This document shows positions 1 through 64,000 of a stretch of DNA of 64,000 nt, piece after piece; positions within the stretch are counted from its first letter, which is position 1; every line of letters starts with the position of its first letter. Below the pieces are notes generated by a model. That model was not told the origin of the DNA and ran no database searches. It saw only the letters and a program-made list of their open reading frames with translations. The DNA comes from Salpingoeca rosetta (Eukaryota; Protista; Choanoflagellata). The stretch lies in contig JAWQFM010000012.1 of NCBI GenBank assembly GCA_033442325.1, positions 1,473,793-1,537,792 on the forward strand. Reading direction: 5' to 3'. The position numbers and the translations under genes were made by a program.

Positions 1-54
1 CAACGCGCCCACACCCCAGCAATCTCACCAGCCAAGGTAGGCAAGGGTATGTGG

Positions 55-114
<60 letters not shown>

Positions 115-514
115 TTTGTTTGTCTGAATATGTCTGGGTGGCTCTGTCCACCTGTCTGAGTGCCCGGGTTTGTTCTTGTCGGTTTCTGTGCCATTTTAGT
201 CACCTTTGTGTCATGCATTCACCACACCTCTGCCACACCCTCGTCACACCTGTGCCACGTCTCCTCGCCCCATTGCTCACACGCTGCTTTGCTGTCTATC
301 TCGACGGATATTGCAGTGCATTTGCCTCGCTCCTCGGCAACTCTACACAACAGCCACAGCAGCAGCAGACACAGCAGCAGCAGCAGCCGTCGCAGTCCGG
401 GTTTGACCTGTCGTCACTGTATTCACAGCAGCAGACGCCACAGCAGCAGATGCCGGGGATGATGATGCAGCCCAGCATGCAGCAGCAGATGCAAATGCAA
501 CAGATGATGATGAT

Positions 515-550
<36 letters not shown>

Positions 551-728
551 CATGCAGATGCCCATGCAAGGCGGTGGCATGATGATGCCGGCGATGATGG
601 CAGCACAGCCGCCAACAACGGCAGCAGCAGCGCAGAACGGGCGAACAAACACATCCACACCCCCAAAGACGAAGAAGGCAGACGCCTTTGATTTCGTTGC
701 GCAAGAGCTCGCGAAGTCCCGCAAGTGA
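1..728 (+). CDS. 3' end of a Gln/Met-rich protein, possibly an endocytic/AP-adaptor accessory protein (tepsin/epsin-like tail); partial
   Basis: Exon 1-36, GT..AG intron 37-316 containing (TG)n, last exon 317-728 encoding AFASLLG..QQQ/MMM..KKADAFDFVAQELAKSRK*. The AFDF tail resembles tepsin/MTV1 C-termini (recalled, weak). Confidence 0.55.
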
Positions 729-1193
729 CCTGCGATTGGTGTGCTTTTTACTTGCTTCCCTCGCCCTCACCAAACCCCTCGTTAGTCGTTCCACCTCCAC
801 CTTCTCCACCCCCCCCCCCTTCCCTCATCGTTCTGTACAGTGTGTGTAAGTTGGGGTTTGTGCCTCCTCCTGTTCCCACCTCCCCACTTCTATCCACCAT
901 CTGTACCTGCCGTGTTGGTCTTTGTGTTGTTGTGCTTCAGCCATCCTTCAATGAATAGAACGAACGCGAAAGAACGCCAGTTGCTTGCGTGCATGCGCGT
1001 GTGTCAAGCGATGTACAGCAGAAACTGTTTGTTGGGGGGGGGATAACGAGGGAAAGAGAGCAAGGAGAACAAAACGCTACAGCAAAAGTGCGACAAAAGG
1101 GGCAAGAAGGCCCTTGGCTAAGCGAAGAAGTGGTTGCGTAAGCGCAACACCGCGCATGCACCACGCCGAGCGCAAGAAACGCGCGCGCGTGCG

Positions 1194-1233
<40 letters not shown>

Positions 1234-1349
1234 CGTACAGGTACGCAAATGCATACACACACACACACATGCGTACAGGTACGCAAATGCATACACACAC
1301 TCACACATGCGTGCTGGTACGCAAATGCATACGAGCACACCCAGCCGGC

Positions 1350-3396
<2,047 letters not shown>

Positions 3397-3624
3397 TGTC
3401 CCGGTTCAAACCTTTGATGAAGCTCAAGACGGAGAAGAGGTGTGTGGTTGCTTGTGAAGGTTGATGAGGACGACGGGCGAGGGAGGCAAAGAAGGAGGCA
3501 GGTGGGCGCTGGTGGACGTGGTGTGGTGTGGATGCTGAGCGAGCGAGCAAGCGGGGATGTTTGGCTGGAGTTTGGACGATTTGTGAATGATTTCATCCAA
3601 TTATCGGCCGACCAAGGAACGACG

Positions 3625-3815
3625 ATGACAAGCAGAGGAACAGCGCAACCACCGTTACAACGCGTGGGTGATCGTGGCGGTGGTGATGACAGTGGTGGTG
3701 GTGGTGATGGCACCAAGAGCCGTGTGCGCGGCAACCACGACAGGGATGCCGACACCACGCAACACACGGATGCTTTGAACGGCATGACGGATGAGAACGA
3801 CTACACGGGGTATTC

Positions 3816-3881
<66 letters not shown>

Positions 3882-6338
3882 CTTTGAGGAGGGGAGTCAT
3901 GAAGACGACGTGAATGAAGACGATGGCGATGACGATGGCAGTGACAACAGCGACCGCGACAGCCGACACGACAGTGGCAGTGACGACGACAATTACAGTG
4001 ATCACGACAGTGACAACAGCGGCCGCGACAGCCAAAACGACAGCGACAATGGTGACGACGACAATCACGACAACCACAACGACCGCAACAGCGAGAAAGG
4101 CGATGCTGTCGAAGAGGGCGCTCAGCAACGATCCATGCAAGGACACAATGACAGCAGCACCGCTGGTGCAGAGGCTGGGTCCAGTCGCAAAGGAACAACA
4201 GACAAAAAGGAAACACAAGGAGTCGCCTCCTCCTCCTCCTCCGCTGCCGCCGCCTCATCGTCCCTGGCAAAGGCTGCGCGTGAGGTCTTGCTGCAGAACC
4301 CGGCCGATGCAGAAGGCTATCGGCGGCCGCAGTCTTTTGCGCAGTTTGTCAAGCAGCTGCGCCGACTCAGAGAGCAAGAGCGAAGTGCGCAGCATCCACT
4401 GGACGTGTTCCTGCAACGGCCACCGGTGCAGGGCCCAGACGAGGTGCAGCTGCATCAGCACGTCCTGCGGCTTTCCGCAACGCACGTGCGCGCGCAGGAT
4501 GAGCGCACCAGGGAGCACCAGCAGCTCGTAGCCCGCATTGACCGCCTCCGCGCGTCCGTGCATGAGTTTGTGGGCCTCACCAACAACCTCGTCCAGCACC
4601 AGCACCAGCACCAGCTGCTGCAGGAAGGGGACGCCACAACAGAGCCGTACGGCACCAGCCGCTCCCAGCACATGCTGGCCAAGGTGCAGGAGACGATGGA
4701 GAATGTGGAGAGCAACATCGACGCGTTCAAGCAGCGGCAGATGACGCAGTACGATGCGCTGCTGCGAGACGAGGCGGCGCTGGCGCGCGAGCTGGTGCTG
4801 TCTGGGGACCGGTTTGGCCAGTGGCAGGAGGAGGACAGGCGGCGGGCAGAGGAGCGGCGGAGGCGGCAGCAGCAGCGGCGCACTAGTCTCAGTGATCAAG
4901 TCTGCGCGATTACTTCCTGCAGTTCTTGTTATATCCCGTCCGCGCCTTACAAATTCGGTGCACGTGTCATGCCATTCGGCTGCTCAATTACAAGGTAGAA
5001 CTCGTACAGTCGCGCGGGGCGTGGGACGGGTTCAGACTATTCCATTTCCCTTACCGCGCAAATCACCCCCCAGGACCTTGAGCCTGTACAACAATCCAGG
5101 GTGAGTGTGCGTTTAGGTGTATAATTCAAATGTCGCAACTCTGAGGGACCTCAAGTTTTTTGCTAAAAACTGACGTTCTCGTGGTACGAAGTTTGTTTTA
5201 ATGCAAAACTCTGTCCAGAATGTGCGCCCACCTTGATGACGCAAAGGAAGATAACCGGGTTTAGGTGGCGTTTTAACGAGACCACTCTCAGATGTGCCAT
5301 ATGTGGTAAAGACTAGGGCAGTACCTTTCTGCGAACTACTATACGATCGACATCGACCTGCCTTGTACTCATAAATCTATTCAGGGTTTGCAAAAGAATT
5401 GTTGATCCTCAGGACCGAAGGGGGGGAGTTGCTCTTACATGAGCCTGTTGCCAAATGACCATGTAGGCTGACGGGTCATATAGTAGGTGAAGTTCACTCA
5501 CCCAGACCACAACGTGTTCCTTCGCCTGCGCAAGCAGCACAAGGGAGACAAGGCGGGGCTGGCTGGGGCGGTGGCGGAGGCGCTCGTGGGCAAGTCGCAG
5601 GCAGACGCAGAGGAGCACGAGCAGTGGTACGCGACGCTGGTTGAGCTGCGGCGCAAGTACAAGGCAGCGATTGCGGCGTGGCGGCGGGAGCAGGAGGAGG
5701 AGAGGGCGCGCATGGCCAAGGCGATGCAGGCCAAGGGCCGGGACGACGACCAGAGCGGAGAGGCTCGGCAGCGCAGGCAGGAGGAGGCGAGGCGGCAGCG
5801 GCAGCGAGAGAAGGCGCGGGAGGTGGCGGCGTGGCGCAGGCGGCAGGCCGAGGAGCGGCGCAAGGCAGAGCAGGAGCAGGCCAGGCGGGAGCGGGAGAAG
5901 GAGGAGCAAGCGCGGCAGGAGGAAGAGCAGCGGCAGCGCGCGCTGAAGAAGCAGGTGTCCGCATACCGGCGGGTGCGAGAGGCGGAGCAGCGGGCGCGGG
6001 AGGAGGCCGAGGCGCAGAGGAGAAAGGTGGAGGCTGCGGCGGCAAAGCCGTCCAATCACGACCTGCAGCGGCTGCGGCGGCGAGATGAGGAGCGCATGCG
6101 GGCACGGCTGGAGAAGCAGCGTAAGGCCGAGGAGGAGGCGCAGGCGCGCGCCCAGCGGCTGGACGCCCTGCGCAGCAAGGTGGCGTCGACGGTGAAGGTG
6201 AAGCGCGATCCTGGCCGCCTTCTGCGACTCAACGAAGCAGCGAAGAACAGGAAGAAGGACACCACCAAGCAAGGCGGCCAGGTCATCTCCCGCGCCCCAC
6301 CAAAGCTCAAGGTGCCCACATGGCGTAAAGGCATGTGA
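3625..6338 (+). CDS. CCDC112: CCDC112-like coiled-coil protein with an acidic N-terminal extension, interrupted at 4885-5498
   Basis: The 5' ORF has IDAFKQRQMTQYDALLRDEAALAREL..W. The 3' ORF has DHNVFLRLRKQHKG..GKSQADAEEHEQWY..KAAIAAWRRE and ends DPGRLLRL..VPTWRKGM*. Both match the CCDC112 pattern as recalled. The halves are in different frames and separated by foreign sequence. Confidence 0.75.
3818..3882 (+). repeat. (GAT)n coding trinucleotide repeat (poly-Asp)
   Basis: Run of about 21 GAT codons visible in the ORF. Confidence 0.95.
4885..5498. other. Compositionally foreign ~614-bp block inside the CCDC112-like CDS (unclassified insertion or replacement)
   Basis: About 48% GC by hand count over 4891-5490, against GC-rich flanking exons. 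No CA/TG microsatellite and no internal ORF >=60 aa. Flanked by CACT at 4881-4884 and 5495-5498. Confidence 0.75.
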
Positions 6339-6388
6339 GCGTGTGTGGGGGGAGTGCACCTGTTTGTCTGGTGGTCTGTGTGTGTGTG

Positions 6389-6482
<94 letters not shown>

Positions 6483-6884
6483 CGAAACCTTGTTTGTCTG
6501 TGTGTCTGTTTGTTTGCCTCTGTCTGCCTGTACGTCTGCCTGCCTGTCTGTTGCGTGTTTGGGCGCCCCTCCAGCCCTCCCTGTGGCATGCGGTACTTTT
6601 ATTCTCTGCCACGTCCACTTGGTGGTTGTTTTAGCGCTCTCTCTTCTTTCACGCGTTCGGGCTGTTCGCATTGAGTGTATTCGTGGTGGATATACTACGT
6701 GCGCAACGAATGGAGAAATGGATGAATGAACAAGAAGAACGAGTGCGTGGAAGAACCACTGCAAACCCCAGGCTGGAGCATGGTTTGAGATGAGAGTTGC
6801 AGAGACAGAAGAGGTGAGAAACACGCATACAAAACAGGGTCAATGGGGGCACCAGGGCACCGTACTGGCCCTCGCTGTCAGAGC

Positions 6885-7646
6885 TTAGACTTCGCTGGCG
6901 TTAAGCATTTCACCCGTGTTGTGGGTACCCCTCGCACGTGCGCCACCGTTGCCCTCATCGCCATCACCCTCGCCACCACCATCAGACGTTTCTTCTCCGC
7001 CCTCAGTCTCCTGGCCCTGGCCACGAGACTGGTCCTTGTCCCCCTTCTCGTTGCCATCCTTGTCACTGCCCCCTTCCCCCTGCTTGCCACCAGACTCGCC
7101 CTTGCCCTCCTGGTTGCTCCCCTCGTCCTCCTCGTCGGCCTGTTCCTTGGTCTTTGCTGCTTTCTCTGCGGCATCTTGCTTGTGTTTGCTCCTCTTGAAG
7201 ATGAGTCCAGCAGCCATGACGGAGACGCTGGCCAGCAGGCCAGAGAAGCCAAGCAAGGCCTGTGCGCTCTTGTTGTCCACGTCCTTCTTGTTACGGTGGG
7301 CGAGAATCATGGCCACAATACCCATGCCGTAGCACATGGCCATGACTGCGCAAATGGCGAACACGCTCATGCCATAAGACAGGTGCTCCTTCAAGTTCTT
7401 GTATCGGCGAAGCTTCCGCTCCAGCCGCTCCGACAAATGATCCGTGTGAACGACGGAGTATCTTGACGAGCCAAAGGGGAGTTTGTTGTCCAGCAGGTCC
7501 TGCAGCATGTCCTTGAGCTCGTCCTCGACGTCATCGAGGATGTCCTCGCTGTCTGTTTCGCCCAGGTACTGGCCGAGCATGTCGAACCGCTCCCGCAAGA
7601 ACGGGAAGGCTTTCCGGTAAGTCTCACTCACAAAGTTGATCCTCAT
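6885..7646 (-). CDS. Intronless 2-TM protein of unknown family (paralog A)
   Basis: 253-aa ORF: helical motif MLGQYLGETDSEDILDDVEDELKDMLQDL, two hydrophobic segments (YGMSVFAICAVMAMCYGMGIVAMIL; ALLGFSGLLASVSVMAAGLIF) and a G/E/D-rich tail. Confidence 0.75.
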   Translation of the reverse strand: MRINFVSETYRKAFPFLRERFDMLGQYLGETDSEDILDDVEDELKDMLQDLLDNKLPFGSSRYSVVHTDHLSERLERKLRRYKNLKEHLSYGMSVFAICAVMAMCYGMGIVAMILAHRNKKDVDNKSAQALLGFSGLLASVSVMAAGLIFKRSKHKQDAAEKAAKTKEQADEEDEGSNQEGKGESGGKQGEGGSDKDGNEKGDKDQSRGQGQETEGGEETSDGGGEGDGDEGNGGARARGTHNTGEMLNASEV

Positions 7647-8393
7647 CCTTGTGGTGTGGTGTCAGGCTGCTGCTGCTGTTGTTGTCAAAGGGGCTGATGT
7701 GCTACTCAGCTTGACCTTGCTCCAATGTACGATGCGCGGTCAGTCTCCTTGATGTGCGTGGCTACTGCGGCGGTTGTTGCTGCGCACTTGATTCGCCAAA
7801 ACGACCGTCAAACAATCCTCACACTCGCGCGTTCCTGCCAATGCTCCAATGAGTGTTCGCCTTGCTTGCTTGGGTGCTTGGGTGACTTGTTGGCGTGTGG
7901 ATCGGAGGAAAAATGGCATTCGTTCTTGGAACACTGGTGCAGGTTTGTAAGTCTGCAAGCTGGGCTGGCTGGGCTGCCTTGCTTGGCTGCCTGCAGGCAC
8001 CGTGAGCGAGTGATGTGACACCTGGCTTGCATCAATTCTCCTATTCTCGGGGGTGATATTGCTTCTGTTCCTTGCGTGTCGTGTGCCATTGCTGTTTACA
8101 ACAACACATTACTTTTGCATCTGCTTTCATCGCCATCATGTCACATTCATCACGGTGTGACGGGGACGGGGCAAATCCTATGTATTCGAACGAAACACCA
8201 CACTTCCAAAACGCGGATGCGAACAAAATGTAGGCTGCACGCGATGAAAGCATGGGAAGTGCACTCACAGAAGTACATAAGGAATGGCCATCCCCACACG
8301 CAATCAAACAAGAAATGCAAGCACAGTGTGACCGATGTGACATTGTGGAAAGACGGCCGCCATTCACACCAACGTCACACACACACACACACA

Positions 8394-8462
<69 letters not shown>

Positions 8463-8463
<1 letters not shown>

Positions 8464-9593
8464 TGTCAAGAGGAAGGAGACATGCGCGCGCCCTCGCTGC
8501 GAGTTCACCAGAGGGATCGGCCCTACCTTCACGGAGTGAGGTTGGCGATGATGACGGGGATGATGGCCAGCGCCACGCGCAGCAGCATGACGACAACGAC
8601 TACTATTTCGATACTTATGATATGCACGAGGTCCTTGACGAGGTCCTTGACGGTGATGTGGACCCAGCAACGTTGCACAACAGGCAAGTGGCTGCCCACG
8701 CTCATGACGATGAAGTGCGGATACGGCTTGAGCTGGAGCGAAGAGCAACAGCAAATGCACCGCGTGGGTCCATGCGCAATGGGCATTCAGACACTCAAGC
8801 AGCACCCTGGACAGGAGAGCCTGTGTCGGCGCTCAGCACCACGAGCGTGGGCTCCAGTGAGCGGAGGCACAGCACAACAGACCTGGAACGAGGAAGCACC
8901 CCTGACGCACCGCGCCGTGAGGTTGATTTCACGGGCGGCTCCCATGTACTGCACCTTCCCGTCGCTCACCCCAACTCAGCCACGCTAATGCAGCCGCCAC
9001 AACAACCACCTTTTCTCAACACGCGTGATTCCGGTTTCTCTTGCGTCGCTGCCGGACAACCTTCCAAACCACAACCACAAGGCCCGCCCTCACCAACAAC
9101 GCCACCGACGCCACCAACGCCAATGCTCCGGCTTTCGGATGCCGAGAGGGAGCGGATACAAGTGCTGCTGACGATGATGCGCGAGACCCCAGACACTGTC
9201 ATCCAGCGAAATGCCAAGAAGGACCTGGCGGCCATTCTCAAGTCCCTGTCCAAGATGTTCAAGTGGGCCCCTCCTTACGCGGACGGCGACATTGCGTTTG
9301 CACGGAAGCCGCCACACGGCGCTGAAGCCAGCGACTGGATTTTCAAACACTACCGCCCCTGGGGCAAGCTGCCGCTGTTAGGGCGTGCAGTGGTGCAGGC
9401 CCACACATTCGCCCTGGTCGTTCTTGCCCTCGCCCTTTGCATGTGTGCGGCCTGCTTGATCTTTGGCATCTACAACCACATCGCCGGCGACACCACAACC
9501 ACCGTTTCCACGGGCTTCATCATCTGGGGCGTTGTTGTCGGCTTCATCTCTTACCTTGCCCAGTCAACGCTGGGCGTGTTTTCCAGCGACTAG
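8463..9593 (+). CDS. Intronless 2-TM protein of unknown family (paralog B)
   Basis: ATG at 8463 follows a (CA)n tract. Motif LLTMMRETPDTVIQRNAKKDLAAILKSL, then TMs FALVVLALALCMCAACLIFGIY and FIIWGVVVGFISYLA. Confidence 0.75.
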
Positions 9594-10519
9594 ACTGGCT
9601 TCCCTGCCCACTTCCTTTCTTTCTTTCGCTTGTTTTCCCCTTCCTCTGCGTGTTTGCTTGCTTCCCACTGCTCATGTGGCTTCGTCTTGCAAGATAAATC
9701 CTCAGACAGGTGTTTGTTAACTCGGTTGCAAGACCGGACTCGGTGGTGGGGGGGGGGGGGATGAGTGCCTGAGCGCTTGACCTGAGCGGAAGCGGGCTGC
9801 TGAGTGGCTGAGTTTCTTGAGTTTCTCTACCGGTTGAGTCTGTTGATAGGTTGATGTTGAGTGTGTCCTTCGACAGGACACTGCTTAAGCAGTTTCTTCG
9901 AAGCACTTCAACCAGTTACCCACCCACACGTTCAACCAGCCTGCAACAGCTCACAAGAGCACAAGCCTGAGTGATGGGCATTGAGTAGCTAGGAGTAGCT
10001 TGCGCAGGCCTGCCTCTGCAAGCCAAGGTCCAGCTCGTGCGACCGCAGTGGTAGCAGCGCCCCCACCACACAGCACAAAAGGTAGCTGGGCTTGCTTGCG
10101 TGTCGCGTGCTTGCTTGCTTGCTTGATGTTGCTGGTTGCGTTGTCGACTTCAAAGGAGGATGCACTTCCAAAACTTCGCTTGCGTATATTTTGCCCATTT
10201 GCCCCATGTGTCCCATGTGTCCCATGTGTCCCACCGGCATGCTGATGAAACCCACATCACAGAAGTAACTTTTCCGTCGACACAAACATATGTTGCGTTT
10301 GTGGGAGCCACGAGGAACAAACATGACTGGGTGAAGGCTAAGGAGCAGGAGCTTGCTTCGTGGCTTGTCTGTCTGGCCTGCTTGTTGTTCGATGGCAGAT
10401 GAGGTCGTGCGGGTGGTGGTCTGGCTCATTTTCCGCGTCGTCACTGGAACACAAGACCTCCATCCAACACCCAAGCCAGGAAGCAAGCCCTCCAACCCAT
10501 AAGCCGCCATCAACGCACC

Positions 10520-11629
10520 ATGCCACCCAAGTCACGCTCCTCGCGCAAGCGCAACAAGTTGCCAAAGAAGCCGATGAAGGAACGGCTGGAAGTCGCCCAC
10601 CTTCTCGCCCACCAAGAGGAACTGCCACCGGAAGAACCTCAGCAACAGCAGCAACAGCAGCAACAGCAGCAACCGCAGCAACAGCAGCAACCTCTGGTTG
10701 AGCTTGGAGGGCACCCCGAGAAGCCAGACGATAGCGACGACGAGAAAAAGAAGAAGCAGGAAGAAAGGGAGAAGGAAAAGGAGTTCTTGCGGCGCCTGTT
10801 ACAAGCGCTGACGAACACGCCGAGAGGTGTCATCGCCAAGAAGGCCAAGGCAGATCTCCAACGGCTGATAACACAGCTCCGCAAGGACCTTCCATCACCT
10901 GACCAGAAGCAGGACGAAGGCGACTTCACAGTACTCTCGCTGACTCCCGAGAAGAAAGAGACGCGCTGGCAGCGGTTTTCGTCGACCATTTGCTGCAAAC
11001 AGAAGCAAGATGACGACCAGCAATACAACGTGCACCCCGTCAGGCGAGCAGTCAACCTGTGGTTCAAACACAAGAGATGCGCTCTAATCATGGCGGTCAT
11101 CACGCTTGTGCTGACCATCCTCTTGTGCATGGCCATGGTCGGCATGGGCTGCTACGTTACCTTCACCTTCGAGCCGTCGGAGGACACCCCGACCACAACA
11201 TCCGCAACAACAACAGCATCCCCGCCCACCACCACCACCTCAACCAACACCACTACCGCAACGACTGTCGGTCCAACTACGTCAACAAACATCTCAACGA
11301 CTACGACAACAACAACGGAACTGGTGGACGAGCGCCACAAACTCGCCGAGGACTTCCTCGCCTTCTCCTCCATCATTGGCAGCCTTGGCCTGCTGGCTGC
11401 GGGTCTTCTCTGGGGCGCATATCCTGCGCCAACAACAGACGACGATGACGACGACGAGGAAGCAAACGGCCACGGCACTAGCAGCGGCGGCGGCGGCAGT
11501 GGTGGTGGAGGTGATGGCGCTGATGAAGGCGAAGGCAGTGCAGCCCAGCCCTCCAGCGGTGGTGGCGGTGGTGTTGGCGGCGGCCAACGGGGCGCACTCG
11601 TTCGGCTTGTGACGTGGCTGTTCGGATGA
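10520..11629 (+). CDS. Intronless 2-TM protein of unknown family (paralog C) with a Thr-rich loop
   Basis: 369-aa ORF: motif LLQALTNTPRGVIAKKAKADLQRLITQL, TM1 ALIMAVITLVLTILLCMAMVGMGCYV, mucin-like T-rich loop, TM2 FLAFSSIIGSLGLLAAGLLWG, acidic/Gly tail. Confidence 0.8.
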   Translation: MPPKSRSSRKRNKLPKKPMKERLEVAHLLAHQEELPPEEPQQQQQQQQQQQPQQQQQPLVELGGHPEKPDDSDDEKKKKQEEREKEKEFLRRLLQALTNTPRGVIAKKAKADLQRLITQLRKDLPSPDQKQDEGDFTVLSLTPEKKETRWQRFSSTICCKQKQDDDQQYNVHPVRRAVNLWFKHKRCALIMAVITLVLTILLCMAMVGMGCYVTFTFEPSEDTPTTTSATTTASPPTTTTSTNTTTATTVGPTTSTNISTTTTTTTELVDERHKLAEDFLAFSSIIGSLGLLAAGLLWGAYPAPTTDDDDDDEEANGHGTSSGGGGSGGGGDGADEGEGSAAQPSSGGGGGVGGGQRGALVRLVTWLFG

Positions 11630-12041
11630 GTCGTGTGGTTTTGTCCTTTGCTGATGCCCCTGTATCAGCATTGTGGTGTTTGCTGCTTGCGCATTGCCTG
11701 TTCGCTTGCTTGTGTGCTTTGTGTAATGTGACTGTTTTCAACAACCTGCCCTTCAACACTCCTGTCAACACGCCAGCTCATTTATTCGTGTGAACTGGAC
11801 AGTTGCAACAAACGTAAAAACACAAACGAACACCATCCAGCACAGCAAGAACTGTGGCTTTTGTGAACTGAGAGATCAATTAACCATGCTGCCAACAGCA
11901 ACGTTGCACAGGAACAGACAACAAGAAGGCGCTCAAATGCACAACACACCCACACCCACAAACAAACAAACACACACACACACACACACACAAACAAAGC
12001 ACAAACGTCCACAGTCACACGCGCACCCAACATAACTTCTG

Positions 12042-13053
12042 TTAGAACGTTTGAGCGTTGCGACAGATGCCACAACCAAGGGCAAATTCCTCTCCGGTGG
12101 GCGGGTGCTTCACATGCAGCGGGCACTCCTCTCCTTCCAGCTGCGTCAGCTTGGGTCCAGCCTGAAACAAAACCGCGAATCAAGATTCGTTCACGTCAGT
12201 ATGCAGGCGGACACAAACGCGCACGTGCACAGTGAGATCGGCCCACCCAAACAGACACACACGCAGACACAGACACGCTGGCACACAGACACACGCGCAC
12301 GCAGAGTCACATAAACACACGCAGACACACACACGCACGCACGCAGAGTCACATAAACACACGCAGACACACACGTACCGGGCACTTGGGCAGGTTGGCC
12401 TTTGGGCAATCGAGACAGCGCTGGTAGTCGTCGTGGCACGGCTGGCAAAAGTGGGTCGTGCCAAAGCAGAAGAACACGGCCACACTGCAGCAGTAGCGAC
12501 ACTGGAAACGCAACGCGACCATCAACAACACACGGCCACTGTCTGTGAGCTACCGTATTGAAAACGACCTCCACAAACAAACAAACGAACGCGCAAAGAA
12601 ACAAACAAACACACACACACACGAACAAACAAACAAACAAACAAACAAACAAACAAACAAACAAACAAACACACACACACACGCGCGCGCGCACACACGC
12701 GCGCGCATCACAAGTAAACCAATAAGCACAACAAACGTGCATACGTGCGCGCGCACCTTGTACTCCAAAAAGTCTGTTCCGTGCTTTGGACAAACTTGCT
12801 GTGCCTCGCCTGTCGATGTTGACGAACAGACACGTGCATCAAACACAGTACGAACAAAACTCATCGTGATTTCAAAGCTGGCAACAAACTCAGGCAACAA
12901 AACAAGATCACAAGCAGTAAACAAGCACACACATGCATGCACACACACACACCTCCGGAGCACGCGGGGCACACAAGCTCTTCTTCGTCAAAGTCGTTGC
13001 TGCCAACGGCACACGCTTCTTCGCCACCAAAGTACGCTTTGCTGCACCTGTTT

Positions 13054-13143
<90 letters not shown>

Positions 13144-13507
13144 GAGACAAGAGGCAAGGCGTCAGTGACGCTGCTGAACTTGCGTTGCACCCACAGCAAT
13201 GTTACGACCAGTTAAGCTCAAACACGGCTGCATGCGATGTTCTTACTTGAAGCACTTGTAGTAGGTGTACTTCTTCATGGCGCGCGCCGCCCTCTTCTCC
13301 TCCGTGCCCTCCACCTTCTCATTGTCATATTGCAGACGCATCAGCGCCTACCAACAAACAAGCAAAAGAGAAGCGTGGAGCGGGGTGAGACGACGAAACA
13401 CACAGACACGCACACACGCACACAACAGCACACACAGACACGCACACAACAGCACACACAGACACGCACACAACAGCACACACCCACACCCACACCCACA
13501 CCCATAT

Positions 13508-13555
<48 letters not shown>

Positions 13556-14067
13556 TGCGGCGAACGTCTGCGTGCAGGGCCTTGATTGGCGCCAGCATGG
13601 TTGCAAGGAGCGGATGCGGCTCTCCTTCCAGCAGACTCGAGCGGCAAAGCGGGCACGTGGCAAAGTCAAACGTGATGCGCGGGCCGGGCCAGCCCGTCTT
13701 GAGCATGCGGAATATGCAGTCCGCGTGAAAGATGTGCCCACACCCTGTCATACACGCAGGTTGGTGAATTGGTTGGTTGATTGGTTGGTTGATTGGTTGG
13801 TTGATTGGTTGGTTGATTGGTTGGTTGGTATGGGTCGGTTGGGTAAAGCACCACATATTGAATCATCAAGACACGGGACCGAGTGAGGCCGGAAATAAAA
13901 GCCAAGTCATGCACCAGCACATAACAAAACAATGAACACACACACGCACAAACATGCAGGCACGCACAAACATGCAGGCACACAAACATGCACGCACGCA
14001 CAAACATGCACGCACGCACAAACATGCACGCACGCACACACACACACACACGCACACACACACACAC

Positions 14068-14148
<81 letters not shown>

Positions 14149-15332
14149 CACGCGCGCGCGCGCACGCACACACACACACACGGCGCGCACGAATTTCTAC
14201 GCACCCAGCATGATGCAGGGTCCTTCGCGAAGACAGCCGCAGAAGCAGACCATGCACTCATCGTCTGCATCCTGCTGAATGAGACCAGCAGCCTTTGCGC
14301 ACTGCAGACATGGTGGACACGTGGGCTCGTCCCGCAGTCCCTGGCATGCGTGCCCACACGGCAGGGTGCGCTGGCAGACGTTCGCCAACGCCTCAACGCA
14401 CTCTGCAGATGCGCAGACCACGCGGTCAGCGCTCTTCCCCTCTGCTCCGTCCACGGGCGCGAGACAGAAGCGGCACTGGCGTGCCGTCCCGTCCACGAAC
14501 TTCTTCGTCGGCCGGAACTCAACGATGCTGCGAAGGTTCACGGGATCAACTGGGAAGCAAAGACAGCAAGCAACAACCCGGCAGAGTTTGTGAGTCCTCG
14601 GTTTGGATGGGCGAGCGTGCCATACAGGTCAAGGTGGCGAATGCACAGTCCACATGCTGGCAGTGCACGCAATGCTGCGGGCGTGTGCGCACTGCAGTGA
14701 TGAGCGGCACAAAGTATGGCCCAAGGAGCGTACGGTGGCCTTGGCCCATGAATTGTTGCTGCCTCACCGAGAATAAGGAAGGATGGCTGCTTGATGCGCG
14801 TGTATCCGTCGTTCCACTCCACAGACAGCGTCTCAATCTGGTCAATGTCCTTGCGCTCGTGGTTCCGCTGCGCACGAGGGAGACACCCATCAGCACGTGA
14901 GCAAATGCGTCGTGGGCGGAAAGGCGAAACCCGACAAGTGCAGGCAGGCGAGCGGTTTCCTGAAACACAAACAAACAAACCAACAAAACCAACAAAACCA
15001 ACAAACAAAACCAAACCAACAAACAAACAAAACCAACAAACAAACAAAACCAACAAACAAATAAACTAAGTAAACCAAACAAACCAAACAATTCACACAC
15101 ACACACACACCTTTGACGGGTGCAAGTGCGCAAATTTGTCGCAATAAGTGCAGTAGTGGGCGTGGCAGGTGTGGCAAAACACAGCTGCAGCCGTGACACC
15201 GTCGTCGTGATGTTGACACAAAAACGTATTGCCCTATTTGTTGGCCGCGTGTGGAATCAGCGGACCCATGAGTGAGTGTCAGCGTACTCATGAGTGAGTC
15301 GGGAACATCAATGGGCAAACACTTGCACAACG

Positions 15333-15363
<31 letters not shown>

Positions 15364-16283
15364 GTACACATGCACATACACATATACACGCACACATACA
15401 CATATACACGCACGTACACATACACATATACACGCACGTACACAACACTCCATCCCCCTTGCCTCTCCTCCAAGCAACCAACCTCTAGCTGGCGAATGGT
15501 CTTGTTGATGCCACCAACGGTGGTCTTGGTGAGGACGGCGAGGGCGGCAGCTGCAAGCCACGTGGAGTAGTCGCCAAAGAGCCCAAACATCGACTCCACC
15601 TCGCCCTCCACCGTCCGTGCCCGATGGTTCAGATCAAGCAGCAGCGAAGCCAGCTCATCCTACGCCACGTGTGCGTGTGTGGCGGGGGAGGGGGGATGTG
15701 CGAGTTTGTGGCATGTCAGAAACCAAAGGGAAACGTGTTATTGGTACTACCCAGAAGCCTTGTACTGACACGCACACACATACACACACGCATGCACACA
15801 CACTCACGCTTACATACGAACCTTGACTTCCTTCTGCCAGGCGGAGGTGCGAAGGAGGAACGAGACGAGGCCAACAATGTCTTTGAAGGCGCCCGCACAG
15901 TCCCCGGCCACCTGCCACGACGACACCTGCTGCTTGATGCGCCGCGCCGCCTCCACCAAGTGCGTGTCCGCGTCTGCGTTATCGGTGGTTTTCGCGGTTG
16001 CTGCTGTCGGATCAATAGACGCCTGCCGCGAGAGGCCGAGCGACGCTGTCTGTGACGGCAAACAGTGCTCCTCCACACCACACAGCTGCTTCAACGACAG
16101 CTGTTGCGTCGTGCTCGTCAGCCCACCGCCCTCCTCAGACAACCGGAAGCGCAGCTAAAACGGGAGATGTGCATGCATGCGCATGCCTGTGTGTGAGTAA
16201 CAACACAAAACGTAAACAAGCAAGGGGGATGTCAAGCCACACACCAAAGCATCGGCGGCCCACCAAATAAACAAAATTAAGCG

Positions 16284-16381
<98 letters not shown>

Positions 16382-19300
16382 CACAACGCACGTCGCAAGT
16401 ACACGCGCAACACCACCCGCACCTGGACTTGGATGATCTTGGCAACAGCGGCGAGAAGCATGCGCACGTGGGAGACGGCGATTGCGGTGCCAGCAAAGGA
16501 CACCACGTCCACCTTGGGCAGCGACGGGTATTTTTGGCGTGGCGCAATCACCCGCAGCAGGTTGACTGCGGCAGACTGCACGCGTGTCGATGCGCAATGC
16601 ACGAGCTGGTAGAGGAGTTTCAGCACGGCCATGGAGGGCACGGCAGAGGCGCTGCGAGACAGCGCGTCCCTGAGAAGATCCAGCAGCTCAAGCACGTATT
16701 CCTCGCGGCTCTCAAGCTCCAACGCTTCCTCCTGCTGCGTGTCCGTGTCGCTGCCACTGTGCTCGGCCGGTGAGCTGCAGCACGCCTCCACCACCGCCGC
16801 CGTCTCAACCTTCAGCCCGCGCACAATGTGCTTGAGCATCTGCGTCTGCAGCGGGCCCGTGTTGAGCGCCGTGTCTCGGTTCAGCAAGCCCAGCAGCTCC
16901 TCGTCCCCCGCGCCCCCGCGCCCAATCAGCGTCTGGGCGTCGGACTTGAGCAAGCCCGCGCTCAGAAGCTTGAACAGCACTAGCGCATCGCAGTGGATCG
17001 GGTGGCCCATAGTCGCTTCGTTGCTCAGCGCGCGCGACCCAGCGCCGCAGCACACGCGTACCTGGCGCACCCGCACCTCCGACCGGCTCTTCAGCACCAG
17101 CTTCAGCTCCACAACAGCGTCGAGCTTCCCCGACGACTGCGCAGGGCACTCGAGCATCAGCCACATGGGCCGCTTGCTTGCGGACGGCACCGGCACAGAC
17201 ACGGGCTTGTCCATGCCAGAGGACGTCAGGTCCTGCAGCTCAATTGCAGTCGGAATGCGGTCACGAGGGTCGCGCGTGGGGTCCACGTGCACATACACGG
17301 CTTTGGGCGGGCCAACGTTTGGGCCAACCTTCTCCCGCAGGACGGCCGGGTCGAGCGTAAGCTTGATCCAGTTGACCGAGAATCCGCCCTGCGCCTGCCA
17401 CATCGTGTCCGTTCGCCCGTCAACCAGCGACCCAGCCATGTCCGGCTGGCTGCTCACGGAGACCTTGGCGTGCGGGGTCACATCGATCTCGTCCTCGCCA
17501 AAGATGGCCCCATCGGCGTCTTCCTCTGCTTCCGCCTCAGTGTTGACATCGCCGGCGTTGGCGTGTGAAACGGAGACGCTCGTCCTTGCCGTGGCGTTCG
17601 TGCTTGTTGCGGTTGTTGTCGCTTTGCTGCTGTCACCGCCACTGTCACCACCGTCACCACCGTCACCACCATCACCACGACTACCATCCGGCCCCTTGCC
17701 CTTCGCTGTTGTCTCGTCTTCCTCCACTTCGTCCTCCTTTAATTCTTCCACCTTGCCCTCCTGGCCTTCCTCTCCCCTCACATGTGCTTCATCTTCGTTT
17801 TCCTTCTTGTCAGCTGTCACCTCTGCCAGCGGCTCGTCGTTCCCTCCCGCCGTCTCCGCGCCCCCTTGCTTGCCTGCGCCACCGCCAACATCAGCAACTG
17901 CACTGGACGTGCGTGTGCGCGAGATTGTGGTTGTCCCGCGCCGCGGCGACGGTGCAGCAGATGGCGACGACCGCTCCTCCATCAGCAGCAGTTTGCTCAG
18001 CCACGACAGCACGTGTGTCCCCTGCAGCAGCTGCGGCTCGCCCTCCGCCACGCGCGGCAGCGCCCAGCACCGGATGGCCAGCCGCTGCAACGGGTGCGCT
18101 GGCGGGAGGCTTGTGCCCATGTGCGCCACCATGCTCAGGAACTGGATCAGGGCCGTCCGACTCGCGCGCAGCTCAAGGCCGTGCCCGAGATCAAGCGTGT
18201 GGATGGCGTTCACAGACTCCTCAAGCAAGTTCAGCTTTCGGCGCTTGGCGGTGACCCCGGCCTGGCTGTCCTCAGTGCCACGACCATCGGCGTTCTTGGG
18301 CTTGTCGCCTTCACCATCATCATCATCATCACCACCACCACCATCGCCTTGCTTCTTGCCCTTCTTGTCCCTGTTGCCCTGGTGCTGCTTGTTGTCCTTG
18401 TCCTCGCCATCCTTTCCGTCCTGCTGCTTGCGCGCATCGGCCTTGTTGGCCTGGTCTCCCTTGCTGCTGCCACTGCCCTTTTCCTCCTCGCCCACACCAC
18501 CGTCTTCTGCTGCCGGGGTTTCCGCATCGTCCTCATCGTAGTACGTTGTTGCCGTCGATCGCGTCGCAAACAGGCTCGAAAACGCTGACAGCACCGACGC
18601 CAGCACGTCCACCCGCGTGGTGGTGCGCGCCAGAAAGTTGAGCACGCCAATGCTTGTCCAGGGCGACATTGCTGCGTCCTCCGTGTCACCAAACGCGCGC
18701 TGCCAGTCCTCGGTGCTCGCGCCCTCCCGCACGCGCGCCACCAGCACCTGCACCTCCTCAAAGAACTCAAGCATGTCCTTGACGCTGCGGGCAATCCCCA
18801 GGGCGCTGCCTGCGGGGGCCCCCGTTGCCGCTGTCGCAGGCACGGGCGTCTCGACGGAGGAGAAGCGGCGCAGGCCCGCGCGACGCGGCGATGGCGGGGC
18901 ATCTGATGACGAGGGCGTCCGCAGCAGCCCAACAGAGGATGACAGCTGCCTGCTCGGCGACGTGCTGACGCCCGCGCCCATCAGCTCCAGCGCGGAGAAA
19001 GGCTCTGCCTCCAGCGGGTGCTGCAGGGCGGAGAGGCTGTGGCTGGCGAGCGCGGGCTCAAAACGCAACAGCTCCGACGTGACGCTTGCCAGCCGCGAGA
19101 GCTCCTCGGCAGACTTCTGCCCAATGCGTGACAGCTGCACGTGCCCGAGCACAAACGCGGCGTCCTCGACCAGGCGGTGCAGGGCCGGCGTGGCCTCGGA
19201 GGCCGTGGTAGCATACCGGCGCACAAGCTCGCGTGGGACAAGGCAGGTGAAGGAGGACAGCTCCAGGCCAATCCTGATCTGCAAGGACACGAGGTCCTGT

Positions 19301-20336
19301 GGTGGAGCATCAGAGGGAACCATCCACGGCAGGAGCGGCGACTGCTGCGTCAGGGCAAGGTACTCTGGCCAGCCAAACGAACCCAGTCTTGGGAAGTTGA
19401 CAAACGACACGCTGCGCCCTGCAGTGAGTGGGAAAGGTGGTGGCGGGCGAATGAAAGCGACGCAGTGAGTGTGTTGTGCGCAGTAGCATGTACGTGTGCA
19501 TGTTTGAGTGCACGTGCGCGCGTGTGTGTGTGTGTTGTCGAATATGTGTGTGGTGAACATGTGTACGTGCGTGCTAAACTATGTGTGTGTTTGTGTGTTG
19601 TGTTGAACAGTGTCAGGCATTCACGGTGTCAGTGCGTGCATGCGTACCATGAGCGGCCGCGGTGCCGACGGGGAAGACGCGAAGCGGCGCCAAGGAGTCC
19701 AGGGTGACAAGCTGGTTCTCCGTGTTGACAACGGGAACATCAACGTACACCGCCGTGCTGTCCTGGTCTTCGCTGGCGAGGCGCCCAGGAACAATCACCG
19801 ATGCATCACAGGTTGGATCATACCGCATCACGCCATCCTTCGCCGTGACATGTGCAAGATGAACCTCAACCACAAGCCCGTGCAGACTGGACGGCGCTTG
19901 CGCATGCGCCAGCAGACGCGCTATTATGCGTGCCACGTGGAAGGAGAAAAGGCAGGGTGAAACACACGCAGGATATGGGTTTGGGACAATCGAGTATGTG
20001 TGCGCGTGTTCGTGTGTTCGTGTGTTTGTGTGTTCGTGTTCAGCAAGAATCACGACACAGCCGCGTGAAAAGGCACGCACAGGCATTCAAGCACAGGTAC
20101 ACAGACATTCAAGCATTCACACACAGACAAGACATACACACGCGCCCGCACACACGATACCTTGCATGGTGTGGGAGAAAAGGTTGACCAGGCACGCCGT
20201 GTTGCATTCTGCGGAGGCACTGAGGACTTCGGATTCATCGTACATGCGCGCATACATCTTCTGCTTCGCGTACACGGGCACATCCCTCAATGGCAGGAAC
20301 TTGCTCGCTTCCAACACATCCTCCGCCTGCCGCCGG

Positions 20337-20401
<65 letters not shown>

Positions 20402-22224
20402 CGGAAGACCGAGCACGTGCTGTTGGACGGATGCAACACGATGTCTTTGAACTGATGCGCATGCTGATGATAATCCTGCACCAGTACGTGAAGAAGGGGG
20501 GATACATGATCATTCATGCGCGCGCTGAGCTCACGGGGATGGTGGTCACACACACACTTTCACGGACACCTGCTCTACTGCCTCATGTGATTACCGCACC
20601 TGCTGTAACTGATATGTAGCTCGGGTGCTCCTGACGCTGCGTGGGGNNNNNNNNNNNNNNNNNNNNNNNNNNNNNNNNNNNNNNNNNNNNNNNNNNNNNN
20701 NNNNNNNNNNNNNNNNNNNNNNNNNNNNNNNNNNNNNNNNNNNNNNNNNNNNNNNNNNNNNNNNNNNNNNNNNNNNNNNNNNNNNNNNNNNNNNNNNNNN
20801 NNNNNNNNNNNNNNNNNNNNNNNNNNNNNNNNNNNNNNNNNNNNNNNNNNNNNNNNNNNNNNNNNNNNNNNNNNNNNNNNNNNNNNNNNNNNNNNNNNNN
20901 NNNNNNNNNNNNNNNNNNNNNNNNNNNNNNNNNNNNNNNNNNNNNNNNNNNNNNNNNNNNNNNNNNNNNNNNNNNNNNNNNNNNNNNNNNNNNNNNNNNN
21001 NNNNNNNNNNNNNNNNNNNNNNNNNNNNNNNNNNNNNNNNNNNNNNNNNNNNNNNNNNNNNNNNNNNNNNNNNNNNNNNNNNNNNNNNNNNNNNNNNNNN
21101 NNNNNNNNNNNNNNNNNNNNNNNNNNNNNNNNNNNNNNNNNNNNNNNNNNNNNNNNNNNNNNNNNNNNNNNNNNNNNNNNNNNNNNNNNNNNNNNNNNNN
21201 NNNNNNNNNNNNNNNNNNNNNNNNNNNNNNNNNNNNNNNNNNNNNNNNNNNNNNNNNNNNNNNNNNNNNNNNNNNNNNNNNNNNNNNNNNNNNNNNNNNN
21301 NNNNNNNNNNNNNNNNNNNNNNNNNNNNNNNNNNNNNNNNNNNNNNNNNNNNNNNNNNNNNNNNNNNNNNNNNNNNNNNNNNNNNNNNNNNNNNNNCACA
21401 CACACACGACACACACACACACACAAGAGAGAGAGAGAGACAACCCCCGCAAGCGCAAACACATGCTCACACGTCCACACACACACACGTCCAAACACAC
21501 ACACACACACACACACACTGACCAGGCACGCCGTAGCTCCACGCGAGCGTTGCGATGCGCACGTGGTCTGTGATCGCAAAGGCGTCGCTGGTCGAGCCAT
21601 CCTCAGCATTGTCAGCAGCATTGCTGTCATGGATGCCAGCGCCGCTGCCGTTGTCGTCGTCAAGACAGACACACGGCTGGGAGCCCGGCGCCACCTGCAG
21701 CGTTTTCGTTGGGCCATTCCGCTCCGCCACCGTGAGCACGCCACTGCTGCAGTCGAGGACAAACATAAACGACCGCGGTGTGCGCTCTGTCGGCGGCCAC
21801 GGCATGAGCGTGGCCTTGCCGTACTGCAGCACATCTGCCTTGCAGTCGATAAACACGCCAAGCGGCTTTTTCAGGGCGGCTTGCGTCGGCGTCTGCACAC
21901 CGAGCGCACACACACGATGCGACAGCACTTGCAGCTCCCACGTCAGCTGCCAACACACCGTGACAAATGGGCCAGAGCAGGCGAGGGTGAGGATGAGCGC
22001 TGTTGCGGTGCACCTGGTGTCAGTCAGAGCACACGCACAAACGAATACACGACAACCACAACAAACCACGCCACAAGAATGCCACACACCACACCAGCAC
22101 ACAGAGCATCACAGCACAACGCCCCGCACCAGGCCGCGATCAAATGTGGTGTCAAGGGCAAACACGCCCGGACGAAGCTTGGTGAAGGCCATGTTGGCAA
22201 TGGGAACAAGCTCTGAAGGGCCAT

Positions 22225-22266
<42 letters not shown>

Positions 22267-23580
22267 TGAGAAGAAGGAGCAACAGTAGCAGTAGCAGAAA
22301 TGGGCACAAGTAAGCGACAAGCGACAAGCGACAAGCGGCGAGTGGCGTCTAACGGTGCCAGGTGAAAACAGGTGAGAGTGACGAAAACAGAATCTGCACT
22401 CACTTTCGACAAGTCCCGTGTTGACCTTGCGCTGCATGGCAAATGCGCCGCTGAGAGAGCTCGTGGTCAAGCACTTGGGGCACAGCATGTACCGCGCACC
22501 AAACGGAATCTGGCCACACACACACACACACACACACATATGCAGGGACGAGATTTGGAGAGGGGGAGCGATGGGAAGGGGGAGCGAGAAGCATGAACGC
22601 AAGCGGGCAAGTGCGCGGGCGAATAGTTCGGTGGAATCCATGCATGGGACGCAGTGCTTGAGCATCGAGAACAACATTGAGGTCATAGAAGCATGGTCAA
22701 GAAGGAACCAAGTCCCTGAGCAACGCACACACACACACACACACATGGACGACAGGAGAGCCTGCGAACAGTCACACGCACCACGTGCCTCCATCACACA
22801 CCTGCTGGCCGTACTCGCAGGTGACGTCTGCGTACCCGCGCGTCATCACCATGGCCGCCTTGCAGAAGGGGCAGGGTGCCGAGCGCGGGTATGCTGGGTC
22901 GTGCTCCAGCCGCACCTCGCTCGTGCCAGTCATCTTCACGCGCTGCGTTCGCCCATACACATCCACAAACGCATACAGGTCCTGCTCAATGTCCACTGCA
23001 CACACAACCACGCACATTTATGGAGGAAGCAAGGTGCAGAAGAGATTTTTCAGTATGTATGTGTGTGTGTGTGTGCCAACACTGGTTGCGTTTTTGATTG
23101 CATGTGCACGCGTACCTTTAGCTGGAAGTGGGATCTTTGCTGGGTCCTTCTGGGATGGGCCCTGGATAAACAGCTCGCCTTCCTTGTTGGCCCACATTTT
23201 GATCTGACCAAAACCGAAACACAACACAGTTGGGCAGATGGAAAGGGCCAGTGTCATGACATGTAACACCAGTGCAAAGTGCCGGTACGAAATCACACAT
23301 GAGCGCAACCATACACACACCACACCACACCTACCTTCTCCCCGGCAGTGACGGTGTTGAGGTGGAGGAAGTTTGACTCCTTGCTGACAGTGCCGAGGTT
23401 GTTGTTGCCTTTGTACGCCTCGGAGTTGGCGACATACACCAGCGAATTCTCATTGATCTGGGAACCAATGTGAGGTCGTGTGTGCGTCGGTGTGGGGATA
23501 TGTGGGTGAGAATTTGAAAGCAACGTCCCAAACACACAGACACGATAGCATGCGCAAGCAATACTGGCTTGTCCGCATTT

Positions 23581-23626
<46 letters not shown>

Positions 23627-24964
23627 TTCCACACACACATGCACATGCACACACTTGTACACCCCCCACCATCCCGCGTTCTCAATCCAGCGCACCAGAA
23701 TAGCGGATGACGGAATGGACTTGAAGAGGCGCTGCAGTGGCGGTTTCTCATACTCATCCTCCATCTTCGGCATCACAACAAACCCCATCGCCATCCCTCC
23801 AGCCCTTTAGGTAGCGGTGCAACGCAAGAATGAGCAAACACAGGCGAAGGTGCGCAGGGGGTGGCGTGAGCTATCCGCGTTCTGATCATGTGCACAAGCG
23901 AAACGAGTGTTTTGTTTCACTTGTTGTGTGTGCATGATCTCCACAGCCGGGACGAAAGAAATGACTCAAAAAACCAAAAAAAAAAAAAAAAAAAAACCAT
24001 CGCCACATGTCAGGCACGATTCGCTTGGCATTCGTACGTACTTTGCGGCGTCGCTCTCCATCACCTCGACTGCAAACTCCTTCCGTTCGTCCTTGAGGGC
24101 AATGGGAAACAGCGAGAAGCAGCAGGCGCGGTTGTGTCCCTCCGGCCGCTCTGCAATCTGACCGGGCACGCGCCCGGCTTTCGTCGCCGCCGCACGGTCC
24201 TCGATCCTGACACGCACGCACGCACACACACGCGTCGCAGCAAGAAGAGCACCACACTTCAGTTCAACGCACGCGCACATGAAACTAACACACACGCATC
24301 ACAGCAAGAAGAGCACCACACTTCAGTTCAACGCACGCGCACATGAAACTAACACGCACACATCACATCACAGCACAGCACACATCACATCACAGCACAG
24401 ACACATACGCATACACATCACATCACATCACGCACACACACATCACAGCACACACACATACGCGTACACATTACATCACATCACACACACATCACATCAC
24501 ACACACACATCACAGCACACACAGGCCAATGCCAACGCACTTGACAGCCTGTCCATGGAACGTCGGGTTGAAAGTGAGGGCAACCTGTGCCACTTGGGCC
24601 TCATCTTTGTCCGAAGTGACATCACCCAGCACCCGCTTGCACAGCTTGATCGTCACATCCGCCAGCTGCACGTGAAGAGCAAGCAGTGAAAAGAAAAATG
24701 GAACAGCAATCGCACAAACGGTCAGTGTTGGCACTTCAATCCCAAGGCAAACACACACCACAAACACGCATGCAACTGTGTCCGAGCATGACATGTAACA
24801 CGCACTCACACACAACAAACATACACGCACACACACGTACACACACACGCACACACACGCACACAACAAACATACACGCACAACCGCACACACACGCACA
24901 CGCACACGCACACACACTCACACACACACACACACACAACAAACATGCACGCACAACCGCACAC

Positions 24965-25012
<48 letters not shown>

Positions 25013-28000
25013 CTCGCCTGTGTTTCGATGGTGTCGCGCGTTGGCGAGTCGACAGTCTTGTCGAGAGCAGTGATGGGAAACGCCACAACCTGGCACCGGT
25101 ACCCAAATGCGGCGCTGTCGTCCTCGGCACTGCCGCCCTCCCGCGTCGTCGTCTCCAGGCGAAACGTCACGCGCGTCGCAGGTGTTACCTGGAAGGCCTC
25201 GGGGAACGTGTCGCTTCCCGTCACCGTCACCGTCTGCACATGGACCACCCGCAGCAAAGGCAGCACGAACATGGGAGGCATGAGCAGTGAGAAGACGCTG
25301 GTCTTAAAGCGACATGGCCTGACAACACCGAGCAACAGCAGTTCATTACAACCGCATGCCACTGGTTGTTGTACCTTGTCTCCCGCTTCTGTCTCTGCAA
25401 CGATGCTCAGGCGGTCCTCTGGTGATGCAAGCGAACAGCTGCTGTGGAACCCAATTGCCACCATGCACGGCTATGTGTGTGTGTGTGTGTGTGTGCGTGC
25501 GTGCGTGTGTGCGCGTGACAGCGGTGAGCGTGGTGAGATATGATGTGAGATGCATCTCGAAGTAAACATCGTAAAGAGGCATGAGGTGCAGCGCCCATCC
25601 CAAGCCAAGCCAAGCCCCCACCCGCCGTGTGTGCTTTGTGTTTCGTGTTTGTTCCCCACCTTCTTGAACGACACGTGCTTGACTTCGACCAGTCCGTGTG
25701 TGTACGGGTGGGCGCTCTCGACTGTGCACACGTGTCCAAACGCTTCGGACCCGTACACATCTGCAAGCAACCAGCGAGGCGAGGTGTCAAGGGCGCGCTG
25801 TTGCACTACATCACACTGCTTCCATCACCACACGAACACACACGCACAACCACAACAAAGCGCGTACGCACACCAAACGCGCAAGGCACGTGTTCATGCA
25901 CTCACGCATCCACGCACACATGCATGCATATGCAGTTGCAAAACGCCTGCGTAACACGAACCTGCTTGCTGGGATGGGGAGGGCTGTTGTGCGAGGGCGT
26001 CGCGGTTGGTGCCGGCAACAACGGTGTAGATGCCGATGAGGGACCTGAGCAATCGCTCAATGGGGGCCTTGCTCGAACTGCCGAGGTTGTTCACCCACTT
26101 GGAGCACACGCGCAGCAGCGACGACAACGATGACAGCAGCTCCATCTCGTTTGCAGCGTTGCCGCCCGCCTTGATGGCGGTCAGCTGACAACGATGAAGT
26201 TTGATGGTGGTGGGGGTGATTTGAACACAAGAATAAAAACACCCAAGCACATGAGCAGCACATGAGCAGCACGCGCCATCAGCGATGTAGCATGCGAGAG
26301 TAGCAGCCCACCACCAGCACGCAGAGCACCAGCACAGACTGGGCACACACACACGCACGCACACGCATGCACGCACGATACACACAGAGTTACGCGCTCA
26401 ACGTGCAAGAAGCAAGATCGCCGCCATGCACAATGGGTCGGCACCTCATCAAGGAGCAAGTCAAGAAGCTCTGTCAGGAAGACGGCGGCACCCTTCTTGT
26501 CCGCATGGTCACCGGTCCACTGCACCATTGCCTGCAGGCACGAACGAATTAGCAGGAAAAACTGTGTCCGAGCAGACGCGCCTGTCATTCACACAGCAAA
26601 CAGCAATGATATCGGGTGTGCAGGTGAGCCATCGCTTTGGTATGAACATGGGCACAAGCCACTCTTGTAGTGACAACAAACACACACTCTCTCCCAAACA
26701 AACCACTCGCAGCAGAATCAAACCCTTCATGGGCGCCTCTTGCACACCGACAACCACAAGCACACAACCACACCACAGATACACACAACCACGCCAACAT
26801 AGCCAGGCCAACATAGCCACGCCAACAGATACACACGACCACCGCCACCACGGCCTGGACCTGTCTTCTTGGTAAAGTCAAAAAAGCTCTGGAAGAGGCA
26901 GACAAGCTTGTCTGCGTCGTCGACGGTGCCGAGCGTGGAGATGCCGAGGACAGAAAACAGGTCCTCGGATGACACGTGCTCCCAGCAGCGGTTGAGGGTG
27001 AAGGCAACCACCTCCGCCTGTGCCACGTCTGCGAGCGTGAACGATTCTCGCGCGTCCAGGCGGGCAAACTGCTCCAGCGCACGCTTCAGCAGGGAGTTGC
27101 GGTCGGTGAGAATGACAACAATGTCCATGAGCTGATGGAAGGCGCGCTGCCACTGCTGCAGGTCCGCCCCCTGTGCAGACACCTTGAGCTCGGCAACCTG
27201 CATGAGGCAGCGGCTCAGCAGGCCGGGCAAGTCCGGGTGCAACGCGCCCTGGCGAACAGGCTGCTCCTCTCTGCTCAGCAGCGAGATGTTCACCGCAATG
27301 GCCGCCAGCTGCGTTTGGGCGATGATTGCGTTTGTCATGTGCCCCTGCGGTGTCGTGTCTGTGCTGGAGCCTGCTGCAGCTGCAGCGAGGTGGGTGCGCA
27401 GGGCGGTGGCAGCATCGTACGCGCCAGCGACCGCAGATGACGTGCAGAACAGGCTGAATTCCAGTGGAAGCAGCGCATGCTCAAGCTGGTAGGCCGTTGC
27501 AGTGGTGATTGCAGATGAAATGGGGCGGGGGGGGGGACAGGCAAGGCGGAGGGTTGCGTTCGTGTGAGACAATGAAACCGCCGGCAATCACATGTGTGCA
27601 TGTGAAAGCACGTGTGTGCATGTGAAAGCACGTGTGTGCATGTGAAAGCACGTGTACTCATACAACACGCTCCACCATGTACATGTACATTCATATCCAC
27701 ACCCACACGCACATGCAAGCACATGCTTAGTCCCACACGCTCACCGGCGAGAGTTCTGTGATGTCGATTCGAAGGAGGCCGCAGACGAAGCGGCTGGTGC
27801 TCTCCAGCCGAGCGACAACAGCTGGCAGCACCGTTTCGCAGTCAAAGGCGCTCTGGCACGGGCTATGGCCCTTGCGTCGGATGGTCACCGTGCACGGCGT
27901 GTTGGGCGCCAGTAGATGACGCCTGCGCGGCGTGTCGCCAAAGGAATTGCTGCTCACCTCAGCATCTTTGAGCGCGAACCTCACCAGGCACGCTGCAGTG

Positions 28001-30246
28001 GACCGCACAAGCGGACGCGCAATGGGAGTTAGGTGGATGTGTCACGCTCCATGGCACACGCATGTGAGTGCAGTCAAACGCAAAGCACACACACACACAC
28101 ACACATCCACCTCTCACGCACACACATGCGCGACACACACACACACACATCCTCCTCTCATGCACACACATGCGTGACGCAACGCAACGCAACGCAACAA
28201 CACCTGTGTTGACGACGATGGTGATGGTTGCCAAGTCAAACTCGGGCATGTGGTCCTCGGGGCGCATGCCCACTGCTGTCAGGGCGTGGGCAGAGCGCTT
28301 GATGTGCATCCCACACGCGTATGCCGCCGACCGCGCCGACTGCCGCAGCGACGGTAAGAGGTCGCGGCGCAGGCGCTCTGCCTCGCCGCTGGTGAAAAAC
28401 GGGTTGTGCAGGAGCTGGGTGATGTTGGCGATGGTCTTGGCCAACAGCGGGTCCTGCTTGTTGGCCGACAAAATTGTCTGCTCCATCAGCGGGGCATCGT
28501 GCATGAGCCGGAACTGCAGCGCGTGCTTCGTCCTGGCGGTGCTGGCGGTGGCATTGCTGCTGCTACTGCTACTGCTGCTGGTGTGGGCATCAGGGGAGGA
28601 CTTGGTCCAGCCAAACACGACGGGCAGCTCCGGCACAAAGCCAACAGGCTCAAAGTCATCGTCAAAGGTGATGGTGCAGCTGGACGCAGCGACCAGGGCA
28701 GAGGTGGGAACGTGTAGGCATCGTGAGTGCAAGTGGAAGCACAGAGGGGCTGGGCGGGCGGACAACACCGTAACAACAAAAGCAACCACATGAAATGTAT
28801 GCGCGCGCACACACAAGCACCACATACTCACACAAGCATGCACACACGACCCAATATACCAAACCAAACCAAACAAACGGACAGGCAGGAAGACAACGCC
28901 AGACCACGATGTGTGTGCCGCTCACCTCGATGGCTTCTGGAGACTGGCCAGCTCGCTCTTGAAGACACGAACGTACTCCCACACGTTTGGCTTGAGGCGG
29001 GGGCTTGTCTGGCGCAGCAGACACACGTAGTCTGTGCACACGCCACCAATCACCCGCGTCTTCTCCTGCGCATCCTGCAGCCACTCGGTGTGGGCAAAGG
29101 CGACCACCTGCTTGTCGCTGCGCACAAACACCTCCAGCTGCGAGTCGCCGGGTGCGGTGTGGCGCTGGCCGGGGCGAGCGTTGTTCAGGTACAGCGACAC
29201 GCCAAGCGTGGCTTGCAGATCAATGCACTTGCTCGGCAGGAACCCGCCGCAGACGACGGCGTGGCCGCTCTTCGTCAGCAGCAGCGACAAATCGCCGCAC
29301 GCCCGAACGCGCAGCACCGGGGAGGAGGCCGCATCCGGCAGCGTCACCTTTGCCAATGTGGCGCTGGTGTGGGGAAGGCAGGGCACGTGCTGGCCAAAGC
29401 CCTCCTGCGCCGGCTCAAAGGCGAGCTCGCGGCCAAGCTGGTTGCCGTTGTTCAGGCCGCACGTGTACACATCGCCGTCCTGCGACAGAAACACAGAGTG
29501 GAAGCGGCCCGCGGCGACCTGTACGCAGCGGGCAAACGGGAGCTCAATGGCGCCCAGCGCCACGTAGGCGTCCAGCGTGTCCAGGAGCGTGTCCGTGAGC
29601 AGGCGCTTCTTGTCGACGCAGTCTGCACAGCGGTAGCAGCGGACGCAGGAGGTAGTGGCGACCTTGGCGCGGCGGCGGCCCGGCGTGAGAGCGCACTCCT
29701 CGCTCGTCTCCGACGCAGCGTCCTCGCCCCACCGCCCACATGACGTGCATACGTGCTTCATCTCGTCCGGGTACATCTGGTGGCCCTCGCGGTCGCACAC
29801 GCCGCGCCGCACCCGCAGCCCGCGGTGGGCAGTGGACCGCCCGCACTGCCCAAAGGCGTTGTTACCCACAGAGAGGACAGCGCCGCTGCTCGTCAGCACC
29901 AGCGCGTGCCTGCTGCCGCTCACCACGTCGACCGCTCGCGTCTTGGCGAGCGCGACCTCCGCAGGCGCCTCCCCGCTGACGTGCTTGAGATGGAAGGGCG
30001 AGTGCGGCCCGATGGGGCACGCCACCGGCTTGGCGCGCGCCTTTGCTTTGAGCCGGACGTACAGGCGCTCTGTGCCCTCGATTTTGGGCAGGCGCATGCG
30101 GTAGGAGGCAGTTGTCTCGCACATGCGCCCACTGCCCTCGTAGCTCGGGTCATCCTTGACAGAGGGCGGTGGCGGCATCACAATGACCTCAAAGTAGTGC
30201 CAGCCAGCGAAAAACACAATGCGTGCCGTCTGCACATGCACATGCG

Positions 30247-30338
<92 letters not shown>

Positions 30339-33300
30339 CAGCTGCAACAAGCAGAGCAGCGCGGAGAAGCCCGTGTCAAACTAAGTGCGCACGCGAGAGA
30401 ACAACACATGTGTGCCAGCTGCAACAAGCAGAGCAGCGCGGAGAAGCCCGTGTCAAACTAAGTGCGCACGCGAGAGAACAACACATCACGAACCACAAGG
30501 GCGCATTGCAGCGGGTGGCTGAAATTGGCTGCCGGCGGCTCGGCGGCGAACACAATGGAAGCAATCGATGACTATTAAACAGCGCAATGTCACATCAAGT
30601 TGAGATGACCAAAATGAGTTGAGAAGACACTGAGCAATCGACATACACAAACACACAGACAATCAAACACACACAGACAATCACACGCAGACAATCACAC
30701 ACAGACAATCACAAACAAACAATCAAACAATCAAACAAAACAAACAAGCAAACAAACACCCATGCCAACGTACTTCAGCGACTCTGCTGACGCCAAAGCT
30801 GAGGTTGCCCTCATCTGTGATGAGCCAGGACCAAGAGAAACACGCCGCTGAGCTGCACAGCTGCTTCCCAGACATGCCAATCTCCGACGACTTGAGGTTC
30901 GAACCCTGGGTGAAGGGCGAGTCGGCCGTCACTTCCTCCGTGTGCATGTCGCGGACTGGCGCCGACACATGGTGCACGAGCGCAAGCGCGTCTTCTTTGG
31001 ACGCCAGTGAGATGGTTGGCTGTTCCCCTTGCATCATCGCGGCCATAGCAGGTCCAGCGCGGCCCGAAATGGAGCCGGGCTTCCCAAACTCGTGCACAGC
31101 ACCCAGCCGCGCCTTTATCACCAGCGTCACGCGTGGCCCCGATGCCTTCTGCTTTCTCCGCTTCCCCTTGCCAGCAAGACCCGTTTGCCCACCGGCCTTG
31201 CTGGCAGCATCGTCACCACCGCCACTGTTGGCGTTACCATCGCCGTCAGCACCCGTGCTTGTCATGGCGGGTGGTCCCTGCTCCTTGTCGATGGCGACGG
31301 CTTCGACGGCACTCCCCGTCAGCGTCAAGTGCTGCATTGCCATGGCCTCGTGCTCCGCCGCCACACGAACCGTCACCGTCGCGTGCGTGTCGGTCACGTG
31401 CACGTTTGTAACTTCGGCCGTGGCCGTGCCGTGCAGCCGCAGGAGCAGCGGGCGCGCTGGGCGGCACGACAGGCTGTCTGGGGACTGGCGGTCAATGATC
31501 ACGGGCACAACGGGGCTCCACAAACCCTCGCACACGCGCACATGCCGCAGCACCAGCGCGCCGCTCCTGGTCACGCCGACGACAGCATTCTGGCGGCCAT
31601 AGAGAGCGACGTGCTCAAGCGCGTGTGGGGTCGGGTATCCACGCAGGTGCTCAAAGGCAGTGGTGTCCTTGTTCATGCTGATGACGCCGGCGGTGGTGTG
31701 CACGACGATGCCACCGCGCTTGCCCGTGGTGGAGATGCCCTTGACATGCTCACCGGGTGCAATGGAGGACATGAGAGACCCTGTGGACGTGGTTACGGTG
31801 CCGTTGGGGAGGAGGAACAGCATGTCAGAATCGGTCAGCTCACGGCTTTCGTTCTCACTGCTGCCTTTCCCGTTGTCGCTGCTGCCGCTGCTGCCTTTGC
31901 CGTTGCCGTTGCCACTCTGGCTCTTGCTGGCCTTGGGGTTGATGAGGATGTTGACAGGCCACGCAACGCCCTGGTTCTTCTGCACCTGGAAGTCGGCCAG
32001 GGACACCTGTACCATGATGTTCTTGCCAAGCGTGAGCGGCATGCACAGCACGGCGCGGAACACCAGTTTGGGCTCGGTGCAGGCAGCCTGCTGCTGCTGC
32101 TGCGAAATGTCAAAGAAGCGCATCTCATAGTGCTGGTCGACAAAATCGATGCAGGCAAAGGCGTGCTCCTGTGCGGGGACGAGGGCGACCAGGTGCTCCC
32201 CGAGCAGCCGCTCGTAGCCGCCATACTGGGCCTGAAGCGCCTCCTGCTGTTGCCGCTGCCGCCGCTGGTGGTGGTGGTGCTGATGCGGTCTGCGGGGTTT
32301 GGGGCGCGGCAAGCCTGAAACGTCATCAGGCGGGGTGCCGGGCTCCTGCTCAAAGACGGCGCACGTGTCGAGCGTGGAGGGGTCCAAGTTCCTGATGATG
32401 CCTGGGGCGTCGTTGGCGCGCCGCCCAAGCACCAGTGGCCCCGGCTTTGCGGTGCACACGATGTGCTGCGGGGCCTCGCTCGTGTCTGTGCGGGCCGGCG
32501 GGTCGAGCGGGGAGCGGCGGCGGCGGCTGGGCGCCATTGGCAGCAGGAACGCGCCAGGCACGCCCGCGCCGTGCTGCTCAAAGAGGTGGCACGCGTTCGC
32601 GTTGGGCTGGCCAACAAAGCAGCGGGCGATGCTGGGGTCGATGGCCGCCGCGCTCGGGCGGAACGTGTCGACAGCAGCCGATGGGTCGTGGATGCGAAGC
32701 GGGAGGGTGAGGAGCGGCACAGCGGAGGGTTCGGTCTCCATGCTGGCAAGCGTGAACATGGCGCGCCGCAAGTCACTGAGCATGGACAGCTCGGCAACGG
32801 CGGCGTCCGCGTGCGCCAATTGCAGTGCTGGCGGAGATGCTGGAGTGGGTGGCGAGGACGACGGAGATGGAGTGGGTGATGGTGATGAGCGGGTCATGGA
32901 GAAGATGTCCTCAAACGCGCGGATGGCATCGTTCACCGCAGGGTACTTGGTGCTGTCGACAAACGTCAGCGCAGAATGTATCAGAAGCTGCGTGTATCGC
33001 GCCTTTTGGGACAACTGCGCCTGGTTGTACTACAACGGGAGAAATGGGATGTGTGTGTGTGTGTGTGTGTGCGAGAAAGTGAGGGAGGGGGTACGAACGA
33101 GTCCATAACGCGTTTGTGCAAGTGCATGTACGAGTGCGTGGGTAAGTGCGTATGAATGATTGTGAAGGGAGCATTGGTGCCAATTCGCTGCAGGGTCAGG
33201 AAGGACAATGAGCAGAGGGGGGTGGGGGCAAAAGTACCTGTGCAATTGAGATGCAGTGCTCGATGGCCTTGTTGACCTCTGCTGGATCGTCGGACTCCAG

Positions 33301-33909
33301 CTGGCTGATGACGATGCGTGGGGTCAGCTGCATGTCGATGACCTGCACAGGATCCAACACCACAGCCAGCTTCTGTTGACTGGAGCGGGGCGTGCTGCCC
33401 AGAGTGCTTGCATCCTTGTCTGTCTTTGAGACTGGTTTGTTTTCTGTCTCCTCGCCATGCTATCAACAAGCAAACACGCGTTGCACGAGGCGTGCAAGGT
33501 GAGCAGCGAAGAAGGGAGGAGGGGGAACGGGAGGGGTGAGCCGCGGGTCATGCGACCATTGCAGCCAAACAAGTATGCGTTGAGGCCAGGACCAAGAACG
33601 ACAGCAGCGACATCAAACAGCAGCGCCACATCGACACGCACTTGCACACACACACGTATACAATTGCACACTCACACACGTATACAATTGCACACTCACA
33701 CACAACACACGCATGCACTCACACACACACACACACACTCACGCACACACACTCTCACTCACGCACACGCACGCACACGCACGCACACGCACGCACACGC
33801 ACGCACACGCACGCACACGCACGCACACACACGCACACACGGAACGAACGATTTGGATGGCGTGGGAGCGCAGCGGAATCGGAGCAGCGATTTCACTGAG
33901 CTTCGACAT
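12042..33909 (-). CDS. MYCBP2: PHR-family giant E3 ubiquitin ligase (MYCBP2/Highwire/RPM-1 homolog), multi-exon, spans a gap
   Basis: RCC1 repeats ([20 protein letters not shown]; [19 protein letters not shown]) with a Cys-rich insert; ESAHPY..FRLET..FGYRC module; DOC domain ([12 protein letters not shown]); B-box [23 protein letters not shown]; [38 protein letters not shown]; tandem-Cys domain [61 protein letters not shown]. The start at 33909 is tentative (alternative 33333). Confidence 0.93.
20647..21396. other. Assembly gap
   Basis: Run of N. Confidence 1.
24238..24355. repeat. Intronic tandem duplication, ~64-bp unit x2
   Basis: cagcaagaagagcaccacacttcagttcaacgcacgcgcacatgaaactaacac at 24238 and 24302. 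Confidence 0.9.
30332..30485. repeat. Intronic tandem duplication, 77-bp unit x2
   Basis: tgtgtgccagctgcaacaagcagagcagcgcggagaagcccgtgtcaaactaagtgcgcacgcgagagaacaacaca at 30332 and 30409. Confidence 0.9.
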
Positions 33910-34529
33910 GTTGCAGGTTGTTGGTGTTGTGGACAATCACCACAACCAAAGGGGGAAACGTAACAACAGCAACAACGCTGCCGCACTGAACGGCTGCCTC
34001 CTGTGCAGGAGAGTAAGGCAAGACTTCAAGCCGAGGTGTGCGATGGGATGGGATGGGATGGATGGGTGAGGCTTTGTTCAGAAGCAGCAGTGTTCACCTC
34101 GAAGTGCGCGGTCGTTGTCGTTGTTGTTGTCGACACTGCAGTTTGTGGTGTTGCGATGCGCGCTGGCGGCAGTTTTGTTTGTGGTTTGTTGTGGGCGGAC
34201 TGCGATGCATGGGTCTTGCTTGCTTGCTTGCATGCTGGCTTGCTTGCATGCTTGCTTGTTCATTAACGACCACACCAAGCAAGACAGCAAAGCAAGTGCA
34301 GGCAAGCAGGGAAGGGGAAGGAAGGCAATCAAAACAAACCAAGGCAGGGAAATGTTGGGGGAAAGGGGTATTCATGCGTGCACGCGCTGCAGCTATCGAC
34401 AATCTCTCGCTCCCTTTCTCTCCTTCACTCAGACTCACCCACGTCACTCTCACGCACAATCTCTGGGCAAGCAAGCGCAGCAGCAAAGATAGCCGCAGAA
34501 ACGAATGGCGACAAAGTCACAAGAAAGGG

Positions 34530-34593
<64 letters not shown>

Positions 34594-34637
34594 CGAATGG
34601 GTCATGTGCCACACCACCATTATCATCACCACGACGC

Positions 34638-40480
<5,843 letters not shown>

Positions 40481-41162
40481 GGCTGTGTTGTGCGTGTGTG
40501 GGAGGGGGAGGGGGGTGTCGAGAAGGCATGAGGTGGGGTTGGTGGTGTGGTATGGTGTGGTGTGGCAGGTGAGCATGGACTTGTGACTCTGTGTGAGGCA
40601 ATGCAGTGGCCCCTGCAGATGGCTGGTTGCACTTGAGTGGCTGCGAGACGTGCACGCCACACGATGACAGTTATGGCAGCAGGGCAGCGTAGTAGGTTGA
40701 CACAACAGCACGGAGACACCCCGAAGACACCACAAAGGTACCACGCCAACAACCACAACAGCATTGCCACATTGATCCGCACCTGCCTGTTGTCGTGGGA
40801 TGAAGACGCGCTGCCTACTCTCCAGGATACGATCAATTTGGCTGGGGTCTTCCCTCCTATGGTGCTGCTATATCTTCGTGCACCTGTCGACGTTGCTTGC
40901 TTGCTTGCTTGCTTGCTTGCTTTTGCTTGCTAGTCCTTGACAAGAGGCACACCACCACCACCAAACAACGCAACGAAGCAAGGGCTGGTGAGCGAGGGTG
41001 TGTCTGTCTGGGTGGTTGTTTGTTGTCGCTGCTGCCACCAAAAACGCCCACAAAAATTAATTGACTTTTTATTGCTGGGATTCCATGGCCGATTAAGCGC
41101 ACTGTTTTGTTTGTGTTTTTGGTGTTTTGGTGCAGCAGTGGACGAGGATGGGGATGATGACC

Positions 41163-43610
<2,448 letters not shown>

Positions 43611-43650
43611 ACGAACCATGGTGCTGCTGTGCACACACGGTGACCCTGGG

Positions 43651-43681
<31 letters not shown>

Positions 43682-44100
43682 GGCGTGCTTGTCCTCCTCT
43701 TCACACACATATGTGTTAGCGTTGTCACTGTTGCTGCATTCATTTGCGGACCTTTTTGCACGCAACAACTGTTGTTCCTCGCTTGTTCGCTTCTGGTTCT
43801 GCCCCTTGGTGTTTTTCAACAACATACATCTAGTACACTGCTGTCTATTGCTCGATGATGGTGATGGTGGCGCAGACGCTGAATACGCACCCACGAACGA
43901 ACACACGCACAGGCACGCACGCACACGAGCTTACACTCACACGCACGCACGCACGCCAGCGCCGTTGCTTCACCTCTCACCCCTAAGGCTAAATTGGAGA
44001 CACTGCTGCCCGCACATCAAGCACACACGAACGCACACACACGCATGCACGTGCACGTGCACGTGCACATTAGGCTGCACCATTGCCTGCCGGCCCTGCA

Positions 44101-44342
44101 CTATCGATCGCTCGTGCTGTCTGTGCTGCTGGTGGTCTCTTTGCTCTGCTCCTGCGTGCCCTGCTCCTGGCTGCTGGCCGCCCTCTTACCATCACAGCCG
44201 TAACCCATCCTGGCAGAAAGAGACTCAACCGCAGTCAGCAGCGGCGGGCGAATGGCAGCGTCCATCACCGTGTCCACCAGCCTGCAGTGGACGGGCGCGG
44301 TTGAAACGGAATGTTAGCGTCGGTCATCACCGCACTGTGGTT

Positions 44343-44393
<51 letters not shown>

Positions 44394-44417
44394 CACACGC
44401 GCACACACACACACACG

Positions 44418-44469
<52 letters not shown>

Positions 44470-45357
44470 ACACACACACACACACATACGCACAAAAGCA
44501 CTCACTTCTTGTTGTGTGCGGCGGATGCGACGGAGCCGTTGGTGGTGCGCTGAGCGGCAACAGATGCGCGCCGTGTTGCCTCCTGCATCATTGTCGCTGC
44601 CCGCTGTCGTCGCGCCTGCACGTTCTCGGCGCGGTCCACCTGTGTGTACAGGCGCTCGCGCAGGTGCTCGCCCTTTTGCATGCGATCACGCACAACAGCC
44701 TGGCAGCGGCCAGCAGGGAGTTTTGGTTGGGATGTGTGTGTGTGTGTGTGGGTGGGTGGGTGAATGCGTGTGAATGTGTGTATGTGAGTGAGTGAGTGAG
44801 TGAGTGTAAGTGTGTGGAAGTAAGTGCGAGCGAGCGAGCAGCAGGATGGCTATGGTTCACGCGCTGTGCTGCATCGCTAATTCACGTGCTACGCCGCACG
44901 GTTAACTCCCAAACAACCACCACCAAGTCACCCTCCCCCCTGCTCCAGCCAGCCACTACAGCCGAATTAAGCGGGTGTGTGCTCACCTGCTGCATGTGGT
45001 TGAGTTTGGCGCGCACAATGTCGCCCAGGCCGTGTTCGTTGCAGATGCGGCGAAGCGCAATCAGCTGATCCCCGCGCGTGAGGAAGCGGCGCTGTAGGGA
45101 GCGGTGCTCCGTCGACAGCGCCTCAATCCGCTGATGCAGCGACGTAATCTGACTCACCGCACACACATAGGGGCATGCGCGTGTGAGCAGATGCATGCAC
45201 AACGAAGAAGGAAGCAGGAAGCAGGCAGCTAGAGCAACACACGTTTCCACACGAGGACGCACATCCACTATCATCACCGCCTCACCTCGCTGTTGAGGCC
45301 AGCCAATTTCTCCATGCTCGTCGTCCGGTCAGCCTTCACCTGCACCGAACAGCGGGT

Positions 45358-45430
<73 letters not shown>

Positions 45431-45592
45431 GGTGCAGAAAGGAAACCGTGCTCCGGCATCACAGCACAGGCAGCGCAGTTTGTGCCTTGCGTTGATGCTG
45501 TACCTTTGTGAGGTCAGACAGTGCGGAGTCTCGTTCCTCCATCAGGTCCTGGTTAGTCACACGTGCAGAGGTTGGCTCGCTCGCACGCGCGC

Positions 45593-45647
<55 letters not shown>

Positions 45648-45724
45648 TACACGCACACATACACAGACGGACACACGCAAAGACATACTTGCTCTCTGGG
45701 TTCTGCAGCCGCGGTGGCGTGCTC
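44101..45724 (-). CDS. Coiled-coil protein of unknown function (5' end lost in gap)
   Basis: Spliceable exons: [17 protein letters not shown] / [18 protein letters not shown] / [26 protein letters not shown] / [15 protein letters not shown] / LVDTVMD..STSDR*. Confidence 0.6.
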
Positions 45725-46077
45725 NNNNNNNNNNNNNNNNNNNNNNNNNNNNNNNNNNNNNNNNNNNNNNNNNNNNNNNNNNNNNNNNNNNNNNNNNNNN
45801 NNNNNNNNNNNNNNNNNNNNNNNNNNNNNNNNNNNNNNNNNNNNNNNNNNNNNNNNNNNNNNNNNNNNNNNNNNNNNNNNNNNNNNNNNNNNNNNNNNNN
45901 NNNNNNNNNNNNNNNNNNNNNNNNNNNNNNNNNNNNNNNNNNNNNNNNNNNNNNNNNNNNNNNNNNNNNNNNNNNNNNNNNNNNNNNNNNNNNNNNNNNN
46001 NNNNNNNNNNNNNNNNNNNNNNNNNNNNNNNNNNNNNNNNNNNNNNNNNNNNNNNNNNNNNNNNNNNNNNNNNNNNN
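45725..46077. other. Assembly gap
   Basis: Run of N. Confidence 1.
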
Positions 46078-46125
<48 letters not shown>

Positions 46126-46286
46126 ACACACACACACACGCACACGCACACACGAATACACACACACACACACACAGGCACGAATACACGCTCTGACCCG
46201 CATACAAAACTGCACACATGAACAAACACACACACACACATGAACAAACACACACACACATCAACAACAGCAGGGCCGCCATTGCA

Positions 46287-47658
46287 TCACGGGCGGTGTC
46301 GCTTTGACGCCACGGGCGCCTGTGACGGGGAGCGCTTCATGTCCGATGAAGGCGGCGGCATGTGCATGTCCTCCTCGCTGGCAAACGTGGCTGGCGGCAG
46401 GGTCGGGTGCGGGTGCGGCGGCAGCTGGTGCGGGACGTGGTGTTGCATGTGCGCCATCGTCATGTGTGGCACGGGCGCGTGGCTGACCGACGGGCTGTGC
46501 ATGTGTGTGGGCTGGCCGAGGTGCGGGTGGTGGTGCTGCGGCAGCGACTGCGGGGGAACCATGCTCATCGGGAGCGGTGGTGGCGGCGGGTGGACGGGGT
46601 GCGGCAGCGTCGGCTGCTGGGAGAGCGGCATGCCCGGCTGCTGCATCTGCGGCATGTGCGGGTGCTGCGGCGCGTGGGAGAACGGGGGCATGTGCGGGTG
46701 CTGCGGTGCGTGCGACATGGGCGGAACGTGGCTGTGGGAGTGGGGCGGCGGGGCAATGGCGTGTGGCGGCGGCGGGTGCAGCTGGTGGTGGTGGTGCGCG
46801 TGCGCGTGCGCAGGGTGCTGCTGGTGCGGGTGGTGTCCGTGGTGCGGGTGGTGGTGGTGGTGCGGGTGCTGCGGGCCCGGGTCGACAGAGTCGATGGGGT
46901 GCGGCAGGTTGATGTGCTGCAGGTCGTTGCGCAGCTCCGGCCGCAGGTGGTCTGTGCGGAAGTCGATGCCCGGCGTGCCGGCGAGCGACGGGTCCAGCGA
47001 CGGGTGCTGCATGGCCGGGTGCGCCTGAGGTGGCGGCAGCTGGTGCTTCATGCTCACGTCTGGGGCGCCCTCTGCGTTGGGTGGGTGGCAGTGCTTGCAC
47101 AGGTTGCGTAGCTTGGAGGCGGCGTTTGCCCGGCGGTTCAACTCGCTCTCGTTGCAGAAGAGAAGATAGAACCGCGTGACGCAGTTGAGCATCGTGTAGT
47201 ACTGGTGCGACTGATGTTGTGATGGTGATGGCGGCGGTGGACAAGAGTGAGTGCAGGGAAAGCGTCAAGTGGTGAATGGATGGTGGGGTGGGCATGTAGG
47301 CGTGAATGGGTGAGAAGGGGGGGGGGGGGCAAGCAAGGCCGAGCCATGAAGATCGAGTGTGTAAAGCATGGACAAACACAAGACGCACAAACACCCCACA
47401 CCACGCCACACCTCGTGCGAGATGACGAATTCCTGGAGGGCGTCCTCGTACGCGGCCTGCGCTTCGGCGGAAGGGGCGTGGTTCTTGCTCGCGTGCAGGT
47501 CCTTCTTTGCCATGTTGAACGCGTGTTTCTTACTCGTGTAGTCCTCCACCACAGCTTGCGGCACCGTGCGAAAGTGCGCAGTGTCTGCATCGAGTGAATG
47601 AGTGAGTGAGTGTGAGTGTGTGTGTGTGTGTGTTTGTATATATGTTTGTATGTTTGTA

Positions 47659-47696
<38 letters not shown>

Positions 47697-48545
47697 GGCG
47701 TGTGTGTGTGTGTGTGTGTGTGTGGAAGTGTGTTGTCACGTGTGTCTGTGTGAGCATGTGTCCGTATCTCAAAGGGCGTTGACACAAAAACGCTACCCAA
47801 AACAACACCATATGAAGAAGAGTCATCATGTGTGTGTGTGTATGTAAAATACGCCGCCAAGGCAGGGTGCGACTTACTCCGCGGCACCATGTTGCTGTCC
47901 TTGTCGTGGATGTGGATGGAGGATTTGCGGCAGAAGCCGTGCAGGAAGCACTTGGTGTGACCTTCTTGCACCTTATCTGGGTTGGGCACGTGATACATGA
48001 AGCATGCCTTGCTCTCAGGATAAAGCTGCTGGGCCTTGCGAATCTGTTCGAGACGGTGAAGCGGCAAAGGGGGGGGGGCAACGTGGGATGGGACAGGGAA
48101 ACGGCCATGAGTGGAACAGAGGCGGTGGCGCTCGTTTAGCTTTCGCGCACACAACTCTGAACACACGCGCTCGTTTAGCTTTCGCGCACACAACTCTGAA
48201 CACACGCGCACGCGCACGCACAGATGCGCAGATGAACCCACACACATACGCACAAAGTGCACACATGCAAAAAAAAGTGCACACATGTACACATGTGCAC
48301 ATATGCACGCAAGTACACAAACACACAAGTACACACATTTGCGCAAAGTGCACATGTGCCCAAACGCAAAGCAACTGCTTCGTACCATGTCCCTTGCTTT
48401 GCGAAAGAGCTCCATGGCACGATGGCGATCAACGGTCTGTGGCACCTCTTGCGCTTGGACAGGTGGTGGCGGCTCACAATCGCACATGTGGCGCTGCCTC
48501 CCAGACGGCACAATCTTGCCACATCCTTTGCACTTGCGCAAGCCT
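46287..48545 (-). CDS. Uncharacterised protein with Cys/His metal-binding motifs and a long His/Pro/Gln-rich C-terminal region (5' end uncertain)
   Basis: Exons RKCKGCGKIVPSGRQRHMC..; IRKAQQLYPESKACFMYH..HTKCFLHGFC..; VPQAVVEDY..; SHQYYTMLNC..CKHCHPP followed by an H/P-rich tail ending KRHRP*. Confidence 0.65.
48128..48206. repeat. Intronic tandem duplication, 39-bp unit x2
   Basis: gcgctcgtttagctttcgcgcacacaactctgaacacac twice. Confidence 0.9.
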
Positions 48546-48873
48546 GTGTTGGAGCGGTTTGGGGTCAGCGGTGGTGAGAGTTATGTGGAGTGTGCAGGGA
48601 GGTGGCGGGCAAAGGGGAAGGTGAAGCGGAAAGGTCAACGACAGCGGGACAGCACGGGGCTCAGCGCATAGCAGAGAAGACGCAAACAGCAAATTGTACA
48701 CACGCATTCACAGGTGTGCGCGCACACAAAGATACGCAAACACACACAAAGATGAACATGCAAACACGCACGACACACACGCACACGCACACGCACACAC
48801 ACACAAACGCACACACAAACGCACGACACACACACACACACACACACACACAACGCACGACACACGCACACAC

Positions 48874-48908
<35 letters not shown>

Positions 48909-49348
48909 NNNNNNNNNNNNNNNNNNNNNNNNNNNNNNNNNNNNNNNNNNNNNNNNNNNNNNNNNNNNNNNNNNNNNNNNNNNNNNNNNNNNNNNNNNNN
49001 NNNNNNNNNNNNNNNNNNNNNNNNNNNNNNNNNNNNNNNNNNNNNNNNNNNNNNNNNNNNNNNNNNNNNNNNNNNNNNNNNNNNNNNNNNNNNNNNNNNN
49101 NNNNNNNNNNNNNNNNNNNNNNNNNNNNNNNNNNNNNNNNNNNNNNNNNNNNNNNNNNNNNNNNNNNNNNNNNNNNNNNNNNNNNNNNNNNNNNNNNNNN
49201 NNNNNNNNNNNNNNNNNNNNNNNNNNNNNNNNNNNNNNNNNNNNNNNNNNNNNNNNNNNNNNNNNNNNNNNNNNNNNNNNNNNNNNNNNNNNNNNNNNNN
49301 NNNNNNNNNNNNNNNNNNNNNNNNNNNNNNNNNNNNNNNNNNNNNNNN
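48909..49348. other. Assembly gap
   Basis: Run of N. Confidence 1.
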
Positions 49349-49434
<86 letters not shown>

Positions 49435-49824
49435 GTGGTGTGTGTGTGTGTGTGTGTGTGCTTGTGCCTGAACAGTCTCTTCCGAAGCGACAAGTAGACG
49501 TGCTGGATGAAGCGCACGAGCATCGGCGAGTAGCAAGGTAGCAAGAGCAGCATAACAGCGTAGCATCATGAAGCCATCAACAAGAACCCCGCTTTAGAGA
49601 CATCCTCGTGCCTTTCAGCGTGCCTGCGTGCAGTGCCATAGTGCAACGAGAAGAGGTCAAAACAGAGGCGTAGTCCCCTCCACCGCCATGCCAGCACACA
49701 AGCATTGATCGCTCGACTCAATGCGCATTCCAGCACCTGATTCGCTGGGAGAGATTTTACTCACACTGTGCCGGTCAAGAGTCAAGCGGTTGGCTGGTTG
49801 GAAAGCGAACGAGAGTTGCTTCTC

Positions 49825-49927
<103 letters not shown>

Positions 49928-50765
49928 ACACATCTCCTTAGCCTATCTCCTTACATCACACGCCGAGTGGTGATCAATGAGAATGTCCTGTGCGAGTGTG
50001 ATCACAGCATCAAGCACGCCAACATGCCAACAAGTCGTCGCATCCCTGCCTTAGTCTGTCTCCCCCAAAGCCCCAAACCTTCTAGACCACCACGCCCGTG
50101 TGTCAGTGGCGGTTGTGTTATGTGTGTGGCTTGCTGCTTTGCCGTGGCAGCTGTGGCTGGGTGCTTTGCCGCTAAACACACACCACACTTCACCTCGCTA
50201 GCTTGCTTGCGTTCTGGCCAGCATTCAGTCATCGGTCAGCGCACACGTTTTGCTTGCTTGCTTGCGTGTGTTGGCCGTCCGTTACACGCTTACGGGTGTT
50301 CGTTATGAAAACCGCGCACGCGAAGGCAAATTCCTTGAAAAAACACTTGGTTCATTGTTCTGCGGGGCTCGTGTGCAAGGAATGCATTGGAGGCCGTGCA
50401 CGTGTGCAAAAACCGTCGCCGAAATCGCCACCCTGACCAATAATTCGGTGTCTCGATGGGCATTTCCCTAACGATTTCCCCGTTTGTCTGACAACGTGCT
50501 ATGCTTGCTTGCTTGCAGGCACACAAACACACACACACACACAACCCGCAGAAGTAAGCACTGCTTTGCCGACCGTTATTTTCCCCCTTCTTGCTTGGCT
50601 TGGTGGGCAACGACCAGCAGAAAAAAACTGAGAGCGTCAAGCCATTTTCCTCCCCAGCCAGCCACCCCCGACGCAACGCGCAGCAACGGCAGCAGCACAG
50701 CCTCGTCAACCACTGCCAGCAGCACAACAACATCGCCACCGCCACCGCCACCACCACCACCGACT

Positions 50766-52222
50766 ATGAAGCTCATCCACCTGGCCATCGGGCTCGTCGC
50801 CCTGCTGGCCTGCGCCGCAACAATTGGTGCGCTTTTCCCCATCTCCCATCACACGGCACCCGTGTTCTGTGCTACTTGTTCGTCCACGTCTTTTTGCAGT
50901 GCATGCATGCTGCCGTCGCTGTGGCAACCGTTCACAGATTGACCGTTGCACTCACTCACATATGCGCACACACCTGCCTGCCTCCCTGTGTCCACGCATC
51001 CATGCAGCCGCGCAATGCGACTCATCCCAGGACTGCCCAAGCGATGAATACTGCGACATCTACAACAACTGCTACAACTGCAGCGGCTGCTTCGTCTGGC
51101 TGGACGAGATCCGTAAGTCGTGATGTAACGATCCTCGTTGATCATTGTCCATCATTTCCAGCCCTGCTGTTTGTTTGTTGTCTGACCGCACACGCTGTTG
51201 TTGCTCCCGCTGCTGCCTCTTGCCACCCGTTTATTAATCCATCCCTCACCACCACCACGCTCACTATCACTTCCCCCCCCCCGCGTCCATCAGGCACGCA
51301 AAACCGTAAGTTGCCCTCACTCACCGAGTGACGTTGCCGCGTGGCTCTTGGCCTTGTTTCGTGATCGTTGTTGGTAAACTCGCAGAACCTCACCCGCCTG
51401 TTTGATGCCCCTCCTCGTCCTTCTCACCCCTCATCCCTCACCTCAATCTATCCTTCCTGCCCCAAATCTTCCTGCCTGATCAAATATATTCGTTCCATGC
51501 AGCTGGCTACTTCCCCGATACCTGCCCCGAGAAGTGCCGCGATGAGCGCTTCGAGTGCCAATACAGCCCGCACTGCCCTGACAACTCTTACTGCAACACC
51601 AACTACGAATGCAGCGCGTGCGCCGACTGCCCCGCAAACAACGATGGCATCTACGGCCTCCCCTGCCAGGAGTGGTGCATCCAGTTCCTGAGTAAGTCTG
51701 CTTCTTGGCACTGCCCCCTACTCGCTCCATGTAACCCCCCCCCCCCCCCGAATTCCGGCGTATCCCTCGCCATCCATGCATGCATGCATGCGTGTACCCT
51801 CGCTATCTGCCTGCCTGCCTGCCTGCTTCTTGCTTCCTTCCTCTCAACTGTTTTCGGTTCGTGCGCACCATCGTGTCCTCACACCCATCCTCTCCTCTCC
51901 TCTCCTCTCCTCTCTCCTTTCCCTTTCCTTCTCTCGTTCCAGCGACGACAACTGAGGCCAACGTGGAGTGCAACGACCACACGGACTGCGGCGCGACGGA
52001 TTACTGTGACGTGAACAACAACTGCTTCGCCTGCGAGGAGTGCTACCGGTGAGTCCCCTACCCGCCTCCTCTGTGTGTGTGTGTGTGTGTGTTTTCTCGT
52101 CTGACTTGGTTGCTTGCGTGCATGCATGCAAATCAGCGACTGACTCTTTGCTTGGCCTTGTCAACTTTGTCGCGTCGTCCTTGCCCTGTGCGCGGCACTT
52201 GGTCCCTCCGCACTCGCACTCA

Positions 52223-52293
<71 letters not shown>

Positions 52294-52393
52294 NNNNNNN
52301 NNNNNNNNNNNNNNNNNNNNNNNNNNNNNNNNNNNNNNNNNNNNNNNNNNNNNNNNNNNNNNNNNNNNNNNNNNNNNNNNNNNNNNNNNNNNN

Positions 52394-52464
<71 letters not shown>

Positions 52465-55035
52465 GCACACACACTCCACGTGCTTTCGCATCTACAACAG
52501 CGTGCGCGACCCATTTGATGGCTCTGGTGAGTGCCCAGAGAAGTGCCGCAACCAGGACCTCGAGTGTCAGATTAATGAGCACTGCCCCCAGGACTCGTAC
52601 TGCACGGACGGCTTTGCCTGCCAGACATGTGACCAGTGCGCCGTCCTCGACAACGGAGTGTAAGTCCCCATTCCCAGCAGCAGCACGTCAAACTTTGACT
52701 TTGTTTTGTTTGGCTGGAAAAGCACCTTTGTTTGGGATCGCGCTCTGCCCTCTGCCCTTCTCTTGCTTTATTTTGGTATTCTTGTTTCCCAACTCTGTCC
52801 TCGTGGCGCGCTTGCCTTCACACACGCACACCTCAGATCTCACTTGCTCACTCGCACACCAAACCACCAACACCAACAACGACAACGACAACTATTGCAG
52901 GTACGGCTCGGCGTGCGCTGCATGGTGCCCTGGCACGTCCACGAGCAGCTCCACCTCCACCTCCTCCAGCTCGTCCACCACAAGCAGCACTAGCTCCTCG
53001 TCCTCCTCGTCCACAAGCACTAGCTCCTCTTCCTCCTCGTCCACATCCTCCTGGCCCGCCACCACAGACGAAGGCGCCCTTGAGACCACCGACGCCCCGG
53101 CCACAGAGACCACGGAGGCCACGGAGACGACTTCCACCTCTACCTCCACATCCTCGTCCTCCTCCACCTCATCCTCCACATCCTCGTCGTCGTCCTCTGC
53201 CTCGACAGAGGGCAACCAGGGCACAGAGGCCGCGGACACAACAAGCTCCACGTTCACCTCCACCTCCTCTTCTTCGTCCACGTCCTCCTCCACCTCCACT
53301 TCTTCGTCTTCCTCCGCTGCTTCGACTGAGGGCAACGAGGGCACAGAGGCCACGGAGGCTGTTTCCACGTCCACCTCCACCTCCACTTCCTCTTCCTCTT
53401 CTTCCTCCACGTCCTCCTCCACCTCTACTTCTTCGTCTTCCTCCGCTGCTTCGACCGAGGGCAACCAGGGCACAGAGGCCACGGAGGCTGTTTCCACCTC
53501 CACCTCCACTTCCTCTTCCTCTTCCTCTTCCACATCGTCCTCTTCTTCCTCTTCCACATCATCTTCCACCTCGACGTCCACCAACACCGAGACCAGCGGC
53601 TCTCCCGTGACCACAAGCCCCGCCTCAACCACCTCCGAGGAGGCCACCACCACCACGGGCAGCGGCCAGGAGATTGTGTGCAACGTCGACAACTGCTTCG
53701 AGTGCTCGGAGGACAACGTCTGCTCCGTCTGCAAGAACGGGCGCTACCTGTACGATGGCGCCTGCTTCGACACATGCCCCACTGGCTTCACGGGTGTTGG
53801 TCGTGGCAACTTCCGCCGCCGCTGCGAGCAGGTCCCAGACTGCGTTGCCGGCGAGGACGACTGCCACACGTGCTCCCCAGATGGCTCCGAGTGCATCCTC
53901 TGTGCAAACTCGCAGTTCCTTCTCAAGGGCAAGTGCGTCGGTAACTGCCCAGCGGAGCGCTACCGCTCCCGTGGTCGCGGTAACTTCAACAGGTGCGTCA
54001 CACCGCAATGCCGTGCTCCGCTTCATTTACACGTCCATGCATACATGTCTACCGTTGTCGTCTTTCTTTGTTTGTTTTTGTTTTTGTCCCCCCCCCCCCA
54101 TCCCCCACCGCGCTGTGTGTTGCCACACGCGCCACAATCACAAGCGTGCATGTTGCTCGCACATTGATATGTGTGCGTGCGTGCGTGTGTGTGTGTGTTT
54201 GTGTTTGTGTGTGTATCGAGTGCTCACACCCTACCCCGCCCACTTACCTTCCCCTGCTCTTCTTCTTGTCTTCCAACCGTTCCACTCCTCCAATCTCAAT
54301 CTACCAGGTACTGCGAGCCCCTGTACGCGTGCGACATTGTTGGCTGCCACCGCTGCCACCCGATCATGTCCACCTGCCTCCTGTGCCGCGATGGCCTCTA
54401 CCTCCACGATGGCCAGGTACACACTTGCCCATTTGTCGGGCCTGATTCGTCCATCGTGCGGTCCAGCCTGCATGTGATTGCGCCTGTGCTTCATCAATGT
54501 TGCAGCACACCTCATTTGCCATGTGCTCACATCCCTTTCGCGCGCACCCACGACTTACACCTCTGCTGCTGCTGTTCCCTGCAGTGCGTTGAGTCCTGCC
54601 CAGTTGGCCTGACCGCCATCGGCTCTGGCAACTACAACCGCCGCTGCGAGAAGGTCTGCGTCGACAAGCAGAACGACTGCCACACGGTAAGAAAGAACAT
54701 CGTGTCCACCCACCTTTCTTTGTGTGTGTGTGTGTGTGTTTGCTCTTGCTTTTGCGGCGGCCGCCTCTGTGACTCTTGTTGTTGTTGTTTCGTTGCGCTG
54801 ACTGCACGCTGATTCCACTCGCCACTCTTGCTTTTTGTTTGCTCGCACTTGCCTTTGTTCCCCAATTCACCCATCTTCCCGTCTTTGACAGTGCGACCTG
54901 GCGCGTCAGAACTGCGTGCTGTGCGGCAACCGCAAGTCCCTGTTCGAGGGTGTGTGTCTGGATGCGTGCCCTGATGGCTACACTAGCGTTGGCAGGGGCA
55001 ACTTCAACAACCGCTGCATTGCCAATTCTGAGTAA
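50766..55035 (+). CDS. Secreted Cys-rich protein: four N-terminal Cys modules, Ser/Thr mucin stalk, furin-like (FU/R-spondin-type) repeats
   Basis: Signal peptide MKLIHLAIGLVALLACAATI; modules C-x4-C-x4-YC..C-x2-C-x2-C; S/T-rich repeat region at ~52930-53660; repeats C..C..C..YLYDGACFDTCPTG..GRGNFRRRC; stop at 55033-55035; no TM seen. Confidence 0.85.
52294..52393. other. Assembly gap (100 N)
   Basis: Run of N inside an intronic (CA)n tract. Confidence 1.
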
Positions 55036-56136
55036 ACAGCGCGTGCGCTTCCCCTTCCCTCGCTATCACACACACACACACACACATCTATTCACGCACA
55101 ACACACGCAAACCCATGGCAGCCTCTGCCTCCAGTTGTTCCATTCCCCGTGCGCAGCATGCTGCCTTGTCGCACGTGGTTGGTTGACTGGCTGGTGACCT
55201 GCTCTGGCTGCTATTTGTATGTGCTGTGCCGTCTGCCTTGATACATACCTGACCTTCTTCCTGTCTTGCCACATCTCGTGGCCATTCCCTCAAACCTCTT
55301 GTTTGCTTGTTTCTCTGCCAACCATCCTGTCTACTCATTGCTTGCTTGCATGCATGGGGGTTTGCCAGCGGGCGGGTGTCAGCGTTGGCATTGTCTTGCT
55401 GGTGTTGTTCTCTCCCTCTGTGTGGTATAGTGTTCGTGGGTGTTTTGCCGTGGCCTCTTCGTTGGCCTCGCTGCCTTACCTTCTCTTTGTGTCTTGTTCG
55501 TTATCCGGTCTTCACGCATAAAAGCACCCAAATGTCTTGTCACATCACGCAACACAAGAGCAAGCACGCAAGCGCACGTGTTAGCATGGCGCACACAAAC
55601 TCGACGCAAAGTTTGCTTGCTTTGGGCCCAACAGCCGTAATTTCATTTTCGGTCACACATTTTACATCTCATCAACCAGTGCACGACTGCATGCAAGCAA
55701 GCAAAGAGGAATGGAAGGGACACAAGGCAAGCAAGCAAGGCCAGATTCCAGTCCAGAGCATGTAATGAACACGCACCACGCACCACGCACGCACCACGCA
55801 CCATGCGCCACAAGTCTACTGCACGCGTTCGTTGGTATTAAAAAAATCACATGTCAACCCATCAAGTAACAAACAGAGCACCACCACACAATATCACACC
55901 CACACCATTCTCAGCTAATCTCGTGCTACAAGAAAGCATCAAAGCCAGATACAAAGAGGAAAGAGTACAACTATGCTTGAAGCAAAGCAGGCATTGAGAC
56001 AGGGCAAAACGCAAAGGACAGCACAAGCACACAACAGGCGGCACAAGTACGTGACACACACACGCACACAGCGCAACACAACAACACGCATACACAGCAC
56101 AACAACAACACAGCACAAGGCACCGTAGTTGTTCTC

Positions 56137-57080
56137 TCAGCCACTGCCAAGCCAGTCCTCGGAAAACCCCGGCAGCGTTTGCAACGCATGCTTGCACATG
56201 TCTGTGTGCTTGTGCGAGGCAAAGAAGTTGGCAATGCCTTCATCGCCCTGATTGTTGGGCGAGAAATACGGATCGGAGCCGCCAGAGAAGTGGAAGTCGG
56301 GGTTGGTGTATGTCGTGCCCACGCCCTGCACCTTGATCAGCAGCGACGCCCGCTTGCTGTAGAAGTAGCTGAAGCAGCTCAGGCTCTGCGCAGTGGTGTT
56401 GAGCTCGTGAAAGCGCGCCACCCACGACCGGTCGTCGTCGGCGTCCCCGGGGTCCATGTCCTCCTCGCTCACCACCCCGCCAAACGCGTCGTTCCACAGG
56501 CAAAAGTAGTCCAGCAGCCCCGCCGTGTTGTCGCGGTGTGCCGGCGTGTCCTCCAAATCGACCTCGCACAGCGCCCAGGGGCTCTCGTCCACGCCCTCGT
56601 TGGCGGCCGTGCGCGCCGGCAGCTGCAGCGCCTTTGTCTGCACAAACGCCACCCGCTGCGGCGGCGGTGATGTGAAGTTTGCCACGGCAGCGTTGAACGC
56701 CGCAGCGACACTGCGGGCGCGGGCGAGCTTGCGCAATGCAATCAGACACGCCGTCTGCGTCTGCATTGTGTTGTACAGGGGCCATTTCAGGATGTGCGCC
56801 TCCTCCAGGCCTTCAAGGTACGCCGTGTAGCAGTTGAAGTAGTCACCCTGCCGCATGTCCTCTGTGTCATACACATGCACGTGGTAGTCGCCTGAAAGGG
56901 AAACCAAGCACAAGCGTGGTTCAAGTGGACAGGGAGCACGACGACAGGAAGCAGCCACGTGACGTGTGAGTCGTGGAAATGCAACGGTGCAATTTGGGGG
57001 TGGGGGGTGGGGGTGGAAATACAACCATGTAAAACGAGGCACGCGCGCACATGTGCAGCATCGAGGCACAACACATACGC

Positions 57081-57170
<90 letters not shown>

Positions 57171-57997
57171 ACGCACACGCACACACACACGCACACGCAC
57201 ACGCACACGCGCGCACACACACGCGCACGCACGCATGTGCAGCATCGAGGCACAACACATACGCACACGCACACACACACGCGCGCACACACACACAGAC
57301 ACATACACACAGACACATGCACAGACAGATACATGCGCACACACAAGTGAATAACAACAAGATGACAAAACCCACCAGCAAACAACACAACCGATCGGCA
57401 CGCAGACGCCAATACCACAAGCAAAGCAACACCAACAACCAATCAGGCGACTGTGACGGTACCTTCTTGCTTGTGGAGCTGGTCGTTGGTCTCGTCGTAC
57501 GTCCAAATCACTGTTGGCTCCCAGCCCTCAACCACCAAATCCTGCCGCGCTTCAGGCAGCTCACGGCTGTCAAACTGCGACTCTTCATACGTCGAGTCCG
57601 GCCGCTCCATGACGCTCTTGCGATAGTCGCTCGCACTCATGCGCAGCTGGGCTGCACCGTCGCCGCCGCCGCCGCTGCCGCTGCCACTGCTCTCTTGTGA
57701 GGTGGGCCGCTGTGGCACGTGTGGCAGCGTGGCCTGCGTCACCTCCGCCTGTCCACTCGGCCGCTGCGACCACGCGTTGGGCTGGAATGTGCCTGGTGCG
57801 CGCATGCCGGGCATCTCAACAGAGGGGCGCATGGCCTCCCGCGCCGCCAGCGCCCGCGCTTGGCGATCGTCAAGCAGCACGCTGTCCATCGTGCTGGTCC
57901 GTGACAGCTGGTACGTGTTGGCACGGCTGCGCGTCTCCAACGCATTCACGTCAAACGCGGCACTCGCAGGGCCCGTGTACTGGAACACCGCGCCGTT

Positions 57998-58030
<33 letters not shown>

Positions 58031-60018
58031 GCCTTGCTCGGGCGTCTTCGCTGCGGCTGTTGCCTCTGTGGCGGCTGTTGTTACCGTGGCCACCGAGGCC
58101 ACGTCGTCAGCGCTGTGCACGCCGTTGATGCCAGGGGTGATGGTGCTGTTGAAGCCCGCCTTGTGCTCAAAGTTTGACGGCCCGGAGATCATGTCCTTGA
58201 GCGCCGACCGCTGCGACGAAGACGTGCCTGCGCGCGACCGCTTGCTGCTGCTGGTGCTGCCCGTGCTCGCCGTGCTCGCTGTGCGCGCGCTGCGGGGTTT
58301 GGGCAGACGGCTGGTGGTGGGAAGGTGCGGGCGCACAATCTCGCCCGGCGCACGCACGCAGCAGCTAACGAGCATGGCTGTGGCGAGGAGGAAGATGATG
58401 GCGCCCATGTACGCGATGAAGACGAGGCTCGGGGTGTATGCCAGCCCGCCGTGGAAGTAGATGGGGAGCATGACGGCGACGGGGATGAGCAGGAGCACCG
58501 CCGCGTAGATGGCCTCCCCCCAGCGCGGCGGGTACAGCAGCACCGTCAGCACGTGGAAGGGCAGGTTGTGGAAGTGGGTGGCGGTGAGCACGACGCCAGC
58601 GCCCAGCAGGATGCACAGCGGGGAGAGGATGAGGACAAGCATGGCTGTCTCGCCGTCTTCGGAGATGCTGTCTGCAGCCACCAGCGCGGGCAGCAGCACG
58701 CAAAAGGGGATGATGAGCACCAGCACGGCGACGGCGGTGAGCTGGTAGAACATGCGGCGGTCCTTCTCGTAGAACTTGAGGCGGATGATGTCGAGGATGG
58801 TGAGGGCGGGCAGGCCCAGGTTGAACGACAGCAGCACGTCGTGCGCCGCCTGGGAGACGGTCGCCGACCGCAGCACGGGCAACATCACAACCAGCGGCAC
58901 CAGCAGCGCGCACAGCGCAAACTTGACAATGGCGATGCTGGATGCGCGCGAGCATCCCGGGTCTGTGCCATGGAAGACGACGCCGAGGCGATAGGCGACG
59001 TTGTACAGCAGCGACATGCAGCCCGCAAGCAGCATGAAGAACATAAACGCAGCCTGGCCCTCGCCCGTCATCTCATCACCGTGGTGGATGTACACGGGGA
59101 GGAACACGCCCAGCGGGATGCCCACGGCGAGCAGGTAGCCAAAGTAGCCCTTGCGCATCTCGTTGGTGATGACGGCGACGCTATCGAAGCTGGCGCGGTA
59201 GGCGTTCTTCATGCCCATTGCCGACGCCTCCTCAGACTCGAGCACTTTCGGTGTCTGGAAGATGGCGGCGATGAGCGGCAGCCACAGGCCGGGCAGCAGG
59301 ATGGTGGTCCCCAGCAGCACGTTGTACTCTGGCTCGGAGAGCGCCACCTCTCGCAGTATTGGCACCAGGATGAACGCCGGGAGCACCACGCCAAACACGG
59401 GGGCAGCCACCACAATCTCCTGCGTCGACAAGATGTCGCTGTCAATGTCGTACCAGTCTGTGATGGCGCTGCCTGTCCAGATGACGGCAAGCACCCAGTG
59501 CGGTACCAGGGCGAAGAAAATCAGCGCAGCGTTGCCGCCGTGTGACAGATCCTCCACCAGCGCTGGCACCATCATCACAACCAGTGGCCACACTGTGTTG
59601 GAGTCGGAACGAAGCGCGAGGCGTGGGAGGTGGGGAGGGGAGGGGGTGATGCATGTGTGTGAGCATGTGTGTGTGTGCGTGCGTAAGGATGTGCATGTGT
59701 GGGTGTGTGTGGGTGTGTGTGCGTGGGTGCAAGGGTGTGAGTAAGGGTGAGTTGCGCATGCGCATGTGTGCATATGTGTGTGCGCACTTGTGTGTGTGTT
59801 TGTGTTTTGCATGCATGTGGGGACACAAGTGCGTGCACGAACCATGCTCAGCACAACACAACACAACACAATACAACTGCAGCAAAGCGCAACACGTAAT
59901 CAGAGCAGATGCGTCACCATCGCAGAACCAGCGACGCCAACCGCAGCCCACACCATATCACATGCTCACCAAGGAATACAAAGGCCTTGATGGCCAAGTA
60001 GAGCGGGTTGATCTCCAT
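56137..60018 (-). CDS. Polytopic (~12 TM) membrane protein with a C-terminal alpha-kinase-like (probable pseudokinase) domain, 3 exons
   Basis: Exons 60018-59970, ~59592-57463 and 56891-56137 join in frame. The C-terminus [56 protein letters not shown] aligns with the eEF2K/MHCK consensus QAFSHFTY..LLVVDIQGVG..YTDPQIH..GNLG..G...FF..HxCxxxC. Confidence 0.82.
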
Positions 60019-60154
60019 GCTGCTGTTGCTTGAGCTGAGCAGCTGGACTGGCTGTTGGTGTCCTTGTTGTTGCCAGTGATGTGTGCGTGTGTTGTCGTTG
60101 TTGTCGTTGTTGTCGTTGCTGGTGATGCGTGTGTGTGTGTGCTGGTGATGCGCG

Positions 60155-60228
<74 letters not shown>

Positions 60229-61141
60229 CTGGGCCCTTGGTTCAGTGGCCGAGTGGGCCAGTTAGGAAGAGGCCAGGTACAAAGCTGTCGCGCACGCTCT
60301 CGGGCAACGAACGATGCCAAAACGCAGCGCTGCTGTGAAGTTGGTGGAGGGTATCACTCCCCCGAGTGGCTTGATGATGGAGCAAGTTTGCCAAAACGGA
60401 AGGGACGCGCAGCCGTGACCCACCGACTGCAGAGAGGGCGGGAGAGTGGGGGCACTGATAGATAGATACGCCTAACTGGCTGGCAGAAGTGTCAAGTGTA
60501 ACGACGTCTCCAAGGCCAGTCAGCAACCAGTCAGGGATCAGGTCAGCAGCAACGCAGCAAAGGTACGGCAGGGGGAGGGGGTGGGGTCAGCCGCTGTTGC
60601 TTTGCTTTGCTTTGCTGTGCTTGCTTGGCAGTTTTGTTTGGGTGGCGAGGAAAACGGACGGCGGCTCTGAAATTCGCGGCAGAGTATACGACTAGTTGAT
60701 TTTAGCGGCTAGTGCGCATTGGTGGATAGCGCCCAAGGCAACCGATGCAGGCCCCGCAACGAGCAAGCAAACAACAAGCAAACAACAACAACAACAACAA
60801 CACAACCAACAAACAAGCAACAAGAGTGCCAAGACGTGTTTGCCTGATCGGACTCAGGGTGCACTCTCTCTCGTCGGAAGGTTGATAAGCCAGCCAGCCA
60901 ACCAGCCAGCAAGCCAACGAGCCAGCCAGCAAGCCAGCCAGCCAGCCAGCCAGCCAACGAGCTCACACGTTTGCTGCTGCGAATTGAAGCAACAGCCCAG
61001 CGGAAGATTACAAAGCCTCTCCAACACACACATACACACATACACACACGTGGCTGCTGTTGCCAAGCAAGCAAGCAAGTGAGACAGCGCGCACAGGCAC
61101 GGCAACCAACCAGCATTCAACAAACAACAACACAGAGGGGT

Positions 61142-61300
61142 ATGCCGATTGTGAGCGAGGCTGAGCATCACAGTGGACCTGTCACACAACAACTGCACCA
61201 GCACAGTGGTGGTGGTAGTGGTGGCAGTGACACGACAGAGCCAAGTGACGACGAAGGTCTCTCCTCCTCACTCGAGTCGCTACGTCGCGCCAGGGTAACC

Positions 61301-61377
<77 letters not shown>

Positions 61378-64000
61378 TGAGTCTGTGTCTGTGTATTCAT
61401 GCGTGTTTGTGTCGGTCTGCCTGCCTGTGTGTCTGTGTGTCTGTGTCTGTGTGTCTGTGCATGCGTGCGTGTGCGTTCGTCCCTTGTGCGTGTGTGGTTC
61501 GTTCGTCCCTTGCATGTGTGTGCAACCCTGTTCAAGCAGGGATCCCTGTGCCCAGGTCTGCAGCGATCCATCGCTTCCTCACTCCAAGCCCCCTTCTCTT
61601 CCACCAACAAACCCTCTCACACATGCATACACAAACAACTGTACAGCTGCAGCAGCGAGGTCAGCTGCTGCAGCGACTCGACGAGGCTATGCAGCTGCGA
61701 AAGACTCACGAGGTGTGCACAATCATGTGGGCCATAACACTCACCCACCTGCGCCTTGCTGACTCTCATCTCCCCTTCATCGTCTTGCGCCTGCTTTCAC
61801 AAATTTGTCTCCTCTCGCTCGCCCAGCACACACATTGACATAAACACACACTCACACACACAAAACGCATGCTGGATCGATTACAGGCGTATGGAGGAAG
61901 GGGCAAGGTTCGCCAGCAGACAAGCCAGCGTGCCAATGGCTCTCAGCGCAGCGGTAGCCATCACCATCGCCATCATGCAAGAGATGACGACAATGGCGAC
62001 ACCGCGTCCGACATGGACAGCCGTGACACCTCGCTGCAGAGCAGTCGCCGGTCCAGCAGGTCCTCGCTCAGCTCGGCCATGAGCGACCTGGACGAGTCGT
62101 TCCGCGGATCCACACGCAACCACAGCAGCAGCCGCCACCGCCACCGCCCCCACTCGGGCCCTGCGCGCACAGCAACCCGCGGGACCCGGGGCTCCATCAG
62201 CAGCCGCAACGTCACCCGCTCGCCATATGCGGTCCCGCCCATGCGTGTGCACGTGGCGTCGCCGGGTCACTGGGCACGCCCGCGGTCTGGCCGCTCAAAC
62301 CACAGCGCTGCATCTTCGCGCGCAACATCTGCAGAGCCGCCACGCCACCGCCACCCCCGCAGACACGTGCGCAGGGACCGGCCCCTGAGTGGCGCCAGCG
62401 TCAACTCAAGCTTCTCCTCCGTCGCCAGCAGCACCACCAGCAGCGTCCGCAGCACGCAGCCGCGCGTGTACCAGAAGCGTGCGCACACGTGTCGCTTTAT
62501 CGCGTACCGGAACGGCGATCCTCAGGTGGCACATCGTGTTGTTGGCGCCAGCATGGCTGAGCTGTTGGACGCGTGCACGCGCAAGCTGGGGCTTCCCTTT
62601 GCTGCCCGGCGCCTGTTTGACGAGCACGGGCGGGAGATGGTCACCACGGAGGAGTGCAGCATGCTCCCTGGTGATGCCATCGTGTATGTGAGCTGCGGCG
62701 AGCCGTTTGTCGATCCGGTCGCCGCGCAACAGGCAACACGCCGCCGCTTCACCTCCACAGCTGCTGCCAACCGAACCATCGCCTTCACCCCAAGTCAGTG
62801 TCGGTGACTGTGCGCGTGTGTTGGTATGTGTGTGTGTGTGTGTGCATGTGCGTATGTGCGCGCGCGTGTGTGCTGCATGTACATGTGCGTGTGGTGTGTG
62901 TGTGTGTGTGTGTGCGTGCGTGCGTGCGCGTATGTGAGTGTGTGCGTGTGCGTGTATGTGTGTGCTGCGTGTGCGCAGCTGGTGTTTGCTGTTCTAGTCT
63001 CCAATATCGACTGCTTACAGCTGGCCGTGCATGCCATGCTCACGTCACCCCATGCCAACAGACATCACCAAGGCACTGACGACCCTGCGTGGCAGCAGCA
63101 CCACCCCGGTCTCCAGCCTTGCTGGCTCTTTCCGTGCCCGCGCCCCAGATATCACAGCATCCGCACGCACACGCGTCGTCCTTTTCGAGGTAACCATGGA
63201 TGCGTGTTTGTGTGTGCGTGAACATGTGTGACTGTGTGTGACTGTGTGTGTGTGTGTTGCGGGAAGGCGGTGGGGTATATACGTATGTGTATGCATGTTG
63301 CTGCTTCTTGTCTCAATTGCTCGCCGCTGAATGTGCGCGTCCAAAACAATGCGATTGCTGTTTGATCGCCCGAGTAACACACGCCCCTCCCTGCATGCAC
63401 TGGTTCATTGCTCGCTGTAATAGAACGGGGATGGACTACACCACCACACGATTCCGCTCAGAGACCACGACACATTCGTCCGGGACTGCTCAAGACAGTG
63501 CGTTGGGATGCTATTGCTTTCGATTGCGTGCTGGTGTCGTGTGCGTGACTGAAGGACACAGCAATGATCATACACACACACACACATACAAGTGCTTGCC
63601 GGGACGCAACCACACATTCACACGTGCATTCACCTGTGTGTATCCGTGCACGCACGTGTGTGTTTGTGTGTTTGTGTGTGTGTGTGTGTGTACACGCACC
63701 CGTGTACTTGCGCGTGTGTGCGTGTGTATGTGTGTATGTGTGTGTGTGTGTGTGTTTCGTTCCTCTACCCTCCCCCCCCCCCCCCACTGTCAGGTTTGTG
63801 CTTACGTCTCAAGTTGAGCGGTTCTTTGATCTGGACGGCAACGAGACGCGCGATCTTGCGGCTGCGGAGGACTGCGGACCGGAACTCCACCTCATCTTTG
63901 GCAGGATTCGCGGGCCTTACTGGATCGCCACAAAGACAGACGTGTGTGGACGTGCATGTGTGATTTTGTGTTGTGGACGTGTACATGTATGTGTTCGTGT
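61142..64000 (+). CDS. Doublecortin-domain protein, DCDC1/DCDC5-like (runs off window)
   Basis: DCX domain FIAYRNGD..GASMAELLDACTRKLGLPFAARRLFDEHG..VYVSCGEPFVDP. A likely second DCX begins RVVLFE|NGMD. Confidence 0.8.

What the first reader, a model, noticed from the sequence alone, without database searches (positions are those of the whole stretch)
4885..5498. Foreign ~614-bp block splits a CCDC112-like gene; CACT direct repeats at the borders and frame restored on removal
Seen: the GC-rich coding sequence switches abruptly to ~48% GC high-complexity sequence with frequent TA dinucleotides and none of the CA/TG tracts typical of introns here. The upstream frame stops at 4998 and the downstream ORF is in another frame. 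CACT occurs at both junctions (4881-4884, 5495-5498), and deleting 4885-5498 gives an in-frame join RRT|HPDHNVF. There is no convincing donor site and no TIR or internal ORF. Knowledge: CCDC112 homologs have an 'LPxEV..FE.FL..GG..GxW' segment before DH.F, which is absent here, so native sequence may have been replaced rather than just interrupted. Inference: a novel non-autonomous element or non-canonical intron/ncRNA cassette, a foreign DNA patch at a repaired break, or an assembly chimera.
Basis: partly seen in the sequence, partly recalled or inferred. Interest (0 to 1): 0.82.

Follow-up and report, generated by a model that had tools for sequence, protein, structure and literature searches.

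The report
Random-letter assembly filler splitting CCDC112
The 'foreign' 621-base block is not part of the choanoflagellate's genome: it is random-looking filler in the public reference assembly, standing where 148 real coding bases of an intact, expressed CCDC112 gene belong.

Summary
Window 4884-5504 (621 nt) splits a true CCDC112 orthologue.

- **Reads:** depth over the block is zero in two RNA-seq runs and in two contig sets. Those contigs join 4883 to 5505 through 148 other letters, which keeps the frame (50 codons).
- **Composition:** the block fits uniform random letters (k=1-4 chi-square p 0.5-0.8; stops at 3/64 in all six frames). None of 2229 natural windows of this genome, and none of 988 E. 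coli windows, is that uniform.
- **Other tests:** it is single-copy, has no ORF, no inverted repeats and no Rfam match, folds no better than shuffles, and matches nothing searched.
- **Origin:** the same letters stand in the public Salpingoeca rosetta record (GCA_000188695.1, GL832959.1:98815-99435), so the scan did not add them.
- **Not unique:** I found three more uniform-random blocks (484, 375 and 159 nt), in microsatellites or at a truncated exon. Over 100 first-reader notes on this genome describe similar blocks on other DNA.

Most likely these are sequence gaps filled with pseudo-random letters during the 454/Sanger hybrid assembly. Verdict: not a real feature.

The parts
3625..4883 (+). 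5' part of the CCDC112 orthologue (ATG at 3625), read-supported up to 4883
   Evidence: The public gene call spans window 3625-6338. DNA contigs match 3900-4883 with no differences, and RNA depth is 1-16 with the strand bias of a + strand transcript. It aligns to the homologue P0001 at E=1e-35.
4884..5504 (.). 621-nt filler of random-like letters; not present in any read set laid; stands in place of 148 nt of native coding sequence
   Evidence: Depth is zero in 4 runs, and contigs carry 148 other letters between 4883 and 5505. Composition is uniform for k=1-4 and the six-frame stop fraction is 0.0468. It is single-copy, has no Rfam match, folds at z=+0.27, and has no DNA match in the plasmid, E. 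coli, GTDB or JGI collections. The identical letters are in GCA_000188695.1.
5505..6338 (+). 3' part of the CCDC112 orthologue (DHNVFLR... to the stop at 6336-6338)
   Evidence: DNA contigs match 5505-6340 with no differences and it is expressed. It is 55% identical to P0001 residues 294-570, E=1e-71.
   Evidence: Simulation: 53% of random blocks give such a repeat.
5495..5498 (.). right CACT; lies inside the random filler

Best explanation
The block is an artefact of the public Salpingoeca rosetta reference assembly, not DNA of the organism. SHOWN: in the DNA and RNA reads laid, the CCDC112 gene is one uninterrupted reading frame. In it, 148 GC-rich bases (50 codons, carrying the family's conserved ...GG..GGW.EY motif) lie between window 4883 and 5505. 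The assembly has 621 letters there instead, and they are statistically indistinguishable from uniform random sequence. The same letters are in GenBank assembly GCA_000188695.1. At least three other blocks of the same kind sit in microsatellites or at a truncated exon. INFERRED (about 50-60% within the artefact reading): these are places that could not be sequenced. In the intermediate 454 Newbler scaffolds they were N gaps of estimated size. They were turned into pseudo-random A/C/G/T when that assembly was loaded into ARACHNE's 2-bit base format for HybridAssemble, so they came out as 'sequence' inside contigs. The estimated gap (621) simply differs from the true one (148). One consequence is that the public gene model (717 aa) has to skip the filler as intron sequence, so it lacks the conserved segment. 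Reads imply 746 aa.
For:: depth is zero over 4884-5504 in RNA runs X21 and X22 and in contig sets X19 and X1. Contigs of 2074 and 2060 nt match 3900-4883 and 5505-6340 perfectly, with 148 other letters between. 6 (X22) and 6+4 (X21, X22) RNA reads run from the flanks into that other sequence; those letters read ...T RRRAQARRA... and ...GGQRGGWTEY|DHNVFLR in frame; 20 holders from 9 studies reach at most 0.76 of the sampled words, about what remains once the block (0.21 of the stretch) is left out; chi-square p is 0.64, 0.83, 0.53 and 0.51 for k=1-4, and the stop fraction is 0.0468 against 3/64. None of 2229 natural 621-nt windows of this genome falls below 110.6, whereas the block scores 61.6; none of 988 E. 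coli K-12 windows reaches it (minimum 67.2); single copy, no Rfam match, no DNA match, no ORF, no inverted repeats, fold z=+0.27; identical 621 letters in GL832959.1; further uniform blocks at G000:C1:2134258-2134741 (inside (CA)n, by PISD), C5:2349921-2350295 (abutting a GH20 exon) and C1:130102-130260 (inside (TG)n); these blocks are unrelated to one another. (PMC4054682): 454 fragment and 3-kb jumping libraries were assembled with Newbler, merged with Sanger data by ARACHNE HybridAssemble, and then edited by hand; more than 100 unverified first-reader notes describe 'foreign/random-looking' 210-680-bp blocks where exons are missing or inside microsatellites.
Against: The original 454 and Sanger reads and the assembly's AGP and quality files could not be examined. 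It is therefore not shown that no original read carries the block, nor that a Newbler gap lay here. That ARACHNE's import randomises N is my recollection of the fastb format, not a tested fact, and I found no paper that reports it. Ordinary N gaps coexist in the same scaffolds, so two kinds of gap have to be assumed. One other block is even more uniform than independent random letters should be (k3 chi-square 29-31 for 63 degrees of freedom), which is unexplained. Only 4 of the 24 listed runs were laid.
Confidence: 0.9

Rival explanations
1. Another kind of assembly artefact: unclipped low-quality Sanger or 454 read tails, or a hand-made gap closure, bridged two contig ends across a GC-rich hard stop.
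For: The missing native 148 nt are very GC-rich (the loose ends are about 75% GC), which is a typical sequencing stop. The paper says gaps were closed by hand with ARACHNE tools.
Against: Base-caller noise is normally biased in composition and rich in runs. This block and three others fit uniform letters for k=1-4, and one is over-uniform, which points to a number generator.
Confidence: 0.06
2. Real DNA of another organism (prey bacterium, cloning host, vector or carrier) brought in by a chimeric clone.
For: The culture was grown with Algoriphagus, and plasmid and fosmid libraries were used.
Against: No match in 72,556 plasmids or 5,426 E. coli genomes. A 30-mer is absent from 185,579 species genomes and from JGI metagenomes. 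There is no ORF in any frame, although bacterial DNA is mostly coding. No natural window tested is this uniform in composition. The recurrence at microsatellites does not fit chimeric clones.
Confidence: 0.02
3. A genuine insertion-deletion (filler DNA at a repaired break, or a mobile element) present only in the culture that was sequenced for the reference.
For: The block replaces rather than interrupts native sequence, as NHEJ filler can. The reference culture's own original reads were not checked.
Against: All laboratory lines go back to the same isolate (PMC10232365: same strain as the original project). 9 studies from 2013-2026 lack the block. It is single-copy, without inverted repeats or a significant target duplication. 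Its composition is random. The same kind of block recurs at gap-prone sites.
Confidence: 0.015
4. A spliceosomal or non-canonical intron, or an ncRNA cassette, excised from the transcript.
For: A GT at 4886 and an AG at 5504-5505 would keep the frame. The public annotation treats most of the block as intron.
Against: The block is absent from genomic contigs, not only from RNA. No RNA read joins the flanks directly; reads continue into 148 other letters. There is no Rfam match and no folding signal. The conserved CCDC112 segment lies in the 148 nt.
Confidence: 0.005

Closest known systems
Scaffold gap (N run) in a draft assembly
   Same: It stands where sequence could not be obtained (a GC-rich piece here, microsatellites elsewhere). 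Its length (621) is an estimate unrelated to the true length (148). Its size falls in the range of the sized N gaps nearby (234-889). It truncates gene models.
   Different: It is written as A/C/G/T instead of N, so it is invisible to gap-aware tools and gets annotated as intron or exon.
Introner-like or other non-autonomous DNA elements that create introns
   Same: A few hundred bp, non-coding, interrupts an exon, with a short direct repeat at the borders.
   Different: It is single-copy, has no inverted repeats, its repeat is at chance level, it is absent from genomic reads and it is not spliced.
Filler DNA at non-homologous end-joining junctions
   Same: Replacement of native bases by unrelated sequence.
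   Different: Such filler is usually copied from elsewhere in the genome or from an organelle. This block matches nothing and is not in any read set laid.
CCDC112 (coiled-coil domain-containing protein 112), the host gene
   Same: Sequence homology to named CCDC112 of Octopus, Aplysia, Trichoplax and a chytrid, and to choanoflagellate orthologues. It shares LPPEV..F...GG..GGW..YDH..FLR and the C-terminal KVPxWR.
   Different: The S. rosetta protein has a long acidic, low-complexity N-terminal extension. In the reference assembly its conserved core is cut by the filler.

Membership tests
Assembly artefact (filled gap) | Absent from independent DNA reads of the same organism, which carry a different sequence at the site | tested here: met
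   contigs of X1 and X19 have 148 other letters between 4883 and 5505, and depth over the block is zero; no holder exceeds 0.76 of the words.
Assembly artefact (filled gap) | The letters carry no biological signal (composition, coding, structure, homology) | tested here: met
   uniform composition; no ORF; no RNA signal; no match.
Assembly artefact (filled gap) | Recurs at gap-prone sites across the assembly | tested here: met
   three more uniform blocks, two inside CA/TG microsatellites and one abutting a GH20 exon. For these, only composition was tested, not reads.
Assembly artefact (filled gap) | Coincides with a contig or gap boundary of the intermediate (Newbler) assembly; no original read underneath | not testable with these tools
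Spliceosomal intron | Present in genomic DNA and removed from mRNA at defined junctions | tested here: not met
   no genomic support and no exon-exon joint. Reads run on into other letters.
Transposable or introner element | Several copies; terminal repeats; target-site duplication above chance | tested here: not met
   one copy; no terminal inverted repeats; CACT expected by chance in 53%.
Structured non-coding RNA | Rfam match, or folding energy beyond shuffles | tested here: not met
   no match at E<=1; z=+0.27, and 13 of 20 shuffles fold as well.
CCDC112 (host gene) | Significant sequence similarity to named CCDC112 proteins over the conserved C-terminal two thirds | tested here: met
   P0001 is 55% identical to the window's 3' part. 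It hits Octopus CCDC112-like at 5e-36, the Aplysia cluster at 5e-32 and Trichoplax at 2e-26. Atlas scores are 0.96-0.97 to CCDC112/CCDC148 clusters.
CCDC112 (host gene) | Conserved LPPEV..F...GG..GGW..YDH..FLR segment | tested here: inconclusive
   The assembly lacks it. RNA reads supply GGQRGGWTEY before DHNVFLR. The middle 88 of the 148 letters were not shown by the tool, so LPPEV itself was not seen.

The most novel reading that the evidence does not exclude
The block is genuine DNA that existed in the culture sequenced around 2009. That would be a de novo, essentially template-free 621-bp insertion replacing 148 bp of a ciliary gene, one of over a hundred such events. It would imply an unknown process that writes random sequence at microsatellites and GC-rich sites in a choanoflagellate.
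Probability: 0.01. Interest if true: 0.85.

Novelty: not a real feature. Interest (0 to 1): 0.1.

Why it matters
Biologically it does not matter: the CCDC112 gene of S. rosetta is intact and expressed. Practically it is worth knowing. The reference assembly of the main choanoflagellate model seems to contain on the order of a hundred stretches of pseudo-random letters that are not marked as gaps. They truncate or distort gene models: here a 717-aa model against the 746 aa implied by reads, losing the family's conserved core. First-reader notes point to thiolase, PISD, USP32, TMTC, hexosaminidase and others. They also survive re-scaffolding, and they invite false 'novel element', 'lost exon' or 'lineage-specific intron' calls in comparative work and in scans like this one. 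A simple k-mer uniformity test finds them.

Tried and rejected
- **Intron reading.** I looked for in-frame GT-AG pairs by eye and by enumeration. No single GT/GC-AG intron reproduces the public 717-aa product, and 755 two-intron combinations do, so the public model could not be reconstructed. One search made the question moot.
- **N-to-random conversion by the scan's own store.** Rejected: N runs are kept in the window, and the block is also in the separately stored NCBI record.
- **A planted decoy.** Rejected for the same reason.
- **Contaminant or vector.** No hits.
- **A 21-nt match of block 5011-5031 on a foreign contig (tables 5 and 8).** The own-genome search finds only a 2-mismatch hit on C1, so it is chance.
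- **C12:1411793-1412094, next to a 6.3-kb N run.** It looked random-like, but it is not uniform (p=0.002), so it is natural sequence.
- **Word-based protein searches** found only P0001, and Pfam found nothing. The family was settled by the exhaustive search.
I therefore reached further blocks through Pfam searches of genes named in earlier notes. The thiolase and GH43 loci fetched showed none.

Full report
**What is in the sequence.** The window is GC-rich and intron-poor around a + strand ORF that starts at the ATG at 3625. GC is 0.65-0.67 up to about 4900, drops to 0.445-0.46 over 5101-5500, and rises to 0.685-0.75 afterwards. The upstream frame ends at a stop at 4996-4998. The downstream ORF (5487..6338) is in another frame. 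CACT stands at 4881-4884 and 5495-5498, and removing 4885-5498 joins RRT to HPDHNVF in frame.

**What the reads say.** I laid two 2026 RNA-seq runs (raw reads), one contig set guessed to be RNA and one DNA contig set on 3900-6340.
- All four cover both flanks. RNA depth is 1-16, with the strand bias expected for a + strand transcript in a stranded library.
- All four have zero depth over 4884-5504.
- A 2074-nt DNA contig and a 2060-nt contig match 3900-4883 and 5505-6340 without a single difference, and carry 148 other letters between the two parts.
- RNA reads run from 4883 rightwards and into 5505 from the left through those other letters, with no direct flank-to-flank joint.
- With the two bases left over from the codon at 4882-4883, the 148 letters make exactly 50 codons. 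The visible ends translate to T-RRRAQARRA... and ...GGQRGGWTEY, followed by DHNVFLR.
- Across the 20 runs from 9 studies that hold the gene, the share of sampled words never exceeds 0.76. That is about what is left once the block (21% of the stretch searched) is taken out.

**What the host gene is.** Pfam and the word-based protein search left it open, so I used the exhaustive search with the one homologue found, P0001 (570 aa).
- P0001 is 55% identical to the 3' part (E=1e-71) and 35% identical to the 5' part (E=1e-35), and it carries both parts in one chain.
- The search returned 379 representatives. Among them are proteins named CCDC112 in Octopus, Aplysia and Trichoplax (and so named by UniRef for a chytrid), plus choanoflagellate orthologues. 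The Atlas look-up pointed the same way.
- In the alignment, every animal and choanoflagellate orthologue has LPPEV..F...GG..GGW..YDH..FLR across the place where the assembly is cut. The window's 5' piece ends about 30 residues before it, and the 3' piece begins at DHNVFLR.
- The gene is therefore a normal, intact, expressed CCDC112 orthologue of 746 aa by the reads. The conserved core begins inside the 148 nt that the assembly lacks.

**What the block is.** It is single-copy in the 55.4-Mb genome. It has no Rfam match at E<=1, no ORF above 51 aa and no inverted or direct repeat beyond chance. Its folding energy is no better than shuffles (z=+0.27). It has no similarity in the plasmid or E. coli collections, and a 30-mer is absent from the GTDB species genomes and the JGI metagenomes.

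Its composition is the telling feature.
- Base, dinucleotide, trinucleotide and tetranucleotide counts all sit at the expectation for independent uniform letters: chi-square 1.7/3, 9.8/15, 61.6/63 and 253.6/255 (statistic/degrees of freedom).
- Stop codons occupy 0.0468 of the codons in the six frames, against 3/64 = 0.0469.
- Among 2229 natural 621-nt windows of this genome, the lowest trinucleotide chi-square is 110.6 and the median is 437.
- Among 988 windows of E. coli K-12, a genome with balanced composition, the lowest is 67.2.
- A Markov log-odds scan marks 4884-5495 as the only strong random-like segment in the window (77.8 bits).

**Where it comes from.** Looking up a neighbouring window protein returned the public record GCA_000188695.1, scaffold GL832959.1. 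That record holds the identical 621 letters at 98815-99435, with no N. Its scaffold structure differs from the window's genome (2.24 Mb scaffold against the 1.75 Mb piece C12), so the block was inherited from the original assembly and not added by the scan. The public gene call spans window 3625-6338 and gives 717 aa, so it skips 560 nt of the region as intron.

The genome is Salpingoeca rosetta: about 55 Mb, sequenced with 454 fragment and 3-kb jumping libraries plus Sanger plasmids and fosmids. The 454 data were assembled with Newbler, merged with the Sanger data by ARACHNE HybridAssemble and then edited by hand (PMC4054682). It was later re-scaffolded with Hi-C without gap filling (PMC10232365).

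**It is not alone.** First-reader notes on this genome list more than 100 'foreign' or 'random-looking' blocks of 210-680 bp. They sit where conserved exons are missing or inside CA/GT microsatellites, some flanked by perfect direct repeats. These notes are unverified.

Using genes named in those notes, I fetched loci by Pfam search and ran the same detector. Three more blocks turned up:
- a 484-nt uniform block inside a (CA)n tract next to the PISD match (G000:C1:2134258-2134741);
- a 375-nt one abutting a GH20 exon (C5:2349921-2350295);
- a 159-nt one inside a (TG)n-rich tract (C1:130102-130260).

The PISD block is unrelated to ours: longest common substring 10, same-offset identity 0.25. 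In 264 kb sampled without targeting, only the present block was found, which is about the rate the notes imply. True N gaps also occur, at microsatellites, with sizes of 100 and 234-889.

**Most likely mechanism.** That the block is not in the organism and is an assembly product is shown. How it arose is inferred. Places that 454 and Sanger reads could not cross (a piece with about 75% GC here, microsatellites elsewhere) were N gaps of estimated length in the Newbler scaffolds. When that assembly was imported into ARACHNE, whose base store has two bits per base, the N were replaced by pseudo-random bases and ended up inside final contigs. This fits the uniform statistics, the gap-like sizes, the sites, and the mismatch between 621 and the true 148. 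It rests on my memory of that file format, and I found no paper describing it. One block is more uniform than independent letters should be (k3 chi-square 29-31, below the 1st percentile of simulations). That hints at a generator rather than noise but is otherwise unexplained.

**Rivals.**
- Read-tail noise or a manual closure is the next best artefact mechanism.
- Contaminant DNA, a culture-specific insertion, a mobile element, an intron or an RNA gene are each contradicted by several independent tests, as listed under the rival explanations.
- The CACT 'target-site duplication' is expected by chance in about half of random blocks at this site.

**Verdict.** The block is not a biological feature but unmarked filler in the public reference. 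The one useful outcome is a warning about this assembly and a simple way to find the other blocks.

Noticed in passing
L026:1022-1505 (G000:C1:2134258-2134741): A 484-nt block of the same random kind lies inside a (CA)n microsatellite, just upstream of the PISD (PF02666) match. Its trinucleotide chi-square is 29-31 for 63 degrees of freedom, more uniform than 99.9% of simulated random sequences.
   Followed up: partly
L044:1134-1508 (G000:C5:2349921-2350295) and L042:2519-2677 (G000:C1:130102-130260): Two more uniform-random blocks. The 375-nt one abuts a GH20 hexosaminidase exon. The 159-nt one is inside a (TG)n-rich tract. Composition was tested, reads were not.
   Followed up: partly
G000:C12:1380100-1380213 (L012): About 19 units of the telomere-type repeat CCCTAA lie on a 433-nt contig between two 100-N gaps in the middle of a 1.75-Mb piece. 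This could be a misplaced telomeric contig or a scaffold join.
   Followed up: no
window 4593-4615: RNA reads (3 in X21, 8 in X22) show a 'goes back 23 plus one A' joint in the (CACCAG)n / HQ repeat, which would be 24 extra bases. The DNA contig agrees with the assembly there, so these are probably reads of other loci with the same repeat.
   Followed up: no
window 3922: 7 and 3 RNA reads carry 13-16 letters before 3922 that differ from the window, in the acidic GAT/GAC-rich region downstream of the (GAT)n run at 3823-3880. This may be repeat-length error or cross-mapping.
   Followed up: no
window 20647-21396, 45725-46077, 48909-49348, 52294-52393: Ordinary N gaps of 750, 353, 440 and 100 nt. 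All but the left side of the first are flanked by CA/GT microsatellites.
   Followed up: partly
window 60666-60746: An 81-nt stretch with a weak random-like score (18.8 bits). It is too short to judge.
   Followed up: no

What the first reader, a model, noticed from the sequence alone, without database searches (positions are those of the whole stretch)
56137..57545. Membrane-tethered alpha-kinase with lost catalytic aspartates and swapped zinc ligands
Seen against the established alpha-kinase consensus: catalytic D of DxQG is K (IKVQGVG), metal-binding D of TDPQ is N (TNPD), and the P-loop is degenerate ([10 protein letters not shown]). The zinc site H..HxCxxxC becomes C (SLSCFSY)..HxHxxxC (HKHTDMC), a reciprocal swap that keeps 2 His/2 Cys, suggesting the fold is still selected. 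Knowledge: the well-known polytopic alpha-kinase fusions are the TRPM6/7 chanzymes. Inference: an independent receptor/channel plus pseudo-alpha-kinase signalling protein.
Basis: partly seen in the sequence, partly recalled or inferred. Interest (0 to 1): 0.72.

Follow-up and report, generated by a model that had tools for sequence, protein, structure and literature searches.

The report
Membrane-anchored dead alpha-kinase of choanoflagellates
A Salpingoeca rosetta gene fuses a 12-helix membrane domain of no known fold to an alpha-kinase domain that has lost its catalytic residues but is kept under selection across choanoflagellates, so it probably acts as a membrane-tethered binding module and not as an enzyme.

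Summary
The window is Salpingoeca rosetta. The finding is the last exon, the last intron and the end of exon 2 of the three-exon gene PTSG_02098 (977 aa, public record "hypothetical protein").

- **Gene model:** a GT..AG, phase-1, (GT)n-rich intron (57462-56892) joins the membrane/linker exon in frame to the kinase exon. The public protein has exactly this junction. Transcriptome ORFs of S. infusionum and Choanoeca flexa carry both domains in one mRNA.
- **Kinase domain:** it matches Pfam Alpha_kinase (78 bits) and folds like MHCK-A (Foldseek E 8e-11).
- **Lost or changed:** catalytic Asp is Lys913, metal Asp is Asn923, the P-loop Arg is Phe745, and the zinc ligands are C899/H953/H955/C959.
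- **Kept:** the ATP-binding Lys762 and Glu836.
- **Family:** no member keeps the metal Asp. In 53 other alpha-kinases both Asp are present. dN/dS against a 77%-identical marine ortholog is about 0.15.
- **Membrane domain:** six two-helix repeats, single copy, found only in choanoflagellates, with no Pfam or PDB match. In acanthoecids it carries a Tudor domain instead of the kinase fold.

Nothing tested supports or excludes "receptor/channel". I read it as a new variant of a known kind, a pseudo-alpha-kinase. RNA reads of S. rosetta itself could not be obtained.

The parts
59970..60018 (-). Exon 1 of PTSG_02098: ATG (60018-60016) and residues 1-16 plus the first base of codon 17; start of TM helix 1
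   Evidence: Exact mapping of public protein P0001 onto the window. The sequence reads ...TTCCTTG|GTGAGC.
59593..59969 (-). Intron 1 (377 nt, GT..AG, phase 1)
   Evidence: Donor G|GTGAGC and acceptor CACAG|TG read. The join gives ...AFVFL-V-WPLVV as in P0001.
57463..59592 (-). Exon 2: residues 17-727. Holds TM helices 1-12 (to about residue 430, about 58352), a low-complexity cytosolic linker (about 431-700), and the N-terminal extension of the kinase domain ([22 protein letters not shown]).
   Evidence: ORF 57443-59869, mapping, AF2 model with 12 long helices at pLDDT 86.5, K/R-rich inside loops and tail.
58352..59592 (-). Membrane domain proper (with exon 1): six two-helix hairpin repeats, the first helix of each carrying P-x5/6-P. 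No Pfam family and no PDB fold match.
   Evidence: HHalign self-alignment: shift of about 157 aa at E 6e-26, shift of about 70 aa at E 1e-11. Conserved prolines. Pfam none. Foldseek best E 0.46. VIA wide best Z 8.2 at rmsd 14. Atlas TM below 0.4.
56892..57462 (-). Intron 2 (571 nt, GT..AG, phase 1), largely (GT)n/(GC) microsatellite. The longest pure run is 57086-57159. An in-frame stop follows at 57445-57443 if the intron is read through.
   Evidence: Sequence read: gaa g|gtaccg ... ccctttcag|gc gac. Dinucleotide runs. The same intron position is seen in P0002 and in TARA locus L004.
56140..56891 (-). Exon 3: residues 727(part)-977, the alpha-kinase-fold domain (Pfam match at residues 741-959 of P0001)
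   Evidence: Pfam. AF2 pLDDT 85, pTM 0.86. Foldseek top hits are MHCK-A, TRPM7 kinase and eEF2K.
56137..56139 (-). Stop codon TGA
56785..56787 (-). Lys762 (VLKWP): the retained ATP-binding lysine
   Evidence: Aligned with FVLKL of MHCK-A and with the y-V-a-K column of canonical kinases. It is Lys in all 9 family members that cover the column.
56374..56376 (-). Cys899 (LSCFSY): zinc ligand 1, His in canonical alpha-kinases
56332..56334 (-). Lys913 (IKVQG): the position of the catalytic Asp (D1767 of human TRPM7)
   Evidence: Residue roles from review PMC2827801.
56302..56304 (-). Asn923 (TNPD): the position of the Mg-binding Asp (D1777 of human TRPM7)
56194..56214 (-). H953-K-H955-T-D-M-C959: zinc module, HxHxxxC in place of HxCxxxC

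Best explanation
One three-exon gene (Salpingoeca rosetta PTSG_02098, minus strand, 60018-56137) encodes a 977-residue protein with three parts. (i) An N-terminal 12-helix membrane domain built from six helical-hairpin repeats. (ii) A roughly 270-residue low-complexity cytosolic linker. (iii) A C-terminal domain with the alpha-kinase fold.

The fold and its zinc module (now Cys-His-His-Cys) are maintained by selection. So are the nucleotide-pocket Lys762 and Glu836. Four catalytic elements are gone or degenerate: the catalytic base Asp is Lys, the Mg-binding Asp is Asn, the P-loop Arg is Phe, and the Gly-rich substrate loop reads SPNNQG. The domain therefore cannot carry out canonical phosphotransfer.

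Shown here: the gene structure, the homology, the fold, the substitutions, their conservation, and the cytosolic orientation by the positive-inside rule.

Inferred: the dead kinase fold works as a membrane-tethered binding or scaffolding module that recruits a cytosolic partner to the membrane domain. In sister lineages the same membrane domain carries a Tudor reader domain in that place, which argues that the C-terminal module's job is recognition and not catalysis. What the membrane domain itself does is unknown.
For: Organism and gene:
- 100% match to NCBI PTSG_02098, 977 aa, Pfam PF02816.
- Exon mapping and in-frame GT..AG junctions.

One mRNA:
- Complete transcriptome ORFs of S. infusionum (914 aa) and Choanoeca flexa (919 aa), and the Monosiga brevicollis protein (935 aa), carry both domains.
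- TARA contig L006 has the membrane ORF followed on the same strand by the kinase ORF.
- The intron position is shared with P0002 and L004.

Homology and fold:
- Pfam 78 bits.
- AF2 pLDDT 85, pTM 0.86.
- Foldseek MHCK-A E 7.9e-11, TM 0.63; also TRPM7 kinase and eEF2K.

Residues:
-.
- No family member has the metal Asp. The catalytic Asp is K, N or S in 12 of 14. In 53 of 53 outside representatives both positions are Asp.
- The family's kinase domains form one group, SH-aLRT 99.

Selection: dN/dS 0.14-0.15 against a 77%-identical ortholog.

Topology: K+R-rich inside loops and tail.

Membrane module with Tudor instead of, or besides, the kinase fold.

Precedent for a non-catalytic alpha-kinase domain: ALPK3 (PMC9698156).
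Against: - No RNA or protein data from S. rosetta itself.
- Loss of activity is inferred from sequence only, and some predicted pseudokinases have turned out to be active by unusual mechanisms.
- Lys762 and Glu836 are retained, which could mean nucleotide binding still matters.
- The binding partner is unknown, and so is the activity of the membrane domain.
- The Tudor/kinase alternation is an argument by analogy.
- The AF2 models rest on shallow alignments (14 and 27 rows).
Confidence: 0.65

Rival explanations
1. Ligand sensor. The dead kinase fold still binds a nucleotide or another small phosphorylated ligand through the retained Lys762/Glu836 pocket, without Mg and without transfer. It allosterically controls whatever the 12-helix domain does. 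In this reading it works like nucleotide-binding pseudokinases, and is not a pure scaffold.
For: Lys762 is Lys in all 9 family members that cover that column, and Glu836 is Glu in all 11 that cover it. A Lys sits at the catalytic-Asp position in the S. rosetta, TARA and S. infusionum proteins and could neutralise phosphate charge in place of Mg (inference). The pocket-forming fold is predicted with high confidence.
Against: The P-loop Arg that contacts the phosphates is lost. The Lys at the catalytic position is Asn in most family members. No binding data exist.
Confidence: 0.2
2. Non-canonical active kinase. The domain still phosphorylates proteins, using other residues in place of the two aspartates.
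For: Precedents exist among eukaryotic protein kinases once called pseudokinases (general knowledge). The fold, Lys762, Glu836 and Gln915 are retained.
Against: Four separate catalytic elements are changed at once: base Asp, metal Asp, P-loop Arg and Gly-rich loop. The replacement residues are not the same across the family (K/N/S at the base position; N/S/C/G/T/L/I at the metal position), which is not the pattern of a conserved alternative active site.
Confidence: 0.08
3. Annotation artefact or decaying gene. The kinase exon is a separate transcript or a pseudogene remnant lying next to an unrelated membrane-protein gene.
For: A stop codon follows directly after exon 2 if the intron is read through. 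The intron is a microsatellite. No S. rosetta reads were examined.
Against: The GT..AG join is in frame. Orthologous complete transcriptome ORFs carry both domains in two species, and the Monosiga gene model does too. The same gene order occurs on a marine contig. The intron position is conserved. dN/dS is 0.15. Exon 3 has no start of its own before the domain's first strands.
Confidence: 0.03

Closest known systems
TRPM6/TRPM7 channel-kinases (chanzymes)
   Same: A polytopic membrane protein with a long cytosolic Ser/Thr-rich linker and a C-terminal alpha-kinase-fold domain. The TRPM7 kinase domain is among the best sequence and structure matches.
   Different: The membrane part is not a TRP channel. 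It has 12 helices in six hairpin repeats, with no Pfam, TRP or ion-transport hit and no PDB fold match. The kinase domain lacks both catalytic Asp, whereas TRPM6/7 are active kinases (PMC2827801). The fusion is an independent event found only in choanoflagellates.
[quoted passage not shown]
   Same: An alpha-kinase fold retained under selection for a non-catalytic, scaffolding role.
   Different: ALPK3 keeps the predicted catalytic Asp (D1774) and differs at four other conserved cleft residues. Here the catalytic and metal Asp themselves are replaced. ALPK3 is a vertebrate muscle protein that is not built on a multi-pass membrane domain. The present family is choanoflagellate-specific.
Canonical alpha-kinases: Dictyostelium MHCK-A, eEF2K, and the second S. 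rosetta alpha-kinase on contig 7
   Same: The same fold (Foldseek TM about 0.6). The same Lys, Glu, Gln of DxQG, Pro of TDP, and a C-terminal zinc module.
   Different: D to K, D to N, P-loop R to F, Gly-rich loop degenerate, zinc ligands C/H/H/C in place of H/H/C/C. The S. rosetta paralog keeps DLQG, TDP and HKCNHIC.
Membrane module plus SMN-type Tudor proteins of acanthoecid choanoflagellates (Helgoeca nana P0095, Savillea parva P0011)
   Same: A homologous 12-helix hairpin-repeat domain (phmmer E 1e-47 to 1e-39) with a cytosolic C-terminal module after a disordered linker.
   Different: The C-terminal module is a Tudor domain and no alpha-kinase remnant is detectable. One environmental protein (P0015) has both.

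Membership tests
Alpha-kinase family (Pfam PF02816), homology | Profile match above the curated gathering score over the whole domain | tested here: met
   78.4 bits against a cut-off of 21.3, profile 2-185/185. 75.9 bits on the full protein.
Alpha-kinase family (Pfam PF02816), homology | Alpha-kinase two-lobe fold | tested here: met
   AF2 pLDDT 85, pTM 0.86. All 43 Foldseek matches with E <= 0.001 are alpha-kinase chains, the best being MHCK-A at E 7.9e-11, TM 0.63.
Catalytically competent alpha-kinases | Invariant ATP-binding Lys (K1648 of human TRPM7) | tested here: met
   Lys762 in VLKWP aligns with the Lys column.
Catalytically competent alpha-kinases | Catalytic Asp of DxQG (D1767 of human TRPM7) | tested here: not met
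   Lys913 (IKVQG). Asp in 53 of 53 outside representatives.
Catalytically competent alpha-kinases | Mg-binding Asp of TDP (D1777 of human TRPM7) | tested here: not met
   Asn923 (TNPD). Never Asp in any of the 14 family members.
Catalytically competent alpha-kinases | Zinc module His...His-x-Cys-x3-Cys | tested here: inconclusive
   Four potential ligands are present but permuted: C899, H953, H955, C959. Metal binding cannot be tested with these tools. The same pattern occurs in Asp-intact kinases.
Catalytically competent alpha-kinases | Phosphotransfer activity | not testable with these tools
   Needs an in vitro kinase assay.
TRPM6/7 chanzymes | TRP-type six-helix channel domain with melastatin homology region | tested here: not met
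   No Pfam family on residues 1-727. 12 helices in six repeats. No TRP chain among the fold matches.
TRPM6/7 chanzymes | C-terminal alpha-kinase domain on the cytosolic side | tested here: met
   Domain at residues 741-959. C-terminus predicted inside by the K/R distribution.
Choanoflagellate 12-TM hairpin-repeat family (unnamed, defined here) | Six P-x5-P hairpin repeats, homologous over about 430 residues | tested here: met
   phmmer E 1e-168 to 1e-31 to more than 15 proteins. Self-repeat by HHalign. Named members are all choanoflagellates. Single copy in the S. rosetta genome.

The most novel reading that the evidence does not exclude
The 12-helix hairpin-repeat domain is a new membrane-protein fold with an activity of its own, such as a single-chain ring or arc that transports, conducts or senses something at the choanoflagellate surface. 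Its cytosolic output or reader module has been exchanged during evolution between a dead alpha-kinase fold and a Tudor domain. That would make it a second lineage of membrane-protein/alpha-kinase fusions, independent of TRPM6/7, in the closest relatives of animals.
Probability: 0.15. Interest if true: 0.8.

Novelty: new variant of a known kind. Interest (0 to 1): 0.55.

Why it matters
Alpha-kinases are a small atypical kinase family. Until 2022 no pseudokinase was recognised among them, and the one described (ALPK3) still has its catalytic Asp. This choanoflagellate family is a cleaner natural case: both aspartates are gone, while the fold, the zinc module and the nucleotide-pocket Lys and Glu are conserved under purifying selection. 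It can show what an alpha-kinase fold does when it does not phosphorylate.

It is also the only polytopic-membrane fusion of this fold found here outside TRPM6/7, and it arose independently in the sister group of animals. Its membrane domain is confidently modelled, yet has no relative in Pfam or the PDB and no published description found. That makes it a tractable target in S. rosetta, where CRISPR editing and transfection are established (stated from general knowledge).

Tried and rejected
- **RNA evidence from S. rosetta itself.** The one-mRNA question rests on the public gene model, orthologous transcriptome ORFs and conserved intron positions.
- **First guess on the organism.** From the CA repeats I took it for a kinetoplastid, with no introns and two genes. 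The GT..AG in-frame join and the 100% hit to S. rosetta rejected this.
- **Joined model.** Exons were searched by reference. The joined sequence used later is the public record P0001 returned.
- **Membrane-domain identity.** Pfam gave nothing on 18 proteins. The ESM Atlas gave nothing by features and TM <= 0.38 by structure. Foldseek PDB best E was 0.46. The Atlas shape search gave TM below 0.4, with alpha-solenoids nearest. VIA wide gave a best Z of 8.2 at rmsd 14 (EccD5), with designed circular repeat proteins and SemiSWEET at Z about 7.6-7.8, all below the tool's own threshold for helical proteins. The profile word search with alignment A2 added nothing.
- **Kinase remnant in the Tudor-type members.** None was detected with a family HMM.
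- **Linker motifs.** SNFEHxAGF and APGTF are shared only with the closest relative, not across the family.
- **'vWA' label for the paralog.** Pfam does not confirm it.
- **Literature.** No paper mentions PTSG_02098. Searches on choanoflagellate alpha-kinases found nothing on this family.
- **Model coordinates.** They are not available to scripts, so the zinc-site geometry and the helix packing could not be inspected.

Full report
**What is there**

The window is contig 12 of a 55.4-Mb genome. The 808-codon minus-strand ORF next to the finding matches NCBI protein PTSG_02098 of Salpingoeca rosetta at 100% (P0001, 977 aa, "hypothetical protein", Pfam PF02816 precomputed).

Mapping P0001 back onto the window gives three exons:
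- Exon 1: 60018-59970.
- Exon 2: 59592-57463.
- Exon 3: 56891-56140, with the stop at 56139-56137.

Both introns are GT..AG and phase 1. Intron 2 (57462-56892, 571 nt) is mostly (GT)n. That is why the mechanical ORF list shows a 433-codon ORF whose first 180 codons are Cys/Val repeats. The finding's coordinates (56137-57545) cover the end of exon 2, intron 2 and exon 3.

They were searched one by one by reference. The joined protein used afterwards is the public record that one search returned.

**Are the membrane part and the kinase part one gene?**

- The splice is in frame, and the public model uses it (...[14 protein letters not shown]...).
- Complete transcriptome ORFs of Salpingoeca infusionum (P0004, 914 aa) and Choanoeca flexa (P0005, 919 aa) carry both domains. 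So does the Monosiga brevicollis protein (P0006, 935 aa).
- On a TARA Oceans contig the membrane ORF is followed on the same strand, 56 nt later, by the kinase ORF (L006).
- The intron sits at the same codon and phase in a Logan relative (P0002 ends ...QEG and runs into intron). It does so too in the TARA ortholog of the kinase exon (tttgcag|ag gac...).

**The kinase domain**

Pfam Alpha_kinase matches end to end (E 9.7e-22, 78 bits, cut-off 21.3). An AlphaFold2 model from a 14-row family alignment has pLDDT 85 and pTM 0.86. All 43 of its Foldseek matches with E <= 0.001 are alpha-kinase chains: MHCK-A (E 7.9e-11, TM 0.63), the Entamoeba alpha-kinase, the TRPM7 kinase, eEF2K and ALPK1.

HMMER alignments to these chains and alignments with 53 other alpha-kinase representatives fix the key positions. 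Residue roles follow the review PMC2827801, which gives invariant K1648, D1767 and D1777 and zinc Cys 1812/1816 of human TRPM7.

| Element | Canonical | PTSG_02098 |
|---|---|---|
| ATP-binding Lys | Lys | Lys762, kept |
| Glu | Glu | Glu836, kept |
| P-loop | G-x-x-R | G742...Phe745 |
| Zinc ligand 1 | His | Cys899 |
| Catalytic Asp | Asp | Lys913 |
| Gln of DxQG | Gln | Gln915, kept |
| Metal Asp | Asp | Asn923 |
| Gly-rich loop | GxGNLG | SPNNQG |
| Zinc module | HxCxxxC | H953-x-H955-xxx-C959 |

**More than chance, and not decay**

The exhaustive search with P0001 found 89 proteins. Fourteen carry this divergent kinase domain. The tabulation shows:
- None has Asp at the metal position (N, S, C, G, T, L or I instead).
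- The catalytic position is K in three, N in eight and S in one. It is D only in the two long-branch members, S. kvevrii and P0015.
- Zinc ligand 1 is Cys in 13 of 14.
- Outside the family, 53 of 53 representatives have Asp at both positions.

In a quick maximum-likelihood tree the 11 family domains of at least 190 residues form one group on a long stem (SH-aLRT 99). That tree had 50 rows. Fragments under 190 residues, P0019 and P0091 were left out, and only the quick search finished.

Against the TARA ortholog (77% identity over 245 codons) dN/dS is 0.14-0.15 at dS of about 1.2. The only other Alpha_kinase hit in the S. rosetta genome (contig 7, 145 bits) keeps DLQG, TDP and HKCNHIC.

So this is an old, selected, catalytically disabled clade. 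It is neither a recent pseudogene nor a sequencing artefact.

**The zinc "swap"**

The permutation H/H/C/C to C/H/H/C is real and is the family consensus. It is not linked to the loss of catalysis. Nine of the 53 Asp-intact representatives have Tyr or Cys at ligand 1, and 8 of those 9 also have His in place of the first Cys of the module. A few family members have lost the site altogether (P0009, P0015). Whether zinc is bound cannot be tested here.

**The membrane domain**

Residues 1-430 give 12 long helices in an AlphaFold2 model (pLDDT 86.5, pTM 0.79, 27-row alignment).

- **Repeats.** Profile self-alignment shows internal repeats with a period of about 157 residues (E 6e-26) and about 70 residues (E 1e-11). 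That is six two-helix hairpins grouped as three four-helix units. The first helix of each hairpin carries two conserved prolines five or six residues apart.
- **Conserved polar residues.** They are few and lie near helix ends: E75, E161, R218, R287.
- **Topology.** Lys and Arg cluster in the loops after helices 4, 6 and 8 and in the tail after helix 12. The hairpin loops are short and acidic. This puts both termini, the linker and the kinase fold in the cytosol.
- **No known relative.** Pfam gave nothing. Foldseek against the PDB gave a best E of 0.46. VIA-align wide gave a best Z of 8.2 at rmsd 14 Å, below the tool's own bar for helical proteins. The ESM Atlas gave TM below 0.4.
- **Weak matches.** The nearest ones are solenoids, designed circular repeat proteins and helical barrels. 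They hint at a curved or closed array of hairpins, but I could not inspect the coordinates.
- **Distribution.** The domain is single-copy in S. rosetta. Every named homologue is a choanoflagellate: Salpingoeca, Monosiga, Choanoeca, Savillea, Helgoeca.

**A clue to function**

In the acanthoecids Helgoeca nana (P0095) and Savillea parva (P0011), and in environmental relatives (P0012), the same membrane domain and a disordered linker are followed by an SMN-type Tudor domain. No alpha-kinase remnant is detectable in them. One environmental protein has the membrane domain, an alpha-kinase fold and a Tudor domain (P0015).

The C-terminal position is thus occupied either by a reader domain or by a kinase fold that cannot catalyse. 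This fits best with a recognition or recruitment role for that module. ALPK3 is the published precedent for a non-catalytic alpha-kinase domain, although it keeps its catalytic Asp (PMC9698156).

**Verdict**

The words "receptor/channel" are not backed by anything I could test.

My best explanation is a membrane-tethered, catalytically dead alpha-kinase fold acting as a binding or scaffold module (0.65). The main rival is a nucleotide or ligand sensor using the retained Lys/Glu pocket (0.2). Residual non-canonical activity (0.08) and an annotation artefact (0.03) are unlikely.

The gene and its Pfam domain are in public databases. I found no paper on the gene or the family. I rate it a new variant of a known kind, with an undescribed membrane domain as a bonus.

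Noticed in passing
P0095 (Helgoeca nana), P0011 (Savillea parva), P0012, P0015; no window coordinates: The same 12-helix hairpin-repeat membrane domain carries an SMN-type Tudor domain at its C-terminus in acanthoecid choanoflagellates. One environmental protein has membrane domain + Alpha_kinase + Tudor, which suggests modular exchange or differential loss of the cytosolic module.
   Followed up: partly
P0038, P0041, P0046, P0048, P0050, P0051, P0059, P0073, P0079 (environmental alpha-kinases): These are catalytically intact alpha-kinases (D-x-Q-G and T-D-P present) with Tyr or Cys in place of the first zinc-ligand His, and in 8 of the 9 also His in place of the first Cys of the module. The canonical H/H/C/C zinc site is therefore less invariant than reviews state.
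   Followed up: partly
L001 (G000 contig 7, 1846628-1850269), ORF 1468-3639 minus: This is the only other Alpha_kinase hit in the S. rosetta genome. It is canonical (145 bits; DLQG, TDP, HKCNHIC). Its N-terminal half reads vWA-like (LLDATGGM), but Pfam gave no vWA hit.
   Followed up: partly
window 52077-54167 (+): Long ORF with hundreds of Ser/Thr repeats followed by Cys-rich Furin-like_2 repeats (32.6 bits), probably part of a mucin-like surface protein. It is interrupted by a 100-N assembly gap at 52294-52393.
   Followed up: partly
window 20647-21396, 45725-46077, 48909-49348, 52294-52393: Runs of N (assembly gaps). They explain the apparent low-GC bins in the composition profile.
   Followed up: yes
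window 57086-57159, 60162-60227, 55067-55086: (CA)n/(GT)n microsatellites fill the introns and flanks of this gene. They create long spurious Cys/Val or His/Thr ORFs in several frames.
   Followed up: yes
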